The notes beneath the pieces are model-generated. The model searched no databases. It saw nothing but the letters and a program-made list of their open reading frames with translations, and was not told the DNA's origin. From contig CAZUNW010000006.1 in assembly GCA_964621425.1 (NCBI GenBank), positions 1 to 28,031 of the forward strand: a stretch of 28,031 bases of DNA. The letters are read 5' to 3'. The stretch comes from an uncultured Chryseobacterium sp. (GTDB taxonomy: Bacteria; Bacteroidota; Bacteroidia; Flavobacteriales_F; PHOS-HE28). Position 1 is the first letter of the stretch, and every line of letters begins with the position of its first letter. Shown here one piece after another: positions 1 to 28,031 of the stretch. The position numbers and the translations under genes are program-made.

Positions 1-1
1 A

Positions 2-256
2 GGGGACCGGATCCTGAAGCGTACCACCTTTACGAAGTACCGGCAGTTCGTTGAGAACTGTTTCAACCTGCTTCCCCGCCAGGCCCTGCACGCACGCATG
101 CTGGAGTTCGACCATCCGGCCACAGGGCGCAGGATGCGTTTCGAGAGTGCGCTCCCGGATGGGTTCGAGGCCGTGCTCTCCCGGTGGCGCACCTACACGG
201 GCGCGAGGCCCATGGAGGGGGAGGAGGAGGAGGGAGGCGGGGGGGTCACCGCCTGA
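2..256 (+). CDS. rluD: RluA-family pseudouridine synthase (RluD-like), C-terminal fragment, 5' end outside the window
   Basis: Frame 2 translates GDRILKRTTFTKYRQFVENCFNLLPRQALHARMLEFDHPATGRRMRFESALPDGFEAVLSRWRTY... to TGA at 254-256. RQALHA..L.F.HP.TG is the typical RluA/RluD C-terminus. Not in the ORF track because it has no start in the window. Confidence 0.85.
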   Translation, partial: GDRILKRTTFTKYRQFVENCFNLLPRQALHARMLEFDHPATGRRMRFESALPDGFEAVLSRWRTYTGARPMEGEEEEGGGGVTA

Positions 257-1310
257 TCTTGCCGGTGCCCGTGCGATCGAAACGCGGCAGCGTGCGGATG
301 TGCCTTGGCATCTCGTGCGGATGCAGCACGCCCATGAGCCGTGCCATCACCTCGGGGATGACATCTTGCTGGGGACGGTCGGTCTCGATGGTGAGCATCA
401 CGGACTGGCCCAGCCGTTCGTCGGGCACGCCGCTGAAGAAGTGCGGCTCGGCGATGAGCGCCGCTGTGCGTGCCTCCAATTGCTCGGGGAACACCTTCCT
501 GCCGCCGCAGAGGATGACGTTGTCATGGCGGCCCAGCCACCGGAAGTGCCGCTCATCCACCAGTTCCACAAGGTCGTTGGTGACATGCTGGAAGCTGGAC
601 AGGTGGGGCGTGTACACGACGAGGCAGCCACGAGGATCACGTGCGAAGTGGCATTCACCCACGGCCGTGAAGGTCACGCCAGCCCCGGTGCCACTGAGCG
701 TCCGCAGGGCCACGTGGGTGAGCGTCTCGGTGCTGCCATAGCCCAGGTGCACGGTGGTGCCCGACTCCCGGACGCGTTCGGCCAGGGACGTGCTCACGGG
801 CCCCCCGCCCAGCAGCACGTGATCGAAACGCCCCGCCAGCCCGGCCGCATCGTCGTCCAATCCGCGAGCGAGTTGCAGCGGTACCATCGCCGCGAAGCGG
901 AATCGCTGCCCGGGATCCAGCCCCGCGAGCACGCTGCCACGGGGGTCTGCCACGTGCAGATCGAGCCCCAGCACGAAGGCGCGCACAAGCATCATCTTGC
1001 CGGCCACGAAGCCCGAAGGGAGGCAGTGCAGCACGCGGTCCCCCGGGCGCAGGTCGAAGGTCCGTCCGGTGAGCTCGGCGCTCGCCACCAGGTCGCCCAC
1101 GGGTACTGTGATGCGCTTGGGCGGACCGGTGGTGCCGCTGGTCTGCACGGTGAGGCCCTCCCCGCGCATGAGCTCCCTGATGGTCGCGCGGAGCTGTTCC
1201 GCCGCGTCAGGATCATCCTTTTGCCGGTCGACCAGCTCGTCCGCCCATTCCAACACGGCATCGCCCTCCAGCGTCGTGCCGTCCACCGTCAGGCGTTCGA
1301 AGGGGTTCAC
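246..1310 (-). CDS. menE: O-succinylbenzoate-CoA ligase (short Bacteroidota-type AMP-binding enzyme)
   Basis: TSGTTGPPK P-loop, YGSTET, GRHDNVILCGG and a terminal GKIRR lysine. GTG at 1310 overlaps the menC TGA (GTGA), which is preferred over the ORF-track start at 1331. Last gene of the men cluster. Confidence 0.88.
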   Translation of the reverse strand: MNPFERLTVDGTTLEGDAVLEWADELVDRQKDDPDAAEQLRATIRELMRGEGLTVQTSGTTGPPKRITVPVGDLVASAELTGRTFDLRPGDRVLHCLPSGFVAGKMMLVRAFVLGLDLHVADPRGSVLAGLDPGQRFRFAAMVPLQLARGLDDDAAGLAGRFDHVLLGGGPVSTSLAERVRESGTTVHLGYGSTETLTHVALRTLSGTGAGVTFTAVGECHFARDPRGCLVVYTPHLSSFQHVTNDLVELVDERHFRWLGRHDNVILCGGRKVFPEQLEARTAALIAEPHFFSGVPDERLGQSVMLTIETDRPQQDVIPEVMARLMGVLHPHEMPRHIRTLPRFDRTGTGKIRR

Positions 1311-2362
1311 AGGATCGCGCTGAGGTCCCACTCGCCCTCGGGCCGGTAGCGCAACTCACCGCGTCCGGCCTCCAGTGGCGATGGGATGTTGTCCGTGTAG
1401 ATCATCCCTGTGCCCAGTCCCTGTGGAAGGACCACGGACTGCAGCGCAGTGAACTGAGCGATGGCGTTCAGGCCAATGCTGCTTTCCAATGCAGAGGTGA
1501 TCCACCAGCCGATGCCACGGGCCTTGGCCAGGTCCATCCATTCGCGCGTGGAGGCCCAACCGCCCACAAGGCTCGGCTTGATCACGATGAAGGCGGGACG
1601 CAGGTTGTCGAGCAGGTCCACCTTGGCGTCGTGGGTGTTCTGCCCGATGAGGTCCTCGTCCAGTGCGATGGGTACGGGCGAGCCCGCGCACAGTTCGGCC
1701 ATCACCTCGTACAGGCCAGGAGCCACCGGCTGCTCGATGCTGTGCACATGCAGGTCATGCAACCGCTTGAGCACCTCGGGCGCATCCCGGGCGGTGAATG
1801 CCCCGTTGGCATCCACCCGGAGGGTGACATCCCCGGGTCCGTATTCGCGTCGCACGGCCTTCAGCAGGTCCAGTTCATCCGCGATGCCGATCGAACCGAT
1901 CTTCATTTTCACGGTCGTGAAACCGCCATCGAGCTGTTCGCGGATGCGCCGCTTCATGGTGGCACGGTCGCCCATCCACACCAGTCCGTTGATGGGGATC
2001 GACTTCCGGCCGAGGGTGAAGTCGGAGGGGAAGAGGGTCTTGGTGCCGCCCGCCTCCAGGTCCTTCAGGCATTGTTCCACGGCGAAGCGCACACTGGGCA
2101 CGTCCACCAGGTCGGTGACCAGCCGACGCTCCCAGTCCCCCGTTTCCATGCAGAGCTCGAGGAGCTTGGTACGCACGTCAGCGGGGAACTCGCGGCTGTG
2201 GCCCGGGAAAAGCGCTGCTTCCCCGATGCCCCGCACCTCGGGCCTGTCATGGTGCCAGGCGACCAGGTACCACGTTGTCCGGGCCGTGATGGTGCCCTTG
2301 CTGGTGCCCAGCTCGAAGCGGGGGTGCAGGGTGCGTTCGGTCCAGCGCGCGCGGAGCATCAC
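1307..2362 (-). CDS. menC: o-succinylbenzoate synthase (enolase superfamily)
   Basis: KMK catalytic motif, metal ligands in DANG / EQP / DED, and KPSL. The start (GTG 2362 or ATG 2359) overlaps the menA stop. Confidence 0.9.
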   Translation of the reverse strand: MMLRARWTERTLHPRFELGTSKGTITARTTWYLVAWHHDRPEVRGIGEAALFPGHSREFPADVRTKLLELCMETGDWERRLVTDLVDVPSVRFAVEQCLKDLEAGGTKTLFPSDFTLGRKSIPINGLVWMGDRATMKRRIREQLDGGFTTVKMKIGSIGIADELDLLKAVRREYGPGDVTLRVDANGAFTARDAPEVLKRLHDLHVHSIEQPVAPGLYEVMAELCAGSPVPIALDEDLIGQNTHDAKVDLLDNLRPAFIVIKPSLVGGWASTREWMDLAKARGIGWWITSALESSIGLNAIAQFTALQSVVLPQGLGTGMIYTDNIPSPLEAGRGELRYRPEGEWDLSAIL

Positions 2363-3270
2363 ACAAGGATAAGGCCGAGCGAGAAGAGCAGCGCACTAAG
2401 GAAGGTGCCCATCGCCAACACCTTGAGCTGGGGGTCTAGGTCGCGGGGTTCCTTCGTGCTCCACACGCACTTGAGGTGGATGATGTATCCCGGTGCGGAA
2501 AGCAGGAAGAGCCAGGTGGTCCAGCTGGCCTGGATGAAGAGCGCGAAGCCGATCAGGCAGAGCTCAGCGCCCACGACCAGGATCGTGTGGTATATCCGTG
2601 CGTTCACGCTACCCATGCGCACCACCAGCGTTCGCTTTCCGCTCGCCGCATCGTTGTGGATGTCGCGCATGTTGTTCACGTTGAGCACCCCGGAGCTGAG
2701 CAGGCCGAAGGCAATGGCAGGCGCAAGTACCATGGGTTCGAACCTGTTGGTGTGGAGGAAATAGGTGCCGCACACGCCGACGATGCCGAAGAAGATGAAT
2801 ACGCTGATGTCGCCTAGACCCGCATAGCCATACGGGTTCTTCCCGAAGGTGTACTTCACCGCAGCCCCGATCGCCGCCAGACCGAGCAGGAAAAAGAACA
2901 AGGTCCTCAGTGTAAGCCCAAGCGCTACAACGATCAACGAGCAACCGCTGATGAAGGCCAACAGACCGCAGATCATCATCGCACGCTTCATTTCGGCCGG
3001 CGTGATCGCCCCGCTCTGCACGGTGCGCTTTGGCCCGACACGATCGATGTTATCCGTCCCGTGTTCGTGATCACCCAGGTCGTTTGCGAGATTGCTGAGG
3101 ATCTGGAGGAGGATGGCTGTGAGCGAAGCGAGCACGAGGACCATCGGATCACAACTGGTCGCATGGCAGCTGATCCAGCCCCAGTCGTTGGCCAATGCGC
3201 TCCCCACGAGGATGCTGCTCACCGCGAGCGGCAGTGTGCGCAGGCGGAAGGCGTGGAGCCAGTGTTTCAT
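2359..3270 (-). CDS. menA: 1,4-dihydroxy-2-naphthoate polyprenyltransferase (UbiA family)
   Basis: RLRTLP N-terminus, SNLANDLGD and NVNNMRDI Asp/Asn motifs, GKRTLVVR, and many hydrophobic helices. Confidence 0.93.
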   Translation of the reverse strand: MKHWLHAFRLRTLPLAVSSILVGSALANDWGWISCHATSCDPMVLVLASLTAILLQILSNLANDLGDHEHGTDNIDRVGPKRTVQSGAITPAEMKRAMMICGLLAFISGCSLIVVALGLTLRTLFFFLLGLAAIGAAVKYTFGKNPYGYAGLGDISVFIFFGIVGVCGTYFLHTNRFEPMVLAPAIAFGLLSSGVLNVNNMRDIHNDAASGKRTLVVRMGSVNARIYHTILVVGAELCLIGFALFIQASWTTWLFLLSAPGYIIHLKCVWSTKEPRDLDPQLKVLAMGTFLSALLFSLGLILV

Positions 3271-3315
3271 TCCTCAGCGGACCTCAGCGTCTTTTGCGCC
3301 TCTGCGGTTGAACCC
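3271..3315 (-). repeat. 45-bp intergenic element made of four imperfect CGC(A/T)GAG-like units
   Basis: The minus strand reads GGGTTCAAC-CGCAGAGG-CGCAAAAGA-CGCTGAGGTC-CGCTGAGGA. CCTCAGCG occurs exactly twice on the plus strand (3272-3279, 3282-3289). The element fills the whole menB-menA gap. Confidence 0.6.
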
Positions 3316-4134
3316 CTATGGGAACTTCGGGAACTTCTGGAAATCCGGCGGACGCTTCTCCAGGAAGGCGTTGCGGCCCTCCTGTGCTTCGTCCATCAGG
3401 TAGTACATGAGCGTGGCGTCACCCGCGAACTCCATCAGGCCGCGCTGGCCGTCGAGCTCGGCGTTGAGGCCGCGCTTGATCATGCGCAGGGCGAGCGGGC
3501 TGCGCTGCATCATGATCCTGCACCACTCCACGGTGGTGTCCTCCAGGTCGGCCAGCGGCACCACCTTGTTCACCATGCCCATGTCATGGGCTTCCTGCGC
3601 GCTGTACTGAAGGCAGAGGAACCAGATCTCGCGGGCCTTCTTCTGGCCAACGTGGCGTGCGAGGTAGTAGCTTCCGAAGCCGCCATCGAAGCCGCCCTCC
3701 TTGGGGCCGGTCTGCCCGAAGCGCGCATGGTCTGCGGCGATGGTGAGGTCGCACACCACGTGCAGCACGTGGCCCCCGCCTATGGCGTAGCCGTTCACCA
3801 TGGCCACCACGGGCTTCGGCAGCTCGCGGATGCGCTTGTGCAGGTCGAGCACGTTGAGCCTTGGCACGCCGTCGGTGCCGATGTAGCCGCCGCGGCCCTT
3901 CACGTTCTGGTCGCCGCCGCTGCAAAAGGCCTTGTCGCCCGCGCCGGTGAGCACCACCACGCCGATGCGCGTGTCCTCGCGGGCGATGTCCATCGCATCG
4001 ATCATCTCCTTGTTGGTGTCCGGACGGAAGGCGTTGTAGACCTCCGGCCGGTTGATCGTGATCTTGGCGATGCCCTCGAAGTACTCGAACTTGATGTCCG
4101 TGTATTCCTTGATGGTCGTCCATTCCCTGGTCAT
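3316..4134 (-). CDS. menB: 1,4-dihydroxy-2-naphthoyl-CoA synthase (crotonase fold)
   Basis: [48 protein letters not shown] and [14 protein letters not shown]. Start set at ATG 4134 ([11 protein letters not shown]), 272 aa. Confidence 0.95.
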
Positions 4135-4186
4135 GGCCGGATGCTTTTGAACACAGTGATGCAACGGCGCCGTGGATGCGCGGCGT

Positions 4187-5887
4187 TCATGATGTGCGGA
4201 GTTGGTTGAAGTAATCGCGCAACACCCTGGGCGAGGTGAGCGCATCGGTGGTGATGTGCAGTACGGCGGGCTTCTCATGCTGCGCGTACAGCTTGTCCAG
4301 GCCCGCCTCGAGGGAGGCGTGGTCGTTGGCTTGGAAGTAGGGCAGGCCGAAGCTCTTCACGAGCCGTTCGATGCTGCGGGTGTGCGGCGCTTCGAACCAG
4401 GGCAGCAGCTCCGCGTCCTTGTCCGGCCCATCGATGTAGCGGAAGATGTTGCCGCCGCCGTTGTCCACCACGATCACCTTAAGCAGGGGGGGGAGGTGCT
4501 CGTTCCAGAACGCGTTGCCGTCGTAGCAGAAGGCGATGTCGCCCGTGATCAGCGTGGTGAGCGCTCCCGTGGCCAGGGCCGCGCCCACGGCCGTGCTGGT
4601 GCATCCGTCGATCCCACTGGTGCCCCGGTTGCCGGACCAGCGCAGCCCGCGCATGCGGTCGAAGAGCTGCACGTAGCGTGCGGGGGTGCTGTTGGCCACG
4701 TGCACGTCGCTGTCGCCGGGGATGCGGCCGTTCAAGGTGTGGAACACGGTGAGGTCACAGAAAGGCGCTTCCCCCATTTGGCGTTCGTGGATAGCGCGTG
4801 TCCGTGCATCCACCATGCGCCATGCATCTCCGTAGGAGCTGTCCACACGGTGCGCCGACGCCACCACGGGTTCAGCCACCTGGGCGAGGAAGACATCGGG
4901 GCTCACGGCTATGTCCTGGGTGAGGCTCTGATAAGTGTCGTAGTGCCGCTGGCCGGGGTCCACGTTCCAGTGCTGCTGTGGTCGCCATTTGCGCAGCAGT
5001 GTCTTGATGCGCTTGCTCACCACCGCGCCACCGAAGGTGATCAGCAGGTCGGGCCTCAGGTCGTCCTCGTTGGCCGGGTTCACGCCTTCGATCGCTCGGT
5101 CGATGCACGTGATGAACGCGGGATCGTCCAGGTTGCTCGTGGCCTCGGTGTGCACGGTGACCTGTGGCAGGGATGCGAGGCGCACCAGCCGGGTCTTGAG
5201 GCCATTGCTCCAACGTCCCTGTCCCACGAGCACCATCACCTTCCGGCACGCGCCCATCTGGCCGGCGAGCCATCGGGCATGTTCGGGCATGATGAAGGGC
5301 TCGGTCATCACCGGGGCGATCAACCGGCTTTGCATCGCCGCGTCCGGTGAGGCCTGCCCGTAAAGCGGTTCAGCGAAGGGGACGTTCACATGCACGGGAC
5401 CGGGCACGGGCAGCAGGGTGGCATCAATGGCCTCATTGATGAGGCGGCCCACATGCCAGCGGGCCAGCTCGTCCTGCGGGTCCCTCGGCAGCTGTACGCT
5501 GCGTTTCATATGCAGTGCTAACACGCCTTGCTGGCGGATGGCCTGTCCCTCGCCCTGGTCCACCCATTCCTCCGGGCGGTCCGCGGTGATCACCAGCAGG
5601 GGGACACGCTGGTAGAAGGCCTCCGCGATGGCCGGACCATAGTTGAGCACGGCGCTGCCGCTGGTGGCGATGAGGGCTACGGGTGCGTGCAGCTGCTGGG
5701 CCATGCCGAGCGCAAGAAAGGCGGCACTGCGCTCGTCGATAATGCGCAGGCAATCGATGCCTGCATGCCGGTTGAACGCGATCACCAGCGGGGCGCTGCG
5801 CGAGCCGGGACTTATCACGGCATGGCGCACACCTTTCGCGGCGCAGAGCCGCGCCAGTTCAGATGCGGCGAAATGGTCCGAGGTCAT
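4187..5887 (-). CDS. menD: SEPHCHC synthase (ThDP-dependent)
   Basis: [38 protein letters not shown] and the GDIAFCYD...NGGGNIF ThDP motif. ATG 5887 overlaps the menF TGA (ATGA). Confidence 0.93.
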
Positions 5888-7011
5888 CGTGCCATGGTGG
5901 CTTCCCGGCCTGTGGCCAGAGTTCGAATGGGCGTGGTCCAGACCGAGGCCTTCGCTTCGGTCTCGGTCCATTCGTCCCCGGCATCCGACCCGGCCGTGAT
6001 GCCCGCCCCCACATGCAGGGTGGCCCGTTGGTCGAACGCCTCAAGGCAGCGGATGTTCACGAACAGTTCGGTCCGCCCATCGGCGTTCCACGGTCCCCAG
6101 AACCCGCTGTAAAGCCCCCGGCCCGGCCCGTCGTGCCCGTGGATGAACCGTTGGGCGGCGCCGCGCGGGGTGCCGCAGATGGCGGGCGTGGGATGCAATC
6201 GGGTGAGCACCTCATCCAGGGAGCAGCTGCCCAGGTCGGCCTCGATCACGGTCCGCAGGTGGCTCACCTGGCCGGCGTTCATCGGCTCCGGACCCATGAT
6301 GCTGATGGCGGGCAGTCCGAGCTCGATCAGGCATCCCACGACCTCGCGTGTCACGAGTGCCTGCTCATGGCGCTCCTTGGTGCCCCAGCTTGCCGCCGGC
6401 AGGGGGGGCTCGGTGGAGCCGCGGGTGCCCGCAAGGGCATCAATGCGGACCCGGTCGTCCTCGGCTACCAGCAGGTGTTCGGGAGATGCGCCCATCCAGG
6501 TGCCATGCTCAGGGGTATGCACCAGTGCCACAAGCGCGTTTGACATGCGGGTTGCGGCCTCCTCGAAGAGGGTGGGCAGGGATGTCCGGTCCAGGTCCAG
6601 TGTGATGGTGCGCGAGGCCACCACCTTCTCCAGCCCTCCTGCGCCAATCACCTCCAGGGCCTCCTTCACCAGGGCCTCGTAGGCGGTGCGGTCCATGTCC
6701 ACCGCTGGTGTGCGGCCTGCGGGCGTGCCGCCGATGCAGGTGTGGAGGGACTCCAGGGAAACGGGAAGCTCCCCGAACGTGAGCTCCACATCGCTCCTGA
6801 CGTAGGTGATGCGCTGCGGGTCATGCTTGAAGGGGGCTACGAGGAAGACCTCGTTCAGGCGGGCGAGGTAGGCGGATTCCACCGGCTCCAGCTCGGGGCT
6901 GCGTTGCACCCAAAGCGTGACGGGCCCACCGGGTACCCTGAAGGCCGTAAAGGTGAGGTGGCGTGCAAGGCAGTGGGCGAGGGCCTGGTGCAACTGGCTG
7001 GGGGCGCTCAT
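5884..7011 (-). CDS. menF: Isochorismate synthase (chorismate-binding MST family)
   Basis: KVV.SR, GASPE, ALAGT, KERHEQ, LHPTPAICG, FVNIRC, GAGIT and EW.ETEAK. ATG 7011 overlaps the stop of the upstream thioesterase (ATGA). Confidence 0.88.
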   Translation of the reverse strand: MSAPSQLHQALAHCLARHLTFTAFRVPGGPVTLWVQRSPELEPVESAYLARLNEVFLVAPFKHDPQRITYVRSDVELTFGELPVSLESLHTCIGGTPAGRTPAVDMDRTAYEALVKEALEVIGAGGLEKVVASRTITLDLDRTSLPTLFEEAATRMSNALVALVHTPEHGTWMGASPEHLLVAEDDRVRIDALAGTRGSTEPPLPAASWGTKERHEQALVTREVVGCLIELGLPAISIMGPEPMNAGQVSHLRTVIEADLGSCSLDEVLTRLHPTPAICGTPRGAAQRFIHGHDGPGRGLYSGFWGPWNADGRTELFVNIRCLEAFDQRATLHVGAGITAGSDAGDEWTETEAKASVWTTPIRTLATGREATMAR

Positions 7012-7445
7012 GGGGCGGTGGGCTGGGTTTGGCCGGCGATCACCAGGCTGGTGAGGCGGCAGACCGCGCACAGGGCACCGGCCTGGTCATGGACCCGGAT
7101 TTCCCAAACGTGCATGGTTCGGCCCAGGCGCAGCGGTTCCGCCGTGGCGGTGACGCGCCCTTCGCGCACACCCTTCAGGTGATTCGCGTTCACCTCGACG
7201 CCCACTACGTGACGTCCATCGGGCATCACCAGCAGGGCGGAGGCTACGCTGCCCAGGGTCTCGGCCAGCGCTGCGGTGGCCCCCCCGTTCAACAGGCCCA
7301 TCGGCTGGATGGTCCTGTGGTCAACGGGCATGGAGGCGGTGAGGCGGCCTTCGGCGTCGACCCCGAACCGGATGTCCAGGTGTTCCGACAGGGTGCCGGA
7401 CCGGAACCGATCCGCCAATTCAACATGGCCTGCCGTAAAGCGCAT
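7008..7445 (-). CDS. menI: Hotdog-fold (PaaI/YdiI) thioesterase, probable DHNA-CoA hydrolase
   Basis: QPMGLLNGGATAALAETLGS, VGVEVNANHL and GRTMHVWEI are YdiI-like motifs. First gene of the men operon. Confidence 0.75.
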   Translation of the reverse strand: MRFTAGHVELADRFRSGTLSEHLDIRFGVDAEGRLTASMPVDHRTIQPMGLLNGGATAALAETLGSVASALLVMPDGRHVVGVEVNANHLKGVREGRVTATAEPLRLGRTMHVWEIRVHDQAGALCAVCRLTSLVIAGQTQPTAP

Positions 7446-7449
7446 GCGG

Positions 7450-7457
7450 CAAAGTTA
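7450..7457 (-). promoter_or_regulatory. Bacteroidota housekeeping -7 promoter element of the men operon
   Basis: Perfect TAnnTTTG match (TAACTTTG) on the minus strand, 4 nt before the menI ATG. No clear -33 TTTG. Confidence 0.7.
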
Positions 7458-7466
7458 CCCCGTGGC

Positions 7467-7474
7467 GATCTTTG
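7467..7474 (+). promoter_or_regulatory. Putative -7 promoter element of the response regulator
   Basis: GATCTTTG (one mismatch to TAnnTTTG), 7 nt before ATG 7482. Confidence 0.5.
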
Positions 7475-7481
7475 TACCCGG

Positions 7482-8180
7482 ATGGAACGCACGCCGAAGC
7501 ACCGAGTGCTGCTTGTGGAGGATGAGGAGGGCCTGCGGCAGACCTTGCGGCTGAACCTGGAGTTGGAAGGGTACCACGTGACCGCGGTGGCCACGGGTGC
7601 CGAGGCCCTGGACCGGCTTCGCGGCGCCCATTTCGATGCGGCCGTGCTGGATGTCATGCTGCCGGGCATGGATGGCTTCACCGTGTGCGAGAAGGCCCGT
7701 GTGGAGGGTGTACGTACCCCTGTGCTATTCCTCACCGCACGTAGCACCCCGGCCGACCGCGTTCGGGGATTGCGCACGGGGGATGATCACCTGGCCAAGC
7801 CGTTCGACCTGGAGGAGCTCATGCTCCGTGTCTCCAAGCTGGTGGCCCGGGCCGAGGAAAGGCCTCCCACGGGGGTTCCGGCCAAGGTCCGTTTCGGTCG
7901 CAACGAGGTGGACCTGGGCGCCTTCGAAGCCCGCGGCGTGGCGGGTACCCGCGCATTGTCCCAGCGGGAGGTGATGCTGCTGCGCCTGCTCATCGAGCAC
8001 GCCGGGGAGGTGGTTTCCCGCGAGGAGATCCTTCATAAGGTTTGGGGCTACGATGTGTTCCCCACGACGCGTACGATCGATAATTTCATTGTGGCATTCC
8101 GCAAACTTTTCGAGGAGGACGCCCGGCACCCCCGCCATTTCATGAGCGTCCGGGGGGTGGGCTACAAATTCATGCCCTGA
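7482..8180 (+). CDS. OmpR/PhoB-family response regulator (REC + winged HTH), orphan
   Basis: VLLVEDE, LDVMLPGMDG (phospho-Asp), FLTA and KPF, with the wHTH motifs SREEIL..VWG, TRTIDNFI and SVRGVGYKF. Start set at ATG 7482, 232 aa. Confidence 0.92.
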   Translation: MERTPKHRVLLVEDEEGLRQTLRLNLELEGYHVTAVATGAEALDRLRGAHFDAAVLDVMLPGMDGFTVCEKARVEGVRTPVLFLTARSTPADRVRGLRTGDDHLAKPFDLEELMLRVSKLVARAEERPPTGVPAKVRFGRNEVDLGAFEARGVAGTRALSQREVMLLRLLIEHAGEVVSREEILHKVWGYDVFPTTRTIDNFIVAFRKLFEEDARHPRHFMSVRGVGYKFMP

Positions 8181-8189
8181 TCGGAGGGG

Positions 8190-8225
8190 GCAGGCAACCC
8201 TTTGGCACCGCCTGCGTCTTCTTGT
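8190..8225 (+). terminator. Possible intrinsic terminator after the response regulator
   Basis: GCAGGC (8190-8195) pairs with GCCTGC (8210-8215), followed by the T-rich GTCTTCTTGTT. The loop is large (14 nt). Confidence 0.35.
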
Positions 8226-8288
8226 TGTCAAGGGTCATCTTCCTCCCTTGGCGTTGGTTCCATCCAATTTCCTTGCAGGTTTACCGTG

Positions 8289-8318
8289 CAGGGGCCCCCA
8301 CGGGCCCCTGTTCGGTTT
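8289..8318 (+). terminator. Strong GC hairpin, terminator-like
   Basis: Perfect 9-bp stem CAGGGGCCC-CCAC-GGGCCCCTG (8289-8310), followed by TTCGGTTT. Confidence 0.5.
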
Positions 8319-8384
8319 CCAGGAGGTTCGTCCGTCCGCCCCCGTGTGGCGTCCGTCGAAGGAGGCTGGTTGTAGGTGGGGGGA

Positions 8385-8417
8385 TTTGCGCAAAGGAGGC
8401 CGAACCATTTACTTTCG
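8385..8417 (+). promoter_or_regulatory. Bacteroidota -33/-7 promoter of the T9SS type-A cargo gene
   Basis: TTTG (8385-8388), a 21-nt spacer, then TACTTTCG (8410-8417). This fits TTTG-N19-21-TAnnTTTG with one mismatch. Confidence 0.65.
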
Positions 8418-8421
8418 TAAT

Positions 8422-8446
8422 CCGTAGGGAAGGGGCGCCCTTCCCT
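8422..8446 (+). other. Leader motif CCGTAGGGAAGGGGCGC with a 9-bp hairpin
   Basis: AGGGAAGGG (8426-8434)-GCG-CCCTTCCCT (8438-8446). The motif is nearly identical to 22574-22589. Confidence 0.55.
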
Positions 8447-8485
8447 CGCAACGATCCAACGCATCACCTCGAATACCTCGATCGG

Positions 8486-9259
8486 ATGAGCATCCTGACC
8501 CTTCGTTCCGCAAGCCTGGCCCTTGTGCTGGGCGCCACTTCCATGTTGCAGGCACAGAGCCCGGTTGACGTCGGGATCTTCGCCAACGACGGCCGGTTGG
8601 AGGTCCGTGTACGTCCCACTGTGGACTTTGACGGCATCTTCAGTTCGGTGGTCTTCACCCTGCGCTGGGATCGCAGTGCCAATGTGCAACTGGGCGACGC
8701 CGTGCAGCCTGAGGGCCCCCGCACCTATATCCCCATCTCCGCCGCTGGCGCCGTGCGCGAGGGCGGTTCATACAATTACCAGGTGTTCGCCGGCTTCGGT
8801 TTCGAGCCTATGCGCAACATGGGCACCTCCTGGACGGCCGGGCAGGAATACACCGTACTGACCATCCCCTTTACCGGCGACGGCGTGGTGGAGCTGGTCA
8901 ATGACAGCTGGACGGGCGAGACCCAGAACAACGCCGACTACTACCTGTCCCTCGGGGGCATGGACCGCACGGGCACGATCTTCCAGAAGTCCATCAACGC
9001 CAGCGAGGTCGGTGCCGTGACCATCCTCCCGAACCCCAACGATGGCCAGTTCGTGTTCTCCTTTGCCGTTGGCGCTCCTGCGGACATCCAGGTGGAGGTG
9101 GTGAACGCCCTTGGCCAGAGCATGTTCACGGAGCAGCTCCGTGGGTTTGAAGGCACCTACCGGAAGGAAATGGACCTGCGCACCTCGAGCAATGGTGTGT
9201 ATTACCTGAAGATCACGCGCAACGGAACCACGGACGTCCACAAGATCGTCTACCGCTGA
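8486..9259 (+). CDS. Secreted protein with a T9SS type-A sorting (Por secretion) C-terminal domain
   Basis: Signal peptide MSILTLRSASLALVLGATSMLQA|Q. C-terminus VTILPNPNDG...VVNALGQ...NGVYYLKI...KIVYR. Start set at ATG 8486, 257 aa. Confidence 0.85.
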   Translation: MSILTLRSASLALVLGATSMLQAQSPVDVGIFANDGRLEVRVRPTVDFDGIFSSVVFTLRWDRSANVQLGDAVQPEGPRTYIPISAAGAVREGGSYNYQVFAGFGFEPMRNMGTSWTAGQEYTVLTIPFTGDGVVELVNDSWTGETQNNADYYLSLGGMDRTGTIFQKSINASEVGAVTILPNPNDGQFVFSFAVGAPADIQVEVVNALGQSMFTEQLRGFEGTYRKEMDLRTSSNGVYYLKITRNGTTDVHKIVYR

Positions 9260-9280
9260 GGTCAGGAATGGATCGACGCG

Positions 9281-9306
9281 GAAAGGGTGCCAGCTGGCAC
9301 CCTTTC
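9281..9306. terminator. Bidirectional intrinsic terminator
   Basis: Perfect 26-bp palindrome GAAAGGGTGCCAG|CTGGCACCCTTTC between the convergent stops at 9259 and 9308. Confidence 0.8.
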
Positions 9307-9307
9307 T

Positions 9308-12004
9308 TCATTCCCGGCAGATCGTGCAGTACTTGCTTTCCGGGTTGTGCGCGAAGACCATGGCAGGGTCGAACAGCCGCTGGATGACCTCGACCAACGC
9401 CGCCTCGATCAGTGGCAGGCGCTCCCGGGTGATGAGGTCGTCCTCGTTGAGCTTGAGGCAGATGGGCTTGGCGGGATCCGCATTGCGCATGGAAACGATC
9501 CGGGTGACCACGGCCTTCTCATCCGGGTGTGTTGTGAGCCACAGCCAGGCGTAGACCAGCAGCTGCAGGATCTTGTTGTCATCGGGCCTGAGGCTGGTGG
9601 GCAGCTCGATCTTCAGTTTGTTCGGGTCCACCCCACCCGTCTTGATGTCCACGAGGTGGACAATGCCGTCGCGCCGTTCTATACGGTCCAATCGTCCGCG
9701 CAAGTACACGTCATGGGAAAGGCCATGAGAAGCTGCGGGCAACAAGGCCTTTAGAGGCGTTTCCAGGCCGACGAGCCTGATGCCCTGGCCCCCTTGGATC
9801 AGCTGTGCCTCCGATCTCACCATGCGCTTGATCGCCTGCTTCGCCATGTGCAATTGGAGCAGGACGGCACCCTCGTTGCCGGACATGCCTTTGGGAAGCC
9901 ATTCCGGCAGGCGCTCCAGCGTGCCAGGAAGTTCATCCATCAGCCGCACCGGGTCGATCATGCCCCCCACATAGGGTCCGTAGTGGTGTTCGAGTGCGCT
10001 GTGGACCAGGTTGCCCAGTTCGTTATCCGCCATCATGCCGGCCGTGGACTCCTCGTCGCGGGTGCGCCAGGCGTGCCGGAACAGGAAGTTGAGCGGGCAG
10101 TTCAGCAGGTCGTTGAGTGCTGACGGGCTGAAACCATGGAAGGCCCGCTCCTTGAGCAGGATGAGCAGTTCATCGGTCAACGGGAGCAGGATGGGCTTTC
10201 CCTCGCGCTTGGCCATTGCCGGTCGTCGGGAGCCGGGTTCGAGGATTCCCGGCACCTCACGTTCCAGCTGGAGCACGAAGCGGCTCCGCTCATTCCCGGT
10301 CTCACCTTCGCTTGTGTGCATCAGGGTGAGCGACCCCGAGTGGTGCAGCAGGCGCATGAAGGTGTGGGCGGCGATGGCATCCATCTCGCCGCGCAGGGGT
10401 AGGCCCAAATGGCGGCGCAGGTCGCCGGGAATGAAGCTCTGCACGGTGTCCGCCGGTGGCAGCTGGCCCTCATTGGCGCCTACGATGATGACCCGTTCGT
10501 GGTCGGTGGCACGGGATTCCATCATACCCATCACCTGCAGGCCGTTCATCGGCTCGCCGCGCAACTCCACGCGTGCCTGGCGCATGAGGCGCTCCAGCAG
10601 CATGGCCACGGCCTGGTCGCCCGGGGCCTCACCGGTGGCCGCCAGGGCCACCGTCACCTGGTGGAGGACAGTGGCGATGCGGTGCGCCTGTTCGCGCACG
10701 AAGGGGTCGGGCCCGGTGGACGTGATCGCCTCGACGAGGGCGTCCCAAGCCGCCGTGCCCTGCCCGGGTGCTGTGCTTAGCGCCGCGACGAGGGCGACGT
10801 AGACGGGGTCCTCCACATCCCCGTGCAGTTCGTGCAGAGGTACGTGCGTCCTTCGTTCGCCGTAAAGGCTGGAGCGCATTCGGGTGACCGTTTTGGAGTC
10901 GCTCCAGGCGGGATGTTCCAGCAGAGCAAGGAGGTCGGCCGTGCGCATGCCACGTTCGTCCGCACTGGCATGCAGGCGTACGTGGAGGGCGAAGAGGCTG
11001 TTCAGGGGCAGGTGTGCCAGCGGCAGGCCCATGGTCACGTTCACCGGTCCGCATGCGGCCGGCAGCAGGCTGAGGAAGGGGAGGAGCAGCTGCTGGTCGG
11101 CCAGCAGCACGCAGGTCTGCGCGCGTTCCTCCGCAGGAAGGGCCATCACCTCTTCGATGGCGGCCATCACCATGGAGATCGCGTTGGGGAGGGCTATGGT
11201 CCGCACCGTTGGTGGCGCGGTGGCAATGCGCTCGCTGAGGGGCAGTTCGCCCGGGCCGTGGCGTTCCACCGACACACGCAGCGCGCGTCCCGCCTCCTGC
11301 AGCGGGTCGTCCATGTAGTGCCGGTCGGCATCCCATGCGAGGTGCACCATCCCGCGTTCGCGCAGGAGATCCACCACACGGTGCATGGCCGGTGAGGTGA
11401 TGTTCAGCCCTGCGACCCATACCCGGTGCCAGGGGGGTGTGTAGACCGGTGAGGCCATGCGCGCGGCAGCGGTGCGTGCAATGGCGCCGCGCGTGGCAAC
11501 TCCCCGTTGCACGAGGCGTTCCAGAAGCCCTTGGTGCAGGGCCGCATGGTGGGCCCAGTGGTGGGCCAGTCGTTGCTGGCCCTCGCTGAGCTGGCCTCCG
11601 GTGAAACTCCACGCATCGATCTCCTCGAACTGGTGCAGTTCACGGTACACCACCGCCGGATCCAGCAGGTGCTCATCCACCTCGTTCATGTCCAGCAGGG
11701 CCGTTGGGGCCCATCCCAGGAAGGTGTGCAGGTCATCCGCCGCGGGTCCCTTGATGGATCGGTGGACCGCGTGGAGCTCAAGCAGCGTGAGGTGGGTGGG
11801 CTGTTCCTGCAGGCCGGAGATGCGTTCAAGGAAGCCGTCCGGCGTGAGCAGGACAGGGCTCCAGAGGGGCCGGTCATGCGCTTCGGCCAGGTGGCGTTGC
11901 AGGTGGAGCCCCGCCCTGCGGCTGGGCAGCACCACGGCCACGTTCAGGAGGTCCGCGCCGTGGGTCCGGAGCAGCAGTTGGGCCAGGTCGCGCAGGAATG
12001 CCAT
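9308..12004 (-). CDS. addB: PD-(D/E)XK nuclease family protein, AddB/RexB-like subunit
   Basis: Inactive-helicase-like N-terminus (FLRDLA...VVLPSRRAG, LQVMGMMESRA). C-terminal nuclease FSPSALNDLLNCP...GRLDRIER...VDIKTG...QLLVY. Start set at ATG 12004, 898 aa. Confidence 0.75.
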   Translation of the reverse strand: MAFLRDLAQLLLRTHGADLLNVAVVLPSRRAGLHLQRHLAEAHDRPLWSPVLLTPDGFLERISGLQEQPTHLTLLELHAVHRSIKGPAADDLHTFLGWAPTALLDMNEVDEHLLDPAVVYRELHQFEEIDAWSFTGGQLSEGQQRLAHHWAHHAALHQGLLERLVQRGVATRGAIARTAAARMASPVYTPPWHRVWVAGLNITSPAMHRVVDLLRERGMVHLAWDADRHYMDDPLQEAGRALRVSVERHGPGELPLSERIATAPPTVRTIALPNAISMVMAAIEEVMALPAEERAQTCVLLADQQLLLPFLSLLPAACGPVNVTMGLPLAHLPLNSLFALHVRLHASADERGMRTADLLALLEHPAWSDSKTVTRMRSSLYGERRTHVPLHELHGDVEDPVYVALVAALSTAPGQGTAAWDALVEAITSTGPDPFVREQAHRIATVLHQVTVALAATGEAPGDQAVAMLLERLMRQARVELRGEPMNGLQVMGMMESRATDHERVIIVGANEGQLPPADTVQSFIPGDLRRHLGLPLRGEMDAIAAHTFMRLLHHSGSLTLMHTSEGETGNERSRFVLQLEREVPGILEPGSRRPAMAKREGKPILLPLTDELLILLKERAFHGFSPSALNDLLNCPLNFLFRHAWRTRDEESTAGMMADNELGNLVHSALEHHYGPYVGGMIDPVRLMDELPGTLERLPEWLPKGMSGNEGAVLLQLHMAKQAIKRMVRSEAQLIQGGQGIRLVGLETPLKALLPAASHGLSHDVYLRGRLDRIERRDGIVHLVDIKTGGVDPNKLKIELPTSLRPDDNKILQLLVYAWLWLTTHPDEKAVVTRIVSMRNADPAKPICLKLNEDDLITRERLPLIEAALVEVIQRLFDPAMVFAHNPESKYCTICRE

Positions 12005-12028
12005 GTGGCGGCCGAAATTAGCCGTCGC
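12005..12028. promoter_or_regulatory. 24-bp bidirectional promoter region
   Basis: Minus strand TAATTTCG (12013-12020) lies 8 nt before the addB ATG. Plus strand GAAATTAG (12014-12021) lies 7 nt before ATG 12029. The two elements overlap. Confidence 0.5.
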
Positions 12029-12271
12029 ATGCCCACCGCGTTCCCCCAGTTCCGCAAGTCCTCGAACGGCGCGAATTATTACCGGATCGATGGTCCCGAC
12101 CGGTTCGAGGAGCTGCAGCTCATCGGCGCACGGGTGGTGCGGCATGTGGTGGAGGCGCGGTCCTACCCGGAAAAGGTGCGCGTGATCGAGCTGCTGGAGG
12201 GTGCGGGTGGTGCCTTCCTGCCCATTGGCGAGGCGGACTTCCTGGCCGTGGCCGGGCGCTTGACCCGGTAG
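12029..12271 (+). CDS. Small hypothetical protein (80 aa)
   Basis: MPTAFPQFRKSSNGANYYRIDGPDRFEELQLIGARVVRHVVEARSYPEKVRVIELLEG... fills an otherwise empty gap, has host-like codons and follows a promoter-like element. It resembles a small Bacteroidota protein (FP.YRK...YF.I.....FEE.Q.IG...YPE) as I recall it; this was not searched. Confidence 0.7.
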   Translation: MPTAFPQFRKSSNGANYYRIDGPDRFEELQLIGARVVRHVVEARSYPEKVRVIELLEGAGGAFLPIGEADFLAVAGRLTR

Positions 12272-12300
12272 CTGCTCAAATGACCGAACAACCGGAGGGC

Positions 12301-12309
12301 TTACCTTGT
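12301..12309 (+). promoter_or_regulatory. Possible -7 element of the PKD cargo gene
   Basis: TTACCTTGT lies about 15 nt before ATG 12325 and is a degenerate TAnnTTTG. Confidence 0.3.
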
Positions 12310-12324
12310 CGTCATCACCTGCGG

Positions 12325-14451
12325 ATGCCGCGCGCCATTGCCCTCATCGCGACCTGGTCGTTGGCCCTTGCCTCCATGGCCACCCACATCCTGGGTGGCG
12401 AGCTGTATTATGTGCACCAGGGGGGTGACAGCTACCTGTTCACGTTGAAGCTTTACCGGGACTGCGGACCGAACAATGGCAATGGCACCGGGTTCGATGC
12501 GCAGGCGGAGCTCGGGGTCTTCGATGCCGCGGGTAACTACCTGTTCTCCGAGTTCGTGCCCTTCCCAGGCAGTTCGCCGGTTCCGGTCGTGCTGAACAAC
12601 CCCTGCCTGACCGCCCCGCCGGGCCTGTGCGTGGAGCAGGCCTTCTACAGCGCCGTGCTGGATCTGCCAGCGCAACCGGGGGGCTATGTGGTGAGCTACC
12701 AGCGATGCTGCCGCACGCCCATCATCCTCAATCTGGCCAACCCGGGTGATGAAGGGCTAACCTGCACGGTGGGCGTACCGGACATCACCCTCACTGGCGC
12801 CAACTCCAGCCCCGCTTTCAACGGCTTTCCGCCCGTTGCCCTGTGCGTGGGCCAGAACATGGTGTTCGACCATTCCGCCACCGACCCGGACGGAGACCAG
12901 TTGGTGTACGAACTATGCACCCCGCTCACCGGGGGCGACCCCATCAACCCGCTCCCCTCGCCACCGGCCGGCCCGCCATACACACCCGTGGGCTGGGCCA
13001 TCGGTTATTCCCAGAACTACCAGATGGACGCCAATCCGCCGTTGGCGATCGATCCGGTGAGCGGCCAGTTGACGGTGACGCCGGCCCAGGTGGGCAGCTA
13101 TGTGGTCGGTGTACGGGTGAAGGAGTTCAGGAACGGCGTTCAGCTGAGCGAGGTACGACGGGACTTCCGCTTCGATGCCGTGGCCTGTGCGGTCAACATA
13201 TCCAGTTCCATCCAGCAGCAACAGACCCTGTGCGATGGCCTGCAGGTGGACATGGTGAACCAGAGCGTGGGCGGCAACAGCTACTTCTGGGATTTCGGCG
13301 ACCCGAACACCCTCTCCGATACAAGCAGCCTCTTCGCCCCGAGCTACACCTATGGTGATACCGGGCAGTTCAACGTGATGCTTGTGGTGAACCCCGGCTG
13401 GCCATGCGGCGACACGAGTTACGCCTCCTTCCAGGTTTATCTCCCGCTTGAGCCCGTCTTCGCTTCACCCCCCGTGCAATGCCTCGGTGCCGGTCCCGTT
13501 CAACTGGAGGCCATCGGCAACTTCACCGTGCAGGCCGATGTGGTGTGGGACCTGGGCCCCGGAGCCGCGCCTGCGCAGTTGACCGGGGCCGTTGTCGGTG
13601 CTGGCTTCGTACAGCCCGGTGAACAGGTCGTCACCGTCACGGTCACCGAGCACGGATGCATGGACGCCTACACGGACACCGTTGTTGTCCATCCCCCGCC
13701 GGTTCCCGCCTTCCAGGTCGATACGATGGGCTGCCTGCCCCTGGAGGTCCGTTTCAACAACCAGAGCTCGGCGTGGACGCCCATGAGCTTCCTGTGGGAC
13801 CTCGGCGATGGCGGCCAGAGCACCGACAGCGTGCCGGTCCATGTGTACACTGTGGAGGGACAGTACGACGTAACGCTGACGGTGATGACGTCGACCGGTT
13901 GCGTGGACACGGTGAGCCTGACCGCCCCTTCAGTCGTCATGGTGTGGGATCCGCCGGTGGCCGGGCTTTACACCGGTACACCGGTGGTGGACGTGTTCGA
14001 TCCGCTGGTCACCATCAACGATGCATCGGTGAACGCGGACACGTGGTCCTATACGGTGGACGGCACCACGTACACCGATGCCGCCTTCACACACCTGTTC
14101 TCGGACGCGGGTTCCTTCGAGGTGGTGCAGGTGGTGACCAGCGGCCTTGGCTGCCGTGATACGAGCAGCATCCGCGTGATCGTGACGGGTTCGCTGTTCC
14201 ATGCCCCCAACTCCTTTACGCCGGACGGGGACGGTGTGAACGACACGTGGATGCCGGTGGTGTTCGGTGCGCGGGAGTACGAGCTGTCCATCTTCGACCG
14301 CTGGGGGACGAGGATCTTTCACACGTTCGATGCGCAGGCGGGTTGGGATGGCGCCGACGTTCCCGTGGGCGTCTACACCTACAAGGTGCGCCTTGCCGAA
14401 CAGGGGCCGGAGCGTTACGAGCACATCGGATCGATCACCTTGGTGCGCTGA
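12325..14451 (+). CDS. PKD-domain protein with a gliding-motility-associated (T9SS type-B) C-terminal domain
   Basis: Signal peptide, then THILGGELYY...YRDC...QRCCR N-terminal region and 3-4 PKD units (YFWDFGD, VVWDLG, FLWDLGDG). CTD is APNSFTPDGDGVND...IFDRWG...GWDG...GSITLVR. Start set at ATG 12325, 708 aa. Confidence 0.88.
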   Translation: MPRAIALIATWSLALASMATHILGGELYYVHQGGDSYLFTLKLYRDCGPNNGNGTGFDAQAELGVFDAAGNYLFSEFVPFPGSSPVPVVLNNPCLTAPPGLCVEQAFYSAVLDLPAQPGGYVVSYQRCCRTPIILNLANPGDEGLTCTVGVPDITLTGANSSPAFNGFPPVALCVGQNMVFDHSATDPDGDQLVYELCTPLTGGDPINPLPSPPAGPPYTPVGWAIGYSQNYQMDANPPLAIDPVSGQLTVTPAQVGSYVVGVRVKEFRNGVQLSEVRRDFRFDAVACAVNISSSIQQQQTLCDGLQVDMVNQSVGGNSYFWDFGDPNTLSDTSSLFAPSYTYGDTGQFNVMLVVNPGWPCGDTSYASFQVYLPLEPVFASPPVQCLGAGPVQLEAIGNFTVQADVVWDLGPGAAPAQLTGAVVGAGFVQPGEQVVTVTVTEHGCMDAYTDTVVVHPPPVPAFQVDTMGCLPLEVRFNNQSSAWTPMSFLWDLGDGGQSTDSVPVHVYTVEGQYDVTLTVMTSTGCVDTVSLTAPSVVMVWDPPVAGLYTGTPVVDVFDPLVTINDASVNADTWSYTVDGTTYTDAAFTHLFSDAGSFEVVQVVTSGLGCRDTSSIRVIVTGSLFHAPNSFTPDGDGVNDTWMPVVFGAREYELSIFDRWGTRIFHTFDAQAGWDGADVPVGVYTYKVRLAEQGPERYEHIGSITLVR

Positions 14452-14896
14452 TGCGCATCTCGATGTGCGGGATTCCGTCGAGGTCGAAGACCTCGCCATG
14501 GCGCTTGTAGCCGTGTGCGGCATAGAAGGCTTCCAGGTGGGCCTGGGCGGACATCCGGCTGGACGCGCTGCCGTGGGTGGACCGCAGCACCACGAGCACC
14601 TGTTCCATCAGGCGATGGCCCAGGCCCGTACCCCGATGGGCTGCATCCACCACCACGCGCCCCACACCAGGCAGGCCCTCCGCACCGGGCGGCAGGATGC
14701 GTGCATAGGCCGCCACACGGCCTTCCGGGGTCCTGCCGATCACATGGAGCGCGTCCTGGTCCCGGTCATCGACTTCGGGATAGGGACAATCCTGTTCCAC
14801 CACGAAAACGTTCGTGCGCAGTTGCAGCACGGCATAGAGCGTGTGGGTGTCCAGTTCATTGAACAGCAGCGTCCGCCAGGTGATCGTGTTCGTCAT
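14435..14896 (-). CDS. elaA: GNAT N-acetyltransferase, ElaA family
   Basis: LYAVLQLRTNVFVVEQDCPYPEVD, GRVVV...RGTGLG, SAQAHLEAFY..HG and LDGIPHIEM. The ATG overlaps the addA stop (ATGA). Confidence 0.85.
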   Translation of the reverse strand: MTNTITWRTLLFNELDTHTLYAVLQLRTNVFVVEQDCPYPEVDDRDQDALHVIGRTPEGRVAAYARILPPGAEGLPGVGRVVVDAAHRGTGLGHRLMEQVLVVLRSTHGSASSRMSAQAHLEAFYAAHGYKRHGEVFDLDGIPHIEMRISAPR

Positions 14897-17800
14897 GCCA
14901 CGGGTTCGAGGGTGCCGCTGGCCAGGTAGAGCAGGGCGCCCTGGACGGGAGCGCCGGTGACGTTACGCAGCAGTTCCATGTAGCCGCGCACCTGTTGTCC
15001 GTGAGCGTCATGCGGCGAGCCGGTCTTGATGTCGAGCACGCGCCATCCATTCGCATCCCGCACCACGCGGTCAGGTCGTGCGCTGCGGTCGCCTGGGTTG
15101 ATGATCGGGGTCTCCGTGATCACCTGCAGGCCCTCGCCATACCAGGGGCGCAGGTCCTCCCGGTTCAGCAGGGCTTCCAGTCGCGGGCGCCATGCAGCAT
15201 GCTCCGCGGGACCAAGCTCCCCTTTGGCCACGGCCGCTGTGAGTGCCATGTCGAGGTCATCCACGGTCTGCACGCGCGCGAGCAGGTCGTGCAGGGTGTC
15301 CCCCATGCGCCTGCGCTCATCGGGACCTACAGGGCCATTGTCCGGTGCGGTGGTCCGGACGAGGAGCTCCGCACCGCCCCCCGGTGCGATCGGGAGCAGG
15401 AAGGCATCCTTCGGGCTGGCCTCCTCCTTGCTGGACACCAACTGCCGTTCGCCGATCACCAGGCGATCCGATCCTCCCTTTTCATGCGCTTCGATGTAGG
15501 CCCTGATCCCGTCGGAGAGGGTGTCCGCGCGCGAGCTCGGGACCACTGCGTAAAGGCGTTGTTCCGGTCGGGTAAAGGCCACGTAGAGCAGGTCCAACCG
15601 GTCCAGGGCCTTCAGCTCGGTCTCCTCCCGCACTTCCGGTACATCGGGAGCCTTGTCGCCCTTGTAGGTGATCAGGGTGGCGCGCAGTTCAGGGTCGATG
15701 CTGCTGGGGTCGATCCACAGCCTTGTGACGGACTGTGCGTCCGAGCCCATGTTCGTGCTCGGGAGGATCACCACCGGGAACTGGAGCCCCTTGGCCTTGT
15801 GGATGGTCATGACCTTCACCGCGTCCTTTCCGGCGGGGATGGATACCGCACGATCGGCATAGGCGCGTTCCCAATGCTCGAGGAAGCCGGCCGGATCATG
15901 CCCGTGCTGTTGCTGGTGTTCGCGCACGGCGTCGAGCAGCACGTTGAGGAAGAGGTCCGTGGCTGGGTTGAGCCCGCAGCTGTGCACGTGGCCCAGCATG
16001 CGGTCCAGCAGGGTGGAGGATGCCCGCGGTCGCGCCGGGAAGCATTTGCGCACGCGCTCCATGGCGTTGCCGTGATGCGGGTCGGCCGGCGGATGCAGCA
16101 GTGCCTGGTCGATGAGCCCGGCATCCACCCCGGCCGCCAGCGCCTGCAGGGCGGTGGATCTTGACGGTGCCATGTCCAGCCGCAGCAGGGCGAGAACAAG
16201 GTCCACCGCCGCATCGCTGCTGAGCCGGAGGCCATCGGGGCTAACCACGTCAAAGCCGGCCGCGGTGATCGCCAGCGCCACCTGCTGCCCTTTGTCCCTG
16301 CTGCGCACAAGCACTGCGATGTCACCGGGTCGGTGACCGTCCGCGATGCACTCCTGGATGCGGTCCACGGTCCATGCGATCGACCAGGTTTCCGTTGCAC
16401 CTGCCGGGTCCAGCTTGGGCGCGACCTCGAGGTGGACCAGCCCACCGTGTGGTTTCCGGGCCTCCTGGGCCTGGTCGTCATAGACGGGCTGATAGCGCAC
16501 CGGCAGCAGTTGCCGCAATTGGTCGAACAGGCGGTTGTTGAGCTCCACGATGGTCGCGGACGAGCGGTGGTTGTCCCGCAGGGGGGCGAGCGGGGACCAG
16601 GAGGACCGCAGGAACTGTTCACGACGCTGGCCATCGGCCAGCAGCTCGCGTCCGTGGATGGCGGGCAGCTCCTTGAACTGGCGCACCTCGCCGTTGCGCC
16701 AGCGGTAGATGGCCTGCTTGGCATCGCCCACCAGGAAAACCGAACCGCCGTTGGACAGGGCGTTCTCCGCGAGCGGCAGCAGGGCATGCCACTGCATCAC
16801 CGAGGTATCCTGGAACTCGTCGATGAGGAAATGGCGGTACCGCTGGCCGAGCCGTTCGTAGAGGAAGGGAACAGGTTCATCGCGCACCACGCGTTCCACG
16901 GCACGCGTGAGGTCCTGGAAGAAGGTCACCCCGTCCTCCCGCTTGGCGACCTCCAGTTCGTCGGAAAGGGTGCACAGGGCTCCTGTGGCCATCAGTTCCT
17001 TGCGAAACATGATCCGCAGCTGGTGGTCACGGAAGCTGCCGTCATCGGTCCACCGCCTCACGGCCTCCACCGCGCCCCGCTGCATGTCGGCCAGTCCGTC
17101 AAGCGCGACCCGCGCGGACCGGGAGGCCTTGGTGCTCGCCCAGCGGCCTTCCCTGGCGACATCCTCCGTAGTGGGTGTCAGCTTTATGTCCTCGGCTGGG
17201 AAGGCGGCCATCCGCTTCAGCAGGGTGAAGATGGCACCCTTCCTGGCCAGATCCCCCTCTTCGAGCCCTGCGTTCCTCAGGGCCAGCAGGCCATGTTGCC
17301 CCATGTCGTTCACCTCCTTGCGGAAGGCGCGGATGGCCTTGTTCAGTCGGTCCTCCGCGCGCAGCATGGCGGCGGCGTCCATTTGCTTGAGGGTGGCCAG
17401 GTGCCGGATGGCCTGTTCCTGGTCGAGCTCACCCACCAGTTGTTCGAAGGGGGCTGTGGGCTGCCAGCGCGCCTCATCCTCAACCAGGCGTTCGCACGCC
17501 TTCACCAGTACATCGGTGAGCGCATGATCTCGTCCGGCGGCGTCCAGCACGAGCTCGATGGCGCGCTGGCGGTACCATTTCTGGTCGGTGGACATGCGGA
17601 GGTCCTGGTCCAGCTTCAGGTCGCGGGTAAAGGGTTTCACCAGACGGCGGACGAAGGCGTCGATGGTGGTAATGGACAGATCGGACCAATGGTGCAGCAT
17701 ATCCCGAAGCACCGCTTGTGCCCTGGCCGTGGCCTCTTCCGGGCCGATACCGTTCGCATCCTTCAATGCAGCCAGCAGGTCAGCGATGCGCTGGTCGGTG

Positions 17801-17994
17801 AACTCCTGGTCTGCCAGCTGGCGCAGGTAGAGCAGCACACGGTCCTTCATCTCGGCCGCGGCCTTGTTGGTGAAGGTGAGCGCCAGGATGTTGCGGTAGG
17901 CCCGGTGATCCTGTTGCAGGGCGAGGAGCACGTACCGCTTGACCAGGGCATGGGTCTTGCCCGATCCTGCGGAGCTATGGAGCACCTGGAGCAT
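14893..17994 (-). CDS. addA: UvrD-like helicase with a C-terminal RecB-type nuclease, AddA/RexA-like subunit
   Basis: SAGSGKT, TFTNKAAAEMKDR, TTIDAF, LIDEFQDTS, VGDAKQAIYRWR, NHRS, MTIHKAKGLQF and LYVAFTR, with nuclease motifs RPDRV...LDIKTG...QQVRGY. Start set at ATG 17994, 1033 aa. Confidence 0.85.
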   Translation of the reverse strand: MLQVLHSSAGSGKTHALVKRYVLLALQQDHRAYRNILALTFTNKAAAEMKDRVLLYLRQLADQEFTDQRIADLLAALKDANGIGPEEATARAQAVLRDMLHHWSDLSITTIDAFVRRLVKPFTRDLKLDQDLRMSTDQKWYRQRAIELVLDAAGRDHALTDVLVKACERLVEDEARWQPTAPFEQLVGELDQEQAIRHLATLKQMDAAAMLRAEDRLNKAIRAFRKEVNDMGQHGLLALRNAGLEEGDLARKGAIFTLLKRMAAFPAEDIKLTPTTEDVAREGRWASTKASRSARVALDGLADMQRGAVEAVRRWTDDGSFRDHQLRIMFRKELMATGALCTLSDELEVAKREDGVTFFQDLTRAVERVVRDEPVPFLYERLGQRYRHFLIDEFQDTSVMQWHALLPLAENALSNGGSVFLVGDAKQAIYRWRNGEVRQFKELPAIHGRELLADGQRREQFLRSSWSPLAPLRDNHRSSATIVELNNRLFDQLRQLLPVRYQPVYDDQAQEARKPHGGLVHLEVAPKLDPAGATETWSIAWTVDRIQECIADGHRPGDIAVLVRSRDKGQQVALAITAAGFDVVSPDGLRLSSDAAVDLVLALLRLDMAPSRSTALQALAAGVDAGLIDQALLHPPADPHHGNAMERVRKCFPARPRASSTLLDRMLGHVHSCGLNPATDLFLNVLLDAVREHQQQHGHDPAGFLEHWERAYADRAVSIPAGKDAVKVMTIHKAKGLQFPVVILPSTNMGSDAQSVTRLWIDPSSIDPELRATLITYKGDKAPDVPEVREETELKALDRLDLLYVAFTRPEQRLYAVVPSSRADTLSDGIRAYIEAHEKGGSDRLVIGERQLVSSKEEASPKDAFLLPIAPGGGAELLVRTTAPDNGPVGPDERRRMGDTLHDLLARVQTVDDLDMALTAAVAKGELGPAEHAAWRPRLEALLNREDLRPWYGEGLQVITETPIINPGDRSARPDRVVRDANGWRVLDIKTGSPHDAHGQQVRGYMELLRNVTGAPVQGALLYLASGTLEPVA

Positions 17995-17999
17995 GGTGT

Positions 18000-18008
18000 C
18001 GAAAGGTA
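18000..18008 (-). promoter_or_regulatory. Putative -7 element of addA-elaA
   Basis: The minus strand reads TACCTTTCG, 5 nt before ATG 17994. Confidence 0.55.
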
Positions 18009-18069
18009 AGATCCCCCCACGGCTCGCCCGGACCCGCTCCAGCCGCGGCGGGAGGGGCGCGCACGGCAG

Positions 18070-18077
18070 TACCTTTG
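18070..18077 (+). promoter_or_regulatory. -7 element of the mbnP-peroxidase operon
   Basis: Perfect TAnnTTTG (TACCTTTG), 50 nt upstream of ATG 18128. Confidence 0.55.
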
Positions 18078-18127
18078 GATGAGAGGCAACGAACAACGCC
18101 CACGCGTCGGTCATTACCCTGCAACAC

Positions 18128-18883
18128 ATGCGCATGCGCCGGTCGATCCCCCTGATGCTCGTCATCCTTGTCGCACCGCTGTTCTCCGGCTGCCAGAAGC
18201 CCCCGGCAGGTGGCGGTCCGGAAGGTTTTGTCCGGTTGAAGGTCCAGGCCACATGGGAGGGGCAGCCCTTGCAGGCCGGCCAGGTGCACGTGAACGCGAG
18301 CGGCTATCGTGTGCAGGTGGAGCTACTGAAGCTGTACCTGGCTGAGGTGCGGTTGACCGGTCCGTCCGGTGCTGCCCCGCTTATGGACATCACGTTGCTG
18401 AACGCTTTCGGCACAGGTGGTGCCCCGGTCCTCCCGGTCGCTTCGGGCAGCTACATTGGCCTTCATTTCGGGCTCGGGGTCCCGCCTGAGCTCAACGCCT
18501 CGGATCCGGTGCTCTATCCGGTCGGTCATCCGCTCAGCGTAAGCAACGGTACCTACTGGACCTGGGCCACGGGCTACCGCTTCGTGATGTTCGATGGCCG
18601 GTATGACACGGATCCGGATGGAACGGGTGCTCCCCTGAGCCTGTTCTCCATCCACACCGGAATGGCCCCCTGTTACCAAGTGCGGGACATGGACCTGGCG
18701 ACCCCCTTTGTCGTGGAGCCCGGGGATACCACCGACCTGGTGCTGCAACTGGCCGTGGAGCGGTTCTTCACCAGTGCCACGGACACCATCGACCTGGCGG
18801 TGGACAACCAGTCACATGGGGAGAACATGCCGCTTGCCCTGAGGTTCACGGAGAACGTCCTCAACAGCATCACGTTGGAGTGA
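18128..18883 (+). CDS. MbnP-family lipoprotein (WxW motif, putative copper-binding)
   Basis: Lipobox LFSG|C, LKLYLAEVRL, GLHFGLGVPPELNASDP, YWTWATGYRF (WxW at 18557-18565), IHTG and SHG. Directly upstream of di-heme peroxidase-like genes, as in mbnP-mbnH pairs. Confidence 0.78.
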   Translation: MRMRRSIPLMLVILVAPLFSGCQKPPAGGGPEGFVRLKVQATWEGQPLQAGQVHVNASGYRVQVELLKLYLAEVRLTGPSGAAPLMDITLLNAFGTGGAPVLPVASGSYIGLHFGLGVPPELNASDPVLYPVGHPLSVSNGTYWTWATGYRFVMFDGRYDTDPDGTGAPLSLFSIHTGMAPCYQVRDMDLATPFVVEPGDTTDLVLQLAVERFFTSATDTIDLAVDNQSHGENMPLALRFTENVLNSITLE

Positions 18884-19890
18884 GGGGGACGGCGGTCATC
18901 GGTCTCCTTGTCTTCCTTGCCGCCTGCCGCAAGGATGCACCGCTGCGTTCGGAGGGTCCTGCCGAGCCCCTTGTGCTTGATCTTCCCGCGTGGGTGCCGA
19001 ACCCTCCGGTCCCGGAGGATAATCCGCTCACACGGCAGGGCGTAGAGCTCGGCCGGCGGCTCTTCTTTGAGCCCCGTCTCTCGCGCACCGGTGCGCTCAA
19101 TTGTGCCGGGTGCCATTTCGTGGACCGTGCGTTCAGCGACACGGTGTCATTGAGCCTGGGGGTGGACCAGCAGCCCGGGCTGCGCAATGCGCCGACCCTG
19201 GCCAATCTGGCCTATCACCCGTCCTTTTTTCGCGATGGTGGGGTTCCCTCCCTCGAACTGCAGGTGCTGGCGCCGATCCACGACGCGCTTGAAATGGACC
19301 ACAGCATCCTTGAGGCCGCCGACGCAATCGGGGAGGAGGAGCCCTATCGCAGCCTGAGCATGCAGGCCTACGGTCGCCCGCTTGACGCGTACGTGATCAC
19401 CCGGGCCATTGCCAGCTATGAGCGCACGCTGATCAGCGCCTGGTCGCGCTTCGACCGGTTCCTGTACCAAGGCGATACGGAGGCCCTCACTGCCAGTGAA
19501 CGTCGCGGGTGGGAGGTGTTCTCCGGTCCGGCGGCCCGCTGCAGCAGCTGCCATTCCGGCTTTGACCTGAGCGACCACAGTTTCCGGAACGTCGGCCAGT
19601 ACATGACCTATGCCGATGCCGGACGCGCGCGCATCACCCTGGACCCGGCCGATGAGGGGCGCTTCAAGGTGCCCACGTTGCGCAACATCGCGCTCACCGC
19701 CCCGTACATGCATGACGGTGCGCTGGCCACGCTGGATGAGGTGGTGGACCACTTCGCCTCCGGCGGGTACCCGCACCCCAACAAGGATCCCCTGATGACA
19801 CCGTTCACGCTTACCTTGGAGGAGCGCGCAGACCTGCTGGCCTTCCTGCGGGCGTTGACGGACGAGCAGGGACTTGAGCAAGCACCATGA
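18880..19890 (+). CDS. Di-heme cytochrome c peroxidase/MauG-family lipoprotein, atypical paralog
   Basis: Lipobox LAA|C. DNPLT..GVELGR.LFF..RLS, CAGCH (19102-19116), CSSCH (19540-19554) and FKVPTLRN...PYMHDG. The GTG overlaps the mbnP stop. Confidence 0.9.
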   Translation: MRGTAVIGLLVFLAACRKDAPLRSEGPAEPLVLDLPAWVPNPPVPEDNPLTRQGVELGRRLFFEPRLSRTGALNCAGCHFVDRAFSDTVSLSLGVDQQPGLRNAPTLANLAYHPSFFRDGGVPSLELQVLAPIHDALEMDHSILEAADAIGEEEPYRSLSMQAYGRPLDAYVITRAIASYERTLISAWSRFDRFLYQGDTEALTASERRGWEVFSGPAARCSSCHSGFDLSDHSFRNVGQYMTYADAGRARITLDPADEGRFKVPTLRNIALTAPYMHDGALATLDEVVDHFASGGYPHPNKDPLMTPFTLTLEERADLLAFLRALTDEQGLEQAP

Positions 19891-21014
19891 GCCCGCTCCA
19901 ACGCCGCACCATGCTCGTTTGCGCCGTGCTTGCCACGGCCATCGCTAGCTGCCGCAAGCCACGGCCCGATCCCCCGACCGGCGGAGGGCCGGCGGTGCCC
20001 GTTTATGACCCCACGCCCTATGACCTGCAGACACCGGCCAACTTCCCGCCGATGGTGATCCCGCAGGACAACCCCCTCACCGTGAAAGGGGTGGAACTGG
20101 GCCGATACCTCTTTTACGAGGAGCGCCTCAGCGGAGACAACACGCAAAGCTGCGCGGGATGCCACTCCCCCCAGGCCGCATTCAGCGATGCCCCGAACGT
20201 GTACAGTGTGGGGATCGACGGGCTGGAGGGTACGCGCAACGCCATGGCCCTGATGAACCTGGGCTGGGAGACGAGCTTCTTCTGGGATGGTCGTGCCGCC
20301 ACCCTGGAGGAGCAGATCCTCTTCCCGGTGGCGGACCCGGTGGAGATGCACGACTCCTGGCCGAACGCCGTGGCCGAGTTGCAGTCGGACGAAGCCTACC
20401 GGTCCCTGTTCATCGAGGCCTTTGATGCGGATCAGATCGACAGCACGCTGGTGGCGAAGGCCATCGCGCAGTTCCTGCGCACGATGATCAGTGCAAATGC
20501 GAAGGTGGACAAGGTGGCCCGGGGCGAGGCGGTCTTCACCTCGCAGGAACAGCGCGGGTTCATCCTCACCCAGCTGGAGGGCGGTGACCCTGCCGCCGGT
20601 CAGGGTGGCCAGTGGGGGGCGGACTGCTTCCACTGCCACACACAGGTGGGTGGCCTGTTCACCAATGGCCAGTTCGAGAACAACGGGCTGGATTCGGTCT
20701 TCACGGACCTGGGCCGTTTCAGTGTCACGGGCGACCCGCTGGACCGTGCCCGGTTCAAGGTGCCCACCTTGCGGAACGTGGCCCTCACCGGTCCATACAT
20801 GCACGATGGCCGCTTCCAGACGCTGGATCAGGTCATCGAGCACTACAACTCGGGTGGCGTCCCTTCGCCGACCATAAGCCCCTTCATGAAGTTCACCCAG
20901 GGAGGGTTGCAGCTGCCTGCCTCGGACAAGGCGGCCTTGATCGCGTTCCTGAACACCCTGACGGACCTCGATTTCATCAATGACCCGCGGTTCCAGGACC
21001 CGGGTGCGCCCTGA
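19887..21014 (+). CDS. Di-heme MauG/MbnH-like lipoprotein (His/Tyr-type)
   Basis: Lipobox IAS|C. CAGCH (20151-20165), FWDGRA.TLEEQ, CFHCH (20625-20639) and FKVPTLRN...PYMHDG...EHY. The ATG overlaps the preceding stop. Confidence 0.9.
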   Translation: MSPLQRRTMLVCAVLATAIASCRKPRPDPPTGGGPAVPVYDPTPYDLQTPANFPPMVIPQDNPLTVKGVELGRYLFYEERLSGDNTQSCAGCHSPQAAFSDAPNVYSVGIDGLEGTRNAMALMNLGWETSFFWDGRAATLEEQILFPVADPVEMHDSWPNAVAELQSDEAYRSLFIEAFDADQIDSTLVAKAIAQFLRTMISANAKVDKVARGEAVFTSQEQRGFILTQLEGGDPAAGQGGQWGADCFHCHTQVGGLFTNGQFENNGLDSVFTDLGRFSVTGDPLDRARFKVPTLRNVALTGPYMHDGRFQTLDQVIEHYNSGGVPSPTISPFMKFTQGGLQLPASDKAALIAFLNTLTDLDFINDPRFQDPGAP

Positions 21015-22496
21015 TCAGGCGGCTTGCTCCACGGCTGCTTCCGGCCTCCAGATGCGGCTGATCATGCGGTCGCCGAACACCTCGGGCTTGAACATGCTGG
21101 TACCCATGAGCATGCGGGCGCACTCCTGCACGCCCTCGGTGATGCTCGGGTGGGGGTGGACCAGCTCGGCCAGGTGCCGGATGCCCTGTCCCATGTGCAT
21201 GAGCAGTGCGACCGCCTGGATGGCGCTGGAGGCATGCTCGCCCACGGCACGCATGCCCAGGACCCGCATCTCCGCGTCATCCGTAACGATGAGCTTGAAG
21301 AAGCCCTCCGTGCGGCGCATGGCGATGGCCCGGGCCAGGCAGCTGTAATCGATGCGTGCCGTGCGGTGCGCGATGCCCCTGCGCCGGCATTCCTGCTCGT
21401 TCAGGCCCACACCGGCCACCTCCGGGTCGAGGAACATGATGGTGCTCACCTGTCCGTAGCTGATGGGCTCGGGATCCCGTCCCGCGATGAGCTCGGCGGC
21501 ATGCCGTCCCTCCAGTTCACCGAGGTTCACGAGCATGTTGCTTCCCGTGGCATCGCCCACGACCAGAATGTGCTCCTGCGCGGTGCGGATGCCGTCCACG
21601 GCGAGCGTGCCGAGGCGTGCGTCCAGTGCCAGTCCGGCCCTCTCAAGGCCCAGTCCCTGCAGGCTGGGCGTGCGTCCCACGGAAAGGAGGGCTTTTTCCA
21701 CGGTGACGCTCTCGGTGGAGCCGTCCGCGTAGCTCAACACGTAGTCCACCCCGGTGGCCGTGGCCTCCATCCGCTCCAGCTTGGCGGACCTGTGGATGAT
21801 GACGCCATTGCGTTCAAGGTTCCCGGCCACCAGTTCGCTCACGTCGGGGTCCTCGAAGGGCAGGATGCGTTCGGCCCGGTCGATGAGGTGCACGCGGGTG
21901 CGGCCAAGGTGGCTGAGGATCGTAGCGAACTCGCAACCGATGACCCCTGCACCGACGATGACGATGCTGTCAGGGAGCTCCTGTAGCTGGAAGATGCCGT
22001 CGCTGGTGAGGATCCGCTGTTCATCGGGCACCAGTCCGGGCAGCGAACGGGGTTTTGAGCCGGTGGCCACGATCACGTGGCCTGCACGTACCTCCCTGCG
22101 CTGGCCCTCAAATTCGATGGATATGGTATGTGGGTCCAGGAAGGATGCGTTGCCCCGTGCGTGCTGGAAGAGGCCTCCCTGGCCCTCCAGCAGGTGCATG
22201 TGGCATGCGTAGAGGTATTTGCGCTCGAAGACGGCCTCGTTCACCGTGCGCATGATGCCGGACCACGCGGGCTGGTAGGGGGGGATGCCGCGGGTGCGAA
22301 CCATGGCATTGGTGCCGGCCACACGCTGTGCGATCTCCCACAACGTCTTGGACATGAGCGCGCCGTTGTAAATGCCCGTGCCCCCGATGCGGTCGCGCTC
22401 CACAAGAAGGGTGCGCAGGCCCAGGTCGATGGCGCGCATGGCGGCCGCATAGCCCGCCGGTCCACCACCGATCACGCACAGGTCGACATGTTCCAT
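21015..22496 (-). CDS. Class I pyridine nucleotide-disulfide oxidoreductase-family flavoprotein without the redox disulfide (SthA/Lpd-like)
   Basis: FAD motif VIGGGPAG, ATGS.P, NAD motif GAGVIGCEFA, VGD and C-terminal HPSITE. The position of the CxxxxC motif reads GGTGIYNGALMSK. Start set at ATG 22496, 493 aa. Confidence 0.8.
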   Translation of the reverse strand: MEHVDLCVIGGGPAGYAAAMRAIDLGLRTLLVERDRIGGTGIYNGALMSKTLWEIAQRVAGTNAMVRTRGIPPYQPAWSGIMRTVNEAVFERKYLYACHMHLLEGQGGLFQHARGNASFLDPHTISIEFEGQRREVRAGHVIVATGSKPRSLPGLVPDEQRILTSDGIFQLQELPDSIVIVGAGVIGCEFATILSHLGRTRVHLIDRAERILPFEDPDVSELVAGNLERNGVIIHRSAKLERMEATATGVDYVLSYADGSTESVTVEKALLSVGRTPSLQGLGLERAGLALDARLGTLAVDGIRTAQEHILVVGDATGSNMLVNLGELEGRHAAELIAGRDPEPISYGQVSTIMFLDPEVAGVGLNEQECRRRGIAHRTARIDYSCLARAIAMRRTEGFFKLIVTDDAEMRVLGMRAVGEHASSAIQAVALLMHMGQGIRHLAELVHPHPSITEGVQECARMLMGTSMFKPEVFGDRMISRIWRPEAAVEQAA

Positions 22497-22556
22497 GGGG
22501 TTGTGGCCGGGATCGCTGGCGGTGTATACGGGGAACGTGCCCCGGGGGTTGCGTAT

Positions 22557-22589
22557 CCTTTTCCTGCGGCACCCCGTAGGAAGGGGCGC
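22557..22589 (+). other. Leader hairpin containing CCGTAGGAAGGGGCGC immediately before the PKD giant gene
   Basis: CCTTTTCCTGCGG (22557-22569)-CACC-CCGTAGGAAGGGG (22574-22586) forms a 13-bp stem with 3 G.U pairs and ends 4 nt before ATG 22591. Confidence 0.55.
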
Positions 22590-22590
22590 A

Positions 22591-25500
22591 ATGAACAGGA
22601 CCTTGTTGAACGTGGCCCGCACCGGCGGCCTGCTCGTGGTCCTATCCATGGCCGCCCAGGCGTCGGCGCAGTGCCCGATGCTCTACGACCACAACGGGGT
22701 GCCCAGTGCGGCCCCGGAGTGGATCAGCTGTTCTGGCCTGCCGCACACGCTGGTGATCGCCTCACCGCAGCCGGTGGCCGGTGGTTACACCATTGATTGG
22801 GGGGACGGTTCGCCCCAGTTCGTAGGTGCGGGGCTGGTCCCGCCCGCCACGGTGACCCACGTTTACGCTCCCGCAGTGGCCGAGCGCACGATCATATTCA
22901 CCCACCTGATGACCGGCTGCGTCGTGACCGGCAAACTGATCATGGAGCAGAGCACCAGCGCCTCGATCCAGATCCCGGTGGGCGGCCTCACCCAGGTGTG
23001 CGCGCCGCAGGCCATCGATTTCATCAACTCCAGCACAAACGTCTCCCCGAACACGGTTTTCACCTGGGCCTTCGGCGATGGCACGCCCCAATCGCTCTTC
23101 GATCATACCAACCTGGGCCAGGTGACCTCTCACCTGTACCTGCCTGGCACGGTGAGCTGCGAGACCACCGTGAGGCTCTTCGCCCAGAACCGTTGCAACG
23201 AGCTGCAGGGCGGTCCGAGCGTGGCCACCTTCAACCCCATCCGGGTGTGGGACATCGACAGTGCCCGCATCGCCCCGAGCGCCACGCTGCTGTGCTGGCC
23301 GGACCGCACGGTGACCTTCCAGAACATCACGGAGCGCAATTGCCTGCAGCAGGGCAACATCAACCAGCGCTTCGAGCTGTGGAACTTCGGCGATCATTGG
23401 GGCCTGGGGCACGACTCCATCATTGGATGGACGCCATGGCCACCCTCGTTCCCCCGCGTCATCGAATACCCGGGCATCGGCATCTATGACGTGATGCTGC
23501 TGGACAGCAGCTATTGTGGCGTGGACACGGCGCACGTGCAGATCAAGATCGTTCCCCCGCCCAGCGTGACCCTCACGGGCGGCCCCTTGACGGTGTGTGC
23601 CGGCGGCACGGTATCCTTCGATGAGAACACGGGCGGTGGGGCGAACTACTTCGAGTGGGACTTCGGCACGGGCGGAGGCTTCCATTGGACCGCTGCCGGG
23701 GATCAGTCGCACATGTTCGCCACGCCGGGCACCTATACCGTTTCCTATGCCGCCAGCATCCAGGGCGCCACGGCCGGCTGCGCGGACACCGCCTCGGTCA
23801 CCGTGGAGGTGCTTCCCAGTCCCACCGCCGGCTTCTCGGTCGACCGGTCCGCCGCCTGCGATTCGCTCACCGTCACCTTCACCAACACCTCGGTCAACGC
23901 GGTTGCCCAGCTCTGGGACCTGGGCGATGGCACGACGTCCACGGCGTTCGAACCGCCGCCTCACTTTTATGCCGGACCGGGCAGCTACATGGTGACACTG
24001 ACCGTGGCCAACGGCGATGGCTGCGAGGATGTCCATACGCAGCAGATCGATGTCTATGCACCGCCCGTGGTGCTGATCGGTGCCCAGAACGTGTGCGAGG
24101 GGGTGCTCGCGCAGTTCGCGGACCTGACGGTGACCGCGCCCGGCAATGAGGTGGTGCAGTGGGCGTGGGAACTGGGAGATGGCACCACGTCGGCGGATGC
24201 CGCGCCCGCGCACCTGTACGCGGCGAATGGTGGCTACACCGTGACGCTCACCGTCACCACGCCCTACTGTTCCGGCAACGGTTCGCAGAACGTTCTCGTG
24301 GAACCGGTCCCCACGGCATCCTTCCTGCCGGTGCCCACCATCGGCTGTTCCCCGCTTGGTGTGCAGTTCACCAGTACGAGCATCGGCGCTGTGGACCATG
24401 CCTGGTCCTTCGGCGATGGGGCTTCGGGCACGGGCACCACGCCGTTCCACACGTATGTGAACCACGGTGCGGTCGATGCCGTTCATACGGCCACCCTGGT
24501 GGTGAGCACCCTTTTCGGCTGCACCGATACCGCCACGGCCTCGATCACCGTGGCCCCCCCCGTGGTGGCCTCATTCGTGCATGATGGCCAGCCGGCCTGT
24601 GCGCCACTGGCGGTGCAATTCGCGAACACCAGCACCGGGGCGGGTTCCTATTCCTGGTCCTTCGGTGATGGGGGCTCCAGCAGCGCGGCCTCACCCGCGC
24701 ATCAGTACGCGAACAACGGGCTCTTCCTCCAGACCAATACGGTGCAGCTCGTTGCCACATCTTCCGCCGGCTGCGCGGATACGGCCACTGCCACCATCTC
24801 CGTGTATCCCACCCCGCAGTTCGCTTTCAGCCCACAACCCGCTGCCGGTTGCTCACCCCTGTCGGTGGCCTTCCCGGCCATCATGGGGGCGGTGAGCCTG
24901 GCGTGGGACTTCGGTGACGGGTCCACCTCCAACAGCCCCGCCCCCGCTCACACCTACGTGAACACCGGCATCGCCCCCGTCACCCACCCGGTGACCCTGG
25001 TGGGCATGAACGCCTTTGGCTGCGTGGATACGACCTACGGCGCCGTGACGGTCAACCCCACCCCCGAGGCCTCCTTCAGCCTGGCAGCGGGGTCGGGCTG
25101 CCATCCCTTCACCACGAGCCTGACGAACTCCAGCACGGGTGCAACCACCCACGCATGGATCTATGGCGATGGCGCGGCCTCCAACACGAACGCCCCGGTG
25201 CACGCGCACACTTGGATGAACCCCTTCGCTGTTCCGCAGACCTACGATGTGGGACTTGTGGCCAGCAATGCATACGGTTGCAGCTCCACCGCCAGTGCCG
25301 AGGTGGAGGTTTTCCCCGCCGTGATCGCCCAGTTCCTTGCCGATACGGTCGGTTGTTCCCCGTTCGATGCACAGTTGACCGACATCTCCACCGGCGCGTC
25401 CAACCACCTGTGGCTTTTCGGCGATGGAGGTGCCAGTGCGCTGGCGAGTCCTGCACACACTTACGTGAACCAGGGGGTCGATGACGTCGTCTTCAACCCC

Positions 25501-27123
25501 GTGCTGGTGGCCACCTCGAACCATGGGTGCAGCGATACGGCCACCGCGGCGATCCTTGTTCATCCCGCGCCCCTCATGCAGTTCATGCCGGCTGTACTCT
25601 CCGGTTGCCAGCCGCTACCGCTGGGCCTGCAGGACCTTTCGATCGGTGCCGCTTCGATCACCTGGAACTGGGGTGATGGCGACCAGCAGGCCGGGGTGCC
25701 CGGCAATGCCCAGCACACGTTCATGCATGGTGACAGCGTGCCCGTGGACTTCACCATCCAGCAGATCGGTGCCTCGGTGCACGGCTGCACCGATACCGCA
25801 CAGGCCGTGGTCCAGGTGTACCCGGCCATTACGGCCTCGTTCAACGCTTCCTCCGATGGATGTTCGCCCATGGCCTACGCCCCGGTGAATACGAGCATCG
25901 GCGCTTCCAGCTACCTGTGGACCATGGGTGACGGGGTCACGCTGGTCGGTCCTGCCCCTGTGCATACCTACATGAACGGCACGCTGGCAAACCAGACCTG
26001 GATGGTGACGCTGACCGCGACCTCGCCCTGGGGATGCTCCGCCAGCGCCCAGCAGCCAGTGGTGATCCATCCCACGCCGAACGCACAGTTCCAGGGAACA
26101 CCATTCGTGCAGCAGTTCCCGGCTTCCACCGTTGCGCTTACGAATACGAGCTCAACCGGGCCGTGGACGCACACCTGGGACATGGGCGATGGGACCATCC
26201 TCAATGGTGCGCAGCCGGGCGGACATTCCTATGCGGGTTGGGGCCAGTTCACGATCACCCTGGTGGTCACGGATAATGTGTGCGGCGATACCGCTACCCA
26301 GGTCGTTACCATTGAGCCGCCTTATCCCACTGCCTCCTTCACCGGGTCGGCGGATGGTTGCGCCCCCCTCACGGTGCAGTTCACCAACACGTCGCTGCTG
26401 GGCCAGTCGTACCTCTGGAACTTCGGTGATGGTGGCTCGAGCACAGCGGACAATCCGGTGTACACCTTCACCGTGCCGGGCACCTACACGGTGACCCTCA
26501 CGGCTCATGGTCCCGGCGGTACGGTGAACACGGCCGTCCATGTGGACAGCATCGTGGTGCGTCCGCGGGCAACAGCCTTCTTCATCGCGCAGCCTGAGCA
26601 GGTGGTGGTGCCTGGTGAGCCGGTGGACTTCCACAACCTGAGCGGCAATGCGGATAGTTTCTGGTGGGACCTGGGTGACGGAACGACCACGACCGAAATG
26701 AACCCGGAGCACACCTATCAGCAGGCGGGGGGCTACACGGTCACTCTGGTGGCCAACAACATGTGGAACTGCCCGGACACCTTCACCGTGGTGGATGCTG
26801 TGATGGGCATCGCCACAGGGTCCATCGCTTTTCCCAACGCCTTCACGCCGAACGGCGACGGGCCAACCGACGGCATCTACGACCCGAGCTCGTTGAGCAA
26901 TGACTTCTTCTTCCCCGTCCAGGAGGGTGTCCAGGATTACCGCCTGCAGGTGTTCAACCGCTGGGGGGAGCTGGTCTTCGAGTCCACGGATGTCCGCAGG
27001 GGCTGGGATGGCTATTACCGCGGCGAGCAGGCGAAACAGGACGTCTACGCCTGGAAGGCCTGGGCGAGGTTCAGCGATGGGAGGGAGCAGAAACTGGCGG
27101 GTGATGTAACCCTGTTGCGTTAA
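22591..27123 (+). CDS. Large PKD-repeat surface protein with a T9SS type-B (gliding motility-associated) CTD
   Basis: Signal peptide ...AQASA|Q and 16 W-x-(F/L/M/W/Y)-G-(D/T) PKD core motifs. CTD is FPNAFTPNGDG...VFNRWGELVFES...GWDG...GDVTLLR. Start set at ATG 22591, 1510 aa. Confidence 0.9.
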   Translation: MNRTLLNVARTGGLLVVLSMAAQASAQCPMLYDHNGVPSAAPEWISCSGLPHTLVIASPQPVAGGYTIDWGDGSPQFVGAGLVPPATVTHVYAPAVAERTIIFTHLMTGCVVTGKLIMEQSTSASIQIPVGGLTQVCAPQAIDFINSSTNVSPNTVFTWAFGDGTPQSLFDHTNLGQVTSHLYLPGTVSCETTVRLFAQNRCNELQGGPSVATFNPIRVWDIDSARIAPSATLLCWPDRTVTFQNITERNCLQQGNINQRFELWNFGDHWGLGHDSIIGWTPWPPSFPRVIEYPGIGIYDVMLLDSSYCGVDTAHVQIKIVPPPSVTLTGGPLTVCAGGTVSFDENTGGGANYFEWDFGTGGGFHWTAAGDQSHMFATPGTYTVSYAASIQGATAGCADTASVTVEVLPSPTAGFSVDRSAACDSLTVTFTNTSVNAVAQLWDLGDGTTSTAFEPPPHFYAGPGSYMVTLTVANGDGCEDVHTQQIDVYAPPVVLIGAQNVCEGVLAQFADLTVTAPGNEVVQWAWELGDGTTSADAAPAHLYAANGGYTVTLTVTTPYCSGNGSQNVLVEPVPTASFLPVPTIGCSPLGVQFTSTSIGAVDHAWSFGDGASGTGTTPFHTYVNHGAVDAVHTATLVVSTLFGCTDTATASITVAPPVVASFVHDGQPACAPLAVQFANTSTGAGSYSWSFGDGGSSSAASPAHQYANNGLFLQTNTVQLVATSSAGCADTATATISVYPTPQFAFSPQPAAGCSPLSVAFPAIMGAVSLAWDFGDGSTSNSPAPAHTYVNTGIAPVTHPVTLVGMNAFGCVDTTYGAVTVNPTPEASFSLAAGSGCHPFTTSLTNSSTGATTHAWIYGDGAASNTNAPVHAHTWMNPFAVPQTYDVGLVASNAYGCSSTASAEVEVFPAVIAQFLADTVGCSPFDAQLTDISTGASNHLWLFGDGGASALASPAHTYVNQGVDDVVFNPVLVATSNHGCSDTATAAILVHPAPLMQFMPAVLSGCQPLPLGLQDLSIGAASITWNWGDGDQQAGVPGNAQHTFMHGDSVPVDFTIQQIGASVHGCTDTAQAVVQVYPAITASFNASSDGCSPMAYAPVNTSIGASSYLWTMGDGVTLVGPAPVHTYMNGTLANQTWMVTLTATSPWGCSASAQQPVVIHPTPNAQFQGTPFVQQFPASTVALTNTSSTGPWTHTWDMGDGTILNGAQPGGHSYAGWGQFTITLVVTDNVCGDTATQVVTIEPPYPTASFTGSADGCAPLTVQFTNTSLLGQSYLWNFGDGGSSTADNPVYTFTVPGTYTVTLTAHGPGGTVNTAVHVDSIVVRPRATAFFIAQPEQVVVPGEPVDFHNLSGNADSFWWDLGDGTTTTEMNPEHTYQQAGGYTVTLVANNMWNCPDTFTVVDAVMGIATGSIAFPNAFTPNGDGPTDGIYDPSSLSNDFFFPVQEGVQDYRLQVFNRWGELVFESTDVRRGWDGYYRGEQAKQDVYAWKAWARFSDGREQKLAGDVTLLR
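22780..26800 (+). repeat. Tandem array of about 16 PKD (Ig-like) coding repeats, about 84 codons each (boundaries approximate)
   Basis: Recurrent GC.PL.V.F.N.S...W.FGDG...H.Y...Y.VTL......GC.DT units. CCTGGTCCTTCGG(C/T)GATGGGG recurs at 24401 and 24653, 252 nt apart. Confidence 0.8.
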
Positions 27124-27133
27124 AGTGGAGCAC

Positions 27134-28031
27134 ATGCGTCGCTACGCCCTTCCGCTGCTGGCCCTTCTCAACGCATTCCCTGCGGTGCTGGAGGCGCAGA
27201 CCGGTTACAGCCGCGTGCATGACCGCATGCTCGAGGAGGCGAAGCTCCTGCTCGGCATGGAGGATCATGTGGAGGCGGCGAAGATCTACCGCCGGCTGGA
27301 GCAGGTGGATACGGCGTTTGCCGAAGTGCAGCTTGAGCTGGGCCTTTGCTATTCCCAGATACCCCAGATGCGGGAGCATGCCGCCCTGCGGTTCGAGCGT
27401 GCCGTGCGCCTTGGAGATGAGGAGGCCCTGTACCATCTTGGCCTGGCACGCCACCGGCAGCAGCGGTTCGACGAGGCCATCGAGCTATTGCATCGCTACC
27501 GTGCCCTGCCTCACCGGGTGATGGATGATCAGGAGGTGGATGAGGCGGTGGCCATGTGCGAACGGGCGAAGCGGCTCACCGCATCCCCCGTCCGGCTGGT
27601 GGTGCGCAACCTGGGCCCGCTTGTGAACAGCCCCGATCACGATTACTGCCCGCTGCTGACGGCAGACGGCAGTACGTTGTACTTCACATCCCGTCGTGAA
27701 GGCACCACCGGCGGCCTGAAGGATCCCAATGGCCAGTGGTTCGAGGACATTTACATGGCCACTCGTGCTGGAGGCCAATGGGGTGCGGTCATGAACGCGG
27801 GGGCACCGCTGAACACCGCCCTGCAGGATGCCACCGTGGGTCTTTCCGGAGATGGTGCCTCCATGGTCATTTATCGCACCGGTCGCGACCTGGTGAGCGG
27901 CGACCTGTTCGAGAGCCGTGGCACCAGCTCGGGGTGGGGTGAGCCCGAACTGATGACCTCGCGCATCAATGGGGAGCACCATGAGCCCAGCGCCACGTTG
28001 AGCCCGGACGGGTCGGAGATCTACTTCACGA
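27134..28031 (+). CDS. TPR + PD40 (WD40-like propeller) periplasmic protein, PorE/OmpA-like architecture, 3' end outside the window
   Basis: Open frame from ATG 27134 to the window end. SPI-type signal (...VLEA|Q), TPR helices (LGLCY, ALYHLGLA) and PD40 motifs (NLGPLVNS..HDYCP.L.ADG..LYFTSRR, SATLSPDG..IYFT). Absent from the ORF track because it has no stop. Confidence 0.8.
   Translation, partial: MRRYALPLLALLNAFPAVLEAQTGYSRVHDRMLEEAKLLLGMEDHVEAAKIYRRLEQVDTAFAEVQLELGLCYSQIPQMREHAALRFERAVRLGDEEALYHLGLARHRQQRFDEAIELLHRYRALPHRVMDDQEVDEAVAMCERAKRLTASPVRLVVRNLGPLVNSPDHDYCPLLTADGSTLYFTSRREGTTGGLKDPNGQWFEDIYMATRAGGQWGAVMNAGAPLNTALQDATVGLSGDGASMVIYRTGRDLVSGDLFESRGTSSGWGEPELMTSRINGEHHEPSATLSPDGSEIYFT

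Follow-up and report, generated by a model that had tools for sequence, protein, structure and literature searches.

To our knowledge, enzymatic installation of a kynurenine metal ligand is known from no system other than MbnP and MbnH, and Manesis et al. are said to have found in 2021 that the first Trp of the WxW motif of MbnP is the residue modified. The conversion of Trp to kynurenine in MbnP depends on MbnH, and Trp174 of MbnP sits in the WxW motif (PMC11951088); the gene pair is conserved far beyond the producers of methanobactin (PMC3621798).

MauG of Paracoccus denitrificans is likewise a di-haem enzyme, which oxidizes Trp residues of its partner, pre-methylamine dehydrogenase, via a bis-Fe(IV) state. 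Enzymes of the MauG type require a supply of oxidant. Their inter-haem Trp is conserved and their E haem is ligated by His and Tyr, whereas canonical di-haem peroxidases take up electrons via a His-Met-ligated E haem and the inter-haem Trp (PMC11892367). BthA of Burkholderia (6NX0, 6V59) lacks the inter-haem Trp and still forms bis-Fe(IV) (PMC11892367). The characterized kynurenine sites, namely those of MbnP, MopE*, and CorA, all bind copper, and the site of MopE* and CorA is composed of two His and kynurenine (PMC11951088). MopE*/CorA are surface or secreted copper proteins of methanotrophs, the gene for which lies beside that of a di-haem peroxidase, CorB (PMC3621798, PMC11951088).

Gene organization

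The DNA analyzed was a stretch of 28,031 nt, hereafter the window, in which the initial annotation had proposed an undescribed system at 18128-21014 consisting of an MbnP-family lipoprotein and two divergent MauG/MbnH-like di-haem lipoproteins. Three + strand open reading frames were confirmed there, each a lipoprotein gene, in the order P (18128-18883, 251 aa), A (18880-19890, 336 aa), and B (19887-21014, 375 aa). The overlaps that had been described between them are present in the sequence, as GTGA at 18880-18883 (4 nt) between P and A and as ATGA at 19887-19890 between A and B. A lipobox was found in all three proteins, at Cys22 in P (F-S-G-C), Cys16 in A (L-A-A-C), and Cys22 in B (I-A-S-C), and is conserved in the alignment of each family.

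The promoter that had been assigned to these genes fared less evenly. The motif TACCTTTG (18070-18077, +) is present 58 nt before the ATG of P and fits the Bacteroidota -7 element TAnnTTTG, which also occurs at -65 and -43 in the nearest relative (L007); however, its count of two in the window, against 1.35 expected, is not above chance, so that within the window it is the position of the candidate that argues for a promoter. Sigma-70 and terminator scans gave no match.

Consistent with the earlier description, no genes for methanobactin, a TonB-dependent transporter (TonB receptor), or methylamine dehydrogenase (MADH) were found within the window, nor was a copper gene; MbnB and the MADH light chain had no match in the genome, which is 70% complete. 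A functional tie to the convergent genes for a Cys-less flavoprotein and a PKD/CHU_C giant was rejected, both being common only to the window's own family. No neighbour family common to distant loci was found. At one distant P-A-B locus (L013), a multicopper oxidase gene follows B.

The MbnP-like protein

As the initial annotation had anticipated, P matched an MbnP model, scoring 93.3 bits against Pfam MbnP (PF20243; cut-off 27) over model positions 3-183 of 189, with a further match to NCBIfam TIGR04052 (MbnP_like_WxW) that covered residues 104-187 only and, at 49.8 bits, was under the cut-off of 140. According to its AF2 model (pLDDT 90.4), P has the MbnP fold: the sole significant fold match in the PDB was 7L6G, the MbnP of Methylosinus trichosporium OB3b (E 1e-8, probability 1.00, TM 0.54/0.48). 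The profile of the P family also matched 7L6G (E=1.7e-8), with the WxW motif and a His aligned. An iterated MbnP HMM reached T9SS-tail proteins (beta-lactamase-like, BNR), which were excluded, and the score threshold was set at 150 bits.

The motif Y-W-T-W-A-T-G-Y-R spans residues 143-151 of P, and its W144 (18557-18559, +) and W146 (18563-18565, +), which are invariant or present in 44 of 45 Bacteroidota relatives, align with the W-N-W of 7L6G. The His aligned with a His of 7L6G is His176 (18653-18655, +), invariant in the family. For the Met that ligates copper in MbnP, no equivalent position could be assigned in P, and a second conserved residue, His230 (18815-18817, +), kept in at least 90% of the family, may take its place. 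P has two Cys, one of which is that of the lipobox, and relatives have between 0 and 5; the four-Cys motif after which the 7L6G chain is named is absent. Kynurenine formation and the binding of Cu(I), for which MbnP uses His and Met, are predicted for P from homology.

The two di-haem proteins

A and B are 42% identical and matched Pfam CCP_MauG with 155 and 181 bits, respectively. TIGR04039 was the top-scoring model for both, with scores (252.5 bits for A and 245.9 bits for B) under its cut-off of 362.85. The best PDB match of each was MbnH (6E1C) at about 1e-54, and the AF2 model of A also matched 6E1C best (TM 0.84, rmsd 2.2 Å); MauG was matched more weakly, at about 1e-28 vs about 1e-54 to 1e-55 for MbnH.

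Judged by its residues, B has all of the hallmarks of a MauG-type enzyme. Its two c-haem motifs are C89-H93 (20151-20165, +) and C247-H251 (20625-20639, +), the latter in the C-x-H-C-H form (C-F-H-C-H), and the inter-haem Trp133 (20283-20285, +) and Tyr320 (20844-20846, +), the predicted axial ligand, are both retained and invariant in the B alignment. Trp243 (20613-20615, +), which lies beside haem 2, is conserved in the sub-clade of B only.

A has the two CxxCH motifs (C75-H79, 19102-19116, +; C221-H225, 19540-19554, +), the peroxide pocket Gln128/Pro132/Glu138, and the Ca-site residues Asn103/Thr273/Pro275. Arg118 (19231-19233, +) is found in place of the inter-haem Trp, aligned with the Trp of both MbnH and the Nitrosomonas europaea peroxidase, and Phe292 (19753-19755, +) in place of the axial Tyr, aligned with the Tyr of MbnH and the Met of the N. 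europaea peroxidase; only the A type has His299. Among the 120 closest homologues of A, all have two CxxCH motifs, 107 have Arg at the Trp position, and 112 have Phe at the Tyr position. An alignment of 25 A-type sequences contained 46 invariant columns, including the CxxCH motifs, the peroxide pocket Gln/Pro/Glu, and the Ca-site residues. Residue states of both types were read from the hmmalign alignment and, together with the CCP_MauG matches, they bear out the distinction between an orthodox and a stripped-down paralogue that had been drawn from the sequence.

Phylogeny and distribution

The A-type sequences form one clade of 25 (SH-aLRT 92) and the B-type sequences two clades (SH-aLRT 99 and 100), the branching of which parallels that of the A type. 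Loss of the inter-haem Trp spans the whole A clade, whereas loss of the axial Tyr is limited within it to the present lineage and one other. Identity to relatives ranges between 43 and 73% for A, 48 and 81% for B, and 24 and 66% for P. The sequence evidence indicates that A is not decaying but is an ancient paralogue kept under strong constraint: it is conserved nearly to the same degree as B, its sequences make up a separate, old clade that spans Bacteroidota, and at nearly all loci an MbnP-like gene directly precedes it.

The neighbourhood survey recovered the arrangement of one MbnP-like gene and two di-haem genes as a co-conserved layout, present in at least five coded families, which belong to two classes, of Bacteroidota. 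Several of the complete genomes sampled encode P-A-B. An MbnP-like gene lies immediately upstream of A in 24 of the 25 A-type loci and B immediately downstream in 18, counts that are biased because the sampling started from sequences resembling A or B. Four loci have the order P-B-P-A, three have A without a nearby B, and nine are plain P-B pairs without A. In the window's family, an A orthologue (at least 50% identity) occurs in 57 of 60 other species genomes, and B adjoins A in at least 35 of these 57. Two genomes, G329 and G249, have P-A without B, the search for a B orthologue there having returned nothing above 43% identity. Because each of the two enzymes is also found without the other, they are unlikely to form an obligate heterodimer, and the A/B heterodimer entertained in the initial annotation is unsupported.

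A second MbnP-like gene, P', is present in the genome on contig C88, unlinked to P-A-B, and in two congeners it heads an operon of four genes. In the MbnP tree, P' groups as sister (SH-aLRT 94) to the clade of MbnP proteins whose genes invariably lie before A, and P falls among the partners of Trp-containing enzymes. P' may be the cognate substrate of A; this possibility is weakened by G404, G410, and G415 (98-100% complete), which carry A and in which a search with P' found no orthologue.

Discussion

On balance, we favour the reading that the locus represents the MbnP/MbnH metal-site system, in which Trp is converted to kynurenine, in a variant found in Bacteroidota: three envelope lipoproteins would be transcribed together, and one of them would be an additional di-haem enzyme of non-canonical mechanism. 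The adjacency of an MbnP-like gene and a di-haem gene, which defines the MbnP/MbnH gene pair in GenProp0940, is found in P-A. We propose that B reacts with H2O2, or with O2 plus electrons, to enter a bis-Fe(IV) state, in which it would oxidize Trp144 of P to kynurenine and thereby complete a kynurenine/His(/His) metal site, with copper as the most likely metal; the role of copper is suggested by homology and by the multicopper oxidase gene of L013. The Trp-mediated, Tyr-stabilized bis-Fe(IV) route would not be usable by A. Its near-constant place directly after an MbnP-like gene and its presence in genomes without B make an independent role as a second oxidase of MbnP-type proteins the most likely one for A. 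Its peroxide-binding haem would then be used differently, either for a different modification or on a different MbnP-type substrate, such as P'. Regarding the enzyme that acts on P, adjacency favours A and chemistry favours B, and a complex prediction of A and B with P as the partner (median score 0.24, mark 0.32) spoke neither for nor against binding.

In Methylosinus trichosporium OB3b (7L6G, 6E1C; TIGR04052/TIGR04039), the gene order is the same, P then H. MbnP shares its fold, the W-x-W, and one aligned His with P, and MbnH shares the two haems, the inter-haem Trp, the axial Tyr, and C-x-H-C-H with B. Unlike the OB3b pair, P, A, and B are all lipoproteins and all under the NCBIfam equivalog cut-offs, the window has no methanobactin or TonB-receptor genes, P is missing the four-Cys motif, and there is an extra di-haem paralogue, A, without the Trp and Tyr. 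No description of the P-A-B design was found in the literature searched; nevertheless, the term undescribed system was an overstatement for what appears to be a lineage variant of a known pair, because that pair had already been found far beyond methanobactin producers (PMC3621798).

The other di-haem systems are less close. B keeps the equivalents of the Trp and Tyr of MauG, as well as the sub-clade Trp beside haem 2, but MADH genes were not found in the genome searched (70% complete), and the product expected here is kynurenine, not TTQ. Canonical di-haem cytochrome c peroxidases (N. europaea, 1IQC) have the same fold, peroxide pocket, and Ca site, and differ in their His-Met E haem, their inter-haem Trp, and the lack of an MbnP partner. 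The two conserved His of P resemble the ligand set of MopE*/CorA, the fold of which differs from that of P and which have a single di-haem enzyme only. BthA shows that an enzyme without the Trp can work, which sets a precedent for the A types that keep Tyr; however, it also lacks the Ca site, the residues of which A retains, the A of this window is additionally without Tyr, and the sequence match between them is weak (1e-11).

More tentatively, the A type may represent a new mechanistic class in the bacterial di-haem peroxidase/MauG superfamily, which, without the inter-haem Trp and here also without the sixth ligand of the second haem, would still carry out a specific post-translational oxidation of MbnP-like lipoproteins, perhaps one unlike kynurenine formation or one with a different oxidant route; A and B would then make up a maturation system of two enzymes and two substrates, P and P'.

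An explanation that we regard as unlikely is that A is a catalytically dead adaptor, which binds P or B as a heterodimer partner or escort and leaves the chemistry to B only. The loss of two hallmark residues, the translational coupling of A to both P and B, and the position of B directly after A in 18 of 25 loci are consistent with such a role, but the invariant CxxCH pair, peroxide pocket, and Ca-site residues are needless for a pure scaffold, A is conserved almost to the level of B, and each occurs without the other, A in G329 and G249.

It is somewhat less probable still that the module is not a copper system, such that the kynurenine/His/His site holds a metal other than copper or the modified Trp serves as a redox or catalytic cofactor in its own right. 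All characterized kynurenine sites bind copper (PMC11951088), and a multicopper oxidase gene comes after P-A-B at the distant locus L013; both points argue against this view. In its favour are a window without a copper gene, a P without the four Cys and under the MbnP equivalog cut-off, a His230 that may substitute for the Met ligand, and distant loci without a common neighbour. The least probable explanation is that A is a cytochrome serving B, as an H2O2 buffer, a role that the initial annotation had suggested, or as a source of electrons for an O2-driven cycle, with P untouched: it would suit the retained peroxide pocket and the oxidant supply that MauG-type enzymes need, but both the inter-haem Trp and the sixth ligand at the axial position are missing, and the explanation does not account for the position of A directly behind an MbnP-like gene at 24 of 25 loci or for loci with P-A only.

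On the favoured reading, an orthodox enzyme beside a conserved paralogue without the Trp and Tyr on which bis-Fe(IV) chemistry is held to depend provides a natural test of their need, and a phylum-wide variant points to roles of MbnP-type proteins in common freshwater and soil Bacteroidota. No RNA run containing the stretch was found. Its DNA is present in river, lake, reservoir, aquaculture, and wastewater metagenomes from nine studies; the host is a freshwater Flavobacteriales bacterium.

Operon Organization and Surroundings

The gene for the MbnP-like lipoprotein P (18128-18883, + strand, 251 aa) is followed on the same strand by those for two MbnH-like di-haem lipoproteins, the non-canonical A (18880-19890, + strand, 336 aa) and the orthodox B (19887-21014, + strand, 375 aa), and the P/A and A/B overlaps described in the initial annotation, GTGA and ATGA, are present in the sequence. 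Regarding the promoter proposed there, TACCTTTG at 18070-18077, 58 nt 5' of the first ATG, fits the Bacteroidota -7 element, and the nearest relative has the same motif ahead of its P genes; however, the two matches in the window against 1.35 expected are close to chance, so the promoter is backed by the position and recurrence of the motif and not by its count. Each protein has a signal peptide with a terminal lipobox cysteine (Cys22 in P, Cys16 in A, and Cys22 in B) that is kept across the respective family alignment. Mature A starts with C-R-K-D (A residues 16-20, window 18925-18939), which is kept in close orthologues, and A might be surface-exposed because this start weakly resembles the Bacteroidota lipoprotein surface-export signal.

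The other genes of the window encode menaquinone enzymes, a response regulator, AddAB-like helicase-nucleases, T9SS cargo proteins, and a flavoprotein. Methanobactin, TonB-receptor, and methylamine dehydrogenase (MADH) genes are absent from the window, as previously noted, and MbnB and the MADH light chain had no match in its 70%-complete genome. The flavoprotein (21015-22496, - strand) resembles pyridine-nucleotide disulphide oxidoreductases, and its redox-cysteine segment, G-G-T-G-I-Y-N-G-A-L-M-S-K, is without Cys. This gene is convergent to B in the window and in the loci L007, L009, and L011 despite differing upstream genes, and was not seen adjoining P-A-B in other families.

Relationship to MbnP and MbnH

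P matched the Pfam MbnP model with 93.3 bits (cut-off 27), which confirmed its predicted family, although its match to the NCBIfam equivalog TIGR04052 (49.8 bits) was under the cut-off of 140. A profile of 20 Bacteroidota relatives of P found 7L6G, the MbnP of Methylosinus trichosporium OB3b (E=1.7e-8), to which the W-x-W motif and His176 of P aligned. 7L6G was also the one PDB structure that the AlphaFold model of P (pLDDT 90.4) matched significantly in fold (E 1e-8, TM 0.54). Among 45 relatives, W144 was retained in 45, W146 in 44, His176 in 43, and His230 in 40; cysteines were not conserved, and the four-Cys motif of MbnP is absent from P.

A and B, which are 42% identical, both match CCP_MauG in Pfam. 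Their best model was MbnH TIGR04039 (252 and 246 bits, respectively, under the cut-off of 363), and the top PDB sequence match of each was MbnH 6E1C from the same methanotroph (~1e-54), on which the A model superposed with a TM of 0.84 and an rmsd of 2.2 A. P-A-B is best read as a variant of the known MbnP/MbnH pair: it shares the Pfam families of that pair and would work in the same way, but P, A, and B all fall under the narrower NCBIfam equivalog cut-offs. This pair is conserved far beyond methanobactin producers (PMC3621798). No description of the tandem layout or of a Trp-less, Tyr-less paralogue was found in the searchable literature, a scope outside which the primary MbnH/MbnP papers lie.

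Throughout the superfamily, both the inter-haem Trp and the Ca site show high conservation, BthA, without this Trp but still able to form bis-Fe(IV), being the known exception; the E haem is His-Tyr ligated in MauG types and His-Met ligated in canonical enzymes (PMC11892367). In alignments with MbnH and the canonical N. europaea peroxidase, B keeps the Trp (W133, motif F-F-W-D-G-R), a Tyr at the E-haem sixth-ligand position (Y320), and the second haem motif C-x-H-C-H common to MbnH. A has Arg118 in place of the Trp (F-F-R-D-G-G), and its Phe292 aligns with the MbnH Tyr and the Met ligand of the canonical peroxidase; two defining features of MauG-type enzymes are thus missing from A, and the earlier view of one full enzyme and one stripped-down paralogue holds. 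Both CxxCH motifs of A, its peroxide-pocket residues Gln128/Pro132/Glu138, and its Ca-site residues Asn103/Thr273/Pro275 are retained and invariant in 25 A-type sequences.

The B segment G-A-D-C-F-H-C-H is nearly invariant among B types. Trp243 of B (window 20613-20615), which stands four positions ahead of the second haem motif, is shared by only 5 of the 18 B-type sequences; Lys, Arg, Ser, Gly, or Phe takes its place in the rest. The genome encodes a third CCP_MauG protein, on contig C5 (L005:226-2124, - strand, 632 aa), which keeps both Trp and Tyr and has a long extra region and no MbnP-like neighbour.

Conservation and Evolution of A

Judging from its homologues, A is a conserved family and not a decaying copy. 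Its 120 closest homologues, from Flavobacteriales metagenome genomes, are 58-79% identical to it; all of them carry both haem motifs, 107 the Arg, and 112 the Phe. When the window proteins were compared with their counterparts in ten P-A-B loci, A was 43-73%, B 48-81%, and P 24-66% identical. Pro105, Gly121, Ser160, Tyr164, Tyr244, and His299 are conserved in A types and absent from B, and the Phe292 sub-clade has the further invariant residues Trp188, Asp229, Asp232, and His233, which are candidates to compensate for the lost Tyr.

The 25 A types formed one clade (SH-aLRT 92) and the B types two (SH-aLRT 99 and 100); the A and B clades branch in parallel, which indicates that the A-B pair is old. 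Across A types, Arg, Met, Lys, Gly, or Ala occupies the Trp position. The axial Tyr persists in 19 of the 25, and its replacement by Phe is limited to the window's lineage and one other. An independent loss of Trp (to Ala) was found in a separate small clade with a plain MbnP-like/di-haem pair (four genomes, one family). Among 165 di-haem domains from the 150 nearest 50%-identity cluster representatives, 86 were Trp/Tyr, approximately 70 were without Trp, and approximately ten were without both.

Distribution and Separability

Of the 60 other species genomes in the family of the window, 57 had an A orthologue (at least 50% identity), and B directly adjoined A in at least 35 of those 57 among the matches listed; three long-contig look-ups gave P-A-B, once P-P-A-B, with differing upstream genes. 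A wider sample comprised 40 loci around the best A matches from 400 Bacteroidota species genomes. An MbnP-like gene lay directly upstream of A in 24 of 25 A-clade loci and B directly downstream in 18, four loci had the order P-B-P-A, and three were without B nearby. Loci and cluster representatives were chosen by their similarity to A or B, and all fractions from these samples are therefore descriptive. P-A-B was present in at least five families of two classes, and the proposed co-conservation of both di-haem genes with the MbnP-like gene was thereby supported.

The suggested heterodimer of A and B fared less well: two complete genomes (G329 and G249) have P-A and, in a search with B, no B orthologue above 43% identity, and nine plain P-B loci are without A. 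This separate occurrence argues against an obligate heterodimer and suggests that either enzyme may work with an MbnP-like protein alone. Congeners also have a second tandem di-haem pair (L063-L065; G409:C2, G468:C1, and G435:C1) with the second haem motifs C-V-D-C-H and C-D-L-C-H, and MbnP-like genes are absent from its vicinity; the incomplete genome of the window showed no counterpart.

A Second MbnP-like Protein

The same genome encodes an unlinked MbnP-like lipoprotein, P' (contig C88, L001:1396-2160, + strand, 254 aa, motif H-W-G-W, Pfam MbnP 104 bits), flanked by a ketoacyl-synthase-like gene and a convergent gene for a T9SS esterase-like protein, with no adjoining di-haem gene. Several congeners have its orthologue as an orphan, and a member of its clade opens a P'-P-A-B operon in two genomes of the same genus (G403 and G405) and in the distant locus L015. 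The MbnP tree recovers P' and its relatives as a clade (SH-aLRT 97) whose sister group (94) consists of the MbnP-like proteins invariably encoded just before Tyr-keeping A types, and P groups with MbnP-like proteins that elsewhere precede Trp-containing enzymes. These placements hint at two substrates matched to the two enzymes; however, three near-complete congeners have A without detectable P'.

Proposed Functions

Copper binding by MbnP depends on the oxidation of a Trp of its W-x-W motif to kynurenine, for which MbnH is required, and MopE* and CorA use two His and kynurenine as ligands (PMC11951088). By analogy, B would oxidise Trp144 of P to kynurenine, which, with His176 (and possibly His230), would complete a metal site like that of MopE*/CorA. 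MbnH shows the bis-Fe(IV) signature (PMC11892367); A, without Trp and Tyr, would be unable to stabilise a MauG-type bis-Fe(IV) state through them. A may be a second MbnP-directed oxidase with altered chemistry because it still has the pocket of the peroxide-binding haem and is consistently encoded right after an MbnP-like gene. We regard this overall picture, with B maturing P, as somewhat favoured, and hold the role of A within it less firmly.

Considering its retained haems and lost hallmark residues, A may alternatively be a haem-bearing adaptor, a reading to be set against its invariant peroxide pocket. A peroxide or electron helper for B would suit the retained peroxide-binding pocket of A, but less so the genomes with P-A and no B. 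A function of the module other than copper handling is a further, less likely alternative; copper is the putative metal by homology and from one distant locus: a three-domain multicopper oxidase gene directly after P-A-B in a distant family (L013:7046-8725, + strand; G207:C2) is the only copper-related neighbour among the sampled loci.

Unusual library chains (P0121-P0126, P0131, P0149, P0160, P0253, and P0267) were also observed. They include di-haem/di-haem and MbnP/di-haem fusions and single chains of 1080-1190 aa in which an unknown region of 250 aa precedes each of two di-haem domains. Trp is present in all of their domains, as is Tyr, except in the second domain of P0160, which has His.

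Follow-up and report, generated by a model that had tools for sequence, protein, structure and literature searches.

A variant di-heme MbnH/MauG-type lipoprotein with phenylalanine at the heme-2 ligand position and arginine in place of the inter-heme tryptophan

Work on bis-Fe(IV) chemistry and on the long-range oxidation of proteins takes MauG, MbnH and BthA as its reference systems. A tyrosine ligand is taken as the feature that separates these enzymes from ordinary peroxidases. The 28,031-nucleotide stretch of DNA analyzed here (the window) encodes a close relative of MbnH in which this tyrosine is replaced by a non-coordinating phenylalanine and the inter-heme tryptophan by arginine. This form is maintained under strong selection in more than 100 species, and its neighbors are a canonical sister enzyme and an MbnP-like protein, the presumed substrate.

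Three genes are involved, and all features described below are on the plus strand. The first gene codes for an MbnP-like lipoprotein (251 aa, lipobox Cys22; 18128..18883), which matches Pfam family PF20243 with 93.3 bits (cut-off 27) and scores 49.8 with NCBIfam TIGR04052, below the cut-off of 140. Its WxW motif (W144-T-W146; 18557-18565) aligns to MbnP (7L6G). Both tryptophans are present in all 42 neighboring MbnP-like proteins compared, H176 in 41 and H230 in 38 of them. The second gene codes for the variant di-heme lipoprotein, designated H1 (336 aa, lipobox Cys16; 18880..19890), and its GTG start overlaps the stop of the MbnP-like gene by 4 nt. The third codes for the canonical paralog, H2 (375 aa, lipobox Cys22; 19887..21014), whose ATG overlaps the H1 stop, again by 4 nt. 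The genes for the WxW protein, H1 and H2 form a three-gene, translationally coupled operon. H2 scores 181.1 bits with PF03150 and aligns to MbnH (6E1C) with an E value of 4.9e-55. Its CxxCH motifs start at residues 89 and 247, and it carries Trp133 in FFWDGR (20283-20285) and Tyr320 in EHY (20844-20846), the latter as an earlier sequence-only reading of this DNA had noted.

The H1 frame (18880-19887) is open, has no internal stops and translates to 336 residues. With 155.4 bits against PF03150 (CCP_MauG; cut-off 25.6), the protein belongs to the bCCP/MauG superfamily, and its score with the curated MbnH model, TIGR04039, is 252.5, under the cut-off of 362.85; H2 is likewise under this cut-off, at 245.9. 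The AlphaFold2 (AF2) model of H1 has a pLDDT of 96.4 and adopts the di-heme peroxidase fold, its best PDB match in Foldseek being MbnH 6E1C (TM 0.85), with values of 0.74-0.79 to bCCPs and MauG. As required in this superfamily, two CxxCH motifs are located in two domains: CAGCH for heme 1 (Cys75, Cys78 and His79, residues 75-79; 19102..19116), invariant in 146 aligned homologs, and CSSCH for heme 2 (Cys221, Cys224 and His225, residues 221-225; 19540..19554), also invariant in homologs. The heme-1 distal pocket, QVLAPIHDALE (19261..19293), provides Gln128, Pro132 and Glu138, all three invariant in an alignment of Phe-type sequences (A2) and spaced as are, presumably, Gln103, Pro107 and Glu113 of MauG. 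The retention of both CxxCH motifs and of this pocket had been recognized from the sequence alone. The Ca site was assigned at that time to FKVPTLRN; this motif is indeed conserved, but by homology the inter-heme Ca ligands are Asn103 (19186-19188) and the backbone of Thr273 and Pro275 in TAPYMHDG (19696..19719). Pro275 is invariant, and Thr273 and Asn103 are conserved in at least 90% of sequences (Asn103 in all of alignment A2). With an offset of +2, Thr273 and Pro275 correspond to what we take to be Thr275 and Pro277 of MauG. For H1 the dN/dS ratio is 0.15-0.21 and for H2 0.13-0.16, so that purifying selection acts as strongly on H1 as on its paralog. The reading of these data that we favor, with moderate confidence when taken as a whole, is that H1 is genuine and functional, a lipoprotein with two c-type hemes that belongs to the MbnH/MauG branch, has a repurposed heme 2 and acts in concert with H2 and the MbnP-like protein.

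Two positions set H1 apart. Arg118 (CGC, 19231..19233), within FFRDGG at residues 116-121, occupies the position of the inter-heme Trp of FWDGR. Phe292 (TTC, 19753..19755), within DHFAS at residues 290-294 and on helix 285-294 of the AF2 model, occupies the distal axial position of heme 2, which is Tyr in MauG, MbnH and BthA and Met in canonical bCCPs. Both replacements had been proposed from the sequence, and translation and alignments bear them out. When H1 is aligned with H2 (42% identity), FFWDGR and EHY fall on the positions of Arg118 and Phe292. HMMER alignments place Arg118 under the FWDGR Trp of four canonical peroxidases (1IQC, 3O5C, 9QDT and 2C1U) and Phe292 under the Tyr of DIY in MbnH 6E1C, and the alignment with MauG, with an offset of +2 over residues 254-287, equates Phe292 with Tyr294. 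Phe292 is located 14 residues past the His of PY(F/M)HDG, where canonical bCCPs have their Met ligand (presumably Met275 in the Pseudomonas aeruginosa enzyme), and no conserved Met was found near Phe292 in the homolog alignments. H1 therefore has neither the Met ligand of canonical bCCPs nor the Tyr ligand of MauG-type enzymes. It also lacks the inter-heme Trp, a residue that is not strictly defining for the latter, being missing in BthA. In addition, Ala219, two residues before the first Cys of CSSCH, is found at the position of MauG Trp199. Among the 120 closest homologs (58-100% identity), position 292 is Phe in 118 and Leu in 2, and position 118 is Arg in 115 and Lys in 5.

MbnH of Methylosinus trichosporium OB3b (6E1C) is both the best sequence match to H1 (E 2.9e-54) and its best structural match (TM 0.85, 37% identity). 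The two share the di-heme CCP_MauG fold, the Ca site and the Gln/Pro/Glu pocket of heme 1, and, as with H1, the mbnH gene is directly downstream of a WxW-bearing MbnP-family gene (encoding MbnP 7L6G), an arrangement that is itself a mark of MbnH. Unlike MbnH, H1 is a Bacteroidota lipoprotein that has a canonical paralog beside it and stays under the TIGR04039 cut-off. MauG of Paracoccus denitrificans (3L4M) shares the fold with H1 (Foldseek E ~1e-19), as well as the spacing of the heme-1 pocket and the Thr/Pro of the Ca site, but sequence similarity is much weaker (E 9e-18), and its Trp93, Tyr294 and Trp199 are Arg118, Phe292 and Ala219 in H1; the MauG Y294H variant (PDB 3ORV) is a laboratory analogue of the loss of the Tyr ligand. 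Canonical bCCPs (1IQC of Nitrosomonas europaea, 3O5C of Shewanella and YhjA of E. coli, 9QDT; E 5e-44 to 5e-40) resemble H1 in fold, both CxxCH motifs, the Ca site and the catalytic Glu of heme 1, yet they have a His-Met electron-transfer heme and the FWDGR Trp, and H1 has Phe and Arg at the Met and Trp positions. His-Tyr ligation and the formation of bis-Fe(IV) are features of MauG-type enzymes (PMC11892367), and MbnH (TIGR04039), with a His-Tyr heme and the inter-heme Trp, makes this species (PMC11892367, PMC11951088), whereas H1 has Phe292 and Arg118. BthA of Burkholderia thailandensis (6NX0) is a natural superfamily member without the inter-heme Trp, having Ser257 instead (PMC6405878), which indicates that this Trp is not indispensable. 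BthA differs from H1 in keeping its ligand, Tyr463, in forming a stable bis-Fe(IV) species and in lacking a Ca site, and it is a distant homolog (E 1.1e-11). When Tyr463 is replaced by His, the near-IR signature of bis-Fe(IV) is lost and peroxidase activity is kept (PMC6405878).

In the phylogenetic tree, H1 falls into a clade of 74 sequences lacking the inter-heme Trp (SH-aLRT 91), which includes a core Arg/Phe clade of 15 sequences (SH-aLRT 98), and H2 falls into a canonical clade of 53 sequences (support 100). The earlier proposal of a distinct subfamily is thereby supported, and H1 is a member of a Bacteroidota-wide clade of Trp-less paralogs. The Trp was lost once on the tree, at the base of this clade, mostly to Arg. 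Most members of the clade keep the Tyr; the change from Tyr to Phe is seen in the Flavobacteriales lineage of the window and a few others. Thus, the suggestion of two independent losses holds insofar as they occurred at different depths, the Tyr being lost later and in part of the clade, but Phe has so far been seen only in the Trp-less clade (22/74, versus 0/53 in the canonical clade). This restriction suggests that loss of the Trp had to come first for the Tyr to be dispensable. The best tree needs four Tyr-to-Phe changes; recurrent independent loss is not established by it, since a tree with all Phe sequences as a single clade is not rejected (AU p = 0.44). Of 101 genomes sampled from this genus or family, essentially all carry an ortholog of H1. 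Across 80 loci from Flavobacteriales, Saprospiraceae, Chitinophagales, Kapaibacteria and other groups, most have the order MbnP-like lipoprotein, Trp-less enzyme, Trp/Tyr enzyme. Four genomes have no second enzyme adjacent to the Trp-less one, and each of them carries Trp/Tyr paralogs elsewhere.

What, then, coordinates heme 2? The Tyr of GGYPHP (Tyr297), named earlier as an alternative ligand, is not conserved (Leu in 66, Gln in 24 and other residues in the rest of 120 homologs) and so does not represent a family-wide substitute. All 120 closest homologs have His299 of GGxPHPN (19774..19776), yet Tyr-type relatives and MbnH 6E1C have it as well, and it is therefore not a substitute specific to Phe-type sequences. 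A contrast of Phe-type and Tyr-type sequences revealed no His, Met, Lys, Cys or Tyr consistently gained in the Phe lineages. Residues specific to the core Phe clade (Trp188, Asp229, Ser160, Tyr180 and Tyr241) were considered as compensating ligands and rejected, as none tracks Phe292 in the other Phe lineages (L030, L081, L043/L045/L050/L060 and L011). Residue 293, beside Phe292, is mostly Ala. Shielded by a hydrophobic Phe/Ala cap, heme 2 would then most likely be five-coordinate or have water bound to it, a proposal drawn from the lack of a co-varying ligand and not from geometry. Such a site would be similar to that of cytochrome c', whose c-type heme is held by a proximal His and faces a vacant, hydrophobic distal site capped by Phe or Leu; the likeness would extend to heme 2 only, because cytochrome c' is a non-homologous four-helix bundle. 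With neither a Tyr or Met on the canonical helix nor a Trp relay, H1 would be unable to form the Tyr-stabilized, charge-resonance bis-Fe(IV) state known from MauG, MbnH and BthA, and its heme 2 may have a structural role, serve in electron entry or be a second ligand-binding site.

The main alternative is that one of the conserved histidines nearby, His299, His291 or His233, could swing in and produce a bis-His, low-spin heme 2. H1 would then be a conventional di-heme peroxidase with one electron-transfer and one peroxidatic heme, scavenging H2O2 or feeding electrons without long-range protein oxidation, much like the MauG Y294H and BthA Y463H mutants. The intact heme-1 pocket of H1 fits this model, as do the frequencies of His among the closest homologs (120/120, 108/120 and 112/120 for positions 299, 291 and 233, respectively) and the wild-type-like peroxidase kinetics of BthA Y463H, which lacks the bis-Fe(IV) signature (PMC6405878). 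Nevertheless, these histidines are equally common in Tyr-type relatives, none being Phe-specific, and His299 and His233 align to His residues of MbnH 6E1C. Moreover, His291 is Phe in 10 of the 120 homologs, some Phe-type sequences (L018, L020, L028 and L060) have Asp, Ala, Asn or Gln in place of His299, and the Ala that predominates at position 293 points to a hydrophobic cap. We regard bis-His ligation as unlikely, with some real weight left to it.

A further possibility is that heme 2 is a second open active site, or a site for a small ligand such as O2, NO or H2O2, in which case H1 would serve as a sensor or as an oxygenase dependent on O2. The Phe292-Ala293 cap with no co-varying ligand is consistent with this model, given that cytochrome c' binds gases at a five-coordinate, His-ligated c-heme with a Phe or Leu cap. 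H1 also has a weak match to the Pfam family RoxA-like_Cyt-c (E 6.5e-4, below cut-off), and RoxA, of the same superfamily, is a dioxygenase. However, the O2 site of RoxA is its N-terminal heme and not heme 2, and no signaling domain or regulator gene is adjacent to H1; we consider this model quite unlikely.

Returning to the reading that we favor, i.e., a functional enzyme with a capped, repurposed heme 2, heme 1 of H1 is predicted to still activate H2O2. H1 probably works with H2 and the MbnP-like protein; the upstream MbnP-like gene and the three-gene order conserved across Bacteroidota, on which the sequence-only reading had not remarked, are the setting that accounts best for it. It could supply a ferryl or compound-I-type oxidant, or be an auxiliary redox partner, beside the canonical H2 in the maturation of MbnP-type proteins, in which the Trp of WxW would be converted to kynurenine and a copper site built. 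The target of H1 could be the adjacent MbnP-like protein, the product of the genome's second, orphan MbnP-like gene, or neither of them. The uncoupled hemes envisaged in the sequence-only reading do not follow from Trp loss alone, since BthA has Ser at this position and still forms bis-Fe(IV) (PMC6405878). When the complex of H1, H2 and MbnP was predicted and MbnP was scored as the partner, the result was 0.59 against 0.29 for the best control, which is weak support: the mark used was reached by 51 of the 78 solved complexes in the benchmark, compared with 2 of 108 mismatched pairs, and the range at or below 0.60 held only 5 of the 78 solved complexes, yet all 4 passing mismatches. The runs agreed in at least 93% of contacts, with a partner pLDDT of at least 84. 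Replacement of H2 brought the score down from 0.59 to 0.29; the modeled placement of MbnP thus leans on H2 rather than on H1 and lends no support to a direct contact between H1 and MbnP.

H1 might also be a non-catalytic pseudo-enzyme that serves as a docking scaffold or chaperone for MbnP or H2, or that forms a heterodimer with H2, with hemes needed for folding only. A canonical Trp/Tyr paralog always accompanies it, whether next to it or at another place in the genome, which would fit such a role, and the three MauG residues of hole hopping and charge storage (Trp93, Tyr294 and Trp199) are all gone. On the other hand, a scaffold would have no need for Gln128, Pro132, Glu138 and the Ca-site residues, which are invariant or nearly so, and in two loci with alternating MbnP and enzyme genes (P-H-P-H; L056 and L067) the Trp-less enzyme has an MbnP gene of its own. 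The invariant heme-1 pocket and a dN/dS as low as that of H2 make a pseudo-enzyme unlikely, and we assign this model only a slim chance. Finally, we give a negligible probability to the view that errors of assembly or sequencing produced the Phe and Arg codons, or that the gene is decaying. The MAG is fragmented (386 contigs, 70% complete), and a single base separates TTC from TAC, a misreading that had been raised at the outset. However, these residues recur in 118/120 and 115/120 independent homologs, drawn from many samples and assemblies, as well as in about 100 related genomes, and this, together with an open frame and the dN/dS of 0.15-0.21, led us to drop both explanations.

A more specific division of tasks can be imagined. 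The Tyr-to-Phe change might have converted heme 2, once buried and charge-storing, into an open, Phe-capped, five-coordinate site for O2 or H2O2, and H1 might be a c-heme oxygenase with two active sites that performs the dioxygen-dependent opening of the MbnP Trp ring, in a TDO- or RoxA-like manner but on a protein substrate, with H2 supplying long-range radical oxidation. We offer this as a long shot; if true, it would be a division of labor not known in the MauG/MbnH family. We found no description of a Phe/Arg variant of the H1 type in the literature, and nothing relevant on Bacteroidota MbnP/MbnH systems or under the term "metallo-mystery pair". H1 and H2 offer a ready-made natural "mutant" pair for probing the need for the Tyr and the Trp, and the Trp/Tyr, Arg/Tyr and Arg/Phe forms across the phylogeny offer a graded series for biochemistry. 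The gene order shows that MbnP/MbnH-type copper-site maturation systems of Bacteroidota are usually two-enzyme systems.

Several minor observations concern the surroundings of the operon. Trp243 of H2, before its heme-2 motif, was considered as a clade-wide analogue of MauG Trp199 and dropped, as Trp occurs there in just 8 of 54 members of the canonical clade. No methanobactin genes were found near H1 and no mau operon at its locus, and a scan of 17800-21300 for sigma-70 promoters and intrinsic terminators was empty, as expected for Bacteroidota. About 50 nt 5' of the MbnP-like start, in a 133-nt divergent intergenic region shared with a UvrD-like helicase gene, is TACCTTTG (18070..18077), a candidate -7 element that fits TAnnTTTG, which we take to be the Bacteroidota -7 promoter consensus, and that may be part of the promoter of the MbnP-like gene. 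A second, orphan MbnP-like gene is present elsewhere in the same genome.

Three overlapping genes on the forward strand encode an MbnP-like lipoprotein (18128-18883, 251 aa) and two di-heme enzymes, H1 (18880-19890, 336 aa) and H2 (19887-21014, 375 aa). The GTG start codon of H1 overlaps the MbnP-like stop codon as GTGA, and the start of H2 overlaps the stop of H1 as ATGA. H1 has two heme-binding motifs, CAGCH (residues 75-79) and CSSCH (residues 221-225), and carries Arg118 (CGC, 19231-19233) in an FFRDGG motif and Phe292 (TTC, 19753-19755) in a DHFAS motif; H2, which is 42% identical to H1, has FFWDGR and EHY in the FFRDGG and DHF columns. When solved structures were aligned with HMMER, Arg118 fell under the FWDGR Trp of Nitrosomonas 1IQC, Shewanella 3O5C, E. 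coli YhjA 9QDT, and Paracoccus 2C1U, and Phe292 matched the "DIY" Tyr of MbnH 6E1C. The MauG alignment matched residue 79 with His35 and residues 254-287 with residues 256-289, hence placing Phe292 at the position of Tyr294. Translation and these alignments bear out the sequence-only reading, according to which H1 lacks both the inter-heme Trp and the axial ligand of heme 2 (Tyr in MauG and MbnH, Met in bacterial di-heme cytochrome c peroxidases).

These substitutions are shared by the 120 public proteins closest to H1 (58-100% identity, many independent assemblies): position 292 is Phe in 118 and Leu in 2, and position 118 is Arg in 115 and Lys in 5, which rules out a sequencing error in either codon. 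His299 is invariant in this set and His291 is present in 108 proteins. Both CxxCH motifs and the heme-1 residues Gln128, Pro132, and Glu138 are invariant or nearly so in homologs. The same is true of Asn103, Thr273, and Pro275; the calcium site is therefore kept, but these three residues, and not the previously suggested FKVPTLRN segment, are its ligands by homology. Of 101 genomes sampled from the same genus or family, essentially all carry an H1 ortholog. Pairwise comparison with four relatives gave dN/dS values of 0.15-0.21 for H1 and 0.13-0.16 for H2, with the MbnP-like gene at 0.22-0.41. The orthologs, the H1 dN/dS values, and the conserved heme, calcium, and pocket residues rule out gene decay.

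H1 has all tested features of the bacterial peroxidase/MauG superfamily, including a 155-bit match to Pfam CCP_MauG. However, it lacks the Tyr of MauG-type enzymes and the Met of canonical peroxidases, and its best NCBIfam model, the MbnH family TIGR04039, scored 252.5 against a cut-off of 362.85; H2 was also best matched by this model below the cut-off. The highly confident AF2 model of H1 (pLDDT 96.4), in which Phe292 lies within helix 285-294, was closest to MbnH 6E1C (TM 0.85), followed by canonical peroxidases and MauG. H1 is best regarded as an MbnH-type variant. A literature search, with the primary MbnH papers outside its range, found no paper describing such a variant; the present analysis adds a clade-level phylogeny (one Trp loss, with Phe later), selection estimates, and a negative search for a compensating ligand.

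We surveyed 80 loci, one genome per species, annotated by HMMER with the three proteins of the window. The commonest layout, MbnP-like gene(s) followed by a Trp-less enzyme and a Trp/Tyr enzyme, was found in Flavobacteriales, Saprospiraceae, Chitinophagales, Kapaibacteria, and other Bacteroidota. Loci with two MbnP genes ahead of both enzymes also occur (e.g., L005, from a relative 74% identical), and MbnP and enzyme genes alternate at L056 and L067. The Trp-less enzymes have Arg or Lys at position 118, with Met, Val, Ser, or Ala as rare alternatives, and position 299 of the second enzymes is Ser. A maximum-likelihood tree built from 139 enzymes placed the canonical second enzymes in one clade (53 rows, support 100) and all Trp-less enzymes in another (74 rows, SH-aLRT 91), with single Trp/Tyr/His299 enzymes between them and one change in Trp presence. 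Most members of the Trp-less clade retain Tyr292; Phe292 is found in 22 of its 74 rows versus none of the 53 canonical rows. A 15-member core clade to which H1 belongs (SH-aLRT 98) and a few further lineages account for these rows. The best tree has four Tyr/Phe changes, and a single origin was not rejected (AU p = 0.44). The Trp-less clade and the core clade within it support the distinct subfamily that had been proposed.

Among the 139 enzymes, Trp118 pairs with Phe160, and where Trp118 is lost, Phe160 gives way to Ser, Ala, or Cys. This association suggests that positions 118 and 160 (19231-19233 and 19357-19359 in H1) touch between the hemes and that the inter-heme region may be remodelled in Trp-less forms. 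The link is weaker among wider family representatives (82 Trp/Phe, 13 Trp/other, 31 no-Trp/Phe, and 34 no-Trp/other). In representatives of the wider family at 50% identity, ~40% of domains have no Trp, and ~7% carry Phe in place of Tyr. Trp loss is thus common, and the uncoupled hemes previously proposed for H1 do not follow from it alone. BthA, which naturally lacks Trp, still forms bis-Fe(IV) (PMC6405878).

A column-by-column comparison of Phe-type and Tyr-type sequences revealed no His, Met, Lys, Cys, or Tyr that consistently co-occurs with Phe292 across separate Phe lineages. The Tyr of GGYPHP, once raised as a possible ligand, is not conserved among the 120 closest homologs. Because no ligand co-varies with Phe292, the most economical inference is that heme 2 of H1 is five-coordinate or water-bound, and Phe292 with the following residue, mostly Ala, may form a hydrophobic cap over it. 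Alternatively, heme 2 could be open and act as a second active site or as a sensor, or H1 could serve as a scaffold or pseudo-enzyme. Re-ligation of heme 2 by a second His has candidates in His299, His233, and His291, but the first two are equally frequent in Tyr-type relatives and present in MbnH 6E1C, which has Tyr at position 292, His299 is substituted in several Phe-type members, and His291 is Phe in 10 of the 120 homologs.

MauG-type enzymes form Fe(IV)=O/Fe(IV) with a His-Tyr heme (PMC11892367), and replacing this Tyr with His in MauG and BthA abolishes the bis-Fe(IV) near-IR signature, with peroxidase activity kept in BthA (PMC6405878). Heme 1 of H1 would still activate peroxide, and heme 2, lacking a Tyr or Met ligand, would be unable to stabilize Fe(IV) by charge resonance. 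H1 would then work together with H2 on MbnP-type substrates, either as a ferryl/compound-I-type oxidant or in the role of an auxiliary redox protein. The confinement of Phe292 to the Trp-less clade fits a scenario in which Tyr became dispensable once the Trp-less paralog had abandoned bis-Fe(IV) chemistry.

In the characterized system, MbnH converts a WxW Trp of MbnP to kynurenine, building a copper site (PMC11951088), and MbnP/MbnH pairs are widespread beyond methanobactin operons (PMC3621798). The MbnP-like protein of the window matched Pfam MbnP with 93 bits, and its W144-T-W146 aligned to the WxW of MbnP 7L6G. The WxW tryptophans are present in all 42 neighbouring MbnP-like proteins, His176 in 41, and His230 in 38. 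A three-chain prediction of H1, H2, and MbnP, with MbnP scored, gave 0.59 versus 0.29 for the best control, which is weak support. Of 78 solved complexes 51 reached this mark, and of 108 mismatched pairs 2 did; at 0.60 or under, it was reached by only 5 of the 78 and by all 4 passing mismatches. Runs agreed in at least 93% of contacts, with MbnP pLDDT of at least 84. Since the best control was the run with H2 replaced, there is a hint that the modelled MbnP placement leans on H2 rather than H1.

MbnP-like and MbnH-like genes each number two in the genome, with only one MbnP linked to the enzymes. The second MbnP-like lipoprotein (contig C88, L092:1396-2160, forward strand, 254 aa; PF20243, 104.6 bits; motif HWGWN) lacks an adjacent di-heme enzyme gene and is flanked by ketoacyl-synthase-like and secreted esterase-like genes; because it is encoded, a one-enzyme-one-substrate scheme is possible. 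Genomes in which no canonical paralog adjoins the Trp-less enzyme have Trp/Tyr paralogs elsewhere.

H2 has a Gly-rich insert (20571-20639), with Trp243 (20613-20615) four residues ahead of the heme-2 CxxCH. As an analogue of MauG Trp199 across the clade this residue was rejected; present in only 8 of 54 canonical-clade members, it is a lineage feature. A third CCP_MauG protein of the genome (C5:27006-27752, L003/L004, reverse strand; 646-aa open frame, two CCP_MauG matches) is unrelated to the MbnP operon. The representative-protein search also yielded P0122-P0129 (~1080-1390 aa), each with two MbnH-like di-heme domains that have both Trp and Tyr and ~250-300 residues ahead of each domain; they look like putative fused (MbnP-MbnH)x2 proteins. 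Downstream of H2, a pyridine-nucleotide disulfide oxidoreductase-like gene (21015-22649, reverse strand) and a gene for a ~1500-aa PKD-repeat protein with a CHU_C (T9SS) C-terminal domain (22495-27123, forward strand) lie in synteny with the operon in relatives that are 58-74% identical, which probably reflects lineage synteny and not a functional connection.
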